Positions 1 through 64,000 of a stretch of DNA of 64,000 nt are shown piece by piece. Positions within the stretch are counted from its first letter, which is position 1; every line of letters begins with the position of its first letter. The notes under the pieces were generated by a model that was given only the letters and a program-made list of their open reading frames with translations, ran no database searches and was not told the DNA's origin. Both the position numbers and the translations under genes were made by a program. Origin of the DNA: Alphaproteobacteria bacterium (lineage in GTDB: Bacteria; Pseudomonadota; Alphaproteobacteria; DATDPM01); contig JAZGAE010000155.1 in assembly GCA_036475545.1 (NCBI GenBank), forward strand, positions 2,291 to 66,290, given 5' to 3'.

Positions 1-231
1 GGGCCGACGGTGGAGGCGATCGCACGCAACTGCATGAGCTGTCATGGAGAGGGCGGGGTCAGCCCCGGCAGCATGCCCACGATCTACGGCAAGTCGACGG
101 ACTGGACCATTGGGCGGCTCAAGGAATTCCGTTCGGGCAAGCGCGAGGCCACCATCATGGGCCGCATCATGAAGGCGTTCGCCGACGACGACATCGAGGC
201 CGTGGCCGAGTATTTCGCAGCCCGGAAATAG
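1..231 (+). CDS. fccA: cytochrome c subunit of flavocytochrome c sulfide dehydrogenase (C-terminal portion; 5' end lies outside the window)
   Basis: The frame is open from nt 1. It contains a CxxCH haem-binding motif (CMSCH) and sits directly upstream of a Tat-signal FccB-like flavoprotein gene. Confidence 0.5.
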   Translation, partial: GPTVEAIARNCMSCHGEGGVSPGSMPTIYGKSTDWTIGRLKEFRSGKREATIMGRIMKAFADDDIEAVAEYFAARK

Positions 232-253
232 GCGAACGAGGGGGGGCGAGAGG

Positions 254-1531
254 TTGAAGACGGGGTTCGCGCGCAGGGAGTTCCTGATGGCCATCGGCGC
301 CGCGGGGGCGGCGGTCTCGCTCAAGGGCTGCGCGCGGGCCGCGAAGCCGCGGGTGGTGGTGGTCGGCGGCGGATTCGGGGGCGCGAGCTGCGCCAAGTAC
401 ATCAACCGGATCGATCCCGGCATCGACGTGGTCGTGGTGGAGCGAAACCGCGAGTACGTGACCTGCCCCTTCAGCAACAACGTCATCGGCGGCCTGCGTA
501 CGCTCGGGTCCCTCACCCACGGCTACGAGGGGCTGGGCGCGCGCGACGGGATCACGGTGGTGATCGACACCGCCACCGCCGTCGACGCGCAAGCGCGCAC
601 GGTGAGCCTCGCCGGCGGCAACCGGCTCGCTTATGACCGGCTCGTGCTGTCGCCCGGCATCGCCATTCGCTGGGGCGCCCTCGATGGCTATGACGAGGCC
701 GCGGCCGAGGCCATGCCGCATGCGTGGAAGGCGGGCCCGCAGACCCTGCTGCTGAAGCGCCAGCTCGCGGCGATGGAGGACGGCGGCACCGTGGTCATCG
801 CGGCGCCCGAGTATCCCTACCGCTGTCCGCCGGCGCCCTACGAGCGCGCCTCGATGGTCGCGCACTACTTGAAGACGAACGGCAAGGCGAGATCCAAGAT
901 CGTCATCCTCGACGCCAAGGACACGATTCCCAAACAGGCGCTCTTCGAGCAGGGCTGGGGCCGGTTCTACGAGGGCATGATCGAATGGGTCCCGCGCGGG
1001 CAGGGCGGCACCGCCACCAGGGTCGATCCGGCGACGAAGACGGTCTACGCCGAGGCCGGAGAATTCAAGGCCGACGTCGCCTGCATCGTGCCGCCGCAGT
1101 CGGCCGGCGGCATCGCGATCTCGGCCGGCGCGGCGGACGAGGACGGCTGGTGCCCGATCGATCCCTGGACCTTGGAGTCCACGCTGCGGCCGGGCGTCCA
1201 CGTACTCGGCGATTCCTGCATCGCCGGCGCCATGCCCAAGTCGGGCTTCTCCGCCAACAGCCAGGCCAAGGTCTGCGCGGCGGCGATCGTGGCCTTGCTC
1301 AACGACAGCCAACCCCCCGAGCCCGTCTTCATGAACACCTGTTATTCCACCATCGCGCCGGACTACGGGATCTCGATCTATGGGGCATACCGGGCCACCG
1401 AGCACGCCATCGTCGCGGTCTTGGGAAGCGTGAGCCTGAGCCCGCTGGACGCTCCCGACGAGGTCCGGAAGGCCGAGTTCGAGTATGCCCAAGGCTGGCT
1501 CGCCAGCATGACCGGCGAGATGTTCGGGTAA
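254..1531 (+). CDS. fccB: flavocytochrome c sulfide dehydrogenase flavoprotein subunit (FccB/SoxF-like), Tat-exported
   Basis: 425 aa. Twin-arginine signal (RREFLMAIGAAGAAV). FAD fold (VVVVGGGFGGAS). Long blocks of similarity to Allochromatium FccB recalled from memory (HAWKAG, RCPPAPYERAS, GWCP, MPKSGFSANSQ). Confidence 0.75.
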   Translation: MKTGFARREFLMAIGAAGAAVSLKGCARAAKPRVVVVGGGFGGASCAKYINRIDPGIDVVVVERNREYVTCPFSNNVIGGLRTLGSLTHGYEGLGARDGITVVIDTATAVDAQARTVSLAGGNRLAYDRLVLSPGIAIRWGALDGYDEAAAEAMPHAWKAGPQTLLLKRQLAAMEDGGTVVIAAPEYPYRCPPAPYERASMVAHYLKTNGKARSKIVILDAKDTIPKQALFEQGWGRFYEGMIEWVPRGQGGTATRVDPATKTVYAEAGEFKADVACIVPPQSAGGIAISAGAADEDGWCPIDPWTLESTLRPGVHVLGDSCIAGAMPKSGFSANSQAKVCAAAIVALLNDSQPPEPVFMNTCYSTIAPDYGISIYGAYRATEHAIVAVLGSVSLSPLDAPDEVRKAEFEYAQGWLASMTGEMFG

Positions 1532-1681
1532 GGCGAGGGCCGCTGCGGGGGCTCAGATCGCCCTGGATGCCGGTTGAAAGAGGCCGCCGGCCTCGGTCAG
1601 GTCGACGGTTGCCGGGGCGGTGGCCCGCAATGGAATCGGGAGGGAGCGGGACGATCCCTCCCGTCGCCGGTCTGGGGAAGT

Positions 1682-2398
1682 TCAGGACGCCCGCACGACC
1701 TCGCCGTGGCGGCGGCAGGCGGGCGAGGCGAGCTCGACGAGCGCGTCGATCACCGTCTCCGGCGGCGGCAGGCTCTCGGGGTCCTCTCCCGGGAAGGCCT
1801 CGGCCCGCATGCGCGTGCGCGCCGCGCCGGGGTCGAACAGGTTGACCCGGATCCTGGTCTTCGCCACCTCGCCGGCGTAAACCCTCGTCAGCATCTCGAG
1901 CGCCGCCTTGCTGACGGCGTAGGGTCCCCAGTAGGGGAAGACGCCGGTCGCCACGCCGCTGGTGACGAAGATGACGCGGCCGCCGTCCGACTCCCTGAGC
2001 AAGGGGTCGAAGCTCCGGATCAACCGCCAGTTGACGGTGAGGTTGAGCGCCATCACCTGGTCCCAAACTTCCGCATCGATGTGGGCGAGGGGGCCGAGCA
2101 AGCCGAGCATGGCGGCGTTGCCGACGAGGATATCGAGGCGCCCGAACCGCTCGGCGACCGTCGCGCCCAGCTCGTCGATCCCCTGGAACCGGGTCAGGTC
2201 CAGGGGGACCAGCGTGGCGGTGCCGCCGAGCTCCCGGATCTTGTCGTCGACCTCCTCGAGGCCGCCGACGGTGCGGGCCACCAGGATCACGTGCGCGCCC
2301 TCGGCCGCGAACCTCGTGGCGGCCGCGCTTCCGATCCCTCGCGAGGCCCCGGTGATGAGGGCGATGCGGTCCGAGAGAAGCCCCTTGGCCTCGGGCAT
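1682..2398 (-). CDS. SDR family NAD(P)-dependent oxidoreductase
   Basis: 238 aa. Glycine-rich motif TGASRGIGSA, NAA(M) motif, and catalytic YxxxK (YAVSK). Confidence 0.7.
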   Translation of the reverse strand: MPEAKGLLSDRIALITGASRGIGSAAATRFAAEGAHVILVARTVGGLEEVDDKIRELGGTATLVPLDLTRFQGIDELGATVAERFGRLDILVGNAAMLGLLGPLAHIDAEVWDQVMALNLTVNWRLIRSFDPLLRESDGGRVIFVTSGVATGVFPYWGPYAVSKAALEMLTRVYAGEVAKTRIRVNLFDPGAARTRMRAEAFPGEDPESLPPPETVIDALVELASPACRRHGEVVRAS

Positions 2399-2405
2399 GG
2401 CGGAG

Positions 2406-3860
2406 TCAGGCGATCTCCGCCAACAGCGACAGCTGCGCGCTCACCGATCCGCCGTCGCGATCGGTGAGCGCGATCGGGTAGTCGCCCGTGAAACAGGCGT
2501 CGCAGAACTGGGGCCGTTCATTATCGCGGCCCTGCTCGCCCATGGCCCGGTAGAGCCCGTCGATGGAAAGGAACGCCAGGCTGTCCACGCCGATCAGCCG
2601 GCCCATCTCGTCGACGTCGTGAGAGGCGGCGAGCAACTCCTTCCTCTCCGGCGTGTCGATGCCGTAGAAGCAGGAATGGGCCGTCGGCGGGCTCGCGATG
2701 CGCATGTGGACCTCCGCCGCCCCGGCGTTGCGCACCATCTCGACGATCTTCTTCGAGGTGGTGCCGCGCACGATGCTGTCGTCCACCAGGATCACCCGCT
2801 TGCCCCGGATGTGGGCGCGATTGGCGTTGTGCTTGAGCTTCACGCCGAGGTGGCGGATCTGCTCGCTGGGCTCGATGAAGGTCCGGCCGACGTAATGGTT
2901 GCGGACGATGCCGAACTCGAAGGGGATGCCGGCCTCGGCCGCGTACCCGATCGCCGCCGGCACGCCCGAATCCGGGACCGGAATCACGACATCGGCCTCG
3001 ACGTGATTCTCGCGGGCGAGCTCGGCGCCGATGCGCTTGCGGGCCTCGTAGACGCTCGTTCCCTCGACCACCGAGTCCGGCCGCGAGAAATAGATGTACT
3101 CGAAGATGCAGAACCTCCGCGGCGCGGGGCGGAAGGGGCGCATGCTGTGGGTCCCCTTGTCGTCGATGACGATCATCTCGCCCGCTTCGATGTCGCGGAC
3201 GAAATCGGCGCCGATGATGTCCAGGGCACAGCTCTCGGAGGCGAGAACGTAGGCCCCGTCCAGCTGCCCCAATACCAGCGGCCGGACGCCGACCGGGTCG
3301 CGCACGCCTATCAGCGCGTCGGCGGTGAGCGCCACCAGCGAATAGGCTCCTTCCACCTGGTTCAGAGCGTCCACGACCCGATCGTGGACGGTCACGCCGG
3401 TGCTGGTGGCGATGAGATGAACGATGACCTCGGTGTCCGTCGTCGACTGAAACAGACAGCCCGAGTCCACCAGCCGCTTGCGTAGCTCGATGGCGTTGGT
3501 GAGGTTGCCGTTGTGGCCGATCGCGAGGCCGCCGAAGGCGAACTCCGCGAACAGCGGCTGCACGTTGCGGAGCACCGTCTCGCCGGTCGTGGAATAGCGC
3601 ACATGGCCGATGGCGCAGCTTCCCGGCAGGCGGCTGATGACCTCCTCCGAGCCGAAGCTGTCGCCGACGTGGCCCAGAGCGCGGTGGGTATGGAACTGGC
3701 TGCCCTCGTAGGTGACCACGCCCGCCGCTTCCTGGCCGCGGTGTTGCAGGGCGTGCAGGCCCAATGCCGTTAGCGCCGCCGCATCCGCGTGGCCGTAAAC
3801 CCCGAAGACGCCGCATTCCTCCCGGAACTTGTCGTTGTCGAAGGGATGCGTAGTCAGCAT
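2406..3860 (-). CDS. purF: amidophosphoribosyltransferase
   Basis: 484 aa. N-terminal propeptide followed by CGVFGV. PRTase motifs (VDDSIVRGTT). Cys-rich C-terminus. Conserved cvpA-purF arrangement. Confidence 0.9.
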   Translation of the reverse strand: MLTTHPFDNDKFREECGVFGVYGHADAAALTALGLHALQHRGQEAAGVVTYEGSQFHTHRALGHVGDSFGSEEVISRLPGSCAIGHVRYSTTGETVLRNVQPLFAEFAFGGLAIGHNGNLTNAIELRKRLVDSGCLFQSTTDTEVIVHLIATSTGVTVHDRVVDALNQVEGAYSLVALTADALIGVRDPVGVRPLVLGQLDGAYVLASESCALDIIGADFVRDIEAGEMIVIDDKGTHSMRPFRPAPRRFCIFEYIYFSRPDSVVEGTSVYEARKRIGAELARENHVEADVVIPVPDSGVPAAIGYAAEAGIPFEFGIVRNHYVGRTFIEPSEQIRHLGVKLKHNANRAHIRGKRVILVDDSIVRGTTSKKIVEMVRNAGAAEVHMRIASPPTAHSCFYGIDTPERKELLAASHDVDEMGRLIGVDSLAFLSIDGLYRAMGEQGRDNERPQFCDACFTGDYPIALTDRDGGSVSAQLSLLAEIA

Positions 3861-3872
3861 GCCACCCGCCTC

Positions 3873-4550
3873 CTAACGGTCCTGAGTGCTTTCGAAAAGC
3901 CTGTCCAAGTCCCGCCGTTCGCGGGTCTCATAGCCCGACTCGCTGCCCGATTCGGCGGCCTTGGGACGCGGATTCGAAAGCTCCTCGGCGGTCCGCTCGG
4001 CCTCGGCGCGGTCCTCTCCATCCCCGGTGGTGGCTGCCTCCTCCTCCTCTTCCTCGAGGAATCCCTCCGGCAAAATGGGCCGGACGATCTCGGCACCCCA
4101 CTCGATGACGGGGCGCAGCCGCGCCTCGTTGAACGACGCGAACTCGGTCAAGGGCGATCTCAACGGGATATAAACGAGCGAGACGAGGACTGCCGCGGCC
4201 GCAAGGCCGGCCACGAAGCCGAGGGAGCGGTCAAGAGCGTTGAGCCGGCTTCCCCGGATCCAGCCGCTGAGCAACGAGCTCACGGCGAACAGGAAGAGCA
4301 GCGAGATGAGGAAAACGCCCACGCCGATGCCGATGTTGGCCAGAGATTCGCCCAATACGCCCTCGACCACCCCCTGATCCCTCAGGATCTCGGCGGCCAC
4401 CGGCTGGATGAAGTCGTAGCCGTAAAGGGTCGCGAAAGCGGCGCCGACCCAGGAGACCAGCCACAGCCCCCCCTTGATGAACCCGACCGCCAGACCCAGC
4501 AGGCCCGAGACCAGGATGAAGCCGGCTATGCCAAGGTCGAATGCGTTAAT
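3873..4550 (-). CDS. cvpA: colicin V production protein CvpA (membrane protein); start codon uncertain
   Basis: The track ORF (3873..4400) starts at a GTG. The same frame stays open about 50 codons further upstream and encodes a canonical CvpA TM1 (INAFDLGIAGFILVSGLLGLAVGFIKGGLWLVSWVG) that aligns to E. coli CvpA residues ~4-40. That stretch contains no ATG, GTG or TTG. An ATT codon at 4548-4550 lies 6 nt downstream of an AGGAGG Shine-Dalgarno sequence. Confidence 0.6.
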   Translation of the reverse strand: MNAFDLGIAGFILVSGLLGLAVGFIKGGLWLVSWVGAAFATLYGYDFIQPVAAEILRDQGVVEGVLGESLANIGIGVGVFLISLLFLFAVSSLLSGWIRGSRLNALDRSLGFVAGLAAAAVLVSLVYIPLRSPLTEFASFNEARLRPVIEWGAEIVRPILPEGFLEEEEEEAATTGDGEDRAEAERTAEELSNPRPKAAESGSESGYETRERRDLDRLFESTQDR

Positions 4551-4566
4551 GACAGGCCTCCTCGGG

Positions 4567-6036
4567 TCAACGCGGGTTCACGGGGCTGCGCCGGGGCACC
4601 GGTTTTCCCGGAATCCGCGTCACGCGCGCCGCGCCCGCCACGCGCGCCGCGCCCGCGATGACGTCGATCAAATCCTGTAGATGGCCGATTTCCTGAATCT
4701 CCAAGGTCCTCGTCCGGCTTGGGCTCCGCGTCCGCCCCCGCGCGCCCTTGCGCGGCGGGATGAACGCCCGCGCGAAACCCAGCTTCGCCGCCTCCTTGAG
4801 CCGCGCCTCGGCCTGGCCCACCGTGCGGACCTCCCCCGCCAAGCCGATCTCGCCGAACACGACCGAGTCCGCCGGAACGGGAACGTCCATCCGCGACGAG
4901 ACCAGCGCCGCCGCGGCGGCGAGGTCTGCGGCCGGCTCGGTGATGCGTAGGCCTCCCGCGACGTTTAGGTAGACATCATCGCTCGCAAACGCAAGGCCGC
5001 AGCGCGACTCCAACACCGCGAGTACGACCGCCAGCCGGCTTGCCTCCCACCCCACCACGGCGCGCCGAGGCGCGGCGAAGGGCGAGGGGGCCACCAACGC
5101 CTGAATCTCCACCAGGACCGGACGTGTCCCCTCGAGCCCGGCGAAGACGGCCGCGCCGCTCACGTTGCCGCGCCGCTCCGCGAGGAAAAGCTCGGACGGG
5201 TTCGCCACCTCGATGAGGCCGCCGTCCGTCATCTCGAAGACGCCGATCTCGTCGGTCGGCCCGAACCGGTTCTTGACCGCACGCAGGATTCGGAACTGAT
5301 GGCCGCGCTCGCCCTCGAAATACAGCACCGTATCGACCATGTGCTCGAGCACCCGCGGGCCCGCGATGAGGCCCTCCTTGGTGACGTGGCCCACCAGCAG
5401 CACCGCGATCCCGCGGCGCTTGGCGAGGCGGATCAGCTCGCCGGCCGAGGCGCGCACCTGGGCCACGGTGCCGGGCGCGGAGTCGAGACTGTCCAGGTAC
5501 ATGGTCTGAATCGAGTCCACCACCACCACCTTGGGGCCGTCGCCGCGGTCGATCGCGGCGATGATGCCGCCCATGTTGGTGGCCGCGGCGAGCTCGACCG
5601 CGGCGTCCGCCAACCCCAGCCTGCGCGCGCGCATGCGCAGCTGCTCCACCGCCTCCTCGCCGGAGACGTAGGCGCACCCGGTCTCGCCGCCGAGCGCCGC
5701 CACCACCTGCAAGACCAGCGTCGACTTGCCGATCCCGGGATCGCCGGCCACCAGCACGGCCGATCCCGCAACCAGCCCGCCGCCGCAGACCCGGTCGAAC
5801 TCGGCGATGCCGGTGGTGAGCCGGCTTGGCGCGGCGGCGTCCCCGGCCAGCGGCGCGAAATCGATCTTCCGCGCGCGACCCCTTTTCAAGCTGCGCCCGC
5901 CGCCCAGCGGCGCGCTCTCGTACGGCGCCTCCTCGACGATGCTGTTCCAAGCGCCGCAGGCTTCGCAGCGACCGCTCCACTGATAAGTGCTCGCCCCGCA
6001 CTCCTGGCAAACGTACCGCGGCGCAGACTTGGCCAA
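4567..6036 (-). CDS. radA: DNA repair protein RadA/Sms
   Basis: N-terminal C4 zinc finger (YVCQECGA...CEACGAWN). Walker A motif GDPGIGKST. KNRFG motif. Lon-like C-terminal domain. The likely start is a TTG at 6034-6036 preceded by GGGAGG, giving MAKSAPRYVC. The track ORF extension to 6702 is antisense to mlaF. Confidence 0.85.
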   Translation of the reverse strand: MAKSAPRYVCQECGASTYQWSGRCEACGAWNSIVEEAPYESAPLGGGRSLKRGRARKIDFAPLAGDAAAPSRLTTGIAEFDRVCGGGLVAGSAVLVAGDPGIGKSTLVLQVVAALGGETGCAYVSGEEAVEQLRMRARRLGLADAAVELAAATNMGGIIAAIDRGDGPKVVVVDSIQTMYLDSLDSAPGTVAQVRASAGELIRLAKRRGIAVLLVGHVTKEGLIAGPRVLEHMVDTVLYFEGERGHQFRILRAVKNRFGPTDEIGVFEMTDGGLIEVANPSELFLAERRGNVSGAAVFAGLEGTRPVLVEIQALVAPSPFAAPRRAVVGWEASRLAVVLAVLESRCGLAFASDDVYLNVAGGLRITEPAADLAAAAALVSSRMDVPVPADSVVFGEIGLAGEVRTVGQAEARLKEAAKLGFARAFIPPRKGARGRTRSPSRTRTLEIQEIGHLQDLIDVIAGAARVAGAARVTRIPGKPVPRRSPVNPR

Positions 6037-6077
6037 CGCCTCAGCCTCCCTCGGTTTCGGGCCGAACCGGCGCCGCG

Positions 6078-6854
6078 TCAGTCGCGCAGCGCCATCTTGA
6101 TCGGCCCTTCGGCCTTGCCGTGAATGAACTGATCGACATACGGGTTTCCGGAGTCGTCGATTTCGGAGACGAGGCCGTCCCAAACGATCTCGCCGCCGTG
6201 GATCATGGCCACCCGGTCGGCGATCTTGCGGGTGCTGGCCATGTCGTGGGTGATGGAGAGCGTCGTCGCCCCGAGCTCGCGCACGCTCTTGACGATAAGG
6301 TCGTTGATGACGTCGCCCATGATCGGGTCGAGCCCCGTGGTGGGCTCGTCGAAAAAGATGACCTCGGGCTGAGTCGCGATGGCCCGGGCCAGTGCGACCC
6401 GCTTCTGCATTCCGCCGGAGAGCTCCGCCGGCCATAGCTCGCCCGCCCCGTGGCCGAGCCCCACGGTGGCGAGTGTCTTGAGGGCGATCTCCTTGGCCGC
6501 CGCGCGGTCCATGCCTCGCCCCTGGATCAGGCCGAAAGCGACATTCTCCCAAACCGGGAGGCTGTCGAAAAGGGCCGAACCTTGAAACAGCATGCCGAAC
6601 TTGCGCAACACTTGTTCGCGCGCCTTCGGCTTCATGCCCATCGTCTCCTCGCCGTCGACCTTGATGCTGCCCTTTTCGGCGATCAGGAGCCCCAGGATGC
6701 ACTTGACCAGGACCGACTTGCCGGTACCCGATCCCCCGATCACCACCAAGGATTCGCCGACGCGGACGTCCAGGTTCACGCCGGTGAGGACCTTCTTGGG
6801 CCCGAAGGACTTGTGCAGGCCGCGGATGCTGATCTTCGGGACGGCGTCGTTCAT
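6078..6854 (-). CDS. mlaF: ABC transporter ATP-binding protein, MlaF/Ttg2A-like
   Basis: Walker A motif GGSGTGKS, ABC signature LSGGMQKRVALARA, and Walker B motif IFFDEPT. The start (MNDAVPKISIRGLHK) is an ATG at 6854 that overlaps the mlaE stop in an ATGA. Confidence 0.8.
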   Translation of the reverse strand: MNDAVPKISIRGLHKSFGPKKVLTGVNLDVRVGESLVVIGGSGTGKSVLVKCILGLLIAEKGSIKVDGEETMGMKPKAREQVLRKFGMLFQGSALFDSLPVWENVAFGLIQGRGMDRAAAKEIALKTLATVGLGHGAGELWPAELSGGMQKRVALARAIATQPEVIFFDEPTTGLDPIMGDVINDLIVKSVRELGATTLSITHDMASTRKIADRVAMIHGGEIVWDGLVSEIDDSGNPYVDQFIHGKAEGPIKMALRD

Positions 6855-7657
6855 CTGGCGAAGAAGAGCTCGGTGATGACGTAGTTGAAGCAGAGGATCA
6901 GGATCGAGGCCGAGACCACGGCATAGGTGGTCGCCGCGCCGACGCCCTGGGCCCCTCCGCGCGAGTGGTAGCCGTGATAGCAACCCATCAGCGCGATGAT
7001 GAATCCGAAGACGGCGGCCTTGACGAGACCGGAGACGACGTCGATCGTCTCCAGGTACTCGAAGGTGTTCTTGAGGTACTGGGCCGGATTGAAGCCCAGC
7101 TTGTAGGTGCCGACGATGAAACCGCCGAAGACGCCGATGATGTCGGCGGTAATCACCAACAGCGGCAGCATGGCGAGCCCCGCGACCAGGCGCGGCACGA
7201 CCAGGTACTTGAAGGGATTGGTCGACAGCGTCGTCAGCGCATCGAGCTGCTCGGTCACCCGCATGGTGCCGATCTCCGCCGCCATCGCCGCGCCGATGCG
7301 CCCCGCCACCATGAGCCCCGAGAGCACCGGGCCCAGCTCGCGCGTCATCGACAGCACCACCACCGTCGCCACCGCCCCCTCCGCCTCGAAGCGGGCGAAG
7401 CCGGTGTAGCTCTGGAGCGCCAGCACCATGCCGGTGAAGGTGGCGGTGAGCCCGACCACGGGCAACGAGTAGTAGCCGATGTCCACCATCTGACGCGCGA
7501 TCAGCCGGGGGTAGAAGGGGGGGCGGACACAGTGGCTGACCGCCGAGAAGGTGAACAGGCTGAGGCGCCCGGTCGCTTCCAGGAACGCCAGGAAGCCGCG
7601 CCCCGTCGTCTGCAGGAAGGCCAAGGCGACGTGGCCGATGGTGACGACGACGGGCAT
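6851..7657 (-). CDS. mlaE: ABC transporter permease, MlaE-like
   Basis: 268 aa polytopic membrane protein with MlaE-like conserved blocks (SLPVVGLTATFTGMVLALQ, TEQLDALTTL). Confidence 0.75.
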   Translation of the reverse strand: MPVVVTIGHVALAFLQTTGRGFLAFLEATGRLSLFTFSAVSHCVRPPFYPRLIARQMVDIGYYSLPVVGLTATFTGMVLALQSYTGFARFEAEGAVATVVVLSMTRELGPVLSGLMVAGRIGAAMAAEIGTMRVTEQLDALTTLSTNPFKYLVVPRLVAGLAMLPLLVITADIIGVFGGFIVGTYKLGFNPAQYLKNTFEYLETIDVVSGLVKAAVFGFIIALMGCYHGYHSRGGAQGVGAATTYAVVSASILILCFNYVITELFFAR

Positions 7658-7660
7658 GCC

Positions 7661-8851
7661 CTAGTCGGTGCCCGGGCTCTCCGGCCCCTCGGGATAGCGC
7701 CGTGAGAAGCGGCGTCCGAGGCTCGTCAGGATCTCGTAGCCGATGGTGCCCGCGTCCGCCGCCAGGTCGTCCACCGTGTAATGCGGGCCGATGAGCTCCA
7801 CCCTCGCGCCGGGCCGCGCCAACGCCGCCGGAACATCGGACACGTCGAGCGTGATCAAGTCCATGGAAACGCGTCCTACGACCGGCACCCGGATGTCCCC
7901 TATGAAGGCGCTGCCCCGGTTGCTGAGCGACCGAAGATAGCCGTCGGCATACCCCACCGGGACGGTGGCTATGCGGCCTCGCCGGGGCACTTGGTAGGTG
8001 GCACCGTAGCCAACGGTCATAGGGCTGTCAACGTCGCGCACCTGCAGGATCGGGGCCTCCAGCCGGATGGCCGGAGCCAGCGGATTGGGCCGCTCCATGA
8101 CGGGCCGCAGGCCATAGAGCGCGGCCCCCGGGCGCGCCAGGTCGAAGTGGTATTCCGGGCCAAGGAATATGCCTGCCGAATTGGCGAGGCTCGCCGGCGC
8201 CGTAGGCAAGCCGGCGCGCGCCGCGCGGAAGGCGTCGAGCTGCCGCGCGTTCAGCGGGTGGTCGGGCTCGTCGGCGCAGGCGAGGTGGCTCATGACGCAC
8301 GCCAAATGCACGTCCGCGAGCCGCTCCGGCTCTCGGGCGAGCGTCGCCGCCTCTTGCGCCGGAAGGCCGAGGCGGGACATGCCCGTGTCCACGTGCAGCG
8401 CCGCGCTCAGCCCACCGCGCCCGCGCGCGTGCGCCGCCCACTCCGCGACCTGGGCGAGGTCGTTGAGCACCGGGAAGAGCCGGTGTTCCTCGAACTCGGC
8501 GGCCGTGCCGGCGGCCGGCCCGTTGAGGACGTAGATCGCCGCCTCGCCCAGGAGCCGCCTGAGCGCGATGCCCTCGTCGAGGTCGGCGATGAAGAAGTCC
8601 CGGCAGCCGGCGGCGGCGAGCGCGGGCGCGATCTCGGAGAGCCCCAGGCCGTAGGCGTCGGCCTTGACCACGGCGCCGCAGCGGGCACCCGCAAGCCTCG
8701 AGGCCAGCGACCGGAAGTTTGCGGCCACCGCCGCAAGATCGATGGTCAGCGTCGCCTTGCCGCGGGCGGCCGCGGGCGGCGGCGGATCGCCTCCGGGGTC
8801 GCTCCGGGGGTTGCGAGCGGCCCCGCGCGGGCCCCGGTCAGGCGAACGCAT
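7661..8851 (-). CDS. alr: alanine racemase
   Basis: PLP-lysine motif VVKADAYGLG and C-terminal GRVSMD motif. dnaB-alr synteny. The start is uncertain: the ATG at 8851 overlaps the dnaB stop by 14 nt. Confidence 0.8.
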   Translation of the reverse strand: MRSPDRGPRGAARNPRSDPGGDPPPPAAARGKATLTIDLAAVAANFRSLASRLAGARCGAVVKADAYGLGLSEIAPALAAAGCRDFFIADLDEGIALRRLLGEAAIYVLNGPAAGTAAEFEEHRLFPVLNDLAQVAEWAAHARGRGGLSAALHVDTGMSRLGLPAQEAATLAREPERLADVHLACVMSHLACADEPDHPLNARQLDAFRAARAGLPTAPASLANSAGIFLGPEYHFDLARPGAALYGLRPVMERPNPLAPAIRLEAPILQVRDVDSPMTVGYGATYQVPRRGRIATVPVGYADGYLRSLSNRGSAFIGDIRVPVVGRVSMDLITLDVSDVPAALARPGARVELIGPHYTVDDLAADAGTIGYEILTSLGRRFSRRYPEGPESPGTD

Positions 8852-10349
8852 CGGGGAGTTGGTCGGATTTCTCGTGATCGGAGAACTTGGTGGTCCGGCC
8901 CTCGAAGTGCAGCGTCACCTTGCCGGTGGGGCCGTGCCGCTGCTTGGCGGTGTGAATCTCTGCGAGGTTATAGACCTTGTCCATCGCCTGCGCCCATTCC
9001 TCGTGCTCCGCCGTGCCCTCTTTCGGCTGCTTGCGCTCGAGGTAATACTGCTCGCGGAAGATGAACATCACGACGTCGGCGTCCTGCTCGATGGAGCCCG
9101 ATTCGCGCAGGTCGGAGAGCTGCGGGCGATTGCCCTCGCGCTGCTCGACGGCTCGGCTGAGCTGCGAGAGCGCCAACACCGGCAGGTCGAGCTCCTTGGC
9201 GAGCGCCTTCAGGCCCCGCGTGATCTCGGAGATTTCCTGGACGCGGCTGTCGTAGCGCTTGCTGGCGGACGGCGTGATGAGTTGCAGATAGTCGACGACG
9301 ACGAGGCCGAGACCGTGCTGGCGCCTGAGCCGCCGCGCCCGGGTGCGGATGGCGGAAAGGGTGAGCGCGGGCGTGTCGTCGATGTAGAGGCGCAAGCTGC
9401 TGAGCTCCTGGCTCGCCCGGACCACCCTCTGGAAGTCGTCGTTGCTCAACTGCCCGCGACGGATCTTCTCCGACGGCAGCCCGGCTTCCTCCGAGAGAAT
9501 CCGGATCGTCAACTGCTCCGCCGACATCTCCAGCGAGAAGAATCCCACCACCGCACCGTCCACCGCGACCGGGTTTCCCAACTCGTCCCTTTCCTCGCGG
9601 TAGGCCTTGGCGGCGTTGAAGGCGATGTTGGTGGCGAGCGCGGTCTTTCCCATCGAGGGCCGCCCGGCGAGAATGACCAGGTCCGCGGCGTGCAGGCCGC
9701 CCAATTGATCGTCGAGGCCGCGCAAGCCGGTGGACACGCCGGTCAGCCGGCCCTCGCGCTTGTGGGCCGTCTCCGCCATCGTCACGGCGGAGGTGAGCGA
9801 GGCCTGGAAGGTCTGGAACCCGCCCTCGGTCTGGCCCGTGGTGGCGAGCTCGTAGAGGCCCCTCTCGGCCGTCTCGATCTGCTCGAGGGCGGTCGACTCG
9901 AGGTCGTGGATGTAGGCCGCGTTGACGATGTCCTCGCCGAGGCCGATGAGGTGCCGGCGCAGGAAGAGATCGTGAACCACGCGGGCGTAGTCGGTGGCGT
10001 TGATCACGGTCACGACCGAGCCGGCCAGCTGGGCGAGGTACTGGGTTCCGCCGATGTCGGCGAGCGTCCCGTCGGACTCGAAGAAGTTCTTGAGCGTCAC
10101 CAGGTCGGCGAGCTGGCCCTTGGCGATGAGCTTGCCGATGCCCTCGTAGATGCGGCCGTGCACGGGGTCGGCGAAGTGCTCGGAGCGCAGGAACTCCGAC
10201 ACCCTCTCGAAGGCCAGATTGTTCTCGAGGATGGCGCCGAGCAGGGCCTGCTCGGCCTCGTAGTTGCGCGGAGGCGGCTTGTAGCCGGGGGCGGCGCCCT
10301 CCTGGTCGCGCAGCGCCGTCACGTTCGTATCGGTCTGGTCCGGCTCCAT
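8838..10349 (-). CDS. dnaB: replicative DNA helicase
   Basis: 503 aa. N-terminal primase-interaction domain (EAEQALLGAIL). Walker A motif GRPSMGKTA. RecA-like C-terminal domain. Confidence 0.9.
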   Translation of the reverse strand: MEPDQTDTNVTALRDQEGAAPGYKPPPRNYEAEQALLGAILENNLAFERVSEFLRSEHFADPVHGRIYEGIGKLIAKGQLADLVTLKNFFESDGTLADIGGTQYLAQLAGSVVTVINATDYARVVHDLFLRRHLIGLGEDIVNAAYIHDLESTALEQIETAERGLYELATTGQTEGGFQTFQASLTSAVTMAETAHKREGRLTGVSTGLRGLDDQLGGLHAADLVILAGRPSMGKTALATNIAFNAAKAYREERDELGNPVAVDGAVVGFFSLEMSAEQLTIRILSEEAGLPSEKIRRGQLSNDDFQRVVRASQELSSLRLYIDDTPALTLSAIRTRARRLRRQHGLGLVVVDYLQLITPSASKRYDSRVQEISEITRGLKALAKELDLPVLALSQLSRAVEQREGNRPQLSDLRESGSIEQDADVVMFIFREQYYLERKQPKEGTAEHEEWAQAMDKVYNLAEIHTAKQRHGPTGKVTLHFEGRTTKFSDHEKSDQLPDAFA

Positions 10350-10445
10350 GGGGTGCAGACCATACCCAGACTACAGTGCGAAATTCACCATCTATTTTGC
10401 GGCCACCAAGCTTCTCCCCAGAAAATCTAGTCACAGCCTATTAAG
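10350..10445 (-). promoter_or_regulatory. putative dnaB promoter region: a lower-GC stretch downstream of a GC-rich hairpin (cfa terminator candidate near 10452-10478)
   Basis: There is a local GC drop (..cttaataggctgtgactagattttctgg.. on the minus strand) immediately upstream of the dnaB ATG. This is inferred from position only. Confidence 0.2.
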
Positions 10446-10503
10446 TTCGTGCATAAGCCGCCGCGCCCCCGCTACCGGGTGGGGCGGTTCCGGCGCCAAG
10501 CGG

Positions 10504-11736
10504 CTACTCCGCCGCCATGATCGCCTCGTCGGCCTGGGCGCGCTCGATGTCGGTGACGTAGTCGCGGGTCAGCGGCACCGCGTCCTGGCGCCGGGCGAGC
10601 TGCATCTGGAAGACCATGAGGCCCTCGTGCCGGAAGGCCATCTCGCTTGCCGCCAGATAGAACTCCCACATCCGGCAGAAGCGCTCGTCGTAGATCCTCT
10701 TTGCCTCGTCCCAGTGGGCGAGGAACCTTTGGCGCCACTGGCGCAACGTGTCCGCGTAATGGAGGCGGAGGATCTCGACGTCGGTGACCCACAGCCCCGA
10801 CGCCTCCACCGCCGCCATGACCTCCGAGAGCGCCGGGACGTACCCGCCGGGAAAGATGTACTTGCGGATCCAGGGGTTGGTGGCCCCCGGCTCGTCAGAG
10901 CGGCCGATGGAGTGGAGGAGCGCAACCCCGTCCGGGGCGAGGCGGTCGCGGAGTTGGCGGAAGAAGGTCCCGAATTGGGGCGCGCCGACATGCTCGAACA
11001 TGCCGACCGAGACGATCCGGTCGAAGACGCCCTCCTGCTCGCGGTAATCGCGGACGTGGAACCGCACCGTCTCGGACAGCCCGGCCTCGGCGGCGCGCCC
11101 GGCGGCGCGTTTGCACTGCTCCTCGGACAGCGTGATTCCGGTGACCTCGGCGCCCGTGGCCCGGGCAAGGTAGAGGGCCAGCCCGCCCCATCCCGATCCG
11201 ATGTCGAGGACCCGCATTCCGGGCTTCAGCAACAGCTTCGCCGCGATGTGGCGCATCTTGTTGGCCTGTGCCTTGTCGAGCCCCTCGTCCGGCTCGAGGA
11301 AGTAGGCGCAGGAGTACTGCCGCTCGGCATCCAGGAAGAGGGCGTACAAGCGTTCCGAGAGGTCGTAATGGTGCGCGACGTTGGACCGCGCCCGGCGCAC
11401 GGGGTTGAACTGATGCAGCCACCGCATGAGGCCTCTGGAGTCGGCGTACAACGCCGACAGGAGGTAGCGCGGCGCGGCGGCGAAATTCATTCCCGCGAGA
11501 GCGAGAAAGTCGTAGATGGTGGCGTCCTCCACCGTGAGCGTCCCGTCCATGTAGGCCTCGCCGGCGACGAGCCGCGGGTTGAGGAAGAGGCGGCGGTGAA
11601 GAGAGCGGTCGTGCAGCCGGATGGTGACGGCCGGCCCGGGTGTGCCCGAAAATTCGTGCAGCTTGCCGCGAGCGTCGATCACCCGCAGGGTGCCGATGCC
11701 GATAAGGTGCCTGAGAAAATACGAGAGCAAAAACAC
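10504..11736 (-). CDS. cfa: cyclopropane-fatty-acyl-phospholipid synthase
   Basis: 410 aa. SAM-binding motif VLDIGSGWGG. Full-length resemblance to Cfa/mycolic acid cyclopropane synthases. Confidence 0.8.
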   Translation of the reverse strand: MFLLSYFLRHLIGIGTLRVIDARGKLHEFSGTPGPAVTIRLHDRSLHRRLFLNPRLVAGEAYMDGTLTVEDATIYDFLALAGMNFAAAPRYLLSALYADSRGLMRWLHQFNPVRRARSNVAHHYDLSERLYALFLDAERQYSCAYFLEPDEGLDKAQANKMRHIAAKLLLKPGMRVLDIGSGWGGLALYLARATGAEVTGITLSEEQCKRAAGRAAEAGLSETVRFHVRDYREQEGVFDRIVSVGMFEHVGAPQFGTFFRQLRDRLAPDGVALLHSIGRSDEPGATNPWIRKYIFPGGYVPALSEVMAAVEASGLWVTDVEILRLHYADTLRQWRQRFLAHWDEAKRIYDERFCRMWEFYLAASEMAFRHEGLMVFQMQLARRQDAVPLTRDYVTDIERAQADEAIMAAE

Positions 11737-11962
11737 CCGCGTCCCTCTCCGTCCCTTCGGAACGGCCGGTCACGGGCACGGCGCGCCCGGTCGAGCCGGC
11801 CGCATGCTTAGGAGTGGGATTTTACCTCAATCCGCTCAGGTTTTCCATAATCGGACGGGGTGCGGGTCTCATCGGCAGGGTAGGACCGGGCGGCGGGCAA
11901 GGCATTCCGCGCCGTCCGGCCTCGGCGCGTGCCGCCGCATCCGGGGCGGGCAAAGGGCGCGC

Positions 11963-12643
11963 CTAATCCGCCTTTTGCTCCTTTTCGCCGGGAGGCTCGG
12001 CCGCGGCCTCCTCGCCCTCTGCGGTCTCGGCGCCCGCCTCGCCAGGCGCCTCGGCCTCTTCGGCGGGGCGTTTCGCCTTCGCCCGTTTCGCAGGGCCGGC
12101 CTTGCCCTTTGGGGCCTCGGCGGGCGGCGGCGCCTCCGCGGCCGCTTCCCCCTCGGCCGCCTTCTCGGCGGCTTCCTTGGCCTGGGCCTTGGCCTCCTCC
12201 TCGGTCTTGGCCACGTTGATGGTCACCGTGACGGTCACTTCCGGATGCAGGGAGATACGGACGTCGTAAAGGCCGAGGGCCTTTATCGGACTGTCCAGCT
12301 GGATCTGGTTGCGCGTGACCGTGAACCCGGTCTCGTCAAGCGCCGCGGCGAGATCGCGGGTCGTCACCGACCCGTAAAGCTGGCCGCTTTCGCCGGCCTG
12401 GCGGACCAACACCAGGCTCAGGCCGTCGAGCTTCCCGGCCACTGCCTCGGCCTCGCCGCGGTGCTCGAGATTCGTCGCTTCGAGTTGGCCCCGCTGGCTT
12501 TCGAAGTGGGCGAGGTTATCCGGTGTCGCCCGCATCGCCTTCTTCTGCGGCAGAAGGTAATTGCGGGCGAAGCCCGGTTTCACCCGTACCACGTCGCCCA
12601 TCTGGCCGAGCCTTTCGATGCGTTCCAACAGGATCACCTCCAT
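11963..12643 (-). CDS. rplI: 50S ribosomal protein L9 with a long acidic/Ala/Lys/Pro-rich C-terminal extension
   Basis: N-terminus [32 protein letters not shown]. The ATG at 12641-12643 overlaps the upstream gene's TGA. The C-terminal ~75 aa are low-complexity ([33 protein letters not shown]...). Confidence 0.85.
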
Positions 12644-13584
12644 CACTCATCCTCCTTCCCGGAGTCCTTGGCCCTCAAATATCGGCGGAATCCGGCCCAT
12701 TGATCGGTGAGGCCCAGGCCCGCCACCAGAACCACCGGCCACCCGAATACGATCAGGAACAGGTAGAACATTGCCAGGATCATCGGGCCGCCCTTAATCC
12801 TGCGCACCACGGCATGTACCACACCGAGGCCCGCGAAGAAAAACGGGACGGCCAGGATGATGACCATGTTCCAGCCGATGAACCCGAGGGCGCCGTCGCC
12901 GAACCAGGCGAGGAGCGCAGCCACCGCCAGCGCCACGGTCATCCATCGGGGGAGCTCCAGCGCGGCGATGTCCGGGCTTGGCCGGAGAGCCCGCCCGAAA
13001 CGCGCAAGAACCCCTTGGGCGAGGGCCCCGTTGACGGTCACGACGATCATCCAGGTCGCGACCACAACGCCTGGAACGTAGGGGGCGGCGGCCTCGGCGA
13101 AGGCCGCGATTCGGGCGGGGTCTTGGTCGATAGCCAGCTGCTCCAAGGCCTGCGCAACGGCCGCCCGGACGTACGCCTCGAGTCCGCCTTCGGCGCCTGA
13201 GAACAGAATCGCCGCCACGGCGAACAGGGCCGCGCCGAGCCCGGTGAGCCAGGCCACCAGCAAGCCCGGTGGATACCATTCCAGCCCGCCATCCGCCGTC
13301 GCCTTCGACAACAATGCCCGCCGGGTCACCAGCACCGCCGGGGCGGCGTTCACCAGGGCATAGATGACGGCGGCGAGGGAGCCGCCGATCAGCCCCGCCG
13401 CCACGGTCCCGGCGATGGCGGAGAAGGCGCTTGCCGTGGCCCCGAGGCCCAACCCCGCGAGGAACAGCGGGAGCTGGGCGAGATTGAAAAGGATTACGGC
13501 GCCCGGAAGTCCGGTCAGGGCCGAGAGATACATCAGGCCGCTCAAGAGGCCCGCGCCGAGGATGGCCAGCGTCTCCTTCGACAT
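12643..13584 (-). CDS. DUF2232-family polytopic membrane protein (conserved between rpsR and rplI in alphaproteobacteria)
   Basis: 313 aa, very hydrophobic, with multiple predicted TM helices. The family assignment rests on its position in the rpsF-rpsR-x-rplI cluster. Confidence 0.55.
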
Positions 13585-13612
13585 GGATTTCCCTTAGGCG
13601 CCCGGCGCCGGC

Positions 13613-13888
13613 CTACTTGAAGACGTACGGCAAGAGCGCCAGGAACCGGGCGCGCTTGATGGCTTTCGCGAGCTCACGCTGCTTCTTGCCGGAAACCGCC
13701 GTAATGCGGCTGGGCACGATCTTGCCCCGTTCGGAAAGGAAACGTTGCAGGAGCTTCAAGTCCTTGTAGTCGATCTTCGGCGCATGGGGCCCCGAAAACG
13801 GGCAGCTCTTGCGGCGCCGGAAGAATGGCCGCCGTGCCGCCGAGCCCCTCCGCTCACCCGGTCTTGCGGAACGCGGTCGGAATGCCAT
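13613..13888 (-). CDS. rpsR: 30S ribosomal protein S18
   Basis: 91 aa. Arg-rich N-terminus and the motif CPFSG...IDYKDLKLL...[12 protein letters not shown]. Confidence 0.9.
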
Positions 13889-14472
13889 TATGACTCGGCT
13901 CCTTCCGGTTCTTCCTGCTCGGTTGTGGCTTTGCCGACTTTTGTCTCTTCCGGTGTCTCTTTCGAGGGACCCGCTCCTTCCTTCTCTTCAACAGCGGTCC
14001 GCTTGCTCTTGTCGGTCGCTTCGCCGCGCTCCTCCTTGCTCTCGCGCCGTTCACGCTCTTCGCGGCCGTCGCGCCGTCCGCGTTCGTCGCGGCCATCGCG
14101 CCGTCCCCGTTCGTCGCGGCCGTCGCGCCGTCCCCGTTCGTCGCGGGACGCGCGGGACTGCATTACAACGGACGGACCGGTCTCGAGCTCGTCCACCCTG
14201 AGGGTGAGAAACCGCAGCACGTCCTCGTTGATCCGCATCTGGCGCTCCATCTCCTGGACCGCCGACCACGGAGCGTCGATGTTGAACAGGACGTAATGTC
14301 CCTTGCGGTTCTTCTTGATCCTGTAGGCGAGGCTCCTGAGCCCCCAGTGTTCCTTCTTGGTCACCTCGCCGCCGTTCTCCTTGACTACGGAGGCGAAGCG
14401 CTCCGCGAGGCCCTCGACCGCCGATGCCGAGATGTCCTGGCGCGCGATGAATACGTTTTCGTAATAAGCCAA
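13888..14472 (-). CDS. rpsF: 30S ribosomal protein S6 with a repetitive charged C-terminal tail
   Basis: N-terminus [13 protein letters not shown]. The TAA stop overlaps the rpsR ATG (TAATG). The C-terminus carries RDERGRRDG x3, encoded by a 27-nt tandem repeat. Confidence 0.9.
14054..14158 (-). repeat. In-frame 27-nt tandem repeat (about 3.9 copies) inside rpsF
   Basis: Units of cgttcgtcgcggcc(g/a)tcgcgccgtccc repeat head-to-tail from 14054 to 14158 and encode the RDERGRRDG repeats. Confidence 0.8.
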
Positions 14473-14705
14473 GCAACTGACTCCTTCTGGCTGTTACGCG
14501 GCCCGGCGCTCATCGAACCTGTCGAATACAGCCGCCCGGGCCTAGCCGGCCAAGCCGGCAAGGAGCTAAAGCCGGCCGCACTATACAGAATACCCGCATC
14601 CGCGCAAGACCGCGGGATGGGACGCCGGGCCGGCTTGACAGCCTGCGGCCAGTCGTGGTGACTGTTCGCCCCTTCGAATGCCCGCGATGGGGTGGCCGGT
14701 CAGGG

Positions 14706-15653
14706 ATGGCACGCGCGTTCGTATTTCCGGGGCAGGGGTCCCAGGCCGTCGGCATGGGGCGTGATCTGGCCGACGCCTTCCCCGCCGCAAGGCGAGTCTT
14801 CGGGGAGGTGGACGAGGCGCTCCACCAGAATCTCAGCCGGCTCATGTTCGAGGGGCCGGAGGACGAACTCACCCTCACCGAGAACGCCCAGCCGGCGCTG
14901 ATGGCCGTGAGCCTGGCGGTCGTGCGCACGCTCGCGGAGGGAGGCGCGGAGGTGGCCGCGGCGTGTCCCTTCGTGGCCGGCCATTCGCTGGGCGAATACT
15001 CGGCGCTCACCGCCGCCGGGGCGCTCAAGCTGGCCGACGCCGGGCGGCTCCTGAAGGTTCGCGGCCAAGCCATGCAGAGGGCGGTTCCCGTGGGCGAGGG
15101 GGCGATGGCGGCGCTCATTGGCCTCGACCTTGGCGACGTCATCGAAGTGGCCGCCGCCGCGGTGGCGGGGTCGCAAGACGAGGTCTGCGCGGCCGCCAAC
15201 GACAACGCGCCCGGCCAGGTGGTAGTGAGCGGGTCGCGGGCCGCCGTCGAGCGCGCCGTCGCCATCGCTGCCGAGCGAGGCGCCAAGCGCGGCGTCATGC
15301 TGCCGGTGAGCGCACCGTTCCATTGCGCGCTGATGGCGCCCGCGGCCGAGGTCATGGCCGAGTCGCTAAAGGCCGTCTCGCTCAAGGCTCCGGTCGTGCC
15401 GCTGATCGCCAACGTGACCGCCGAGCCCGTCCGGGACCCCGATGTCATCCGCCGCCTTTTGGTGGAACAGGTCACCACCATGGTGCGCTGGCGCGAGAGT
15501 GTGCTCTACATGGTCGATCACGGTATCGACACCCTGGTGGAGCTCGGCGCCGGACGCGTGCTGACGGGCCTCGCCCGGCGCATCAACCGGGATCTCACCG
15601 CAATGGCGATACAGACACCGGCGGATATCGAGTCGCTGTTCGCGACCCTGTGA
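14706..15653 (+). CDS. fabD: malonyl CoA-acyl carrier protein transacylase
   Basis: The start MARAFVFPGQGSQ is at 14706; the track ORF starts further upstream at 14655. Active-site motif GHSLGEYSAL. Sits at the head of the fabD-fabG-acpP-fabF cluster. Confidence 0.9.
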   Translation: MARAFVFPGQGSQAVGMGRDLADAFPAARRVFGEVDEALHQNLSRLMFEGPEDELTLTENAQPALMAVSLAVVRTLAEGGAEVAAACPFVAGHSLGEYSALTAAGALKLADAGRLLKVRGQAMQRAVPVGEGAMAALIGLDLGDVIEVAAAAVAGSQDEVCAAANDNAPGQVVVSGSRAAVERAVAIAAERGAKRGVMLPVSAPFHCALMAPAAEVMAESLKAVSLKAPVVPLIANVTAEPVRDPDVIRRLLVEQVTTMVRWRESVLYMVDHGIDTLVELGAGRVLTGLARRINRDLTAMAIQTPADIESLFATL

Positions 15654-15674
15654 TCGGGAAGGGGAGGGTTCATC

Positions 15675-16412
15675 ATGTTCGACCTCAGTGGAAAACGCGC
15701 CCTCGTGACCGGCGCCAGCGGCGGCATCGGCGGGGCCATGGCCCGGGCGTTCCACGCGCGGGGCGCGGACGTGACCCTATCGGGGACCCGTGTCGACGCG
15801 CTCGAGGCCCTCGCGGGCGACCTCGGGGAGCGCGCCTTCGCGGTTCCCGCGGACCTGGCCGATGCGGGAGCGGCCGAGCGACTTGCCGCGGAGGCCTGCA
15901 CCGCGATGGGCGGGGTCGATATCCTCGTCAACAATGCCGGGATCACCCGCGACGCCCTGGTGATGCGGATGAAGGACGAGGACTGGCAGGCCGTGCTCGA
16001 CGTCAACCTCACCGCCGGCTTCCGCCTCGCGCGCGCCTGCCTCAGGGACATGATCAAGCGGCGTTGGGGCCGGATCATCGGGATCACCTCGGTCGTCGGC
16101 GTCACCGGGAACCCGGGCCAGGCCAACTACGCCGCCGCCAAGGCCGGGATGATCGGCATGACCAAGTCGCTGGCCGCCGAGGTCGCCTCCCGCGGCATTA
16201 CGGTCAACTGCATCGCCCCCGGCTTCATCACCACCGCCATGACCGACAAGCTCCCGGACGAGCAAAAGCAGCGCCTGCTTGCGCGAATCCCCGCCGGCGC
16301 CTTCGGCACGCCTGGGGACGTGGCCGCCTGCGCCGTTTTCCTGGCCTCGGAGGAGGCCGCTTATCTCACCGGCCAAACCTTGCATGTCAATGGGGGAATG
16401 GCGATGATATAG
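15675..16412 (+). CDS. fabG: 3-oxoacyl-ACP reductase
   Basis: 245 aa SDR. Motifs TGASGGIG, NNAG and YAAAKAG. Position within the fab cluster. Confidence 0.9.
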   Translation: MFDLSGKRALVTGASGGIGGAMARAFHARGADVTLSGTRVDALEALAGDLGERAFAVPADLADAGAAERLAAEACTAMGGVDILVNNAGITRDALVMRMKDEDWQAVLDVNLTAGFRLARACLRDMIKRRWGRIIGITSVVGVTGNPGQANYAAAKAGMIGMTKSLAAEVASRGITVNCIAPGFITTAMTDKLPDEQKQRLLARIPAGAFGTPGDVAACAVFLASEEAAYLTGQTLHVNGGMAMI

Positions 16413-16585
16413 CGCCGTTTCGGGTAATCTCGGCGGGTGCTGGTCAATATCGAGAAAGTGTGATACGTAACCGCGCCTTCTGAGCCGAAGACGCCGGTCG
16501 GGGGCTAGTTCAGGGGAGGTGTTCCGGCCCACCCCGGGACCGGTTTCGTGTGTTTCAGTCATATCAAGTCCGAGGGATTGGATTC

Positions 16586-16822
16586 ATGGGTGATGATATC
16601 GCCGAACGCGTAAAGAAGATTGTCGTCGAGCATCTCGGCGTCGACGAGTCCAAGGTGACCGACGGCGCCAGCTTCATTGATGACCTGGGCGCCGACAGCC
16701 TTGACACGGTGGAGCTGGTGATGGCGTTCGAGGAGGAATTCGGCTGTGAGATTCCGGACGACGCCGCCGAGAAGATTCTGACCGTCAAGGACGCGATCAA
16801 TTACATCGGGAACAATGTCTGA
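16586..16822 (+). CDS. acpP: acyl carrier protein
   Basis: 78 aa starting [13 protein letters not shown]. Phosphopantetheine-attachment motif [15 protein letters not shown]. The track ORF begins 12 codons upstream at 16550. Confidence 0.9.
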
Positions 16823-16825
16823 TTC

Positions 16826-16862
16826 GACGGGCGCTTCCGCGCCCGGCCCGCCTCCGCCTTTC
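16826..16862 (+). terminator. GC hairpin after acpP (cgggcgc-ttcc-gcgcccg), a candidate terminator/attenuator before fabF
   Basis: A perfect 7-bp stem with a 4-nt loop at 16828-16845, followed by ..cctttctc. Confidence 0.35.
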
Positions 16863-16885
16863 TCACTAGACTTGCCACCATCTCC

Positions 16886-18148
16886 ATGAGACGGGTCGTC
16901 ATTACCGGCATGGGAATGGTGACCCCCTTGGCCTGCGGGGTCAAACATAACTGGGACCGCTTGATCGACGGCCAGTCCGGTATCCGGGCGATCACTTCCT
17001 TCGACGCCTCCGATCTCGCCTCGAAGATCGCCGGACAGGTTCCGCGCGGCGAAGGAGGCAACGGGCTCTTCAATCCCGACGATTGGGTCGAGCCCAAGGA
17101 ACAGCGCAAAATAGAGGAATTCATCCTCTTCGCGCTGACCGCCGCGGCCGAGGCGGTGGCGGACGCGGGCTGGACGCCGCAGGACGAGGACTCGCTTGAG
17201 CGAACCGGGGTCATGATCGGTTCCGGCATAGGGGGCCTGTCCGGCATCGCCGAGATGGCGATCACGCTTCACGAGAAAGGGCCGCGCCGCGTCAGCCCCT
17301 TCTTCATTCCCTCCTGCCTCATCAATCTGGCGTCCGGCCACGTCGCGATCAGGAACGGCTTCAAGGGGCCGACTCATTCCGTGGTCACGGCGTGCTCGTC
17401 GGGCGCGCACGCCATCGGCGACGCGGCGCGGCTCATCCAATGGGACGATGCCGATGTGATGGTGGCCGGCGGCACGGAGGGCGCCATCTGCCGGCTGGGC
17501 GTCGCAGGGTTCGCGGCGGCACGGGCGCTGTCGACCCATTTCAATGACACGCCCGCGCGCGCGTCCCGCCCCTGGGACAAGGATCGCGACGGCTTCGTCG
17601 TGGCCGAGGGTGCCGGCGTCGTCGTCCTCGAGGAGCTCGGGCACGCCAGGCGCCGCGGCGCTACGATTTACGGCGAAGTGATCGGCTACGGGCTTTCCGG
17701 CGACGCCTATCACATCACGGCGCCCGCCGCCGACGGCACCGGAGCGTTTCGGGCCATGGCCGGTGCGCTCAAGTCCGCCCGGCTCGACCCCGAGGATATC
17801 GATTACATCAACGCCCACGGCACCTCGACGCCGCTGGGCGACAAGATCGAGCTTGACGCCGTGAAACGGGTATTCGGGGAGGCCGCGCACAAGCTCTCCA
17901 TGTCGTCGACCAAGTCGGCCATGGGGCACCTGCTGGGCGGCGCCGGGAGCGTCGAGGCCATCTTCTGCATCCTCGCCATGGCCAACGGCGTCGTTCCCCC
18001 GACGCTCAACCTCGATAATCCCTCGGAGGGGTGCGATCTGGATCTGGTGCCGAACGGGGCCAAGGAACGCGTGGTCCGCAAAGCGCTCTCCAACTCCTTC
18101 GGTTTCGGCGGGACCAACGCCACCGTGGTGTTCGGCCCGCCGCCTTGA
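16886..18148 (+). CDS. fabF: 3-oxoacyl-ACP synthase II
   Basis: 420 aa. Active-site Cys in TACSSGAHAIGDA. His motifs (NAHGTSTP, GHLLGGAG). Confidence 0.9.
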   Translation: MRRVVITGMGMVTPLACGVKHNWDRLIDGQSGIRAITSFDASDLASKIAGQVPRGEGGNGLFNPDDWVEPKEQRKIEEFILFALTAAAEAVADAGWTPQDEDSLERTGVMIGSGIGGLSGIAEMAITLHEKGPRRVSPFFIPSCLINLASGHVAIRNGFKGPTHSVVTACSSGAHAIGDAARLIQWDDADVMVAGGTEGAICRLGVAGFAAARALSTHFNDTPARASRPWDKDRDGFVVAEGAGVVVLEELGHARRRGATIYGEVIGYGLSGDAYHITAPAADGTGAFRAMAGALKSARLDPEDIDYINAHGTSTPLGDKIELDAVKRVFGEAAHKLSMSSTKSAMGHLLGGAGSVEAIFCILAMANGVVPPTLNLDNPSEGCDLDLVPNGAKERVVRKALSNSFGFGGTNATVVFGPPP

Positions 18149-18154
18149 TGTGGC

Positions 18155-19213
18155 ATGGGGCGGGTCCTGGCGCGCTTGGGCATCGTTTTCACGGCCGCCG
18201 CGGCCGTCGTCGCGGGCGCCTTTCTTTGGGGCACCGCCCGCTTCGTCCAACCCGGTCCGCTCGCGGCTCCCACCACCGTGATCGTGCCTAGGGGCGCCGG
18301 GCTCGAGGAGATCGCCGCGCTGCTGGCGCGCGAAGGGGTGATCGACGAGCCGCTGCTGTTCACCATGGCGGTGCGATTCTCCGGCGGCGACAGGAGTCTC
18401 AAGGCCGGCGAGTACGCCGTGCCCGCGCGCATCGACGGGCGCCACGTCATGGGACTGCTCCAGAGTGGCAAGACGGTGGTGCGCCGTCTCACCGTGGTCG
18501 AGGGCCTCACGTCGCCGCAAGTGCTGGCCCGGATCGCGGCGACGGAGGGACTCGTCGGGCCTCTGCCCGAGTCTCCGGGCGACGGCCGGATGCTGCCGGA
18601 GACCTATCATTTTTCCTATGGCGACACGCGCCTCGACGTGGTCGCCCGCATGGTCCGCGCCATGGACGGGACCCTCGACGAACTCTGGACCAAGCGCGCC
18701 CCCGGCCTCCCGTTCGACACGGTGGAAGAGGCGCTCGTGCTCGCCTCCATCATCGAGAAGGAGACGGCTCGCCACGACGAACGCGCCCGCATCGCTGCGG
18801 TGTTCGTCAACCGCATGGAGAAGGGGATGCGGCTGCAATCCGACCCCACGGTGGCCTACGCGCTCGCCGGGGGCGCCGGCCCGCTGGACCGCCCCTTGAC
18901 GCGGGCCGATCTGGAGATCGAGCACCCTTACAACACCTATGTGATCGACGGCCTGCCGCCCGGCCCGATCACCAACCCGGGCCGCGCCTCGATCGCCGCC
19001 GCGCTCAACCCGGCGCCGACCAACGACCTCTATTTCGTCGCCGACGGCAGCGGCGGCCACGTCTTCGCGGAAACCCTGGAGGAGCACAACCGCAACGTCG
19101 TCCGCTGGCGCCAGATCCGCAGACGGTCGCGCGAGGCGGGCGGGACCGGCGCCGCCGAATCGCCTCCGGGGTCTAGCGGTTCCTCCCAAGACGGCGCATC
19201 AGCGAGTCCGTAA
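18155..19213 (+). CDS. mltG: endolytic murein transglycosylase MltG (YceG family)
   Basis: N-terminal TM segment and YceG-like domain (EYAVPARIDG...LTVVEGLT...FVADGSGGHVF). Conserved position after fabF. Confidence 0.8.
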   Translation: MGRVLARLGIVFTAAAAVVAGAFLWGTARFVQPGPLAAPTTVIVPRGAGLEEIAALLAREGVIDEPLLFTMAVRFSGGDRSLKAGEYAVPARIDGRHVMGLLQSGKTVVRRLTVVEGLTSPQVLARIAATEGLVGPLPESPGDGRMLPETYHFSYGDTRLDVVARMVRAMDGTLDELWTKRAPGLPFDTVEEALVLASIIEKETARHDERARIAAVFVNRMEKGMRLQSDPTVAYALAGGAGPLDRPLTRADLEIEHPYNTYVIDGLPPGPITNPGRASIAAALNPAPTNDLYFVADGSGGHVFAETLEEHNRNVVRWRQIRRRSREAGGTGAAESPPGSSGSSQDGASASP

Positions 19214-19943
19214 GCCCCGCGGGCAGTGCCGCCCCGAGCCAGACGAGGGCATACATCGGCCAGGGAAAGGCAATGCGCGGCCGATTGCGCCGAAGCCCGC
19301 GCTGGATGATCCGGGCGGCCCTGTCGGCGTCGATCGCCAACGGCATGTAGAAATCGTTGTTCTCGGTCAAGGGCGTGCGCACGAAGCCCGGACAGACGAC
19401 CGAGACCTCGATGCCGTCCTTGCCAAGCTCGCGTCTCAGCGCCTCGCCGTAGAGTCGCCCGGCGGCCTTGGTAGCGCAGTAGGCGGCGGCCCCGGGCGAG
19501 CCGACGAAGGCGGCCAGCGAGCTCATGATGGCGATCTGGCCGCGCCCGCGGGCGCGCATCACCGGGATGGCAGGCAAGACCGTGTTCAGCACGCCGTCGA
19601 CGTTGATGGCGAAGATGCGGCGCACGGTCTCGGCGGTTTCCCGGAAGAAGCCTTCGCCGCCGCTGGTGCCGGCCGAGACGCCGGCATTGGCTACGACGAG
19701 GTCGAGGGGCGCGATGGAGTCGGCGTCGTCGATCCAGCGGGCGCAGGCTTGCCCGTCGGTCACGTCGACGAGGGCGGCCTGCACCTTCGCGCCCCGCTCT
19801 TCGCAGGACAGGGCCACCGCGTCGAGCCGGGCGGCGTCGCGACCGCATAAAGCCAACGTTACACCGGGCGCCGCGTAAGCGCGCGCGAGCGCCGCGCCGA
19901 TGCCGCTGCTCGCGCCCGTAATCAGGATGGAGCGCGGGGTCCG
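19173..19943 (-). CDS. SDR family oxidoreductase
   Basis: The start is probably MRTPRSILITGASSGIGAALA at 19943. Catalytic YCATKAA motif. The 3' end overlaps mltG (convergent) by 41 nt. Confidence 0.65.
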   Translation of the reverse strand, partial: RTPRSILITGASSGIGAALARAYAAPGVTLALCGRDAARLDAVALSCEERGAKVQAALVDVTDGQACARWIDDADSIAPLDLVVANAGVSAGTSGGEGFFRETAETVRRIFAINVDGVLNTVLPAIPVMRARGRGQIAIMSSLAAFVGSPGAAAYCATKAAGRLYGEALRRELGKDGIEVSVVCPGFVRTPLTENNDFYMPLAIDADRAARIIQRGLRRNRPRIAFPWPMYALVWLGAALPAGLTDSLMRRLGRNR

Positions 19944-20168
19944 CATGGCCGCATCATGGGGCGGTGGTTGCCGCTTCACAAGCGCCGCCTCGGAGCTCAT
20001 CTGCGGCCTTCGGCCGGCCGTCCTCGCCGGCGGTCGGCGTCCCGGCGCCACCCGAGAACCTCAGAAATCGGCGGCGAAGGCGACTTGTTGGCGCCGGGGC
20101 CCGGGTATAGAGTGTGGCGGCGCTCGTGGGTCCCCCGAAATACAGAGGTTTCGTTGCCCCTTTGCAGC

Positions 20169-21041
20169 ATGACCGGCTTCGCCCGCGCCGACGGTCACGT
20201 CGACGGCTGGACCTGGACCTGGGAGCTCAAGAGCGTCAACGGCCGCGGCCTCGATGTGCGTTGCAAGCTGCCGCCCGACCTCGACGGCTTGGAGTCGATG
20301 GCGCGTTCCCACATCCAAGAACGTTTCAGCCGCGGGACCATCTCGGCGGCGCTGACGGTCACGCGGCCGCCCGGAGCGCTGAAGCTGCGGCTGAATGTGG
20401 AGGTCGCCGAGCAGCTGGAGCAGATCGTGAGGGAATTGGCGGCGCGGGTGAAGGCGCAGCCGCCGACCCTCGACGGGTTGCTCTCGGTGCGGGGCGTGAT
20501 CGAGACGGCCGAGGAGGACGAGGCGCCCGAGGCGCGCGCGAGCCGCGAGCAGGCCTTCGTGGTGGCTCTCGACGAAGCAATTGCCGCCCTGGCCGAGGCG
20601 CGAGCGCAAGAGGGCACGCGGCTCGGGGCCGTGCTCGCGAGCCAGCTCGACGAGCTGGAGGGCCTGGCCGACGACGCGGAAGCGTGCGCAACCGTGCGCC
20701 CCGAGGCGATTCGAGCGCGCCTCAAGGAGCAGGTCGCGGCCCTGCTGGAGGCTGCGCCAGCGCTGCCCGAGGAGCGACTGGCGCAGGAGGCGGCGCTGCT
20801 CGCCGCCAAGGCGGACCTGCGCGAAGAGCTGGACCGGTTGCGGGCGCACCTGGCGGCGGCGCGCGAGTTGCTCTCCGCCGGCGGGCCGGTGGGGCGACGG
20901 CTCGACTTCCTGTGTCAGGAGCTGAACCGCGAGGCCAACACCATTTGCTCCAAGTCGACCGACATCGAGCTGACCCGGATCGGCCTCGACCTCAAGGCCG
21001 GAATCGAGCAGTTTCGCGAGCAGATTCACAACATCGAGTAG
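20169..21041 (+). CDS. yicC: YicC-family stress-induced protein
   Basis: Begins MTGFARADG and ends with the conserved ELTRIGLDLKAGIEQFREQIHNIE. yicC-gmk synteny. The track ORF starts 71 codons upstream. Confidence 0.8.
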   Translation: MTGFARADGHVDGWTWTWELKSVNGRGLDVRCKLPPDLDGLESMARSHIQERFSRGTISAALTVTRPPGALKLRLNVEVAEQLEQIVRELAARVKAQPPTLDGLLSVRGVIETAEEDEAPEARASREQAFVVALDEAIAALAEARAQEGTRLGAVLASQLDELEGLADDAEACATVRPEAIRARLKEQVAALLEAAPALPEERLAQEAALLAAKADLREELDRLRAHLAAARELLSAGGPVGRRLDFLCQELNREANTICSKSTDIELTRIGLDLKAGIEQFREQIHNIE

Positions 21042-21047
21042 CGCAGC

Positions 21048-21692
21048 TTGCCCATGCCGTCCCCCGACATCACGCGCCGTGGCCTGATGCTCGTGCTTTC
21101 CTCGCCGTCGGGCGCCGGCAAGACGACGATCACGCGCGGGCTGCTGGAGCGCGACGAAGGCATTTCCATGTCGGTCTCCGTCACGACGCGGCCCAAACGC
21201 CCCGACGAGGTCGCCGGCGTCGACTACCACTTCGTCGACCCCACCGATTTCAACCTGATGATGAACCGGGACGAGCTCTTGGAGTACGCGAAGGTCTTCG
21301 GCCATTACTACGGCACGCCGCGCGGGCCGGTGGAACAAGCCCTGAGCGCGGGGCGCGACGTGCTCTTCGACATCGACTGGCAGGGAACCCAGCAGCTCGC
21401 CCAGAACGCGCCCAAGGACCTGGTGAGCGTGTTCATCCTGCCGCCCTCGACCGCCGAGCTGGAGCGGCGCCTCAGAACCCGCGCCCAGGACAGCGCCGAG
21501 GTGGTGGCCCAGCGCATGGCCCAGGCCGCGGACGAGATGAGCCACTGGCCGGAATACGACTACATCGTCGTCAACCGGGAGGTGGACGAGAGCGTCGCCG
21601 CCGTCGAGGCCATCCTGGTGGCCGAGCGGCTCCGGCGCGACCGCCGGGTCGGCCTCGCCGATTTCGTCAAGCGGCTGCGCGAGGGGCAGTAG
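21048..21692 (+). CDS. gmk: guanylate kinase
   Basis: P-loop SSPSGAGKTT. Motifs VSVTTRPKRPDEVAGVDYHFV and DIDWQG. Confidence 0.9.
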   Translation: MPMPSPDITRRGLMLVLSSPSGAGKTTITRGLLERDEGISMSVSVTTRPKRPDEVAGVDYHFVDPTDFNLMMNRDELLEYAKVFGHYYGTPRGPVEQALSAGRDVLFDIDWQGTQQLAQNAPKDLVSVFILPPSTAELERRLRTRAQDSAEVVAQRMAQAADEMSHWPEYDYIVVNREVDESVAAVEAILVAERLRRDRRVGLADFVKRLREGQ

Positions 21693-21741
21693 CCCAGCAA
21701 GGGCTTCCCGCCGGGGCGGCCGGGGGCGGGCGACGGCGGCG

Positions 21742-22584
21742 TCAGCCCAGCTCTAGCGTGGTGACCCCGAACACGCGCCGCAGCGGTATGTCGGGCTCCT
21801 TGCCCCTATACATGCGCGCGGTCTCGAACACGGCCTTCATGCCGTGGCCCCTGGCCAGCGCAACCGCGGCGGCATTGGGCTCGGGCACGTCGAGGACCAG
21901 TGGCTCGCCGGGGGCGGTGGCCGAGAGCGCCCGAAACAGCGCCTCGGCCTGGTCCGCGCCGTCGGCGAAAAGCGGGCCGATCTTGTGGCCGGTCCGGCAC
22001 CGGCGGATGACGCCGTACCCTGAGAGCCTGCCGGTCTCGAGGAGTCCCAGGGCCCTGCCGTCCGGCACGGCGATCCAGCGCTCGAGAAACCGCTCGCGCG
22101 GGGCCGGAAACAGCTCGCGGTCATATGCCGCGACCTGGGCGAAGGGGAGCGAGGCCAGATCGACCGCGGCGCTGGCCTCTTGCGCCCGCCCGGCGCCCTC
22201 GAAGCGGACGTTGCGGTAGGCGAGGCGGAAGCCGGACCTGTGGTAGCCGTCGGGTCGCGCCGGGTCGCCGTCGAGGCCCACGCTGCGGCCGCCCAGGCGG
22301 GCCAGGCCCGCGCGCCATAACCGCCGGCCGAAACCGCGGCCCCGGTGCTCGGGCGCGACGATGAACAGGCCGAGGAAGCCGAAGTCGGCGCCATAGGCGA
22401 CCGCGGAAATACCGGCAACGGCCTCGCCGGCGAGCTCGCCGACGAGAAAGCCCCCGGGATCGGTGGCCCAGAAACACTCGGCGTCATGAAGGCCCGGGTT
22501 CCAGCCTTCCATCGCCGCCCAGTCGAGCACGCGGTCCAGGTCGGCGCGACCCATGGGGCGAATCGCGAATGGCTCGCTTGTCAT
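21742..22584 (-). CDS. GNAT family N-acetyltransferase (about 280 aa, possibly two GNAT-like halves)
   Basis: Acetyl-CoA-binding-like motif in the N-terminal half (FIVAPEHRGRGFGRRLW), with a second acetyltransferase-like region after it. Confidence 0.55.
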   Translation of the reverse strand: MTSEPFAIRPMGRADLDRVLDWAAMEGWNPGLHDAECFWATDPGGFLVGELAGEAVAGISAVAYGADFGFLGLFIVAPEHRGRGFGRRLWRAGLARLGGRSVGLDGDPARPDGYHRSGFRLAYRNVRFEGAGRAQEASAAVDLASLPFAQVAAYDRELFPAPRERFLERWIAVPDGRALGLLETGRLSGYGVIRRCRTGHKIGPLFADGADQAEALFRALSATAPGEPLVLDVPEPNAAAVALARGHGMKAVFETARMYRGKEPDIPLRRVFGVTTLELG

Positions 22585-22653
22585 TGCACTTGCCGCTGGC
22601 CTCCGTTCCGCGCCGGCGAAGGCCGCCCTTCCGCTCCGCGCCCCCAGGAGCGC

Positions 22654-23550
22654 CTAGCCGGCGCCGCCGCCGGCGCTCTCCCGAGCGATCCCGGGCAGGG
22701 CGCGCGCGAGCGCGCAGAATTCCTGAACGGTAAGCTCCTCCGCCCGCGCCGTAGGGTCGAGGCCGACGGCGTCGATCAGCGCGGCGGCGTCGAGCCCGAG
22801 AGACTTCAGGCTCGTGCGCAGCATCTTGCGCCGCTGGCCGAATCCGGCCGCCACGACCCGCTCCAGCGCGCCGCGGTCGGCCTCCGCCAGCGGCCGCGGC
22901 CGGGGGATGAGCTGCACCACCGTGGAGGTGACCTTGGGCGGCGGCGTGAATGCGCTCGGCCGGACGTCGAACAGCGCGCGGGCCTCGCACAGCCACTGGA
23001 CCATCACCGACAGCCGGCCGTAGGCCTTGGTCCGCGGCACCGCGGTGATGCGGGCCGCCACCTCCTTCTGGAACATCAGCGTGAGCGACTCGAAGGCGGG
23101 CAGGTCACCGAGCCAGCGCAGGAGCAGGGGCACCGCGATGTTGTAGGGCAGATTGGCGACGATCTTGGCCGGACCTTGCGCCTCGCGCGCCAGCGCCGCG
23201 GCGTCGACCTCGAGGGCATCGGCGGCGACGATCTCGAGCCGCCCGGGGAAGGCGCGCATGAGGCTTTGGAGCGCCGCCACGCACCGCTCATCGCGTTCGA
23301 TGGCGATGACGCGGCGCGCGCCCTCGAGCAGCAGCGCGCGCGTCAGCCCCCCGGGCCCGGGCCCGACCTCGATCACCGTGACCTGGCGCAAGTCCCCCGC
23401 CGCGCGGGCGACGCGGCGGGTGAGGTTCATATCGAGCAGGAAGTGCTGGCCCAGCGCCCGCCGGGCGGTGATCCCGTGCGCGGCGATGACCTCGCGGAGC
23501 GGCGGAAGCTCGGGTCGCTCCGGGGCCACCCTAGTCCCCTCTGTCATCAT
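22654..23550 (-). CDS. rsmA: 16S rRNA (adenine1518-N6/adenine1519-N6)-dimethyltransferase RsmA/KsgA
   Basis: 298 aa from an ATGATG at 23545-23550. Motifs GQHFL, VIEVGPGPGGLT and NLPYNI. Conserved surA-pdxA-rsmA order. Confidence 0.9.
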   Translation of the reverse strand: MMTEGTRVAPERPELPPLREVIAAHGITARRALGQHFLLDMNLTRRVARAAGDLRQVTVIEVGPGPGGLTRALLLEGARRVIAIERDERCVAALQSLMRAFPGRLEIVAADALEVDAAALAREAQGPAKIVANLPYNIAVPLLLRWLGDLPAFESLTLMFQKEVAARITAVPRTKAYGRLSVMVQWLCEARALFDVRPSAFTPPPKVTSTVVQLIPRPRPLAEADRGALERVVAAGFGQRRKMLRTSLKSLGLDAAALIDAVGLDPTARAEELTVQEFCALARALPGIARESAGGGAG

Positions 23551-23580
23551 AGGACGGCACGTGTGATGGCCTTGGGTGAT

Positions 23581-23622
23581 CCTCCGGCGCAGTCCGTTCA
23601 ACTTGACCGGATTATGCTCTAG
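23581..23622. repeat. Copy 1 of a 42-nt dispersed repeat (cctccggcgcagtccgttcaacYtgaccggattatgctctaR); on the minus strand it begins at the pdxA TAG stop
   Basis: It matches 38944-38985 at 41 of 42 positions. It lies between pdxA and rsmA, about 30 nt upstream of the rsmA ATG. Confidence 0.8.
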
Positions 23623-24671
23623 GCGACCGAGGCGGACCTGTCGGCCGCGCTCCGGCGTCGGACCATGTCGGCGGCCATGGCGAGCGCCGCCACGAGGCTC
23701 GATTCGCGCGCTTCGCCGGAGCCGGCGATGTCGAGCGCCGTGCCGTGGTCCGGGGAGGTGCGAACGAACGGCAGCCCCAGGGTGATGTTGACGCCGTGAT
23801 CGAAGTCGATGGTCTTGAGCGGGATGAGCGCCTGGTCGTGGTGCATGCAGATCACCGCGTCGTGGGCGCGCCGCGCCGCCTCGTGGAAAAGGGTATCCGC
23901 GGGCGAGGGGCCGGCGACCTCGAGGCCGAGCGCGCGCAGCTCCGCGACCGCCGGCGCGATGACGTCGATCTCCTCCGAGCCGATATCTCCTTCTTCCCCG
24001 GCATGGGGGTTGAGCGCGGCCACGGCGAGCCGCGGGCGGGCGATAGCGAAATCGGTGACGAGGGACGCCGCCACGACCCGCCCGCAGGCCACGATCCGGC
24101 GCCGGTCGAGCGCGGCGACGGCCTCGGCCAGCGGCAGATGGACCGTGACGGGAGCCACCCTGAGCCCTGGGCAGGCAAGCATCATCACAGGCAAAACGGG
24201 CGCGCCCGTCTCGGCGGCGGCCAGCTTCGCGAGATACTCGGTGTGGCCAGGGTATTCGAACCCGGCCGCATGAAGGGTCTTCTTGTGGATCGGGTTGGTC
24301 ACGACCGCCGCCGCCTCGCCGGCATGGGCGAGCGCCACGGCCCGGTCGATCGAAGCGACGACGGCGGCCGCGTTCTTGGGGTCCGGCCGCCCGGGCGTCA
24401 CCCCTGCCGGCAAGGCCAGCGGCAGCACCGGGAGCGCGGCGGCGAAGGCCCGCGCCGCCTCGCGAGGCGAGCCGACCGCGCGCACGCGCACGGCGAGGCC
24501 GAGGGCGTGCGCCAGCCGCTCGAGCCGGGCCGGATCGTCGATCACGAAGAAGGGGGGCGCCAATCCGTTTCCGCCGCCGGTCCGCCGCAGCCACGCCCGC
24601 AGCGTGATTTCGCCGCCGATTCCGGCGGGCTCGCCCATGGTCAGCGCCAGCGGGACGGAAGCGGACGTCAT
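23619..24671 (-). CDS. pdxA: 4-hydroxythreonine-4-phosphate dehydrogenase
   Basis: 350 aa from the ATG at 24671 (MTSASVPLALTMGEPAGIGGEI). Its start overlaps the surA TGA in an ATGA. Metal-binding His motifs (HTEYL, NPHAGE). Confidence 0.85.
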   Translation of the reverse strand: MTSASVPLALTMGEPAGIGGEITLRAWLRRTGGGNGLAPPFFVIDDPARLERLAHALGLAVRVRAVGSPREAARAFAAALPVLPLALPAGVTPGRPDPKNAAAVVASIDRAVALAHAGEAAAVVTNPIHKKTLHAAGFEYPGHTEYLAKLAAAETGAPVLPVMMLACPGLRVAPVTVHLPLAEAVAALDRRRIVACGRVVAASLVTDFAIARPRLAVAALNPHAGEEGDIGSEEIDVIAPAVAELRALGLEVAGPSPADTLFHEAARRAHDAVICMHHDQALIPLKTIDFDHGVNITLGLPFVRTSPDHGTALDIAGSGEARESSLVAALAMAADMVRRRSAADRSASVA

Positions 24672-25921
24672 ATCCGCATTTCCACGGTCGCGGAACGGCG
24701 GAGGTCGCGCAGATAGCGCCGCGCCATCAGGTCCAGGCGTTGGCCAAAAATGGCTTTGCTGACCTCGTCCCGATCGGGCAACACCGATTCCGCCTCCTTG
24801 CGGTCGCAAACCATGAGAACCGAAATGGCCGCCTTCGTCTGCACCGGTTGGCTCACCTTCCTGACCTTCAGAGTCTCCACCACCTTCCGAAGATGCTCCG
24901 GCAGGTCGCCGACGTTGATCCAGCCAAGGTCGCCGGACAGTGGCGATCCCAGCTCGGCACCCAGTTTCTCCATATCGTCGCAGGATTTGATGTGCGGCCT
25001 CATCTCCTTGGCGAGCTTGATTTGGCTGGCGATTTCATCCTTCGTGGCGCCCGGCGGCAGGGGAAAATAAATCTGGCGCAGCCACACCCTGGCGGTTTGC
25101 GAGCCCGCCGGCACTTGGCGGTCGCGAAGGAGCAGAATGTGATAGCCGGTCACGGTGCGGATTGGAACCGAGATTGCGGGGGGCCTCATCTTGGCGAGGA
25201 CCGCTTCCAGCTCTTCGTCGAGCTCGCCCTCCCGCACCCAACCGATGTCGCCTCCGGCGAGGGCGGTTCCGCTTTGCGAGAACTGCCGGGCGAGCGCCGG
25301 GAAGTCCGCGCCCTTGCGGATTTGTGCGACCAACCGCTCGGCGGTCTCGCGGACCTGGGCATCCTGTTCGGGGTAATCGACGGCGAGAAAGATCTCGGCC
25401 ACGAGGTTCTGTGGCTTGTCCTTTATGGCCTCCATATGGGCGAGGGCTTCATCCACTTCGTCCTCGCCGATGTCGATGTCGGGCCGGATCCGTCGCCTGA
25501 TGACCTTGCTCCAGGCGATGGTGGCGCGGACCTGGGCGACGACGGTGTCCTTGCTGATTCCTTCCTCGGCGAAAAAGGTGTCCAGGCTGCCCTCGGCAAC
25601 CTCGTTCCGTTTTAAGATGCGGGCGAGGGCCGCCTCGATTTCGGCATCGGTGATCCTAGCGTTGATCCGCTCCGCTTCCTGGATCTGAAGCCGCTCGTCG
25701 ATCAGGGTGCGCAACACCGCGGGGAGCAGCCGCTGGCGGATCTCGGGCGAGTCCTCCAGGTTGGAGGAGAAGATCACCAGCTTCAGCCGCTCGGTAATGT
25801 CCAGGACCGAAATGATGTCGTCATTCACGACCGCGGCGATGCTCTGAACGTCGCGCACCTCGACCGGCCCGGCGGCGACGAGCGTCATCAGCATCACAAG
25901 GCACGGGAAGGCGCGTTTCAC
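24668..25921 (-). CDS. surA: periplasmic chaperone / peptidyl-prolyl isomerase SurA
   Basis: SurA N-terminal domain followed by parvulin domains. The start is uncertain: GTG at 25921 (VKRAFPCLVMLMTLVAAGPV signal peptide), an earlier GTG at 25948, or TTG at 26002. Confidence 0.75.
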   Translation of the reverse strand: MKRAFPCLVMLMTLVAAGPVEVRDVQSIAAVVNDDIISVLDITERLKLVIFSSNLEDSPEIRQRLLPAVLRTLIDERLQIQEAERINARITDAEIEAALARILKRNEVAEGSLDTFFAEEGISKDTVVAQVRATIAWSKVIRRRIRPDIDIGEDEVDEALAHMEAIKDKPQNLVAEIFLAVDYPEQDAQVRETAERLVAQIRKGADFPALARQFSQSGTALAGGDIGWVREGELDEELEAVLAKMRPPAISVPIRTVTGYHILLLRDRQVPAGSQTARVWLRQIYFPLPPGATKDEIASQIKLAKEMRPHIKSCDDMEKLGAELGSPLSGDLGWINVGDLPEHLRKVVETLKVRKVSQPVQTKAAISVLMVCDRKEAESVLPDRDEVSKAIFGQRLDLMARRYLRDLRRSATVEMRI

Positions 25922-26056
25922 CGGCGTCGTCGTTGTTATCGTTGACACGCTTGGTCCAAAAGCGACTGGGCCATATATAGGATCAATCGCGGCGGTCGAC
26001 AATTCTCGCCCGACTGCCGGCCGCCTCCGCGGTTTAGGGTTTTCCGGCGCCCGTCC

Positions 26057-28210
26057 TCATATCCGAACCTCGCCCAGGTGCTTGAAGACGACGCGGAACA
26101 GAACGGTGTCGGACGGCTCGATCTCCCGGTCTCTAGTGAACGAGCGGCGAATGTCTGCGGAGAGGAAGAAGCACTCGTCCTCGTAAATCAAGCCGAAACC
26201 GGTGGAGAGGGTGGCGCCGCCTTCGGTGAGGTCGCGCCTTCCGTAGGCGCGGGCCGCCCAGTACTCGTTGATTTGCGAGCGGGCGGAAACGGTAATCTCC
26301 TCGCGGTCGCCGAAGCCGGCGGTGCCGGCCGTCTCGTCGATGAAGATATAGTCCAGGTTCAGCCGGAGCGCCGGCGGGCCTGCGGCCATGGTTAATTCGT
26401 TGACCCTCGGCTCGAGGCCGTCTTTGTCGAAGCGAAAGCGGTAGAGAAGATCGAGGCCGCGCCCGGGCGACAGATGGACCCTGCCGACGAAGTCGGAGAG
26501 CCGGTCCCTCAGCCCCGATCCGACCGCGAAGTCGGTGTCCTCTCGGAAACGGAAGCTCTGGCCCAGGAAGGCGGTCAAGCTTCGACCACGATGGTCGTAG
26601 AGCCCTGTTATCAAACCGTAGTCCAGGCGCTGTCCGCTGTCGACCCGGTCGAGCCCGGGGAACCGGTTGAGGCTGAACAGGTCGGCGTCGTCGAACTCGA
26701 AGGCTTGGCTGTCCTCGTTGGGAATATCATCGGGATTGCCGCCGTTGGGTCCGACGATGAGGGCCGCAACGGGTTCGACGAGGTAGCGCGCGCCGCCGAT
26801 CTCACGCACCAGCGGATAGCGCCAATCGAGAGCCAGCTGAGGGAAGATCCGCCCCGTCACTCCGTCGAACGACCCGTCGGGACCGGCGGGATCGGCGACG
26901 TCGTTGACGAAGTAAAGGTCGGCCTGGGTTACGGCGGACAGGTTGAAGACGTTTCCCGATTTGCCGGTGTGGGAAAGATGCCACCCGCCCTTGAAGGAAA
27001 GGCGCCTGCTGTCGGCGCCTTCGTCGCGACTGAGTGACAGGATGTTCGTGTCGAGCGTCCAATATGCGCCGCGCCGGTTCGGAACGCTGACGAAATTGTA
27101 GTCGATCTGCGGCAGAATGAGGGGCGTCGTTTCGCTTTTGTCCCGGGCGCGAAGGCCCTGGAAGGCGTATCCGTTGACCGCCGCGTAGCTGCGCTGCCGG
27201 AAACCCTCCATGAAGGCCCGGGTCGTGAGTACGTCTTCGAAGCCGAAGCCGTATCTCTGGAGATAGGTATCGTCCGATGCGCGGGCGACGTTGAACCCCC
27301 AGCGCCAGGTGTCGTTGATGTCGAACCGGCCGCGGCCGCGGATGTGGCCCCTGAGCTGGTCTTCCTCGCGCATGCCGGTACTGTCGGTGCGGTCCGCTTT
27401 GGTAATGCTGCCGGAAAACTCGAACTCCCCGTCGGTGAGCCGCTGGCGGTATTCGCCGAAGAAGACGGGCCCCTGTTTGCCGGTGAGGATGGGCTCCAAG
27501 GTGGCGTCCTTGTCGGGCGCGATGTCGATGTAGTAGGGCGTGCCGACGATGAAGCCGAGCTGGCTGTTGCTGCCCAAGCGCGGGGCGAGGAGCCCGCTGC
27601 GCCGCTCCACCGTGGGATCGGGGTGCGAGAGGTAGGGCGTGTAGGCGACCGGGATGCCGAACATCTCCAGGAACGCGTCGTAATATTCTATGTTCCTGGC
27701 CTTCTCGTCGTGGACGACCTTGATCGCCTTGATCTGCCATAGGGGCGGACGCCCGGGCTTGTCCTCGCACAGTTTACAGGGAGAGAAGACCGCCCGCTTC
27801 ATCTCCGACCTGACCCCGGCAATGCGCGATGCCTGGTTGGCCGCCAGCCGCGACTCGTCCGGGAAAAGCATGCGCAGGTTGCGGAGGAAACCCTTTTTCA
27901 TCCCGTCCTGGAGCTCGACGTAGTCGGCGAAATAGACCTCGCCGGTCGGCTCGAGCAAGCTGACGTTGCCCGAGGCCGTGACCACGTTGGTTCTCTGGTT
28001 GAGGGTTACGGTGTCGGCCAGCAGTACGCGCGCATCCTGGGAGATCTCGACGTTGCCCGAGGCGATGACCAGGCTCCGCTCCCGGTCATGTCGGACGTTG
28101 TCGGCGCTCACCAGGACGGGCAACTCCCGTGTGGGTCGTTCCTGGCCGACCGCCGGCCCCGTCACCGTCAGCGCGAGCGCCACAATTCCGCACGCAGTCC
28201 CCTTCCGCAT
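26057..28210 (-). CDS. lptD: LPS-assembly protein LptD
   Basis: 717 aa from the ATG at 28210, with a signal peptide (MRKGTACGIVALALTVTGPAVGQ). OstA-like N-terminal domain and a large beta-barrel. Conserved lptFG-lptD-surA order. Confidence 0.85.
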   Translation of the reverse strand: MRKGTACGIVALALTVTGPAVGQERPTRELPVLVSADNVRHDRERSLVIASGNVEISQDARVLLADTVTLNQRTNVVTASGNVSLLEPTGEVYFADYVELQDGMKKGFLRNLRMLFPDESRLAANQASRIAGVRSEMKRAVFSPCKLCEDKPGRPPLWQIKAIKVVHDEKARNIEYYDAFLEMFGIPVAYTPYLSHPDPTVERRSGLLAPRLGSNSQLGFIVGTPYYIDIAPDKDATLEPILTGKQGPVFFGEYRQRLTDGEFEFSGSITKADRTDSTGMREEDQLRGHIRGRGRFDINDTWRWGFNVARASDDTYLQRYGFGFEDVLTTRAFMEGFRQRSYAAVNGYAFQGLRARDKSETTPLILPQIDYNFVSVPNRRGAYWTLDTNILSLSRDEGADSRRLSFKGGWHLSHTGKSGNVFNLSAVTQADLYFVNDVADPAGPDGSFDGVTGRIFPQLALDWRYPLVREIGGARYLVEPVAALIVGPNGGNPDDIPNEDSQAFEFDDADLFSLNRFPGLDRVDSGQRLDYGLITGLYDHRGRSLTAFLGQSFRFREDTDFAVGSGLRDRLSDFVGRVHLSPGRGLDLLYRFRFDKDGLEPRVNELTMAAGPPALRLNLDYIFIDETAGTAGFGDREEITVSARSQINEYWAARAYGRRDLTEGGATLSTGFGLIYEDECFFLSADIRRSFTRDREIEPSDTVLFRVVFKHLGEVRI

Positions 28211-28215
28211 GGGGC

Positions 28216-29310
28216 CTAACCATCTTCGAGATGAAACAGCATGGCAAGGCCAAGAAGGGTGCTCACGCCCGCCGGCGTCCACGCCGCGAGCGCCACCGGG
28301 ATTTCAGCCGAGAGTCCGAGTGCGAACACGACGTCCGAAAGAAAGTAGAGAGAGAAGCCCGCGATCACGCCGCCCGCGATGATCATGGTGTTGCCGCCGC
28401 GCCGCTTCAAACGCAGGGTGAACGTTGCGGCAATCAGGACCATGGCGCACAGCAAAAGCGGCGACGCGAGAAGCGAATGCCAGTAGAGGCGGTGCTTGAG
28501 GGCGGAAAATCCCGCCGACTCCAGCACCTCAATGAAGCCGGGCAAGTCCCAGAACGACATCGTTTCCGGCGAGGCGAAGCTGTCCTGGATATCCTCTTTG
28601 GTCAGGCTCGTCTCCACCCTGTGCTGCGCGGCAAAGCGGGGCGGCGTGTCCGGGGCCGTGAGCCAGGCGTCCCGCAGTTCCCAGTAGCCGTCCGCGAGAC
28701 GCGCCTCGGCGGCGTCGATGCGCCCGACGAAACGGTCGGGGCCCTCGAACAGGAAAATGATCACGTCCTGCATGTCCATGCTGTTGGGGAGCACCCGCAG
28801 GGCGTGCACCACCGATTGGCCCGTCTCGTCCCCCTGGCGCAGCCAAAGCCCCGATTTGGAAACCTTGAGCAGGCTGGTGCGCCCCCGCAGGTAACGGCTC
28901 TCCATCTGCTCGAACCTGGATGTCATGACCGAGGCGATCGGGTTGAAGACGCTGATGTTGAAGACGCCGATGGCAAGGGCCATCGCGAGCGCCGGCAGGA
29001 GAAACTGCCACACCGACACGCCCGCCGAACGGGCGACGACAAGTTCGCGGCTTCGGGTAAGCCGTGCGAAGACGAACATGCCGGCGAAGAGGATCGCGAA
29101 GGGGAGAAGCTCCTGCGCCATCAGCGGGAGCTTCAAGAGCGACATCGCCAGGACGACATCCAGCGTGGCGTGCGCTTTCGCGGCGGCGCGGCGCATCAGC
29201 TCGACGGTATCGAGCAAGAGGGTCACGCCGAGGAGCGCCAGGTACACGGTGCCGAACCAGAGAATGAACTGGCGTCCGATGTACAGCGACAGGGTCGCGG
29301 ACAGGCGCAT
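28216..29310 (-). CDS. lptG: LPS export ABC transporter permease LptG
   Basis: The start MRLSATLSLYIGRQF is at 29310 with AAGGAG 9 nt upstream. YjgP/YjgQ permease topology. Confidence 0.85.
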   Translation of the reverse strand: MRLSATLSLYIGRQFILWFGTVYLALLGVTLLLDTVELMRRAAAKAHATLDVVLAMSLLKLPLMAQELLPFAILFAGMFVFARLTRSRELVVARSAGVSVWQFLLPALAMALAIGVFNISVFNPIASVMTSRFEQMESRYLRGRTSLLKVSKSGLWLRQGDETGQSVVHALRVLPNSMDMQDVIIFLFEGPDRFVGRIDAAEARLADGYWELRDAWLTAPDTPPRFAAQHRVETSLTKEDIQDSFASPETMSFWDLPGFIEVLESAGFSALKHRLYWHSLLASPLLLCAMVLIAATFTLRLKRRGGNTMIIAGGVIAGFSLYFLSDVVFALGLSAEIPVALAAWTPAGVSTLLGLAMLFHLEDG

Positions 29311-29327
29311 CGCGCGTGACTCCTTCG

Positions 29328-30449
29328 TCACGCGGCCGAGGTCTGCGCCGGCACCGGAGGGGGATGCCGCCACCGGGCTCGGAACAGGACGATGCCCCCG
29401 GCAATGATGGGGACGATGGCGTTGGCGTATAGCAAGGGCACGAGAGAGGGCACCTTGGCCGCGACGTTTTGGAGACCCAGCCCGGCCATCTGCACGAGAA
29501 TCATCAGCCCCGTGGCGAGAAGGATGCGGAGGGCCTGGCCACGCCGGGCGAAGTCGCCCGACAGCAGGATAGCCAAGGCGATAAAGGTGAAGGCAAGCGC
29601 CAACAGGGGGGACACCAGCCGCTGGTGTCCCTCGGCCCTCAGCTTGTAGTAGTTGTTGACGTCGTCCGGGGAGTTCGAGGGCCAGAACAGCTCGCTCAGG
29701 AACCGCTCACGTGGCTCACGCCACCGGGTCTTCCCGGTCTCCTTATCGCCGCTGACGTCCAGGTCGTACCGGTCGAAGTACAGTAACGAGAGCTCACCGT
29801 CCTCCTTCTCGACCTGTTGACGGTTGCCGTTGATCAAAACGACGCGCGGACCAGACTCGGTTTCAACCAGGATGCCGGACTCCGCTATCATCGTGACCGG
29901 CTTGCCGGGGATGCGGCTGTCGTGGATCAGAATACCCTGGAGTTCCCCGCTCGCCCGCCGGGCGCGCACATACACCGTGATGCCATCCGACAGCGTGTTG
30001 AACACGCCCTCCTGGAGCAACACCAAGGAATGGTCGTTGCGGATCTGGAACTGCAAGTCCTTGAACTCCCGGAAGGACGCCGGGAGGAGATAGATCGTGA
30101 AGCCGTAACACAGCACCATCACGGCGGTGGCCACCAGCAGGGCGGATTTCGCGAGGCCCGTCTGGCTGACGCCCGCCGCCCGCATCACCACCAGCTCGCT
30201 GTCCATCGTGAGCCTGTTGTAGACGAACGCGACCGCCGTGAATAAAGCGATCGGCAGGATGATCGCCAAGAAGGTGGGAAGCATCAGCAGCGACAGGTGC
30301 AGGAAGGTTGCGAAAGAGACGCCCCGGTTGACGATGAGGTCGATGAGGCGCAGCGATTGGCTCAGCCAAATGGCGCAGGTCAAGGCGACGGCGATGAACA
30401 GCGTGGACGCCAGAACCTGGCGCAGGATGTATCGGGTGATCCCGTTCAT
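29328..30449 (-). CDS. lptF: LPS export ABC transporter permease LptF
   Basis: N-terminus MNGITRYILRQVLASTLFIAVALTCAIWLSQSLRLIDLIVNRG. YjgP/YjgQ family. Confidence 0.85.
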   Translation of the reverse strand: MNGITRYILRQVLASTLFIAVALTCAIWLSQSLRLIDLIVNRGVSFATFLHLSLLMLPTFLAIILPIALFTAVAFVYNRLTMDSELVVMRAAGVSQTGLAKSALLVATAVMVLCYGFTIYLLPASFREFKDLQFQIRNDHSLVLLQEGVFNTLSDGITVYVRARRASGELQGILIHDSRIPGKPVTMIAESGILVETESGPRVVLINGNRQQVEKEDGELSLLYFDRYDLDVSGDKETGKTRWREPRERFLSELFWPSNSPDDVNNYYKLRAEGHQRLVSPLLALAFTFIALAILLSGDFARRGQALRILLATGLMILVQMAGLGLQNVAAKVPSLVPLLYANAIVPIIAGGIVLFRARWRHPPPVPAQTSAA

Positions 30450-30508
30450 GCTCGGAGTTTACAAACTCGGAATGAAATAGCGAGCAAACAAATAATGCGG
30501 CGGCGACC

Positions 30509-31348
30509 TCATGCCCTCGTCATCCAGAACGAAGTGTTGGCGACATCCGATGCCGGCAGCGCCTCGAAATACCCCTTCGTGTCCAAGTAGTGCACCGGGA
30601 GCAGCGGCCGCCATTCCCTCGAGTTCAGAAGGACGCAGGCCAGCAGATACTGCTCGTTGTACATGCGTTCGGTGAAGAGCTCGCTGTACTCGTAAGGAAG
30701 ACAGATGTCGTGTACGTGAACGAGGACTCCGGGCGGCGTCAGCGGCAGGATCTCAAGGAAAAACCGGGTCGTGTCCGTCCCGTTGAAGGCGTAGTGGCTC
30801 CCGTCGAGGAACAGGACGTCGTTGCGTTTCAACACCAGGAAAAGATCGAGGTCCACGTCGAGAAGGTTGTCGCGGATGACGCGGTCCGAGATCCCGTCGA
30901 TGTCCGCTCTGGGGCTCGGGTCTATGCTCGTGATCTCGCAGGCGATGCCGAAGTCATCGAGCGCCTTGCGGAAAAACTTGGTGCTGTTGCCGCTGCCGAT
31001 CTCGATGATCCGGGACGGGCGCCTCGCGGCGGTGAGCGCATAGGCGACCCGGGCGTCCACGAAGCTGAAGTAGCCGTTGTCCCAATAAGGCGTCCTCGGG
31101 TCGTCGCTGTTCCGGGGCACGGCCTCGATCTCGGGACACGCGAGATAGGGACGCAGTTCCTCCAAAGTGGCGGCGAACGTCTCCGAGTTCTCCAGGAGGA
31201 TGCCCTCGAGCGAAGCGTAGAGGTAGGACGACGGACGCGGGTTTATCGCCGTGCGTTCCTTGTCGTAGATGACGTGGACGCGGTCCGGCTTGGTCACGAG
31301 ACGGCGGATGTTCTTGATTACGCTCCCGAGACGGGCGTTTCGCTGCAT
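30509..31348 (-). CDS. class I SAM-dependent O-methyltransferase, CmcI/TylF(macrocin O-MT)-like
   Basis: SAM motif IIEIGSGNSTKFF. Acidic/metal motif VLFLDGSHY...VLVHVHDI, typical of the CmcI/TylF sugar O-methyltransferase fold. Local GC is about 58%, against about 68% in the flanks. Confidence 0.6.
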   Translation of the reverse strand: MQRNARLGSVIKNIRRLVTKPDRVHVIYDKERTAINPRPSSYLYASLEGILLENSETFAATLEELRPYLACPEIEAVPRNSDDPRTPYWDNGYFSFVDARVAYALTAARRPSRIIEIGSGNSTKFFRKALDDFGIACEITSIDPSPRADIDGISDRVIRDNLLDVDLDLFLVLKRNDVLFLDGSHYAFNGTDTTRFFLEILPLTPPGVLVHVHDICLPYEYSELFTERMYNEQYLLACVLLNSREWRPLLPVHYLDTKGYFEALPASDVANTSFWMTRA

Positions 31349-31593
31349 GTGAAGGTCCCTCGATCGTGACGGTCCCGTCGTCGCCGGCGCTCGAGGCAGC
31401 TTGACCCCGGGTTCCTTGCGAAGTCAACACGTCGGCGAGTGACGGGTCGGCGGGCCGGAGATTCTGGCGCCCGGACCGGTCCGTCGCCACGCCCCCGGGG
31501 CATGACGGCGTTATTCGGTGGCCTTTGACGGGAAGTATTTGGTAAGCAGGGAAGCCTGCTCGTCGAGCGCGGGATGGTGGCGGGCACGCTCGG

Positions 31594-32283
31594 GTGGAGA
31601 GGACGCGAGGACCGGTGTTCGGGGTATCGAGACTTCGGCGACTTCGCCGGATCGGCGGAAGGAGACGGGGCTTTGGGCTTGGATGCGCCGCCGCCGTGGC
31701 GCTGGTGGTCGCCGTGGCGCCGGCTTGGCCGGCCCCTCCTGCGGGGCGCGGCGCGGGCCCGGCGGGCGAGCAGATGGCATCTGGAACGGCGGGTCCTGAC
31801 GGCGGGGCGGTTCAAGCCCGCGACCGGACGGCCGGCCCGCGCCCACAGGCGGGGGAGGGGGAAAGTGTCCCGCAGACGGCGCCGCGAGAGGAGCGTGACG
31901 AGGAAGCGAGGAACGAATTGACGCCCGCGCCTGGGGCGGCCGCGACCGGAGAGGACGCCCCCGCGCTCGCGGAGGAAGAGGAGCCGTCGCACCTCGACCT
32001 CGACGGCATGAAAGCACGGCTGCGCGAGACAGAGGCCATCGGTTACTTTACCAAGCTCGAGCTCAGGATCGAGGTCAACGACCTGCTCGACGCGTTCCGC
32101 GTCTATCACGAAAGCGAGGGGCGGGGGACCATCGCGCAGTTGCACGAGCGGTACGACCTGCTTCTGTTGAAAATGCGTACCCTGCTCCAGGACAGCGACC
32201 CTAAACTAGCCCATGCCATTTCCGCCTCGCGCGAGAGCGTCTGGGTCCTGCTGTCCGATCCGGAGAAGTTCGTCAATTTGTGA
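31594..32283 (+). CDS. hypothetical secreted protein (Arg-rich n-region signal, Pro/Ala/Glu-rich linker, about 90-aa helical C-terminal domain)
   Basis: N-terminus with hydrophobic core CAAAVALVVAVAPAWPA. GC3 is high from about codon 30 onward. The C-terminal domain (GMKARLRETEAIGYFTKLELRIEVNDLLDAFRVYHESEG...) matches no family I recognise. The start is uncertain. Confidence 0.4.
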   Translation: MERTRGPVFGVSRLRRLRRIGGRRRGFGLGCAAAVALVVAVAPAWPAPPAGRGAGPAGEQMASGTAGPDGGAVQARDRTAGPRPQAGEGESVPQTAPREERDEEARNELTPAPGAAATGEDAPALAEEEEPSHLDLDGMKARLRETEAIGYFTKLELRIEVNDLLDAFRVYHESEGRGTIAQLHERYDLLLLKMRTLLQDSDPKLAHAISASRESVWVLLSDPEKFVNL

Positions 32284-32289
32284 GTCCGA

Positions 32290-32565
32290 ATGAGGAAGCA
32301 CCCCATGGCCATAGCCCGAAGGATCGCGCTCGGAACAACCGTGGTTGCCGTTCTCACGGCCCCCTTTTCCATTGCCGCCCAGGAGGACGTCGAAAAGGTC
32401 AAGAAGGACCTCTTTGCGGTGATCACCCTCAGAGGGAACCCCTGCGGCGCGGTCATAAGCTTCGAGCGTCTCGGCGAAAACGACTACAACGCCATTTGCC
32501 AGACCGGCGACCGCTACCACATCTTTGTTTCTTCCGAGGACCGGGTGGGCGTTGAGAAATACTAA
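32290..32565 (+). CDS. small secreted protein (about 65-aa mature, two Cys); hypothetical
   Basis: Sec signal (MAIARRIALGTTVVAVLTAPFSIAAQ). GC about 57%. It starts 7 nt after the upstream gene. A PepSY-like beta-rich fold is a loose guess only. Confidence 0.45.
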   Translation: MRKHPMAIARRIALGTTVVAVLTAPFSIAAQEDVEKVKKDLFAVITLRGNPCGAVISFERLGENDYNAICQTGDRYHIFVSSEDRVGVEKY

Positions 32566-32771
32566 CGTCCGTCCGCCGAAGCGCGGTGAGCCATGCTGCC
32601 GTCAGGCGCGAGCAGCGAAGCCGAGTCGGCCGACGCCCAGTGCGCCGCGCCGTGTTAGCCGGGGAGAGTGACGAGCGCGGGATCGTGGCGAGCGGGCCTC
32701 GCGCGTCTCGACCGCCCGCCTCGGGACCGCCGTCCGCACCTTGCCCGCCCGCCGGGTCTCGATCGAACGAG

Positions 32772-33461
32772 GTGACCTTGGAAACGGAAGGACAGTTCAA
32801 GCCGGCCAGCGCGATCAGCCCTGAAGAGCGGAAGCAAGAGTGGATGCGCTACTACTCTTACAAGCGCATCCACGAGCAGCTGATGCAGGTACAGATGCTC
32901 AAGGGCCTTTCCATCAACACCGTTCTGGAGATCGGGCCGTACTACGGGCTGGTGACTGCCATGCTCGACAACGCGGGCTACGAGGTCACCACCATGGACC
33001 TGAGCCCGCGAAGCTTCGAGAGACCCGACCGGCCCCACGTCGTGATGGACCTGACCGCGATCGAGGCCGGGAAGCTGAACGGATTCGACTGCATCATGTG
33101 CTGCGCGACGCTGGAGCACATCACCTTCGAGCAGGCCACGGCGGCGCTGCGCGCCTTTCGCGCCGCGAGTCCCCGCTACGTTGTGATTTCCGTGCCCTAC
33201 CAGGGAACCCAGCTGTTCTTCCAGACCTATCTGAACCGCCACAAGGCGAGCGAGCACTTTGCGATCAAGAAGCTGCGGTTCCTACGCGAATTCAGATTCG
33301 ACGCCGAGGCCGACCCCTACGGCCATAAGTGGGAGATCGGCTACCGCGGGTGGTCGCTCGGGCGGTTCGAGCGCGTGCTGCGCGGCGTCGGCTTCGAGAT
33401 ATTGAGGCGGGACTTCTCCTACCCGTCTTACTCCGTGTTCCACGTGCTGGAGCCCGTTTGA
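32772..33461 (+). CDS. class I SAM-dependent methyltransferase (Methyltransf_11/23-like)
   Basis: Motifs LEIGPYYG...VTTMDLSP and CATLEHI. The N-terminal ~60 codons of the track ORF from 32586 are an Arg/Pro-rich high-GC stretch and probably not coding. Alternative start: ATG at 32844. Confidence 0.6.
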   Translation: MTLETEGQFKPASAISPEERKQEWMRYYSYKRIHEQLMQVQMLKGLSINTVLEIGPYYGLVTAMLDNAGYEVTTMDLSPRSFERPDRPHVVMDLTAIEAGKLNGFDCIMCCATLEHITFEQATAALRAFRAASPRYVVISVPYQGTQLFFQTYLNRHKASEHFAIKKLRFLREFRFDAEADPYGHKWEIGYRGWSLGRFERVLRGVGFEILRRDFSYPSYSVFHVLEPV

Positions 33462-33527
33462 CGCGCGGCGCGCGGTCGCCGACAGGGCCTCTTTGCCGGC
33501 CTCGCCGAGCGCGGCCCCTCGCGAAGC

Positions 33528-34193
33528 CTAGACGATGATGGTGTTCACGAAGTAGAAGCTGCCGTTGATCCACAGCCCGGTAAGCGCATCGGGATTGTGC
33601 GCATAATCGACGATCCTGAGGACCATTTGAAGGTTGGAGGGGCCCGCCCGGGCCGGGTCGTGAACGAAGACCTCGAGGGTGCCGTCGTCTTGCACCAGCG
33701 CAAACACTTCGGCCTTCGGCCCGCAGCCCACGAGACGGGCGTTGCCGCCCGCGAGGCGCTCCACGCTTACCGCGACGGTTCGCCCTGCGTCCCGGACCCC
33801 ATCGCGCCCTGGTTCCGCGTTCGACGACGCGGGTGGGAGCGCGCCGCCCAGGAGACGTCCGCCCGCGGGCCCTGCCGCAGGGGCGGTCTGGGGGAGCGCG
33901 TCGGAACCGTGCGCGGCCATTGGCCTGGCGGCGGCGGCGTCGAGTTCCGCGGCGGCGACGGCGACCGGCGCGGGCGTCCCGCCGGGCGTCTCCGGAACGC
34001 GGCACACCGGGGCGCCCTCGATGATCCGGAGCATCGCGCAGTCCCTCCCTGCCATCGCCGAAACGGTATGGTCCGACACGCTCTTTCCGGTAAAGGCGTA
34101 GCTCAGCCCGGAAGCGGCCAGCGACGCTATGGTGATCGGGTCGCAAGCGGCAAGCAAGACGGGCAGCACCAGTATCGAAAGCACCTTCGTCAT
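33528..34193 (-). CDS. hypothetical lipoprotein
   Basis: Lipobox in MTKVLSILVLPVLLAAC-D. The 221-aa Ala/Pro/Gly-rich mature part matches no family I recognise. Confidence 0.5.
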   Translation of the reverse strand: MTKVLSILVLPVLLAACDPITIASLAASGLSYAFTGKSVSDHTVSAMAGRDCAMLRIIEGAPVCRVPETPGGTPAPVAVAAAELDAAAARPMAAHGSDALPQTAPAAGPAGGRLLGGALPPASSNAEPGRDGVRDAGRTVAVSVERLAGGNARLVGCGPKAEVFALVQDDGTLEVFVHDPARAGPSNLQMVLRIVDYAHNPDALTGLWINGSFYFVNTIIV

Positions 34194-34533
34194 GGGGCCT
34201 GTCTGTTACCAGATGAAGGATTTACCCTGTCAGAAAGTGCCTAATGAACCCTTAATAACCGGTTGTAATTAAGACAAAAAGCTACGTGGAAATGAGCCGC
34301 GCCCTCGTCCCGCCTGTATCAAGGATATCACCGGTCGAGGTTGGCCGACGGTGCGGCCTGGCGCCGCGTTGCCCGCGCCGCGGGCGGCGCGCCGGCTCAG
34401 CCGTGGCAGCGGCAAAGTTGCGCTTCCCTTTGCCGCCGGTATCGGTAGAGTCGGGTGGCCCGAACCGTCTGGGCGTTCGGCACGAACCGCCTGAATCCTC
34501 GGGCCGCCCCCTCGATCAGCGCAAGAGACTCTC

Positions 34534-36036
34534 ATGCAAATCACTTTCTCGACCCCGAAACTGCCGCGGACAGGGACCATCGCCGTGGGCGTCCTGGAAG
34601 GGAAGAAACTCACGCCAACCGCCGCTGCTCTGGACAGACGCACGGGCGGAGCGGTGGCCAAGGCGCTTTCTGCGAGCCGTTTCACCGGAAAGGTGGGGGA
34701 GATCCTTCCCATCCTCTCGCCGGCGGGGCTCGCCGTCAGGCGCGTCGTCCTCTATGGAATGGGGAAGGCGGGCGAGGTCGACGATTTGAGGATGCAGGCC
34801 GCGGGCGGCCACATCGTCGCTCACCTGGCCGGCACCGGGGAAAGCGCCGCCGCGGTTGCCGTGGACGCGGTGAAGGGCGCCAAGGCCAAGCCCGCCGCGA
34901 TGGCCGCGAACCTGGGATACGGCGCCAGTCTCAGGTCGTATCGCTTCGCTCGGTACCGCACCCGGGAGAAGAGGCAGGAGAAACCGAGCCTCAGGTCCAT
35001 GACCGTGATGGTGAGGGATCCACTGCCCGCGAGGAAGGCTTACGCCGTCCTCGATAAGGTCGCCGACGGCGTCTTCTTCACCCGCGACCTGGTATCGGAG
35101 CCCGCCAACGTCCTCTATCCGGAGACCCTGGCCCAGCAGGCCAGGAGCCTGACCAAGCTCGGCGTCAAGGTCGAGATCCTGGACGAGAAGAAATTGAGGA
35201 GGCTGGGCATGGGCGCGTTGCTCGGCGTTGCCCAGGGAAGCGTCCGCCCGCCCCGGGTCGTGGTCATGCAGTGGACAGGCGCGCGCAAGGCCAGGAACAA
35301 GCGCCCCGTGGCCTTCGTCGGCAAGGGAGTGACGTTCGATACCGGCGGCATTTCCATCAAGCCCTCGGAGGGCATGCACGACATGAAATGGGACATGGCC
35401 GGAGCCGGCGTGGTCATGGGCCTGATGAAGGCCCTGGCCAGGCGCAAGGCCAAGGTCAACGCGGTCGGCGTGGTCGGGCTGGTCGAGAACATGCCGTCCG
35501 GCTCGGCCCAGCGGCCCGGGGACATCGTCACCTCGATGTCGGGACAGACCATCGAGGTTCTCAACACCGACGCCGAGGGCCGCCTGGTGCTCGCCGACGC
35601 CCTTTGGTACTGCCAGAACCGCTTCAAGCCCAGGGCGATGGTGGACCTCGCCACGCTGACCGGCGCCATCATCGTCGCCCTCGGCAGCGAGTACGCGGGG
35701 CTGTTTGCGAACAACGACAAACTGGCCGAGGGCCTCGTGGCCGCCGGCAAGGCGACGGGCGAAAAGGTTTGGCGGCTGCCGCTGGCGGAGGCGTACGACA
35801 AGCTGGTCGACTGCGACGTCGCCGACATGAAGAACATCACCGGCGTCCGCGGGGCGGGCAGCATCACGGCGGCCCAGTTCCTTCAGCGCTTCGTCAACAA
35901 GGTCCCTTGGGCCCATCTCGACATCGCCGGAGTCGCGTGGGGGAAGAAGGACGCACCCACCGTGCCCAAAGGCGGGACCGGATTCGGCGTGCGCCTTCTC
36001 GACCGCTTCGTGCACGACAACTACGAGGAAAGATAG
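34534..36036 (+). CDS. pepA: leucyl aminopeptidase
   Basis: 500 aa. M17 signature NTDAEGRLVLADAL. Metal ligands (VGKGVTFDTGG). Conserved pepA-holC order. Confidence 0.9.
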   Translation: MQITFSTPKLPRTGTIAVGVLEGKKLTPTAAALDRRTGGAVAKALSASRFTGKVGEILPILSPAGLAVRRVVLYGMGKAGEVDDLRMQAAGGHIVAHLAGTGESAAAVAVDAVKGAKAKPAAMAANLGYGASLRSYRFARYRTREKRQEKPSLRSMTVMVRDPLPARKAYAVLDKVADGVFFTRDLVSEPANVLYPETLAQQARSLTKLGVKVEILDEKKLRRLGMGALLGVAQGSVRPPRVVVMQWTGARKARNKRPVAFVGKGVTFDTGGISIKPSEGMHDMKWDMAGAGVVMGLMKALARRKAKVNAVGVVGLVENMPSGSAQRPGDIVTSMSGQTIEVLNTDAEGRLVLADALWYCQNRFKPRAMVDLATLTGAIIVALGSEYAGLFANNDKLAEGLVAAGKATGEKVWRLPLAEAYDKLVDCDVADMKNITGVRGAGSITAAQFLQRFVNKVPWAHLDIAGVAWGKKDAPTVPKGGTGFGVRLLDRFVHDNYEER

Positions 36037-36083
36037 GCAAGCGGACAGAATCGCGGCGCCGTCATCCCGTGGCTGGACGCGCA

Positions 36084-36533
36084 ATGACCGACATCGGCTT
36101 CTACCACCTCCTGACGACGCCGCTCGAACGGGCGCTCCCCAAACTGCTCGAGAGAGTGCTGGAGAAAGGCGGCCGCGCCGTCGTGCTGGCCGGCTCGGAC
36201 GAACGGGTGGAGGCCCTCAGTGCGGCGCTCTGGACCTATGACCCCAACGCCTTCCTGCCCCATGGCGATCCCCGCGACGGGCGGCCGGAGGAGCAACCGA
36301 TCTGGCTCACGGTGGTGGACGAGAACCCCAACGGGGCGAACGTGCTGATTCTGACCGACGGCGCTGAATCCTCCCACGTCGGCGGCTTCGAGAAGTGCCT
36401 GGACGTCTTCGACGGCAGCGACGCGGAAGCGGTCGCCGCCGGCCGCGAGCGGTGGCGCAGGCACCAGGGCGCGGGCCACAGGCTCACCTACTGGCAGCAG
36501 GACGCCCAGGGCCGCTGGGAAAAGAAAGCGTGA
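36084..36533 (+). CDS. holC: DNA polymerase III subunit chi
   Basis: 149 aa from the ATG at 36084 (MTDIGFYHLLTTPLERALPKLLERVLEKGGRAVVL). The 5' portion of track ORF 35271..36533 is a shadow of pepA. Confidence 0.8.
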   Translation: MTDIGFYHLLTTPLERALPKLLERVLEKGGRAVVLAGSDERVEALSAALWTYDPNAFLPHGDPRDGRPEEQPIWLTVVDENPNGANVLILTDGAESSHVGGFEKCLDVFDGSDAEAVAAGRERWRRHQGAGHRLTYWQQDAQGRWEKKA

Positions 36534-36564
36534 CGGCCGTGCGCGGGCCGGGCGCGCCGCGGTC

Positions 36565-38325
36565 ATGAAGATCCTCTCCTGCCATGCCGGTTACCACGAC
36601 TCGGCCGCCGCGGTCTTCGACGAATACCGTCTGTTGGCCGCGGTTCAGCAGGAGAGGCTGACCCGCAAGAAAAGCGATGGCAACGGCGTCCCCTTCGCGT
36701 GCATCGACGAGTGCCTGGCGATCACCGGGATATCGCGGCAAGACATCGACGTGGTGGTGGTGACCCGCGGGGCTCTGCCCTGGCGCTACTACACTCACTT
36801 CGCGGGAGGCCGGTTCGTCGAGGGCAAGGTGCGGCAGTGGCTGGGCAAGGAGAAGCTCAAGAGCATGGCTCTCGAGCTGCGGCGTTCCGGCGGCACCCAG
36901 GCAGAGGGGATCTTCAATGGCCGGGGCTTCCTCGTCGATCTCGGGTTTGGCGCCGACGTCAAGCTCGGGTTTTGCAACCACCATATGTCCCATGCCTTGC
37001 CGGCCCTGTTCTACACGGATTGGGATGACGCGCTGTTGGTCACTTCGGACGGGGGCGGCGACAACGTTCAGTACAGCCACCGTGTGTTCCGCGATGGGAG
37101 GATCGAGACCCTCTACGGCGGCGACGAGTACCTGCTGGCGCCGACGCGGATAGACAGCCTTGGCCTCGCCTATGGTTACGCGACGCAGGCGCTGGGCTAC
37201 CGAATCAACCGTCACGAGGGAAAGCTCACCGGGCTCTCGGCCTATGGGAGCCCGGCGCTTTTCGATGACCTCGCCCCGCATTTCACGTTGCACCGGAACG
37301 GCCAGATCGAGAGCGACTTCGAGAGCTACCCGGCGATGCGCCGATTCATCTTCGAGCTGGCGGAAGGAGCGGCGCCGGAAGACGTGGCGGCCTCGATCCA
37401 GAAACTCCTGGAAGAATTCATGTTGGGCTCGGTGCGGCGCCTCCTCGAGCTGCACCCCGTCCGCCACCTGGGCCTCGCGGGCGGGGTGTTTGCGAATGTT
37501 AAACTCAACCGGCTCTTGGCCGAGCACACGGCCGCCGAGGAGGTATTCATATTTCCCGCCATGGGGGACGAGGGCCTCGCCGTGGGCGGCGCGCTTCAGT
37601 TCCTGTTGAAGCGCGACGGGCTGGAGCGGTGGCTGTCCGAGCGCCACCGGCTCGACGACGTTTATCTGGGCAGAGCCTACGACGACAGCATCGATGCGGT
37701 GCTCTGCGAATGTCCCGGGGTGGCCCGAGTCGCGGAGGAGCCCGTGAAAGAGAGCGTGGCGCTACTTGCCTCGGGGCGGATCGGAGCGATTTACACCGGG
37801 CGCATGGAATTCGGGCCGAGGGCGCTGGGCGCCCGGAGCATCCTCGCCAGCCCGCTCGACAGGACGATCAACGCAACCTTGAACGCCCGGCTCGGGCGCA
37901 CCGAGTTCATGCCTTTTGCGCCGGTGGTGGCCGAGGAGGACGCGGAGGCGGTGTTCGAGATCGGTCCGCTTAACCGTTACGCCGGGCGTTTCATGACCAT
38001 GACCTGCGCCGTGCGCGCAGCGTGGCGGGACAAGATCCCGGCGGTCATTCACGTCGACGGGACGGCCCGTCCGCAGATCGTCGCGCGCCACCAGAACCCG
38101 CTCTATTTCGATATCCTCGAGCTCTTCAAGGCGGCGACCGGCCTGCCGGTTCTGATCAACACCAGTTTCAACGTGCACGAGGAGCCGATCGTCAACCGGC
38201 CCGAGGAATGCTTGCAGGCGCTCGTCGATCGTCGTATCGACTTCGTTGTGACCTCGAGGGGGGTCTACGCGATGGCGGACGAGCCGCTTGATGGCCGCCG
38301 AATGGAACCGCCGGAGCACCCGTAG
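36565..38325 (+). CDS. carbamoyltransferase, NodU/CmcH/TobZ family
   Basis: 586 aa. N-terminal ASKHA-like domain (MKILSCHAGYHDSAAAV...QQERLTRKKSD). HHMSHA motif. C-terminal YrdC-like carbamoyltransferase domain. Confidence 0.8.
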   Translation: MKILSCHAGYHDSAAAVFDEYRLLAAVQQERLTRKKSDGNGVPFACIDECLAITGISRQDIDVVVVTRGALPWRYYTHFAGGRFVEGKVRQWLGKEKLKSMALELRRSGGTQAEGIFNGRGFLVDLGFGADVKLGFCNHHMSHALPALFYTDWDDALLVTSDGGGDNVQYSHRVFRDGRIETLYGGDEYLLAPTRIDSLGLAYGYATQALGYRINRHEGKLTGLSAYGSPALFDDLAPHFTLHRNGQIESDFESYPAMRRFIFELAEGAAPEDVAASIQKLLEEFMLGSVRRLLELHPVRHLGLAGGVFANVKLNRLLAEHTAAEEVFIFPAMGDEGLAVGGALQFLLKRDGLERWLSERHRLDDVYLGRAYDDSIDAVLCECPGVARVAEEPVKESVALLASGRIGAIYTGRMEFGPRALGARSILASPLDRTINATLNARLGRTEFMPFAPVVAEEDAEAVFEIGPLNRYAGRFMTMTCAVRAAWRDKIPAVIHVDGTARPQIVARHQNPLYFDILELFKAATGLPVLINTSFNVHEEPIVNRPEECLQALVDRRIDFVVTSRGVYAMADEPLDGRRMEPPEHP

Positions 38326-38466
38326 GCACGTAGGCCCCGCCCACGATGTGGTTGCCTCGCCCGCCCGATCCGGATATTAAGGCCGCGATTCTCGCGGAGG
38401 CGCGTTTCAGGGGAATTCTCGGCCTCCACCGTTTCTCTCCTTAAGCGATTTAGGGTCTTTGTCGTC

Positions 38467-38889
38467 ATGGCCGTCGAACGAACGCTTTCAATCCTCAAGC
38501 CCGACGTCACGCGCCGCAATCTCACCGGCGAGGTCAACGCGCGTCTGGAGCGGGCAGGCTTGCGCATCGTGGCGCAGAAGCGCATGTGTCTAACCCGCGA
38601 GCAGGCGGAAAAGTTCTACGCCGTGCACGCCAGCCGCTCTTTCTTCAAGGACCTGTGCGAGTTCATGATTTCCGGCCCGGTGGTGGTCCAGGTCCTCGAA
38701 GCCGAGAACGCGATCGCGCTCAACCGCGACGTCATGGGCGCCACCAATCCGGCTAATGCCGCGGAGGGGACGATCCGCAAGGACTTCGGCGAGTCGGTCG
38801 AAGCGAACTCGGTCCACGGATCGGATTCGCCCGAGACCGCTGGATGGGAGGTCGCTTTCTTCTTCGCCGAAATGGAGATCGTCGGCTGA
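38467..38889 (+). CDS. ndk: nucleoside-diphosphate kinase
   Basis: 140 aa. Motifs [10 protein letters not shown] and NSVHGSDS (active-site His). Confidence 0.95.
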
Positions 38890-38943
38890 GCTCTCGCTCC
38901 GGACCGGCGCTTCGCGCCCCGCTCCGGCCCGCGGCACAAAATT

Positions 38944-38985
38944 CCTCCGGCGCAGTCCGTTCAACCTGACCGGATTATGCTCTAA
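38944..38985. repeat. Copy 2 of the 42-nt dispersed repeat; on the minus strand it begins at the TAG stop of the 40-aa CoxIV-like gene
   Basis: 41 of 42 positions identical to 23581-23622. Confidence 0.8.
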
Positions 38986-39104
38986 GTGAGGAAGAGGGCC
39001 ATCAGCGCCAGAATCGCGGCGATACCAGCGGTGCTGATGTTGAGCAGTCTGATGAAGCCTTTCCAGTCATGCTGGTGCCGCTGCAATTCGCTGTCCACGG
39101 ACAT
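38982..39104 (-). CDS. small membrane protein resembling aa3-type cytochrome oxidase subunit IV (COX4_pro_2-like), 40 aa; absent from the ORF track
   Basis: The start is an ATG at 39102-39104 preceded by AAGGGGGAAG, and the stop is a TAG at 38982-38984. The translation is MSVDSELQRHQHDWKGFIRLLNISTAGIAAILALMALFLT. This has a His-rich N-terminus, a KGF(I/V)RL motif and a single TM helix ending in LMA(L/I)FLT, matching my recollection of alphaproteobacterial CoxIV peptides. Confidence 0.45.
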   Translation of the reverse strand: MSVDSELQRHQHDWKGFIRLLNISTAGIAAILALMALFLT

Positions 39105-39245
39105 CACTTCCCCCTTTTTCGTTGTTCGAGCAAGAACCGGCCTCCCACCATTGGCCTCGACGTATAGCCCAGAGAGACTCCTCGGTGGAAGGGGTTAACC
39201 GCGTCTCGGCCTTCGCGGTCCGGCGTCGAGGTTGCGAGGCGGCGC

Positions 39246-39905
39246 CTATAGCTGTTCCTCGGCCGGATTGATGAGAACCCCTTCGGGGACGTCCGCGCCG
39301 TCCACCAACACCACCTCGCCCGTGACCCGCACCCGGTCCTCCGCGATAAGGCGCACCGCCAGCGGATAGATACGGTGCTCGGCGGCAAGTACGCGGTCGG
39401 CCAACGTGTTGACCGTATCGCCCGGGCGGACCGGGACGGCGGCCTGGATGATGACGGGGCCCGAATCCATGTCCGGGCGAACGAAGTGAACCGTGCAGCC
39501 GGTGAAGCGCACCCCCGATTCAAGGACCCGCTGGTGGGTGTTGAGGCCCTTGAAGGCCGGCAGCAACGACGGGTGAATGTTGATCACCCGGTCCCGCCAC
39601 TTGGCGATGAAATCCTCGTCCAAGAGCCGCATGAATCCCGCTAGGCAGATGAGCCTCACCCCGCTTGCCGAGAGCACCCGGTCGAGGGCGGCGTCGAACT
39701 CGTTGCGGTTCGGGAAGTCGCGATGGTTGATGGCCGTGGTCGGGAGTCCGGCGGCCTCGGCGCGGGCGAGCCCCCGCGCCTTCGGTTCGTTGGAGAGCAC
39801 GATGGCGATCTCCGCCGGGAAGTCGGGGCGGGCGCAGGCGTCGATGATGGCTTGCAGATTGGTGCCCCGCCCCGAGATGAGGACCGCGATCTTCACCCCT
39901 GCCAT
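39246..39905 (-). CDS. purN: phosphoribosylglycinamide formyltransferase
   Basis: Begins [17 protein letters not shown] at the ATG at 39905. Motifs NIHPSLLP and active-site [11 protein letters not shown]. Confidence 0.9.
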
Positions 39906-40969
39906 GCCTGTTCGGTGTTGCGAAGGACGACCCCCGGCCCCGCGCTGAGGCGCTTCACGACCCGGCCGACCCGCCACACCGTCTCGCCCTCCGCCTGGAG
40001 CGTCTTCTCCACGTCCGGCGCCCTCGCCGCGTTCGTGATCACCACCATGCCGAGGCCGCAGTTGAAGGTGCGGGCCATTTCCTGGGTCGCGATGCCGCCG
40101 GTCTCCATCAGCCAGCGAAAGACTTCGGGAAAGGGCCACTGCGCGGCGTCCAACTCGGCGCCGAGATGGTCGGGAAGGACCCTGGGGATGTTGTCGATGA
40201 GCCCGCCGCCGGTGATGTGGGCAAGCGCGGTGACCCCGCCGCCCCGGACCGCCTGGAGGCAGCTTTTCACGTAGATGCGGGTCGGCTCCAGCAGGGCCTC
40301 TCCCAGGCCCTTGTCCGGCGCGAACGGAGCCGGCGCGCGGAGGTCCATCCCGGTCTCGGACACGATCTCGCGGACCAGCGAGAAACCATTGGCGTGGACC
40401 CCGCTGGAAGACAGCCCGAGCACGACGTCCCCGACCTCGACCCCGGCAGGAAGCAGCCGGTCGCGCTCGACGGCGCCGACCGCGAACCCCGCAAGGTCGT
40501 ACTCGTCCGCGGCATAGATGCCGGGCATTTCCGCCGTTTCACCGCCGATGAGGGCGCAGTTCGCTTGGCGGCAGCCGGTCGCGATCCCGGCGACGACCTG
40601 TGCCGCAGTGTCCAGGTCCAAGCGCCCGGTAGCGAGATAATCGAGCAAGAAAAGGGGTTCCGCGCCCTGCACCACGAGGTCGTTGACGCACATGGCGACC
40701 AGGTCGAGCCCCACCGTATCGTGCTTGCCCACGGCGAAAGCGATTTTGAGCTTGGTCCCCACCCCGTCGGTGGTGGCGACCAGGACGGGATCCCGGAATC
40801 CGGCGGCCGCTACGTCGAAGAGCCCGGCAAAGCCCCCGAGCTTGCCGATCGCGCCCGGCCGCCCGGTCGACTCCGCCAAGGCCTTGATCGACTCCACGAA
40901 GTCTGCGGCGGCATCGACATCCACGCCCGCTGCCTTGTATCGGTGGCTGCTTATGGCTTCCTCGTCCAC
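39893..40969 (-). CDS. purM: phosphoribosylformylglycinamidine cyclo-ligase
   Basis: Motifs [17 protein letters not shown] and GGETAEMPG. The likely start is a GTG at 40969; the track gives 41077. It overlaps the purN start by 13 nt. Confidence 0.85.
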
Positions 40970-41034
40970 GATGAAGTATAAGGCTCGTCGGCCGCTTGGC
41001 CCAATCGATCCTACTTTAGCCGGGACGGTTCGCA

Positions 41035-42189
41035 ATGGTCCATAGACGCGGATGCCGCCGCAGCGCCGCCGGTCCATTCGCTTGCACCGCCGCGCTCGCC
41101 GGCATCCTCTTGGCCGTGGTCACCGTCTCCTCCGCCTCGGCCCAGCTCGGGGACGTGTTCACGGTGAGGGGCGTGGCGGTCGACGTCACCGCCGAGGCCG
41201 CTGCGGCGGCGCGGGAGGCCGCGCTCGTGGATGGGCAGCGGGTCGCCTTCGGCCGGTTGCTCCGGCGCCTCACTCTGCGTCAGGATCACAGCTTACTGCC
41301 GGCCCTGGCCGACGACGAAATCGTCGAGTACGTTCGGGGCTTTGAAGTCGAGAAAGAGAAAGCATCCACGGTACGTTATCTTGCGGAGTTGACAGTCCGC
41401 TTTAAGTCGCGAGCCATTCGCCGACTGCTGCGCTCGGCAGGCATTCCCTTCGCCGAGACCGTCAGCAAGCCGGTCGTCGTGCTTCCGGTTTTCCAGGCGG
41501 CCGGTACCTCGATGTTGTGGGACGAGCCCAATCCCTGGCGCCAAGCCTGGCTCGAGCTTCCCACGGGAGACGCGCTGGTGCCGCTGGTGGTGCCGGCAGG
41601 CGATCTTGCGGACATGGCCGACATCAGCGCGGACCAGGCGACGCGCGCCGAGCGTGACAGGCTCGACGCCATCTCGCGGAGGTACGGCGCCGCCGATGCG
41701 CTCGTGACCGTGGCCTCGCTCACCATGGATCTCACCGCCAACCGGCACGTCCTCGACGTGGCCGTCAGCCGATTCGGACCGGTGATCCGAGAACACATGG
41801 TGGTTCTGAGCTTCTCCGGGACCTTGGGAGAAACGGTGGAGGATATGTTGCGCCGCGCAGCCGCCGAGGTTGCGGGCTATGTCGAGGAGGACTGGAAGCG
41901 CGACAACCTGTTGCGGTTCGACCACGAAGAGACCCTTTCGGTTACAGTTTCGCTGAACGGTCTCGCCGACTGGCTGGAGATCCGCAAGCGCTTGCGCGGC
42001 GTCCCGTTCATCCGCGACGCCGAGCTCATGTCGCTTTCGCGAAGCACGGCGGTCGTGCGGCTTAGATTCATCGGCGACATCGATCAGATGACGCTGGCCT
42101 TCGCGCAGAGCGATCTCGATCTCTTCAAGGGCGCAACCAGCTGGGTCCTGCGGCTTCAAAACGGCAGCGCGCGGAATGCGGCCCGCTGA
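41035..42189 (+). CDS. DUF2066 domain-containing protein (periplasmic; conserved divergent from purM)
   Basis: 384 aa with an N-terminal signal-like hydrophobic segment. The family call rests on the recalled conserved neighbourhood purM / DUF2066 / CDP-alcohol phosphatidyltransferase. Confidence 0.5.
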
Positions 42190-42216
42190 GGCTCTGCCGG
42201 TCGCTGGGGGACGCCG

Positions 42217-42762
42217 GTGAATTTGCCCAACCTCATCACGCTGGCGCGGCTCCTCTCGGTGCCGATCACCGTTTGGCTCATCCTCACCGGCCAGATGACG
42301 GCCGCGTTCTGGCTGTTCGTTGCGGCAGGCGTCTCGGACGCGGTGGACGGGTTCATCGCCAAGCGCCTCAGCCTCACGACCAGCCTCGGGCGCTACCTCG
42401 ACCCGGTGGCGGACAAGGCGCTTTTGATGAGCGTTTACATCGCGCTGGGCGTGGACGCGCATTTGCCCGACTGGCTCGTCATACTGGTCGTCTTCCGCGA
42501 CATCCTGATCCTCGGCGGGGCGCTGTTGATCCGCCTCTTCACGGAACAGGCGATGCGGCTCGAGCCGCTGAAGATCAGCAAGGTCAACACGGCGATGCAG
42601 ATCACGCTCGCCGCCGTCGTGCTGGCCCGTCTCGGCATCGGGGTAGGCGATGGTGGGCTCTCGGAGGCCCTGATTTACCTGGTGGCGGCGACGACGTTCC
42701 TCTCCGGCGCCGCCTACCTGGTGCGCTGGTTCCGCGGCACCGCGCAAGCGGAGGGCCAGTGA
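42217..42762 (+). CDS. CDP-alcohol phosphatidyltransferase family protein
   Basis: 181 aa. Motif DAVDGFIAKR...G...DPVADK, plus four TM segments. Confidence 0.75.
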   Translation: MNLPNLITLARLLSVPITVWLILTGQMTAAFWLFVAAGVSDAVDGFIAKRLSLTTSLGRYLDPVADKALLMSVYIALGVDAHLPDWLVILVVFRDILILGGALLIRLFTEQAMRLEPLKISKVNTAMQITLAAVVLARLGIGVGDGGLSEALIYLVAATTFLSGAAYLVRWFRGTAQAEGQ

Positions 42763-43865
42763 TGACGGCCGCCAGGCAGGCGCTCTTCTGGCTTTGGGGC
42801 GTCGCCGCGCTGGTGGCCGCGCTTTACCTCTTCCGTGGAATCCTGCTGCCTTTCGTGGTCGGCATGGCGGTGGCCTATTTCTTCGATCCGGCCGTCGACC
42901 GGCTGGAGCGCTGGCGGCTTCCACGGGGGATCGCCACCGCCCTGGTGCTGGCCCTCTTCTTCGCGGCGGGCCTGATGGCGATGGTTCTTCTGGTTCCGCT
43001 CATACAGGCGCAGCTCGTGAACTTCATCGAAAGCGTTCCCGATTACGTGGCGTGGTTCCGCGAAAAGGTGCTCCCCCATCTGCAAGCGCTGTACGCCCGC
43101 CTGCCGGTTGAGGACGTCGAAGACCTGCGCGGCCCCGCCGGCAACTATGCCGCGGACGTGATCGCCTGGATGGGGCGCGTCGCGCGCGGCCTGTGGAGCG
43201 AGGGGCTCGCCCTTCTCAACCTGCTTTCGCTCCTCTTCGTCACGCCGATCGTGGCCTTCTACCTCTTGCGCGACTGGGACCGGATCGTTGCCCGGATCGA
43301 CGGCTGGCTGCCCCGGGCGCACGCCGGCGTGATCCGCGAGCAGCTTCGACTCATCGACACCACGCTCGCCGGCTTCGTCCGGGGCGTAGGGCTGACGTGC
43401 CTGGCGCTCGCCGTCTTCTACGGGGTCGCGTTGACCTTGATCGGGCTCGACTACGGCCTCGTGGTGGGGATCGCGGCGGGGCTGATATCCTTCATCCCCT
43501 ACTTCGGCGCGCTCGCGGGGCTGATCGTGGCGACCGCGCTCGCGTTCTTCCAGTTCTCCGAGTGGCTGCCCATCGCGCTCGTGGTCGCCACGTTCGTCGT
43601 CGGCCAAGCCGTCGAGGGCAATTTCTTGACGCCACGGCTGGTCGGCAAGCGGATCGGGCTGCATCCCGTGTGGGTGCTGTTCGCGCTGTTCGCCGGCGGA
43701 GCGCTGTTCGGCTTCGTCGGCGTGCTTCTGGCGGTGCCGGTGGCGGCCGTGATCGGGGTGCTCAGCCGCTTCGCCGTCGGGCGCTACCTCGAGAGCCCGC
43801 TCTACCTCGACAAGGGGAAGGCGGCCGGCGAGGGCCCGGGCGCGGGCGGACCGGCGAACCCGTGA
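42762..43865 (+). CDS. AI-2E family transporter (PerM-like)
   Basis: 367-aa polytopic protein with the conserved GQAVEGNFLTPRLVG block. Its ATG overlaps the upstream TGA (TGATG). Confidence 0.75.
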   Translation: MTAARQALFWLWGVAALVAALYLFRGILLPFVVGMAVAYFFDPAVDRLERWRLPRGIATALVLALFFAAGLMAMVLLVPLIQAQLVNFIESVPDYVAWFREKVLPHLQALYARLPVEDVEDLRGPAGNYAADVIAWMGRVARGLWSEGLALLNLLSLLFVTPIVAFYLLRDWDRIVARIDGWLPRAHAGVIREQLRLIDTTLAGFVRGVGLTCLALAVFYGVALTLIGLDYGLVVGIAAGLISFIPYFGALAGLIVATALAFFQFSEWLPIALVVATFVVGQAVEGNFLTPRLVGKRIGLHPVWVLFALFAGGALFGFVGVLLAVPVAAVIGVLSRFAVGRYLESPLYLDKGKAAGEGPGAGGPANP

Positions 43866-44545
43866 CCGGCGTCAAGCAACTGGCGCTGGACCTCCGGCAC
43901 CGCCCGGCGCTCGGCATGGAGGACTTCCTCGTGGCCGAGTGCAATCGCGAGGCGGTCGCCTGGATCGACCGCTGGCCCCACTGGCCGGCGCCGGCGCTCA
44001 CCGTCTTCGGCCCGGCGGGTTGCGGCAAGACCCACCTCGCCCACGTCTGGCAGGCGTGCAGCCGTGCCGTGATCGTGGCGCCGGACGCGCTCGCCGGGGC
44101 CGAGCCTCCCGCGCTGCTCGCAGGGGCGCGCTGCTGTGTGGTCGAGGAATTGGACATGGGCCTCGACCCCGCGAGCGAGCGCGCCATGCTCCACCTTTAC
44201 AACACCGTCGCCGAGCGCGGCGGGCACGTGCTGCTCACGGCCCGGCGCCCGCCGTCGCGCTGGAACGTCGCCCTCGCGGACCTGGCGTCGCGCCTCGGCG
44301 CCGCCCCCGCGGTGGCCGTGGGGCGGCCGGACGACGCCCTCATCGCGGCCTTGCTCGTGAAGCTCTTCGCCGACCGCCAGCTGGCCGTGAGCGAGGAGGT
44401 CATCGCCTATCTCTTGCCGCGCATGGAGCGCTCCTTCGACGGTGCCCGGCGGTTGGTGGCCGGGATCGACCGCGCGGCGCTGGCGTCGCGCCGCAGAGTC
44501 ACCGTGGCGCTGATCCGCGAGGTGCTGGCGGGGGAGGGGACATAG
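43862..44545 (+). CDS. hdaA: DnaA regulatory inactivator HdaA (DnaA-family AAA+ domain)
   Basis: GTG start overlapping the upstream stop (GTGA). Motifs LTVFGPAGCGKTHLAHVW (Walker A) and VVEELD (Walker B), with a short Hda-like C-terminus. Confidence 0.7.
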   Translation: MTGVKQLALDLRHRPALGMEDFLVAECNREAVAWIDRWPHWPAPALTVFGPAGCGKTHLAHVWQACSRAVIVAPDALAGAEPPALLAGARCCVVEELDMGLDPASERAMLHLYNTVAERGGHVLLTARRPPSRWNVALADLASRLGAAPAVAVGRPDDALIAALLVKLFADRQLAVSEEVIAYLLPRMERSFDGARRLVAGIDRAALASRRRVTVALIREVLAGEGT

Positions 44546-44547
44546 GG

Positions 44548-45711
44548 TCAAGGCCCGCCGTCGGCGGCGGGCGCCAGCATGACGCGGTTGTCCCTCACCG
44601 TGAGCGCGAGGCGCCCGTGCTTGAGCGTCAGGGCGTCCTCGCCGAAGACCTCGCGCCGCCAGCCGTGAAGCGCCGCGACCGGGGCGTCGTCGCGGGCCAC
44701 GAGCATCTCCAGGTCGGCCGTACTGGCGACCAGCTTCTGGGCCACCCCAAAGTCCTCGCACTTCATCTTCAAGAGCACCTTCAGGAGCTCGACGACGGGT
44801 TTCAGCCCGGCCGGCAACTCGGCGCGCGGCGGCGGCTCGGGACGCTCGCGCTCGGGGACCGCCGCGCCTCGCGCCACCGCCTCGAGGATCGCGGCGCCCA
44901 TGGGCCCCTCGGCGACGCCCCGGGAGACGCTGCGGCAGCGCGCGAGCTCTGCCCTCGTGCTCGGCGTGTGGCCGGCGATCTCGAGCAGCGCCTCGTCCCG
45001 GAGCACGCGGTTGCGCGGCACGTCGCGGGTCTGGGCTTCCGCTTCGCGCCAGGCGGCAAGCTCGCGGAGAAGGGCCAACAGGCGGCGATTGTGGCTGCGC
45101 GTCTTGACGCGCCGCCAGGCCGCCCACGGCTCCAGCTTGTAAGTCTCGGGATCGGTGAGCGTTGCCATTTCCTCGTCCAACCAGCCTGCGCGCCCGCTTT
45201 CGTCCAGGCGGCGATGGAGTTTCTCGTAGACGGTGCGCAGGTGCACGACGTCGGACAGCGCATAGTCGGTCTGGCGCTTGGTCAGGGGCCGGTGCGCCCA
45301 GTCCGTGAAGCGGGCGGTCTTGTCGATGTGCGCCTTGGCGAGCTTGGCCACCAGGGTCTCGTAGGCGACCGCCTCGCCGAAGCCGCAGACCATGCCGGCG
45401 ACCTGGGTGTCGAAGAGCGGCAGAGGGATCCGGCCGGAGAGATGGTAGAAGATCTCGATGTCCTGGCGCGCGGCGTGGAAGACCTTGAGCACGTCGCGGT
45501 TTTCCAGGAGCGCGAGAACCGGGGAAAGGTCCATGCCCGGCGCCAGGGTATCGATGGCGGCGGCCTCCTCGGGCCCGGCCATCTGCAGGAGGCAGAGCTT
45601 CGGCCAGTAGGTGCGGTCGCGGATGAACTCGGTGTCGACGGTAACGTAGGGGGCTTTCATGAGCCGCCGGCAGAACGCGGCGGCGGACTCGGGGTCGGCG
45701 AGCAACGTCAT
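44548..45711 (-). CDS. rnd: ribonuclease D
   Basis: DEDDy 3'-5' exonuclease motifs (VTVDTEF, KVFHAARQD, YALSDV), followed by HRDC-like repeats. Confidence 0.85.
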   Translation of the reverse strand: MTLLADPESAAAFCRRLMKAPYVTVDTEFIRDRTYWPKLCLLQMAGPEEAAAIDTLAPGMDLSPVLALLENRDVLKVFHAARQDIEIFYHLSGRIPLPLFDTQVAGMVCGFGEAVAYETLVAKLAKAHIDKTARFTDWAHRPLTKRQTDYALSDVVHLRTVYEKLHRRLDESGRAGWLDEEMATLTDPETYKLEPWAAWRRVKTRSHNRRLLALLRELAAWREAEAQTRDVPRNRVLRDEALLEIAGHTPSTRAELARCRSVSRGVAEGPMGAAILEAVARGAAVPERERPEPPPRAELPAGLKPVVELLKVLLKMKCEDFGVAQKLVASTADLEMLVARDDAPVAALHGWRREVFGEDALTLKHGRLALTVRDNRVMLAPAADGGP

Positions 45712-45917
45712 GGGGGCCCGTATACACGCTTTCTGGGTGGGGGCAAAGCGTGGGCGTTCGTGGCGCCGAGTCCGGCCTGGTTCCCGCTTGGAGCGGCGCG
45801 CTGCGGGGACGGCGTGCCGGCGCCGCGCCCGGGCGCCGCGTACCTTGACAATGGGGTCTCATCCATGCGCTTTTGCGCGGGCCGAGTGGCCGATTTGCGT
45901 CCGCGCGAGATCCGTTC

Positions 45918-47750
45918 ATGCACCCCTACCGAACCCACACCTGCGGTGAGCTCAGGTTGGATCACACCGGCAGCAGGGCGCGGCTGTCGGGGTGGATTCA
46001 CCGCAAGCGCGACCACGGCCACCTGCTGTTCATCGACCTCCGCGACCACCACGGCCTTACCCAGTGCGTGATCGACGTCGGCAGCCCGCTGTTCGAGGAG
46101 GCCGAGGCGGCGCGTTCCGAAAGCGTGATCACGGTCACCGGCCCGGTGGTGGCGCGCGAGCCGGACACGGTCAATCCGCAGCTTCCGACGGGCGAAGTGG
46201 AGGTCCGGATCGAGGAGTTCACGATGATCTCGGCCGCCGATCAGCTGCCCCTTCAGGTCAGCGCCGAGGCGGAGACCAACGAGGAGCTTCGCCACCGCTA
46301 CCGTTACCTGGACCTCAGGCGCGAGAAGCTCCACAGGAATATCGTGCTGCGCTCCCGCGTCATCGCCGACATCCGCCGGCGCATGATCGAGGCCGGCTTT
46401 ACCGAGATCCAGACGCCGATCCTGACGGCCAGCTCGCCCGAGGGGGCGCGCGACTTCCTGGTTCCGAGCCGGATGCATCCGGGAAAGTTCTACGCCCTTC
46501 CCCAGGCCCCTCAGCAGTTCAAGCAGCTGCTCATGATCGCCGGGTTCGACCGCTATTTCCAGATCGCGCCGTGCTTCCGCGACGAGGCCAGCCGGGCCGA
46601 CCGCAGCCCGGGCGAGTTCTACCAGCTCGACGTGGAGATGTCGTTCGTGACGCAAGAGGACGTTTTCGCCGCGGTGGAGCCCGTGCTCGCCGGCGTGTTC
46701 GAGGAGTTCGGCGGGGGCCGCACGGTGAGCGCGCCGCCGTTTCCGCGCATTCCTTTCGCGGAGGCGATGCTGAAGTTTGGCAACGACAAGCCGGACCTGC
46801 GCAACCCGCTCTTGATCGCCGATGTGAGCGAGGCCTTTCGCGAGTCCAACTTCGCCATTTTCTCGCGGGCGATCGACGGGGGCGCGATGGTGCTCGCCGT
46901 ACCCGGCCCGGGCGCCGCGGCACGGCCGCGCAGCTATTTCGACAAGCTCAACGGGTGGGCGCGCGAGGAGGGCGCGCCCGGCCTTGGCTACATCACCTTC
47001 GCCGAGGGCGAGGCCAAGGGCCCCATCGCGAAGAACCTGGAGAAGCACCGCATCGAGGCCATCAAGAAGGCCGCCGAGGTTGCGGACGGCGACGCCGTGT
47101 TCTTCGTCTGCGACCATCCCCGAGTAGCCGCCAAGTTCAGCGCGGTGGTGCGGACCCGCATCTGCGAGGACCTGGATTTGCTGGAAAAGGACGTCTTCCG
47201 GTTCTGCTGGATCGTGGACTATCCGATGTACGAGCGCGACGAGACGACGGGGGAAATCAAGTTTAGCCACAACCCGTTCTCCATGCCCCAAGGGGGGCTC
47301 GAGGCGCTGGAGACCCAAGACCCTCTCGCGGTCAAGGCCTGGCAGTACGACATCGTCTGCAACGGGGTGGAGCTGTCGAGCGGCGCCATCCGCAATCACT
47401 CGCCCGAGGTGATGTACAAGGCTTTCGCGATCGCGGGCTACGGCAAGGAACAAGTGGAGGAACAGTTTGGCGGCCTGCTCAGCGCCCTGAAGTTCGGGGC
47501 CCCGCCGCACGGGGGAACCGCTCCGGGGATCGACCGCATGGTGATGCTGCTGGCGGACGAGCCCAACATCCGCGAGGTCATCGCCTTTCCGATGAACCAG
47601 CAGGCCCAGGACCTATTGATGCAGGCGCCCGCGCCGGTGAGTCCGGAACGGCTGCGGGAACTCCATATCCGAGTCCACTTGCCACCTCGCGCGGAAACCG
47701 GAGAGGCGGCCGAGTCCGAGACAGCGGAAGAGGCGCCTGCCGGCGAGTAA
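45918..47750 (+). CDS. aspS: aspartate--tRNA ligase
   Basis: The start [13 protein letters not shown] is at 45918. Class II motifs ([24 protein letters not shown]), and a GAD insertion domain is present. Confidence 0.9.
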
Positions 47751-47794
47751 GGGGCACGCCGGCCGGCGGCGATCAGGTCAGGAGAACACATGTC

Positions 47795-48682
47795 ATGACG
47801 TTAGGGCCACGCAAGCGCCAACCGCTCGGTTCCGTCGCGGGTGCGGAAAAAACAGCGGCGGAGCCCGTCCGCCGGCTGCTTTGCGCCGCGCTCGCCGCCG
47901 TCACCGGCCTGGGTTTCCTGTTCGCGGCTTCCAACGGGTCCGCCGCGCCCGTGGGATTCATTCCTCATCGGGCCTATTACGGCTTGACCATGCATTCGGT
48001 TGCGCCGGGGAGCACGATCACAGACATCCGCGGCGCCTTGTTCGTCGAATGGATAGAGGGCTGCGAGGGCTGGAGTTCTTCCCAACGGCTGAAGCTACGG
48101 CTGTTCGACACGACCAGGCCCATGATCGAAGCAGAGACCCGGTTCGCGAGCTGGGAGTCCAATGACGGGCTCACATACAATTTCAATTTGCAGAACCTGC
48201 GCCAGGGCATTGTCAACAAGGAACTCGGCGGGCGGGCGTCGCTGCGGGGCGAGGGGATGCCGGGAACGGCGGAGTTCGTCGCGCCCAGGGGGCTGCGCTT
48301 CGAGCTGCCGGCCGGGACGATCTTTCCGATGGTTCACCTCAAGGAGCTGATCGAGGCCGGGGGCGCCGGTGAGAAGGTGGTCTCCCGCATCATCTTCGAC
48401 GGCACCACCGAGGAGGGGCCGTTCGAGATCAACGCCGTGATCGGGCCGCGCCGGCCGCCGGAGACGGGCGCGGTTAGCTTGCCGGCCCCGGCGCGCGGCC
48501 CGTCCTGGCTCATGCGACTCGCTTTCTTCCGTCTCGAGACCAACGAAGTCCTGCCGTTTTACGAGATGAGCGTGCAGCTTCTGGAAAACGGCATTGGCGC
48601 CGGGTTCTTTCTCGATTACGGGGACTCGGTCATCCGGGCCGAGCTGCAGCGGATCGAGCTCCTGCCAAGGGCCTCCTGCTGA
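47795..48682 (+). CDS. DUF1849 family periplasmic protein (EipB-like)
   Basis: 295 aa with a signal peptide (LLCAALAAVTGLGFLFAASNGSAAP). Family assignment is by recollection only. Confidence 0.4.
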   Translation: MTLGPRKRQPLGSVAGAEKTAAEPVRRLLCAALAAVTGLGFLFAASNGSAAPVGFIPHRAYYGLTMHSVAPGSTITDIRGALFVEWIEGCEGWSSSQRLKLRLFDTTRPMIEAETRFASWESNDGLTYNFNLQNLRQGIVNKELGGRASLRGEGMPGTAEFVAPRGLRFELPAGTIFPMVHLKELIEAGGAGEKVVSRIIFDGTTEEGPFEINAVIGPRRPPETGAVSLPAPARGPSWLMRLAFFRLETNEVLPFYEMSVQLLENGIGAGFFLDYGDSVIRAELQRIELLPRASC

Positions 48683-49097
48683 GGCCGTGCCGCCGCGCCA
48701 GACTGCCCGCCCCCGGCGGGCAACCGCGGCTCGGGAGAATCGGACCCGGTGTCCGGCAAGACGGGCACGACTCCCCCTATCCTTACGGACAGGATTGGTG
48801 GGTGCGTGGCCGGGAGCCGTCCCCAACAACCGCATGAGAGACTGGCGATCCACGCGGTTCATGCTATTTTCCGGTCCGCGGAGCGCCGCAAGGACCGCCG
48901 GACAGGGGCCGGTGGCGCCAAGATGCGGCTTACGAATAATTAACCGCTAGGGGCTACAAGGGGAATGGTCGCACATTGGTCAGGGGTCCGCTTTGTGCCG
49001 ACGGTCCCGAGGGGTCATGGTCTGTCGCCGGCTAAATCCTGCCCGCCGCCGGAAGCCCCCTTTCACACGGCGCTATGACCGTAGCTAGGAAGGACGG

Positions 49098-49463
49098 ATG
49101 CCGAAAACTGTTCTCATCGTCGAAGACAACGACCTCAACATGAAGCTGTTCAACGACCTGCTTGAGGCCCACGGTTACAAGACGCTTCAAACGAAGGACG
49201 GACGGGAGGCGTTGGAACTGGCGCGCAAGCATCACCCCGATCTCATCCTCATGGACATCCAGCTTCCCGAGGTTTCCGGTCTGGAGGTGACCAAGTGGAT
49301 AAAGGAGGATGAGACCCTGAAATCGATACCGATCATCGCGGTGACGGCATTCGCCATGAAGGGGGACGAGGAGAAGATCCGCGAAGGTGGCTGCGAGGCC
49401 TATATGGCGAAACCGATTTCCGTCGTGGGCTTTCTCGAGACCATAGAAAAATTCGTGGGTTGA
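49098..49463 (+). CDS. divK: single-domain response regulator DivK
   Basis: 121 aa. Motif [12 protein letters not shown] with the phospho-acceptor Asp in ILMDIQLP. It sits immediately upstream of a PleD-type gene. Confidence 0.8.
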
Positions 49464-49469
49464 TCATCG

Positions 49470-50912
49470 ATGTCGGCACGGGTTCTGGTTGTTGACGACG
49501 TTCCGGCGAACGTCAAGCTGCTGGAAGCGAAGCTGACGGCCGAATATTTCGACGTCATAACGGCCCCCGACGGCCCGTCCGCACTGGCAGCCGCCGAGAG
49601 CGAGTTGCCCGACATCATATTGCTCGACGTGATGATGCCCGAGATGGACGGCTTCGAGGTCTGCCGGCGCCTGCGGGAAAACCCCCGGACCGCGCACATT
49701 CCCGTCGTCATGGTCACGGCGCTCAGCGAGGTTTCCGACCGCGTCCAGGGGCTCGAGGCGGGGGCCGACGATTTCCTCACCAAGCCGGTCAACAACATGG
49801 CGTTGTTTGCCCGCATCAAATCCCTGGTGCGGTTGAAGATGACCATGGACGAATGGCGCCGGCGCGAGGAGACGTGCGACCGGTTCGGCGTTCTTTCCGA
49901 CGGACGCCTGCCGGCCCGGGAAGACGCTTCGGAGGCCCGTGTGCTCGTGGTGGAGACTGGCGAGTCGCGCGGCGATTGGATCGCCAAGGCCTTGGCGCAG
50001 GACGGGGACGAACTCACGACCGCCCCGGGGGCCGAGGCCGGAATCGAGTTGGCGCGAGACGGGGCTTTCGATCTCATCATCACCGATGCGACCGCTTCGG
50101 GCGAGGCGGACGGCGATCCGCTGCGCCTTTGCTCGTCGCTCCGTTCGATGGAGGAATGCCGATCGGTTCCCATCCTCATCATGGTGGAGGCGAACGAGGT
50201 GGAACGCCTGGCCAAGGGGCTGGACCTGGGCGTCAACGATTACATCGTGAAGCCGATGGATCCCCACGAATTATTGGCGCGGGTGCGCACCCAGGTTCGC
50301 GGCAAGCGCTACCAGGATCGGCTTCGCGCCAATTTCGAGCGCAGCCTGTCAATGGCGCTCACCGATAACCTGACCGGCCTCTACAACCGGCGCTACATGG
50401 ACGTCCATCTCGGCACCATGATGCAACGCATGGTCGAAGAGGGCCGGCCCTTGGGCCTGCTCATGATCGATATCGATTTCTTCAAGTCCGTGAACGACCG
50501 ATACGGCCACGGGGTGGGCGACGAGGTCTTGTTCCAGATGGCGAAACGCATCTGCGGCTGCGTCCGCGGCTTCGACATGGTCGCTCGACACGGCGGCGAA
50601 GAGTTCGTCGTCGTGCTCCCCGGAGCGCCCCCCGAGGTTATCCACGGAGTCGCCGAACGTCTTCGGCACGCCATCGCCGAGGAGCCATTCCCTGTTTCCG
50701 ACGCCGTCGGAAAGATCGAGGTCTCGGTCAGCGTCGGCGCCGCCATGGTGGAAGGCCCCGGCGACGCGCCCAAGTCGCTCCTCAAGCGGGCCGACATGGC
50801 GATGTATCAGGCCAAGCGCCAAGGCCGCAATCGTGTGATTGCCGACTTCGATTACGACGAAGACGTAACCTCTGAATCGGCCACGCCGCAGAAACTCTCG
50901 GCCGTTTCCTAA
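49470..50912 (+). CDS. pleD: response regulator / diguanylate cyclase PleD (REC-REC-GGDEF)
   Basis: Two receiver domains followed by a GGDEF domain with a GGEEF active site (RHGGEEFVV) and an I-site RxxD. Confidence 0.85.
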   Translation: MSARVLVVDDVPANVKLLEAKLTAEYFDVITAPDGPSALAAAESELPDIILLDVMMPEMDGFEVCRRLRENPRTAHIPVVMVTALSEVSDRVQGLEAGADDFLTKPVNNMALFARIKSLVRLKMTMDEWRRREETCDRFGVLSDGRLPAREDASEARVLVVETGESRGDWIAKALAQDGDELTTAPGAEAGIELARDGAFDLIITDATASGEADGDPLRLCSSLRSMEECRSVPILIMVEANEVERLAKGLDLGVNDYIVKPMDPHELLARVRTQVRGKRYQDRLRANFERSLSMALTDNLTGLYNRRYMDVHLGTMMQRMVEEGRPLGLLMIDIDFFKSVNDRYGHGVGDEVLFQMAKRICGCVRGFDMVARHGGEEFVVVLPGAPPEVIHGVAERLRHAIAEEPFPVSDAVGKIEVSVSVGAAMVEGPGDAPKSLLKRADMAMYQAKRQGRNRVIADFDYDEDVTSESATPQKLSAVS

Positions 50913-51002
50913 ACCGATGCATTAAGACGGGCGACCCCTCGGGCGCGGTCGAGCTTACCGCTGCCCAGCGGTGCCGGGGCCGTCGAGAGGCACGCCCCGG
51001 CC

Positions 51003-51170
51003 CTATTTGATCCTGGATTCCTTGAAAAGAACGTGCTTGCGCGCGACCGGGTCGTACTTGCGGAGCTGCAGCTTGTCGGTGAGCGTCCGCGGGTTCTTCT
51101 TGGTCACGTAAAAGTAGCCGGTGTCGGCGGTACTGACCATCTTGATGAGGATGGTGGTGGGTTTGGCCAT
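51003..51170 (-). CDS. rpmG: 50S ribosomal protein L33; absent from the ORF track (55 aa)
   Basis: Hand translation: [58 protein letters not shown] at 51168-51170 and TAG at 51003-51005. Confidence 0.9.
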
Positions 51171-51217
51171 CGCGCGTTCCAGCCTCGCACAGAAGAGAAT
51201 TTCAGGGCGCAGAAGAT

Positions 51218-51330
51218 ACCCGCCGGAGGGGACCTGTCAACCCCGCCGGAGGGGACCTGTCAACCCCGCCGGAGAGGACCTGTCAACCCCGCCGGGGGGA
51301 ACCTGTCAACCACGGCGGGGATGGACGCCT
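51218..51330. repeat. Tandem array of about 4.5 copies of a 23-nt unit (ACCCCGCCGGAGGGGACCTGTCA) between ctpA and rpmG
   Basis: Copies at 51218-51239, 51240-51262, 51263-51285 and 51286-51308, plus a degenerate fifth. Each unit contains the near-palindrome CCCCGCCGGAGGGG. Confidence 0.85.
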
Positions 51331-51377
51331 GGCGCGGCCAGCGGAGCCTTCGCGCGCTCGCGGCCGGCCGCGCCGCC

Positions 51378-52988
51378 TCAACGTGTGGCCACGGCCGGGA
51401 AAGAGAGCTGCAAGGCGCGGGCGTAGAGTTCCGCGTCGCCAAGCAGCTTCCGCGTCACCTCCAGGTCGGCCTCCGGCATGCTGTGACGGGACGGGCAGAC
51501 CCGCCGCAGCTCCTCGCTCGTCTCCCGGTCGCGCCCCTGATCGCCGCGCGAGAGGGCGAGGGTGGATCCCGGCTCGGCCGCGCCGCGAAGCAGGTCGTCC
51601 ACCGCGCCGGGCGCCGAGGTCTGCGGGTTGCTGGTGCAGATCGTCGGTGCCACGCCCAGCTCGTGGAGCACCTGGCCGGAGGGCGCATGCATGCGAGACC
51701 AGGTCAAGATCAACTCCCCGTTGTTGGGGAGCCGGATGACGTTCTGCACCGTTCCCTTGCCGAACGAGGTGCTGCCGATCACCAACGCGCGGCCGTGGTC
51801 TTGAAGGGCCGCGGCGACGATCTCTGCGGCCGAGGCGGATTGCCCGTTGATGAGGACGGCCATCGGCAGACCGTTGGCAATATCATCGTCCGTGGCGTCG
51901 AATTCCTGGTTGCTGTCGGGATGGCGGCCGATGGTCGAAAGAATCCGCCCGCGGGAAAGGAAGAGGTCGGCGACGGCCACCGCCTGGTCGAGCAGGCCGC
52001 CAGGGTTGTCCCGCAAATCCAGGACCACTCCCGCGATCTCCGCCTCCTGCTTCAGCTGCGAGAACGCATCGGAGACTTGGGTGGTCGTGCGCTGATTGAA
52101 GCCGATGACGCGAAGGTATGCGAGGTCCCCTTCGAGGCGGGCCTCTACCGTAGTGGGGATGATGAGTTTGCGCGCGAGGGTTAGCTTCAGCGACCCTTCG
52201 AGGCCGGTGCGGGCGAGGGTGAGCTCCACGCGCGAGTCCACCCGCCCGCGCAGGCGCCGTGCGACCGCGCGGTGGTCGAGGCCGGCGACCGGGGCGCCGT
52301 CCACATGGGTAATCAGATCGTCGGCCTGGATGTCCGCCCGCGCCGCCGGCGAGTCCGGAAGGACTGCCGTGACTTGCACGCCATCCCCCGCCAACGCGAA
52401 GCGGATGCCGATCCCGCCGAACCCCTCGCGGGCGGCGCGCTGCTCGAGCGCCTCCTCGGCGCCGGTGTACCGCGAAAACCCGTCCAGCCGGGAGAGAGCC
52501 CCCTCGAACACCACCTGATAAAGCCTTTCCGTGGAGGCATATTCGAGGTGAGGAGAACCCGCCCGACCGGCATCCAAGGCTATCGCGGTGAGCTTCGCCC
52601 ACCCGGCCGCGTCCGCATCGTCGGGCGCGTCGAGCTTGGCGAGGACCCCGTCGGGGCCACGAAGCTCCACCAGGTCGCCGTTGCGCGCGACGGAGATCCC
52701 CGAATCCAGCGTAGACAGTCCCGAAAGTCCCTCGAACGCCACGGTTCCGATGTCAACGGGGTCGACGTAGCGCTCGGTGATGGATTGGTATCCCACCGCA
52801 AACACCCGCCCTACCTCGCCGGCCGGGAATGCGTCGCCGGACCGTTGGCCGGGCGTGGCGCAGGACACCAATGCGGCCGGGACCAGCAGGGCAAGGGAAA
52901 GCCGTTTGAGCGCGGCCACCGGCGCCCCAGTGGATCGGCGGAAACGGCCCCGGATCTTCGCGCCACGGGCTATCTGGGCCCCCATCAT
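51378..52988 (-). CDS. ctpA: S41 family C-terminal processing peptidase
   Basis: PDZ domain followed by an S41 domain (DLRDNPGG, GQSASAAEIVAAAL, FGKGTVQ). The likely start is the ATGATG at 52985-52988; the track extends to 53222. Confidence 0.75.
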   Translation of the reverse strand: MMGAQIARGAKIRGRFRRSTGAPVAALKRLSLALLVPAALVSCATPGQRSGDAFPAGEVGRVFAVGYQSITERYVDPVDIGTVAFEGLSGLSTLDSGISVARNGDLVELRGPDGVLAKLDAPDDADAAGWAKLTAIALDAGRAGSPHLEYASTERLYQVVFEGALSRLDGFSRYTGAEEALEQRAAREGFGGIGIRFALAGDGVQVTAVLPDSPAARADIQADDLITHVDGAPVAGLDHRAVARRLRGRVDSRVELTLARTGLEGSLKLTLARKLIIPTTVEARLEGDLAYLRVIGFNQRTTTQVSDAFSQLKQEAEIAGVVLDLRDNPGGLLDQAVAVADLFLSRGRILSTIGRHPDSNQEFDATDDDIANGLPMAVLINGQSASAAEIVAAALQDHGRALVIGSTSFGKGTVQNVIRLPNNGELILTWSRMHAPSGQVLHELGVAPTICTSNPQTSAPGAVDDLLRGAAEPGSTLALSRGDQGRDRETSEELRRVCPSRHSMPEADLEVTRKLLGDAELYARALQLSFPAVATR

Positions 52989-53254
52989 GGCTCGATCAAA
53001 CCACCGCTTCGTCGTGATTCCGCTGCGCGTGAGGGCCGCCACCCGTCCCCGCCTCATCCGGCCGGCGGCCCCGCAAACGCGGATCGTTGCATCCTTCACC
53101 CGAGGCATCAAGGCGCGCGTGATACTGGGCAACGCAAAGCGCTCCTTGGCGCCACGCCACGGCGGCGAAACGCGCTCTCTCGAAGGCAAGGAACCGTGTG
53201 AGTCATGGGTCGCTGGGAGCATCTCAGCTTCGCTGGGGCTGATTCTTGTAACCG

Positions 53255-53305
53255 CTATGCCATGAATTCATCAAATTATTTTTAATTTTGTGTTACCAGC
53301 CGGGC
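53255..53305. promoter_or_regulatory. the lowest-GC stretch in the window (ccatgaattcatcaaattatttttaattttgtgttaccagcc); a candidate divergent promoter region between ctpA and the hydrolase gene
   Basis: Composition only. Confidence 0.2.
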
Positions 53306-53432
53306 CGCCGACACTGATACTTGCGATATACCTGGGCATGGGACTCAAACTGCCGCGATGCGCTCGCCCGCCGGGGCGGCGGCCGCGGCCCCCTGGCCCT
53401 GGTGCCTTGGTATAGGCCGCGGCACGACCTCG

Positions 53433-54344
53433 ATGACGACAGCGACTCCGCAAGAAGCAAGCGAACAAGGGCGCCCGGCGTGGCTGCCGGAGCGTCTCTT
53501 CCCGTTTGAGAGCCGTTTCCTGGCGATAGACGGCGGGCGCCTGCACTATATCGACGAAGGCGCGGGGCCGGTGCTGTTGCTGTTGCATGGCAACCCCACC
53601 TGGTCCTTCCTCTACAGGGACATCGTCCGCGGCCTCTGCCGCAGCTTCCGTTGCGTCGCGCCCGATTATCCCGGGTTCGGGCTGTCGCGGCCGCCCGGAG
53701 GCTACCGATTCACACCGGCGGAGCATGCCGCGGTCGTGGAGCGGCTCGTGGTCGAGCTCGACCTCAAAGGGGCAATCCTGATGGTGCAGGACTGGGGCGG
53801 TCCCATCGGGCTGGGCGTGGCCGGCCGCCATCCGGCGAGGTTCCGCGGCCTGGTGATCGGGAACACCTGGGCGTGGCCGGTGAACGGCGACCCCCACTTC
53901 GAGTGGTTTTCGCGGCTCATGGGCGGGCCGCTCGGGCGGTTCGCGATTCTGAATTTCAACGCGTTCGTGAACGTGCTGCTGCCAGCCGGAGTGCGGCGCA
54001 CGAAGCTCGCCCCCGAAGTCATGGCCGCATACCGGGGTCCGTTTCCGGACAGGGGCTCTCGACGTCCGACCCACGTGTTCCCGCGCGAGATCATCCAGAG
54101 CCGGGCCTTCCTGGAGGAAGTGGAGGAGGGGCTCCCGAGGCTGCGGCACTTGCCGGCCCTCATACTCTGGGGTGACAGGGACTTCGCCTTCCAGGAGAAG
54201 GAGCGTCGCCGGTTCGAAACGCTCTTCCCGGATCACCGCACCCATATCTTGCGCGGCGCCGGCCATTTCATTCAAGAGGACGCGGCGGACGAAATCTGCG
54301 CCGAGATCGGGGCCTGGTGGAAGGACCGCTTCGGCGCCGGGTGA
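53433..54344 (+). CDS. alpha/beta hydrolase, haloalkane dehalogenase-like
   Basis: Motifs HGNPTWSFLYR, nucleophile elbow VQDWGGPIG, and a C-terminal His (GAGHFIQED). Alternative start: ATG at 53358. Confidence 0.7.
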   Translation: MTTATPQEASEQGRPAWLPERLFPFESRFLAIDGGRLHYIDEGAGPVLLLLHGNPTWSFLYRDIVRGLCRSFRCVAPDYPGFGLSRPPGGYRFTPAEHAAVVERLVVELDLKGAILMVQDWGGPIGLGVAGRHPARFRGLVIGNTWAWPVNGDPHFEWFSRLMGGPLGRFAILNFNAFVNVLLPAGVRRTKLAPEVMAAYRGPFPDRGSRRPTHVFPREIIQSRAFLEEVEEGLPRLRHLPALILWGDRDFAFQEKERRRFETLFPDHRTHILRGAGHFIQEDAADEICAEIGAWWKDRFGAG

Positions 54345-54480
54345 CAGGCGAAAGCATCCGCCGGCCGCCGCGGATCGCGCGAGCCGGCGCCGCGCCTCAT
54401 GGCTCCCTTGGCTCTTGGCGGGAAGGACGGCAAGCAGTGGGCGGCGGGTGCGGCCCCTGGCCCCCGCCCCACGGGCGGGG

Positions 54481-56745
54481 CTATCGCCGACCCCTTATCC
54501 GGGTGGCGCGCTTTTTTCGGGCGGGCGTCCCGCGGCGTCCTGGCGGCTTGGGCGCTCCCTTGCGGCGCGCGGTCTCGGCGGGGCCGGCGAGGTGGCCCAC
54601 GATCTCGAACACGAGGCCGCCGGTGACCGCGTCGGCCTCGATCAGCTCCACCTCCGTCGCGTCACCGAGGGTGAACGTTCGTCCCGAGCGGCGGCCGATG
54701 AGCGAATGGCGGCCTTCGTCGTGGACGTAGTAGTCATCCTGGAGCGACCGGATGGGCACCAGCCCGTCGGCCCCCGTCTCGTCGAGGGTGACGAAGAGGC
54801 CGAACCGGGTGACGCCGGCGATGCGGCCCCAAAAGGTGGCGCCGACGCGATCCTCGAGATAGGCGACGGTGTAGCGGTCGAGCGCGTCGCGTTCGGCGGC
54901 GACGGCACGCCGCTCGGAAGCGGAGACGCGCTCGCCGATCTCGGCGAAACGGGCGCCCTCGTCGGGGCCGAGCCCGCCCCGACCCAGGCCAAGCCCCGCG
55001 ATCAGCGCGCGGTGGACGAGGATGTCGGCATAACGCCGGATCGGCGAGGTGAAATGGCAGTAGCGCCTGAGCGCGAGCCCGAAATGGCCGATGTTCACCG
55101 GCGAATAGACGGCCTGGGCCTGGGCCCTCAGGATCAGCCCGCTCACCAGGTGCTCGTGCCCCAACGCCTCCGCCTGGCGCATGATCCGCGTGAAATGGCG
55201 GGCCCGGATCACCTGGCCCCTGGCGAGCCGGTAGCCCAGTCCTTCGAGGAATTCGCGCAAGGCCTCCACCTTGGCCGGGTCGGGCGTGTCGTGAACGCGG
55301 TACATGCAGGGCTGGCGCACGGCTTCCACGCTTTCCGCCGCGGCCACGTTGGCCGAGATCATGAACTCCTCGATGAGGCGGTGGCTGTCGAGGCGGGGCT
55401 CGGGAGAGAGCCTCGCGATTTTCCCGTCGGGCGCGAAGACCACGCGGCGCTCGGGAAGATCCAGTTCCAGGATGCCGCGCCGGCGCCGCGCCTCGAGAAG
55501 GGCGGAGAAGACGCCAAACAACGGCACGATCACGGGCCCCACCAGGGGCCCGGTGAGATCGTCGGGGCGCCCGTCGTGGGCGGCCTGCACCTGCTCGTAG
55601 GTCAAACGCGCCGCCGAGCGCATGAGGCCGCGCTCGAACCGGTGGCGCAGCTTGTTGCCGTCGGCATCGATCCAGATGTGCACGGCCAGGCACGCCCGGT
55701 CCTCGCCGGGGCGCAGCGAGCATAGTCCGGCCGACAGGGCGTCGGGCAGCATGGGCACCACCCGGTCGGGGAAATAGACCGAGTTGCCGGGCTCGTAGGC
55801 GCACTCGTCGAGGGCGTCGCCGGGCCGTACGTAATGGGCGACGTCGGCAATGGCGACGAGGACGTGCCAGCCTCCGGGGTTGTCGGACTCGGTGTCGGAT
55901 TCCGCCCATACCGCGTCGTCGAAATCGCGGGCGTCGGGCCCATCGATGGTGACCAGCGGAACCCGGCGAAGGTCGGTGCGCCCCCTTGGCCCACAGGGCC
56001 GGGCGGCATCGGCCTGGGCGATGGCCTCGTCCGGGAACTCGACGGGGATGTCGTGACTGTGGATGGCGATGAGGCTTATGGCGCCGGGCTCGTCGGCATG
56101 CCCGACCCGCTTGAGCACCTTCGCGCGCCGCTGGCCGAAGCGGCGGCGGCCGGGCAGGATCTCGGCCTCCACAAGCTCGCCCGAACGGGCCCCGCGCGTG
56201 TCCGCCGGGGCGATGAAAAAGTCGCTCTTGTGGCGGCGGTCGGTGGAGCGCAGCTGCCCGCCCTCGGGCAGGGGGCCGAAGACGCCCAGGATCCGCTGCG
56301 GGCGGCCCGCGATGAGGCGGATGACGCGGCCCTCGTAGACACCGTCCGGGCCGCGCCTGAGCCGCGCCAGCACCCGGTCGCCGAGGCCGATCGCAGGCGC
56401 CCCTCGCCGCTCCGGCGCCAAGTAGATGGTCGGCGGCGGCGCCTCCGCGCGCCAAACCACGGGGCGGGCGAGAAGCTCCCCGTCGGCGTCGATGGCGGAA
56501 ACCTCGATCACCGCCACTTCGGGCATCTCGCCCGGCCGCCTCAGCTTGCGGCCGCGGCCGCGGTCCACCAGCCCCTCGTCCGCCAATTCCTTCAAGAGCC
56601 GCTTGATCTCGGCCCGGTCCGCGCCCCGGAGGCGGAAGGCCCGGGCGATCTCGCGCTTGCCCACCGGACCCGGGCTTTCGCGGATGAAAGCGAGAATCTC
56701 CTCCTTCGTCGGTAAAGAGGGGCGGGCCGTGGGGCGCTTGGGCAA
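54481..56745 (-). CDS. rnr: ribonuclease R
   Basis: 754 aa. Cold-shock domains, RNB catalytic domain (DGPDARDFDDAVW), S1 domain, and a basic C-terminal tail. Confidence 0.9.
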   Translation of the reverse strand: MPKRPTARPSLPTKEEILAFIRESPGPVGKREIARAFRLRGADRAEIKRLLKELADEGLVDRGRGRKLRRPGEMPEVAVIEVSAIDADGELLARPVVWRAEAPPPTIYLAPERRGAPAIGLGDRVLARLRRGPDGVYEGRVIRLIAGRPQRILGVFGPLPEGGQLRSTDRRHKSDFFIAPADTRGARSGELVEAEILPGRRRFGQRRAKVLKRVGHADEPGAISLIAIHSHDIPVEFPDEAIAQADAARPCGPRGRTDLRRVPLVTIDGPDARDFDDAVWAESDTESDNPGGWHVLVAIADVAHYVRPGDALDECAYEPGNSVYFPDRVVPMLPDALSAGLCSLRPGEDRACLAVHIWIDADGNKLRHRFERGLMRSAARLTYEQVQAAHDGRPDDLTGPLVGPVIVPLFGVFSALLEARRRRGILELDLPERRVVFAPDGKIARLSPEPRLDSHRLIEEFMISANVAAAESVEAVRQPCMYRVHDTPDPAKVEALREFLEGLGYRLARGQVIRARHFTRIMRQAEALGHEHLVSGLILRAQAQAVYSPVNIGHFGLALRRYCHFTSPIRRYADILVHRALIAGLGLGRGGLGPDEGARFAEIGERVSASERRAVAAERDALDRYTVAYLEDRVGATFWGRIAGVTRFGLFVTLDETGADGLVPIRSLQDDYYVHDEGRHSLIGRRSGRTFTLGDATEVELIEADAVTGGLVFEIVGHLAGPAETARRKGAPKPPGRRGTPARKKRATRIRGRR

Positions 56746-56762
56746 GACGGCGGCGGGCGGGT

Positions 56763-59348
56763 TCAGTCGGTGGACGAGCGGGCCGCGCTCCGCCGCTTCC
56801 TCGAGGTCGCCGCGGCGGCCGACTTAGGCTTGCCGCGGGCCGGCTTGCCCGCCGCCTTCGCCGCGAGGAGGGGCGCGGCCTCTTCGAGCGTCAGCTCGTC
56901 CGCCGATTTGTCCTTGGGCAAACTGGCCCGCACGCGGCCGTGGCTGACGTAGGGCCCGTAGCGGCCGGTGTGAACCGTCACCGGCTTTCCGTCCTTTGGA
57001 TGCGGACCGAGCACCCGGCCGGGTGGACGGTGCCGGGGCTTGGCCTCCTTGAGCAGCACCACGGCGCGGTTGAGGCCGATGGCCAGCACGTCTTCGTCGC
57101 GCCCGAGCGAGACATAGGCGCCGTCATGCTTCAGGTAGGGACCGAACCGGCCGATGCCCGCGGTGATCACATGGCCGGTTTCGGGGTGGGGGCCGACCTC
57201 ACGGGGCAGGCTCAGGAAGCCGAGTGCGGTCTCCAGGCCTACCTCCTCGGGCACCACCCACTTGGGAAGCGAGGCCCGCTTCGGCTTGACCTCCTTGGTT
57301 GTCGCGCCGAGTTGGACATAGTGGCCATAGGGTCCCTTGCGGACCGAGACGGCCTCGCCCGAGTCCGGATCGACGCCAAGCTCCCGTGGGAAGACCGCTT
57401 CGCCCTCGCCCGCGCCGTTTCCCTCGCCGGCGACGACGAGGCGGCGCGTGTACGTGCACTCGGGGTAGTTGGAGCAGCCGATGAAGGCGCCGAATTTGCC
57501 GAGCCTCAGGCCCAGATGCCCGTTTTCGCACGCGGGACAGGCGCGCGGGTTCTTGCCCGGTTCGACCTCGGGGAAGAAATGCGGTCCCAGCTCTTCGTCG
57601 AGCGCGTCCAGAACCTGGCGAATGGTCAGGTCCTTCGTCTCATCCACGGCCGTGATGAAGTCGTCCCAGAAACCCCGCAGCACGTTTTTCCAGTCTCTGC
57701 GGCCGTTGGAGATGGCGTCGAGCCGGTCCTCCATTTCGGCGGTGAAGTCGTACTGTACGTAGCGCTTGAAGAAGCTCGTCAGGAACGCCGTGACCAACCG
57801 GCCAAGGTCCTCCGGGACGAACCGCCTCTTCTCCATACGCGCATATTTGCGGGCGCGGAGCACCTCGAGGATGTTGGCATAGGTGGACGGCCGGCCGATG
57901 CCCAGTTCCTCCAGCCGCTTGACCAGGCTGGCTTCGGTGTAGCGGGGCGGCGGCTGGGTCTCGTGGCGTTCCGGCCGCACCGCCTCCAGCTCCAGGGCCT
58001 CCCCTTCCTTGAGCGGGGGCAGACGGCGCTCGCTCTCGTCTTCCTCGCCGACATCATCCCGGCCCTCCCGGTAGAGCCGAAGGAACCCCTCGAACACGAC
58101 GACGGAACCGGTCGCGCGCAGGACCACGCCTCGATCCTCGGACTCGATGTCGATGGCCACCTGCTCCAGGGCGGCGCTTGCCATCTGGCTGGCCACGGCA
58201 CGCTTCCAGACGAGCTCGTAGAGACGAAGCTGGTCGTCCTTTAGATAGGGGGCCATGTCGGCGGGTTTCCGGGCCACGTCCGTGGGGCGGATCGCCTCGT
58301 GGGCCTCCTGCGCGTTCTTGGCCGTCGTCTTGAAGACCCGCGGCGATTCGGGCAGATAGTTCGCACCGAACGCGGCGCCGATGTGCCTGCGGCAGGCGGC
58401 GAGGGCCTCGTTGGAAAGGTGAACGCTGTCGGTCCGCATGTAGGTGATGAGGCCGAGCGTTTCGCCGCCGATGTCGATCCCCTCGTAAAGCCTCTGCGCC
58501 GTTCGCATCGTGTTGGCCGCGCTCATTCGCAGCTTGCGAGATGCTTCCTGTTGCAGGGTCGAGGTGGTGAAGGGGGGTTGCGGGTTGCGCCGGGTCTTCT
58601 TGCGCTCGATCATGGCCACCCGGAAGTGGCGGGCCGAAATCTTATCCTTGGCGGCCTCGGCCGCCTCCGTATCGGCGAGGGTGAACTTGTCGAGCTTTTC
58701 GCCGTCGAGATGGGTAAGGCGGGCGCTCAGCGCCGCCCCGGTCGCACTGCGCAGGTCGGCATCGACGGTCCAGTATTCCCTGCGGCGGAAGACCTCGATC
58801 TCGGCCTCTCGCTCGCAAATGAGACGCAACGCCACCGACTGAACCCGCCCCGCCGAGCGGGAGCCCGGAAGCTTGCGCCACAGCACCGGCGAGAGCGTGA
58901 AGCCGACCAGGTAGTCGAGGGCGCGCCGCGCGAGATAGGCCTCGACGAGCTCCTTGTTCAGCTCCCGCGGGTTGTGCAGGGCCTCGAGCACCGCGTGGCG
59001 GGTGACCTCGTTGAACACGATTCGCGACACCGGCACGCCGTCGAGGGCCTTGCGCTGCCTGAGCACCTCCTGGACATGCCAGGATATGGCCTCGCCCTCG
59101 CGGTCCGGATCGGTGGCGAGGTAGAGGTGCTCGGCACCTTTCAACGCCTTTGCGATCTCCTTGATGTGCCGCTCCGCCTTGGGATCGGTCTCCCAGATCA
59201 TGGCGAAGTCTTCGTCCGGCTTCACGGAGCCATCCTTGGCGGGCAGGTCGCGGATATGGCCGTAGCTCGCCAGGACGTGGTAATCGCTGCCGAGATACTT
59301 GTTGATTGCCTTGGCCTTGGCCGGGGATTCGACGACGACTACGTGCAT
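56763..59348 (-). CDS. topA: DNA topoisomerase I
   Basis: The start MHVVVVESPAKAKAINKYLG is at 59348. TOPRIM domain. Active-site Tyr region. C-terminal zinc ribbon (CPACENGHLG...CSNYPEC) and a Lys-rich tail. Confidence 0.9.
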   Translation of the reverse strand: MHVVVVESPAKAKAINKYLGSDYHVLASYGHIRDLPAKDGSVKPDEDFAMIWETDPKAERHIKEIAKALKGAEHLYLATDPDREGEAISWHVQEVLRQRKALDGVPVSRIVFNEVTRHAVLEALHNPRELNKELVEAYLARRALDYLVGFTLSPVLWRKLPGSRSAGRVQSVALRLICEREAEIEVFRRREYWTVDADLRSATGAALSARLTHLDGEKLDKFTLADTEAAEAAKDKISARHFRVAMIERKKTRRNPQPPFTTSTLQQEASRKLRMSAANTMRTAQRLYEGIDIGGETLGLITYMRTDSVHLSNEALAACRRHIGAAFGANYLPESPRVFKTTAKNAQEAHEAIRPTDVARKPADMAPYLKDDQLRLYELVWKRAVASQMASAALEQVAIDIESEDRGVVLRATGSVVVFEGFLRLYREGRDDVGEEDESERRLPPLKEGEALELEAVRPERHETQPPPRYTEASLVKRLEELGIGRPSTYANILEVLRARKYARMEKRRFVPEDLGRLVTAFLTSFFKRYVQYDFTAEMEDRLDAISNGRRDWKNVLRGFWDDFITAVDETKDLTIRQVLDALDEELGPHFFPEVEPGKNPRACPACENGHLGLRLGKFGAFIGCSNYPECTYTRRLVVAGEGNGAGEGEAVFPRELGVDPDSGEAVSVRKGPYGHYVQLGATTKEVKPKRASLPKWVVPEEVGLETALGFLSLPREVGPHPETGHVITAGIGRFGPYLKHDGAYVSLGRDEDVLAIGLNRAVVLLKEAKPRHRPPGRVLGPHPKDGKPVTVHTGRYGPYVSHGRVRASLPKDKSADELTLEEAAPLLAAKAAGKPARGKPKSAAAATSRKRRSAARSSTD

Positions 59349-59413
59349 GAAGGCTGCTTTCCGCTCAGTGGCTCCGCGGGGAGAATGGCTCCCGGCCCGC
59401 GGCCTCCGGCGCC

Positions 59414-60553
59414 CTAGATGCTCTCGGACGCGCCCAGGGAGACCTTGTTGCCAGGATGTCGATCGAGACGGCCGGCCAACTCCAGTTCGAGGAGGACGGT
59501 CGACACGATTGCCGGTGACAATTGGCACTGGCGAATGATTTCGTCAACCGTCACCGGCGTCGGCCCGAGCATTTCAATGATTTCCGGCCGCGCCGCGGCG
59601 ACGTCTTCGTCGTCCAAGGCGGGCGCCGGACCGGCGGCAAAAGCAGGCCTGCGGCGCTCGGCGACCGGGGGCCGCAGGAGCCCTTGGAGCGCTTCGAGCA
59701 CGTCCGCGGCCGACTCGGTGAGCATCGCGCCGCGGCGGATAAGGTCGTTGGTCCCGCGGCAGCGCGGGTCGAGCGGCGAGCCCGGCACGGCGAACACCTC
59801 GCGCCCCTGCTCGAGGGCCAAGCGGGCGGTAATGAGCGAGCCTGAGCGGGGCGCCGCCTCGACCACGAGCACCCCGAGCGACAATCCCGATATCATCCGG
59901 TTTCGACGCGGGAAGTGCCGCGCCTGCGGGACCGTGCCGAGGCGCTCTTCGGCAAGCGCCGCCCCCTCCGCCACGATCCGATCGTAGAGGCCCGAGTTCT
60001 CGGGCGGGTAGGCGACGTCGACGCCGCCGGCGCACACCGCCACGGTGCCCGTCTGAAGCGCGCCCTCGTGCGCCGCCCCATCGATGCCGCGGGCAAGGCC
60101 GGAGGCAATCACCAGCTCGGCGCGGCCCAGTTCGCCAGCGATCGCGCGCGCGAATCGCCGGCCGCTGGCGGAGGCGTTGCGGGCCCCCACGATCGCGACG
60201 ACGGGGCGCTGCAACAGATGCGGATGCCCGCGCACGGCAATCACCGGCGGCGGATCGTAAATCGCCGCCAGCAGCTCCGGATACTCGGCCTCGCACAAGG
60301 CAATCAGCCGCGCGCCGATGCGTTCCACCTCCTCGACCTCCCGTTCGGCGGCGGCCTTGGCGCAGATGCCGATCGGGCGGCTGCGTCCGCCCCGGCGCGC
60401 CAGCTCCGGCAGGGCGGCGAGCGCCGCCCCGGCCGATCCGAACCTCTCCAACAGCCCGAAGAAGGTGACCGGCCCCACGTTTTCGCTGCGGGTGAGCCGG
60501 AGCCAGTCGAGCCGTTCGGCCGCAGGCAAAGGCCGGGGTGTGGAAGCGGTCAT
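59414..60553 (-). CDS. dprA: DNA-processing protein DprA (Smf)
   Basis: Starts MTASTPRPLPAAERLDWLRL at the ATG at 60553; an alternative ATG is at 60634. Rossmann-like DprA domain (VAIVGARNASASG). Conserved plsY-dprA-topA-rnr order. Confidence 0.8.
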   Translation of the reverse strand: MTASTPRPLPAAERLDWLRLTRSENVGPVTFFGLLERFGSAGAALAALPELARRGGRSRPIGICAKAAAEREVEEVERIGARLIALCEAEYPELLAAIYDPPPVIAVRGHPHLLQRPVVAIVGARNASASGRRFARAIAGELGRAELVIASGLARGIDGAAHEGALQTGTVAVCAGGVDVAYPPENSGLYDRIVAEGAALAEERLGTVPQARHFPRRNRMISGLSLGVLVVEAAPRSGSLITARLALEQGREVFAVPGSPLDPRCRGTNDLIRRGAMLTESAADVLEALQGLLRPPVAERRRPAFAAGPAPALDDEDVAAARPEIIEMLGPTPVTVDEIIRQCQLSPAIVSTVLLELELAGRLDRHPGNKVSLGASESI

Positions 60554-60705
60554 CGGGCGAAAATGGGGCAGACCCCGCGGCGGCGTCAAGCCGGCGCGGT
60601 TTGCGGCGCCGGACAGCAGCCGTGTGGCGGCCATCGCAACAGTAGATGAGAATTCGACTGGTGCTATTTTTTGCGAGTACCGCGTACCCGCGTAAAGGGG
60701 TGGGA

Positions 60706-61320
60706 TCAGGTCCTCTCGCCGAGGCGTGGCTCGGTGCCTGCAAGCAGGCGGCGGATGTTGGTGGCGTGGCGCAGAATCACGACCAGCGCCAGGCCGGCGA
60801 TGAATCCGGCTCGCGGGGCGTCCGCAACCCACCAGGCGTAGAGCGGCGCCGCTGCCGATGCCGCCACCGACGCGAGCGAGACGTAGCGAAACAGGCCGGC
60901 GACCACGAGCCACGTCGCGAAGCAAAGCAGCGCCACCGGCCAGGCGAGGGCCGCCATCACCCCCAGCGACGTCGCCACGCCCTTGCCGCCCCTGAGCCCC
61001 AGCCATGCCGGGAACACATGCCCGAGCACGGCGCCGCCCCCGGCCACCAGCGCCATCGCCAGGCCCCACTGGCTCGCCACCAGCGGCGGAATGGCGCCCT
61101 TCGCGATATCCAGAAAAAGCGTCAATAACGCCAGCGGCTTGCTCCCTGTTCTTAAGACGTTGGTTGCACCGATGTTCCCGGATCCGATGGCGCGGATGTC
61201 GCCCAGGCCCGCGAGTCTCGTGAGGATCAAGCCGAAAGGAACGGAGCCCACGAGGTAGCCGCAGAGCGCGGCCGCGACATAGGGCCAGAGATCCGCGAAG
61301 CCGGGGATCGGCGCCATCAC
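60706..61320 (-). CDS. plsY: glycerol-3-phosphate acyltransferase PlsY
   Basis: 204 aa. Motifs GSGNIGATNVLRTG and KGVATSLG. Confidence 0.9.
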   Translation of the reverse strand: MMAPIPGFADLWPYVAAALCGYLVGSVPFGLILTRLAGLGDIRAIGSGNIGATNVLRTGSKPLALLTLFLDIAKGAIPPLVASQWGLAMALVAGGGAVLGHVFPAWLGLRGGKGVATSLGVMAALAWPVALLCFATWLVVAGLFRYVSLASVAASAAAPLYAWWVADAPRAGFIAGLALVVILRHATNIRRLLAGTEPRLGERT

Positions 61321-61321
61321 G

Positions 61322-62653
61322 CTATTGCTCCAGCGCGAACACGGTGCGCCCGCCGACCACGGTGCGCACGACGCGGCCCTGGGCCGTTCGCCCGTCGAAG
61401 GGCGAGTTCTTCGACTTGCTGCGGAATTCGTCGGCCTCGATCCGCCACGGCCGGTCGAGCTCGATGAGCACGAGGTCCGCCGGCGCGCCGACCTTCAAGC
61501 GCCCCGACGGCAAGCCGAGAATGTCCGCGGGGCGGAAGGTCAGGGCCCCGATCGCGTCGAGAAGCCCAAGATGGCCGTTGTGGTAAAGCTCCAGCGAAAC
61601 CGGCAGCAAGGTTTCCAGCCCGACGGCCCCGGCTTCGGCCTGGGCGAAGGGAAGGCGCTTGCTGTCCTGGTCGTGGGGCGCATGGTCGCTGGCGACGGCG
61701 TCGATGGTCCCGTCCTTGAGCCCGCCTATGATGGCGCGGCGATCGGCCTCGCTTCTCAACGGCGGCGAGAGCTTGGCGAAGGTGCGGTAGTCCCCGACGG
61801 CGATCTCGTTGAGGGCGAAATAGGGCGGCGCGGTATCGCAGGTGACCTCCAAGCCGCGCTCCTTGGCCCGACGGATGACCTCGACGCCTTGCCGCGTCGA
61901 GAGATGGGCCGCGTGATACCGGCCCCCGGTGAGCTCCACCAGCCGGACGTCGCGTTCGAGCATGATGCTTTCGGCCTCGGCGGGGATTCCCGGAAGACCG
62001 AGGCGCGTGCTCATTTCGCCTTCGTTCATGACCCCGCCCGCCGCCAGCGACGGTTCCTCGGCGTGCTGGACGATGACGAGGTCGAAGGCGCAGGCGTAAC
62101 TCAAGGCGCGGCGCATCACCAGGGCGTCGACCACCGACCTGGTCGCGTCGGTGAAGGCGAGCGCGCCCGCCGCCGAAAGCAGGCCCATCTCGGTGAGGTC
62201 TTTGCCGTTGAACCCCTTGGTGACGGCGCCGTAGGGATGGATATTGACGGTCCCGGTCTCGCGGGCGTGCCGCTCGATGAACTCGATCAGCGAAACCTCG
62301 TCCAAGGCCGGGTTGGTGTTGGGAAGGCAGACCATGGTGGTGACGCCCCCGGCGGCGGCGGCGGCGCTTGCCGTCGCCATGGTCTCCTTATGCTCCTGGC
62401 CCGGCTCGCGCAGCTGCACCCGCATGTCGACGAGCCCCGGCGCCAGGCACAGGCCGGTGCAGTCCACCGTCTCGATCGCCTCGGGCACCCCGTCCGCGAA
62501 CAAGTCCGGACCGAGATCGGCGATCGCGTCCCCTTCGACGAGGAGAGCGCCCTCGACGTCGAGCCCGCTCGCCGGGTCGAGAAGCCGCGCGTTGGTGAAG
62601 GCGACGCGCCGGGAGGCGCGCGCGTCGTCGTTTTGGCGACGCTTCGCCATCAT
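61322..62653 (-). CDS. pyrC: dihydroorotase (multimeric DHOase/allantoinase-type)
   Basis: 443 aa amidohydrolase. Metal His/Asp motifs ([17 protein letters not shown]). The adjacent pyrB overlaps by 4 nt. Confidence 0.8.
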
Positions 62654-63612
62654 GCCGCCCCGGTCTTGGGAAGGACCCGGGTGAGCATGTCGAGACAGGC
62701 CATGCGCACCGCCACGCCCATTTCCACCTGCTCGCGGATCACGCTGCGGTCGATGTCGTCGGCGAGCTCGCTGTCGATCTCGACGCCGCGGTTCATCGGC
62801 CCCGGATGCATGATCAGCGCGTCCGGCTTGGCCACCGCGAGCTTTTCATAGTCGAGGCCGAAGAAACGGAAGTACTCGCGGGTGGAGGGGAAGAAGCTGC
62901 CGCGAAAGCGCTCCAGCTGGAGGCGCAGCATCATCACGATGTCGCAGTCCCTGAGACCGCTTCCCATGTGGTGGAAGACCTCGACGCCCATGCGCTCGAT
63001 CTCGGCGGGCAACAGGGTCGGCGGGGCGACGACGCGCACCCGCGCGCCCATGGTGTTGAGGAGATGGATGTTCGAGCGCGCCACGCGCGAGTGCAGGATA
63101 TCGCCGCACAGCGCCACCGTCAGCCCGCCGAGGCGCCCCTTGCGCCGCCGGATGGTGAGCGCGTCCAAGAGCGCCTGAGTCGGGTGCTCGTGGCTGCCGT
63201 CGCCAGCGTTGATGACGACGCAGTCGACCTTCTCCGCCAGCAGCATGACCGCGCCCGAGTCAGGGTGGCGCACCACCAGCACGTCCGGGCGCATGGCGGT
63301 CAGCGTCATGGCCGTGTCGATCAGCGTCTCGCCCTTTTTTATCGAGCTGGTCGCCACGGCCATGGTGATGACATCGGCCCCGAGCCTTTTACCGGCGAGC
63401 TCGAAGGACGTGCGCGTGCGCGTCGAGTCCTCGAAGAACAGGTTGATGATGGTGCGCCCGCGCAGGCTGGCGAGCTTCTTGTCGGTCCGCCGGTTCTGCT
63501 CGACATAGGAGTCCGCGAGGTCGAGCAACAGCGTGATCTCGTCCGGCGATAATCCCTCGATGCCGAGAAGGTGGCGGTGGGGAAACTGGATGTTGGGGCG
63601 ACCCGTGGTCAT
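62650..63612 (-). CDS. pyrB: aspartate carbamoyltransferase catalytic subunit
   Basis: Motifs STRTR, HPTQ and HPGP. Confidence 0.9.
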
Positions 63613-63700
63613 TAAAGCGGCATATTACGCCCGCGGGCTGGTCCCCGGCAAGGTGCGGGAAGGGACTCAGGGGCTTAAGGCCCGGAACGGGGCGTCGGCG

Positions 63701-64000
63701 CTAGACCACCCCGCGCGCCCGGAGCCCCGCGATCTCGTCCTCGTCCAAACGCACGAGCTCGCGCAACACCTCCTCGGTGTGCTGGCCCAAGGTCGGCGGC
63801 GGGTGGCGGTAGGAGACCGGCGAGCGCGACATCCTGATCGGGCTGGCGACCAGCGGCACGGGCTCGTCGCCCGTCAAGGGGTGGGCCATCTCGATCCTCA
63901 TGCCGCGGGCCTGGACCTGCGGATCGGCGAAGACCTGGTCCACGGCGTTGACCGGGCCGCAGGGGACGCCCGCCTCCAGGAGCCCCTCGACCCAGTGCCG
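63701..64000 (-). CDS. CoA-transferase family III (CaiB/BaiF) protein, C-terminal part (5' end lies outside the window)
   Basis: The frame is open to the window edge. The C-terminal motif GPVNAVDQVFADPQVQARG...GQHTEEVL matches the family. Confidence 0.55.
   Translation of the reverse strand, partial: RHWVEGLLEAGVPCGPVNAVDQVFADPQVQARGMRIEMAHPLTGDEPVPLVASPIRMSRSPVSYRHPPPTLGQHTEEVLRELVRLDEDEIAGLRARGVV

Follow-up and report, generated by a model that had tools for sequence, protein, structure and literature searches.

A promoter-derived variable-number tandem repeat upstream of rpmG in an uncultured alphaproteobacterium

The locus lies in a 64-kb stretch of alphaproteobacterial DNA (64,000 nucleotides), and the window denotes the whole of that stretch. 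It comprises the spacer between a gene for an S41 family peptidase and rpmG, the gene for ribosomal protein L33, together with the two genes. The gene identities given in the original prediction hold, as L33 corresponds to PF00471 and the upstream gene carries PDZ and Peptidase_S41 domains in conspecific gene calls. The peptidase has 554 aa as called in a conspecific contig, and its longest open reading frame extends to 53222. Past rpmG, divK and pleD are located on the plus strand in convergent orientation. As had been described, the two neighbours are encoded on the minus strand, and the array between them should therefore be read on that strand. The features of the locus are as follows, in the direction of transcription.

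51378 to 53042, minus strand: S41 family C-terminal processing peptidase, 'ctpA'-like, with PDZ and Peptidase_S41 domains
51324 to 51379, minus strand: GC-rich stem-loop of ~19 bp directly after the S41 stop codon, from folding
51310 to 51320, minus strand: degenerate partial unit, CCCCGCCGTGG in the window
51218 to 51309, minus strand: four full 23-nt units, each TTGACA plus a 17-nt G+C-rich segment, from Tandem Repeats Finder, the shuffled pattern search and unit parsing
51309 to 51287, minus strand: unit U1, TTGACAGGTTCCCCCCGGCGGGG
51286 to 51264, minus strand: unit U2, TTGACAGGTCCTCTCCGGCGGGG
51263 to 51241, minus strand: unit U3, TTGACAGGTCCCCTCCGGCGGG+G/T
51240 to 51218, minus strand: unit U4, TTGACAGGTCCCCTCCGGCGGG+G/T
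51235 to 51240, minus strand: predicted functional -35 hexamer TTGACA in the rpmG-proximal unit, from the promoter scan and the invariance of TTGACAG in seven lineages
51213 to 51218, minus strand: -10 hexamer TATCTT, 16 nt past the TTGACA of the proximal unit and just beyond the repeat
51003 to 51170, minus strand: rpmG, ribosomal protein L33 (PF00471), 55 aa, without the Cys motif

Tandem Repeats Finder reports the array at 51219-51318 with a period of 23, 4.3 copies, 92% matches, 0 indels and a score of 165, which is the second-highest among the tandem repeats of the window. Four units follow each other head to tail with 0, 0, 1 and 2 mismatches to the consensus CCCGCCGGAGGGGACCTGTCAAC, and the pattern search gave no match to the unit in 100 shuffles. 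The 23-nt array that had been described from the letters is therefore real and far above chance. Its G/A variant and its CCCC...GGGG near-palindrome are both present in the sequence, and the gap of 48 nt to the rpmG start is correct, with the array ending at 51219 and the ATG beginning at 51170. The outer boundary needs correction: the array had been drawn to 51330, whereas the array proper stops at 51318, with the degenerate half unit reaching to about 51320. It had also been placed directly downstream of the ctpA stop, but 59 nt intervene (stop codon at 51378-51380), and they hold a separate GC-rich hairpin. Most importantly, the earlier reading was on the plus strand and missed the key feature, which is that on the rpmG strand all units begin with TTGACA; the unit in this orientation is TTGACA followed by GGTCCCCTCCGGCGGGG. 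The units are longer than 10 bp and abut head to tail without spacers, as expected of a variable-number tandem repeat (VNTR), and the array is accordingly not CRISPR-like, as previously stated. At the distal edge, the partial unit reads CCCCGGCGGGG or CCCCGCCGGGG in other alleles (L003-L007, L010), a difference which indicates that this edge of the array is also evolving.

A search for other instances of the 23-mer had been suggested. The pattern search found no further copy in the 64 kb outside the array. In viral contigs the unit had no match, and BLAST gave no similarity to plasmid records; within these collections, therefore, it does not occur as a dispersed or mobile element. Metagenome contigs gave two matches; the two carry near-identical versions of a single coding stretch in an unrelated context and were taken as chance. 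We also compared the unit with several known elements. A REP/MITE-like dispersed repeat or a CRISPR was rejected given the lack of another copy in the window and the abutting, spacer-free units. The other candidates were compared by eye: a Pho box requires an 11-bp period, and the unit does not fit the alphaproteobacterial LexA pattern GTTC-N7-GTTC, the CtrA pattern TTAA-N7-TTAAC, GANTC methylation sites, DnaA boxes, parS, or RpoH or ECF promoter patterns.

Every unit opens with a perfect sigma-70 -35 hexamer, and a -10 hexamer follows the proximal unit only. The promoter scan of the surrounding 1 kb returned TTGACA-N16-TATCTT (51240-51213, 10/12 matches) as the sole match and no second promoter in the array region. 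After the TATCTT comes a G+C-rich discriminator, CTGCGCCC. The G+C content of the window is 67.8%; TTGACA occurs 14 times in it on both strands, four of these inside the array, and the combination TTGACA-N16/17-TATNNT occurs once in the whole 64 kb compared to 0.02 expected. At the corresponding -10 position of the upstream units, the sequence reads GTTGAC, TTGACA or TGACAG, without the A at position 2 and the T at position 6.

In order to see which parts of this region are conserved, we used the orthologous S41-rpmG spacers of six lineages, whose S41 peptidases are 70, 62, 61, 56, 55 and 52% identical to that of the window, and aligned them with the single-copy conspecific allele L003 (seven lineages). 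The order S41 - rpmG - pleD is found at four of the relative loci, one of which (L012) has divK and an EipB-like gene as well; the L011 contig ends past rpmG, and L013 has only a GGDEF gene in that place. In the seven-lineage alignment TTGACAG is invariant and preceded by GGGG or GGGC, the spacing of 16 nt between -35 and -10 is conserved, and a TAnnnT -10 is kept in the variants TATCTT, TATCCT, TAATGT and TATTGT, followed by a G+C-rich GGCGxCCC discriminator. The 16-nt spacer and all DNA upstream of the -35 diverge freely. Thus the two hexamers lie 16 nt apart upstream of rpmG and are conserved while their surroundings diverge, as in a sigma-70-type promoter, and this phylogenetic footprint supports TTGACA-N16-TATCTT as the predicted rpmG promoter. 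None of the six relatives has a tandem array; instead, a single copy occupies the corresponding position in each.

Outside the species, the S41 peptidase most similar to that of the window reaches only 70% identity, and the contig of the window is absent from the public contigs found to encode the identical L33, which suggests that the organism is a poorly sampled alphaproteobacterium. The named homologues of the peptidase come from MAGs of Alphaproteobacteria, Rhodospirillaceae and Kiloniellaceae and do not exceed 50% identity, and an exact peptide-word scan of genome contigs gave two distant homologues only, labelled as Ruminococcus and Helicobacter MAGs.

Within the species, the number of units differs between contigs at this position. 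Five conspecific contigs were obtained by exact look-up of the L33 protein and one more by a 98%-identical S41 peptidase. Their DNA identity to the window is 98.7-99.5% over 1.3-8 kb, and on this basis they are conspecific. The unit counts are given below; they come from short-read metagenome assemblies, where 23-bp repeats can be collapsed or miscounted, and are possibly under-estimates.

L003 (NCBI GCA_044240385.1): 1 unit, which in particular could be a collapsed array
Window: 4 units
L005 (JGI 3300037247): 9 units
L007 (JGI 3300043256): at least 7 units, as the contig begins inside the array
L004, L006 and L010 (Logan ERR10503087 / ERR10503086): contigs break inside the array, with at least 2 units in ERR10503086

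The copy-number comparison that had been suggested thus gives different numbers (1, 4, at least 7 and 9 units) at the same position in near-identical contigs and a single copy in the six relatives, which bears out the VNTR option among the roles first listed. The sample is small (5-6 independent contigs), and in it the copy number varies at one locus while the flanks are conserved in the short-read assemblies. The proximal junction GCGGG|TATCTT is identical in every allele, and in all six alleles the last TTGACA is 70 nt from the rpmG ATG and the spacing between -35 and -10 is 16 nt. The unit spacer occurs in variants such as TTCCCT, TCCCCT, TCCTCT, TGCCCG and GTCCCT. L005 and L007 have three proximal units in common and differ in their distal units. 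Since unit sequence differs between the alleles as well as unit number, a single array counted in different ways does not account for them, and they represent distinct alleles. Across the 23 units, substitutions occur only at unit positions 9, 10, 12, 14 and 17. Position 23 deviates solely at the junction of the proximal unit with TATCTT, and no unit shows a change in TTGACAGG or GCGGGG.

The array is therefore a minisatellite (VNTR) built from the -35 box and spacer of the rpmG promoter. As to how it arose, two copies of the 8-nt sequence CCGGCGGG form a direct repeat around the -35 box of the single-copy allele, exactly 23 nt apart, and the partial unit at 51310 to 51320 corresponds to the upstream member of this repeat. 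The 8-nt repeat is found only in this species, whereas the longest such repeat in the six relatives is 4-6 nt and rarely lies at the 23-nt offset. The G-runs immediately 5' of the -35 and of the -10 are a conserved promoter feature in the seven-lineage alignment. In this species they happen to form part of a longer repeat, of a length that would permit slipped-strand mispairing, and replication slippage or unequal recombination between the CCGGCGGG copies would then give a 23-bp duplication. After the first duplication, the array could expand and contract in the population. The unit consists of TTGACA, the 16-nt spacer and one base, with TATCTT just outside. Because the -10 lies outside the unit, each allele regenerates the same TTGACA-N16-TATCTT and the same distance to the start codon. 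RNA polymerase would use the proximal TTGACA together with TATCTT in all alleles and presumably start rpmG transcription at the same site. The extra units are orphan -35 boxes at about -58, -81, -104 etc. with no usable -10, and rpmG transcription would be expected to depend little or not at all on their number. The stretch between the promoter and the S41 3' hairpin, in which the relatives have no conserved element, appears to be permissive and to accommodate the array.

The structural parts of this explanation are close to certain. Judged from the sequence comparison, a slippage origin, a single active promoter and near-neutrality of the additional boxes are most likely, and the joint statement, namely a promoter-derived VNTR made by slippage with one active promoter and near-neutral orphan -35 boxes, is in our view the probable account of the locus.

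An alternative that we regard as unlikely is that the orphan -35 boxes tune rpmG, either as docking sites or a sink for region 4 of the RNA polymerase sigma factor, or because each added unit displaces the DNA upstream by 23 bp (about 69 degrees); in both cases L33 expression would follow copy number, as at a contingency locus or rheostat. Such tuning would be consistent with the perfect -35 consensus in all 23 units, where substitutions are confined to the spacer part, with the hypervariability of the locus within one species, and with precedents for promoter-region repeats that change expression (PMC12817950, PMC8262952). However, the invariance of the hexamer as a sign of selection on the orphan boxes is not statistically significant (~7 variant types, p about 0.1). 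Units without a -10 add no complete promoter, nothing is conserved upstream of the -35 in relatives and hence there is no activator site to displace, and a housekeeping gene for a ribosomal protein is an unlikely target of stochastic switching. The specific proposal that the orphan -35 array acts as a copy-variable docking or decoy rheostat for polymerase, giving strain-specific and rapidly reversible control of L33 expression, seems to us quite unlikely; such a rheostat would be made of a promoter fragment instead of complete promoters or altered spacer lengths.

It is very unlikely that the units are binding sites, that is, a transcription-factor or iteron-like array recognising the near-palindrome CCCCTCCGGCGGGG or a TGTCA motif. 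The regular direct repeats with a 14-nt near-palindrome would suit such a reading, and the 23-bp period is close to that of plasmid iterons. The near-palindrome, on which the first reading had laid stress, and the spacer around it are unconserved in all six relatives, while the -35 and -10 are conserved. Alleles contain anything from 1 to 9 or more units. A phased array had been proposed with the period taken as about two helical turns, but 23 bp corresponds to 2.2 turns, so that successive units rotate around the helix and are not on one face; the phased reading is not supported on these grounds. An iteron role is further opposed by the lack of plasmid-record similarity and of a further copy in the window, and by the neighbouring genes, which are the S41 peptidase, L33, PleD and DivK, with no replication gene nearby.

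Two of the roles first listed for the array, a terminator stack and a structured rpmG leader, are at the RNA level. An element of this kind would be either a stack of small hairpins that terminates or insulates transcription of the S41 gene, or a structured intercistronic or leader RNA of rpmG. Each unit can indeed form a 4-bp CCCC/GGGG stem, and the whole array can pair as a long imperfect hairpin of -55.9 kcal/mol. Nevertheless, when the spacer, a single unit and both strands of the array (as RNA and as DNA) were folded, nothing stood out from shuffles apart from the stop-proximal S41 hairpin: the unit hairpin of -6.6 kcal/mol is worse than shuffles (z +0.9), the z values of the array are -1.5 and -1.0 when folded as RNA and -0.4 and -0.8 when folded as DNA, and that of the whole spacer is -1.1. 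We found no site resembling an intrinsic terminator (GC-rich hairpin and U tract) in the array, which goes against a terminator stack. A leader role is disfavoured by the position of the array upstream of the -10, which leaves it outside the rpmG mRNA derived from the predicted promoter, and by Rfam, which gave no match in the array region at E<=1 and none at gathering score across the 64 kb. The relatives and one allele exist without the array, and a separate hairpin already follows the S41 stop codon. An RNA-level role is thus highly improbable. The separate stem-loop (51324-51379) has -39.9 kcal/mol, a z value of -2.0 and no U tract; the folding suggests that it is likely the 3' end structure of the S41 mRNA, for which it is a better candidate than the array, and it may be a U-less terminator or a structure that stabilises the 3' end of the mRNA.

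The least probable alternative is misassembly of the array or of its copy-number differences. Tandem repeats of 23 bp are difficult for short-read assemblers, and the three Logan contigs are interrupted within the array. However, besides the window, at least four independent assemblies of different origin contain it, with unit variants that are distinct and partly shared (the three proximal units of L005/L007).

Tandem copy-number variation of promoter DNA is documented in bacteria (PMC12817950). The closest described kind is that of the promoter tandem repeats (PTRs / VNTRs) of Mycobacterium tuberculosis upstream of dop, lpdA and cysG, whose unit is described as a promoter copy (57 bp for dop) and for which changes of promoter strength have been proposed (PMC12817950). 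Both systems have promoter DNA repeated head to tail immediately upstream of a gene, with copy number varying among close strains and the variation attributed to strand slippage or recombination. Unlike those repeats, the 23-bp unit here holds the -35 and spacer only and lacks a -10, so that complete promoters stay at one instead of increasing with each unit; the gene downstream is a housekeeping one, encoding a ribosomal protein, and the host is an uncultured alphaproteobacterium.

Phase-variable promoters with simple sequence repeats (SSRs) are a second point of comparison. In Neisseria and Bordetella, repeats are located between the -35 and -10 elements. In Haemophilus influenzae, 7-bp repeats in the promoter region of hmw1A cause phase variation (PMC8262952). 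As in these, the tract here abuts or overlaps promoter hexamers and is hypervariable, presumably by slippage. The SSR units are 1-9 bp and change the spacing between -35 and -10 or the length of the 5' UTR, and hence expression, whereas the unit here is 23 bp, the spacing stays at 16 nt in all alleles and the tract is outside the predicted transcript. Neither altered spacing nor altered 5' UTR length was seen in the six alleles.

Intergenic bacterial minisatellites serve in MLVA typing. The array shares with them a fixed intergenic locus, a unit of 10-100 bp, conserved flanks and variable copy number, and does not differ from them in kind, apart from a unit that is recognisably a predicted functional promoter part. 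It has all the properties of an intergenic bacterial VNTR, and what is particular to it is that its geometry spares the core promoter. The array has an ordinary explanation, and nothing in it contradicts current understanding.

The locus is a worked example of how an apparent regulatory array, terminator or leader can be a probable slippage amplification of a promoter's own -35 and spacer, which was resolved at once when the array was read on the strand of the downstream gene. It also indicates how a promoter may tolerate a hypervariable repeat, with the -10 outside the unit and the core promoter restored each time. If copy number does affect L33 expression, the natural alleles of 1, 4 and 9 units would form a test series for orphan -35 boxes and polymerase recruitment. 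Strains of this uncultured alphaproteobacterial species could also be typed by means of the locus.

Some further observations were made on the surroundings. The gene order RNase R - (alpha/beta hydrolase) - S41 peptidase - rpmG - pleD - divK - EipB-like - aspS is conserved in the clade (window 47000-55200; L003, L011-L016). In this species an alpha/beta hydrolase gene lies between RNase R and S41 (both genes are seen in L003), and L011 also has a hydrolase gene upstream of S41; in L014-L016 there is no hydrolase gene and RNase R adjoins S41. No tRNA, rRNA or riboswitch was detected in the 64 kb at the Rfam gathering score. The top-scoring tandem repeat of the window is at 14042-14146 (period 27, 3.9 copies, 91% matches, score 168). 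It is located in frame towards the 3' end of rpsF, the gene for ribosomal protein S6 (13888-14472, minus strand), where it encodes a repeated RDERGRRDG motif within a long charged C-terminal tail, so rpsF is a second ribosomal protein gene with a minisatellite in the window, in this case a coding one.
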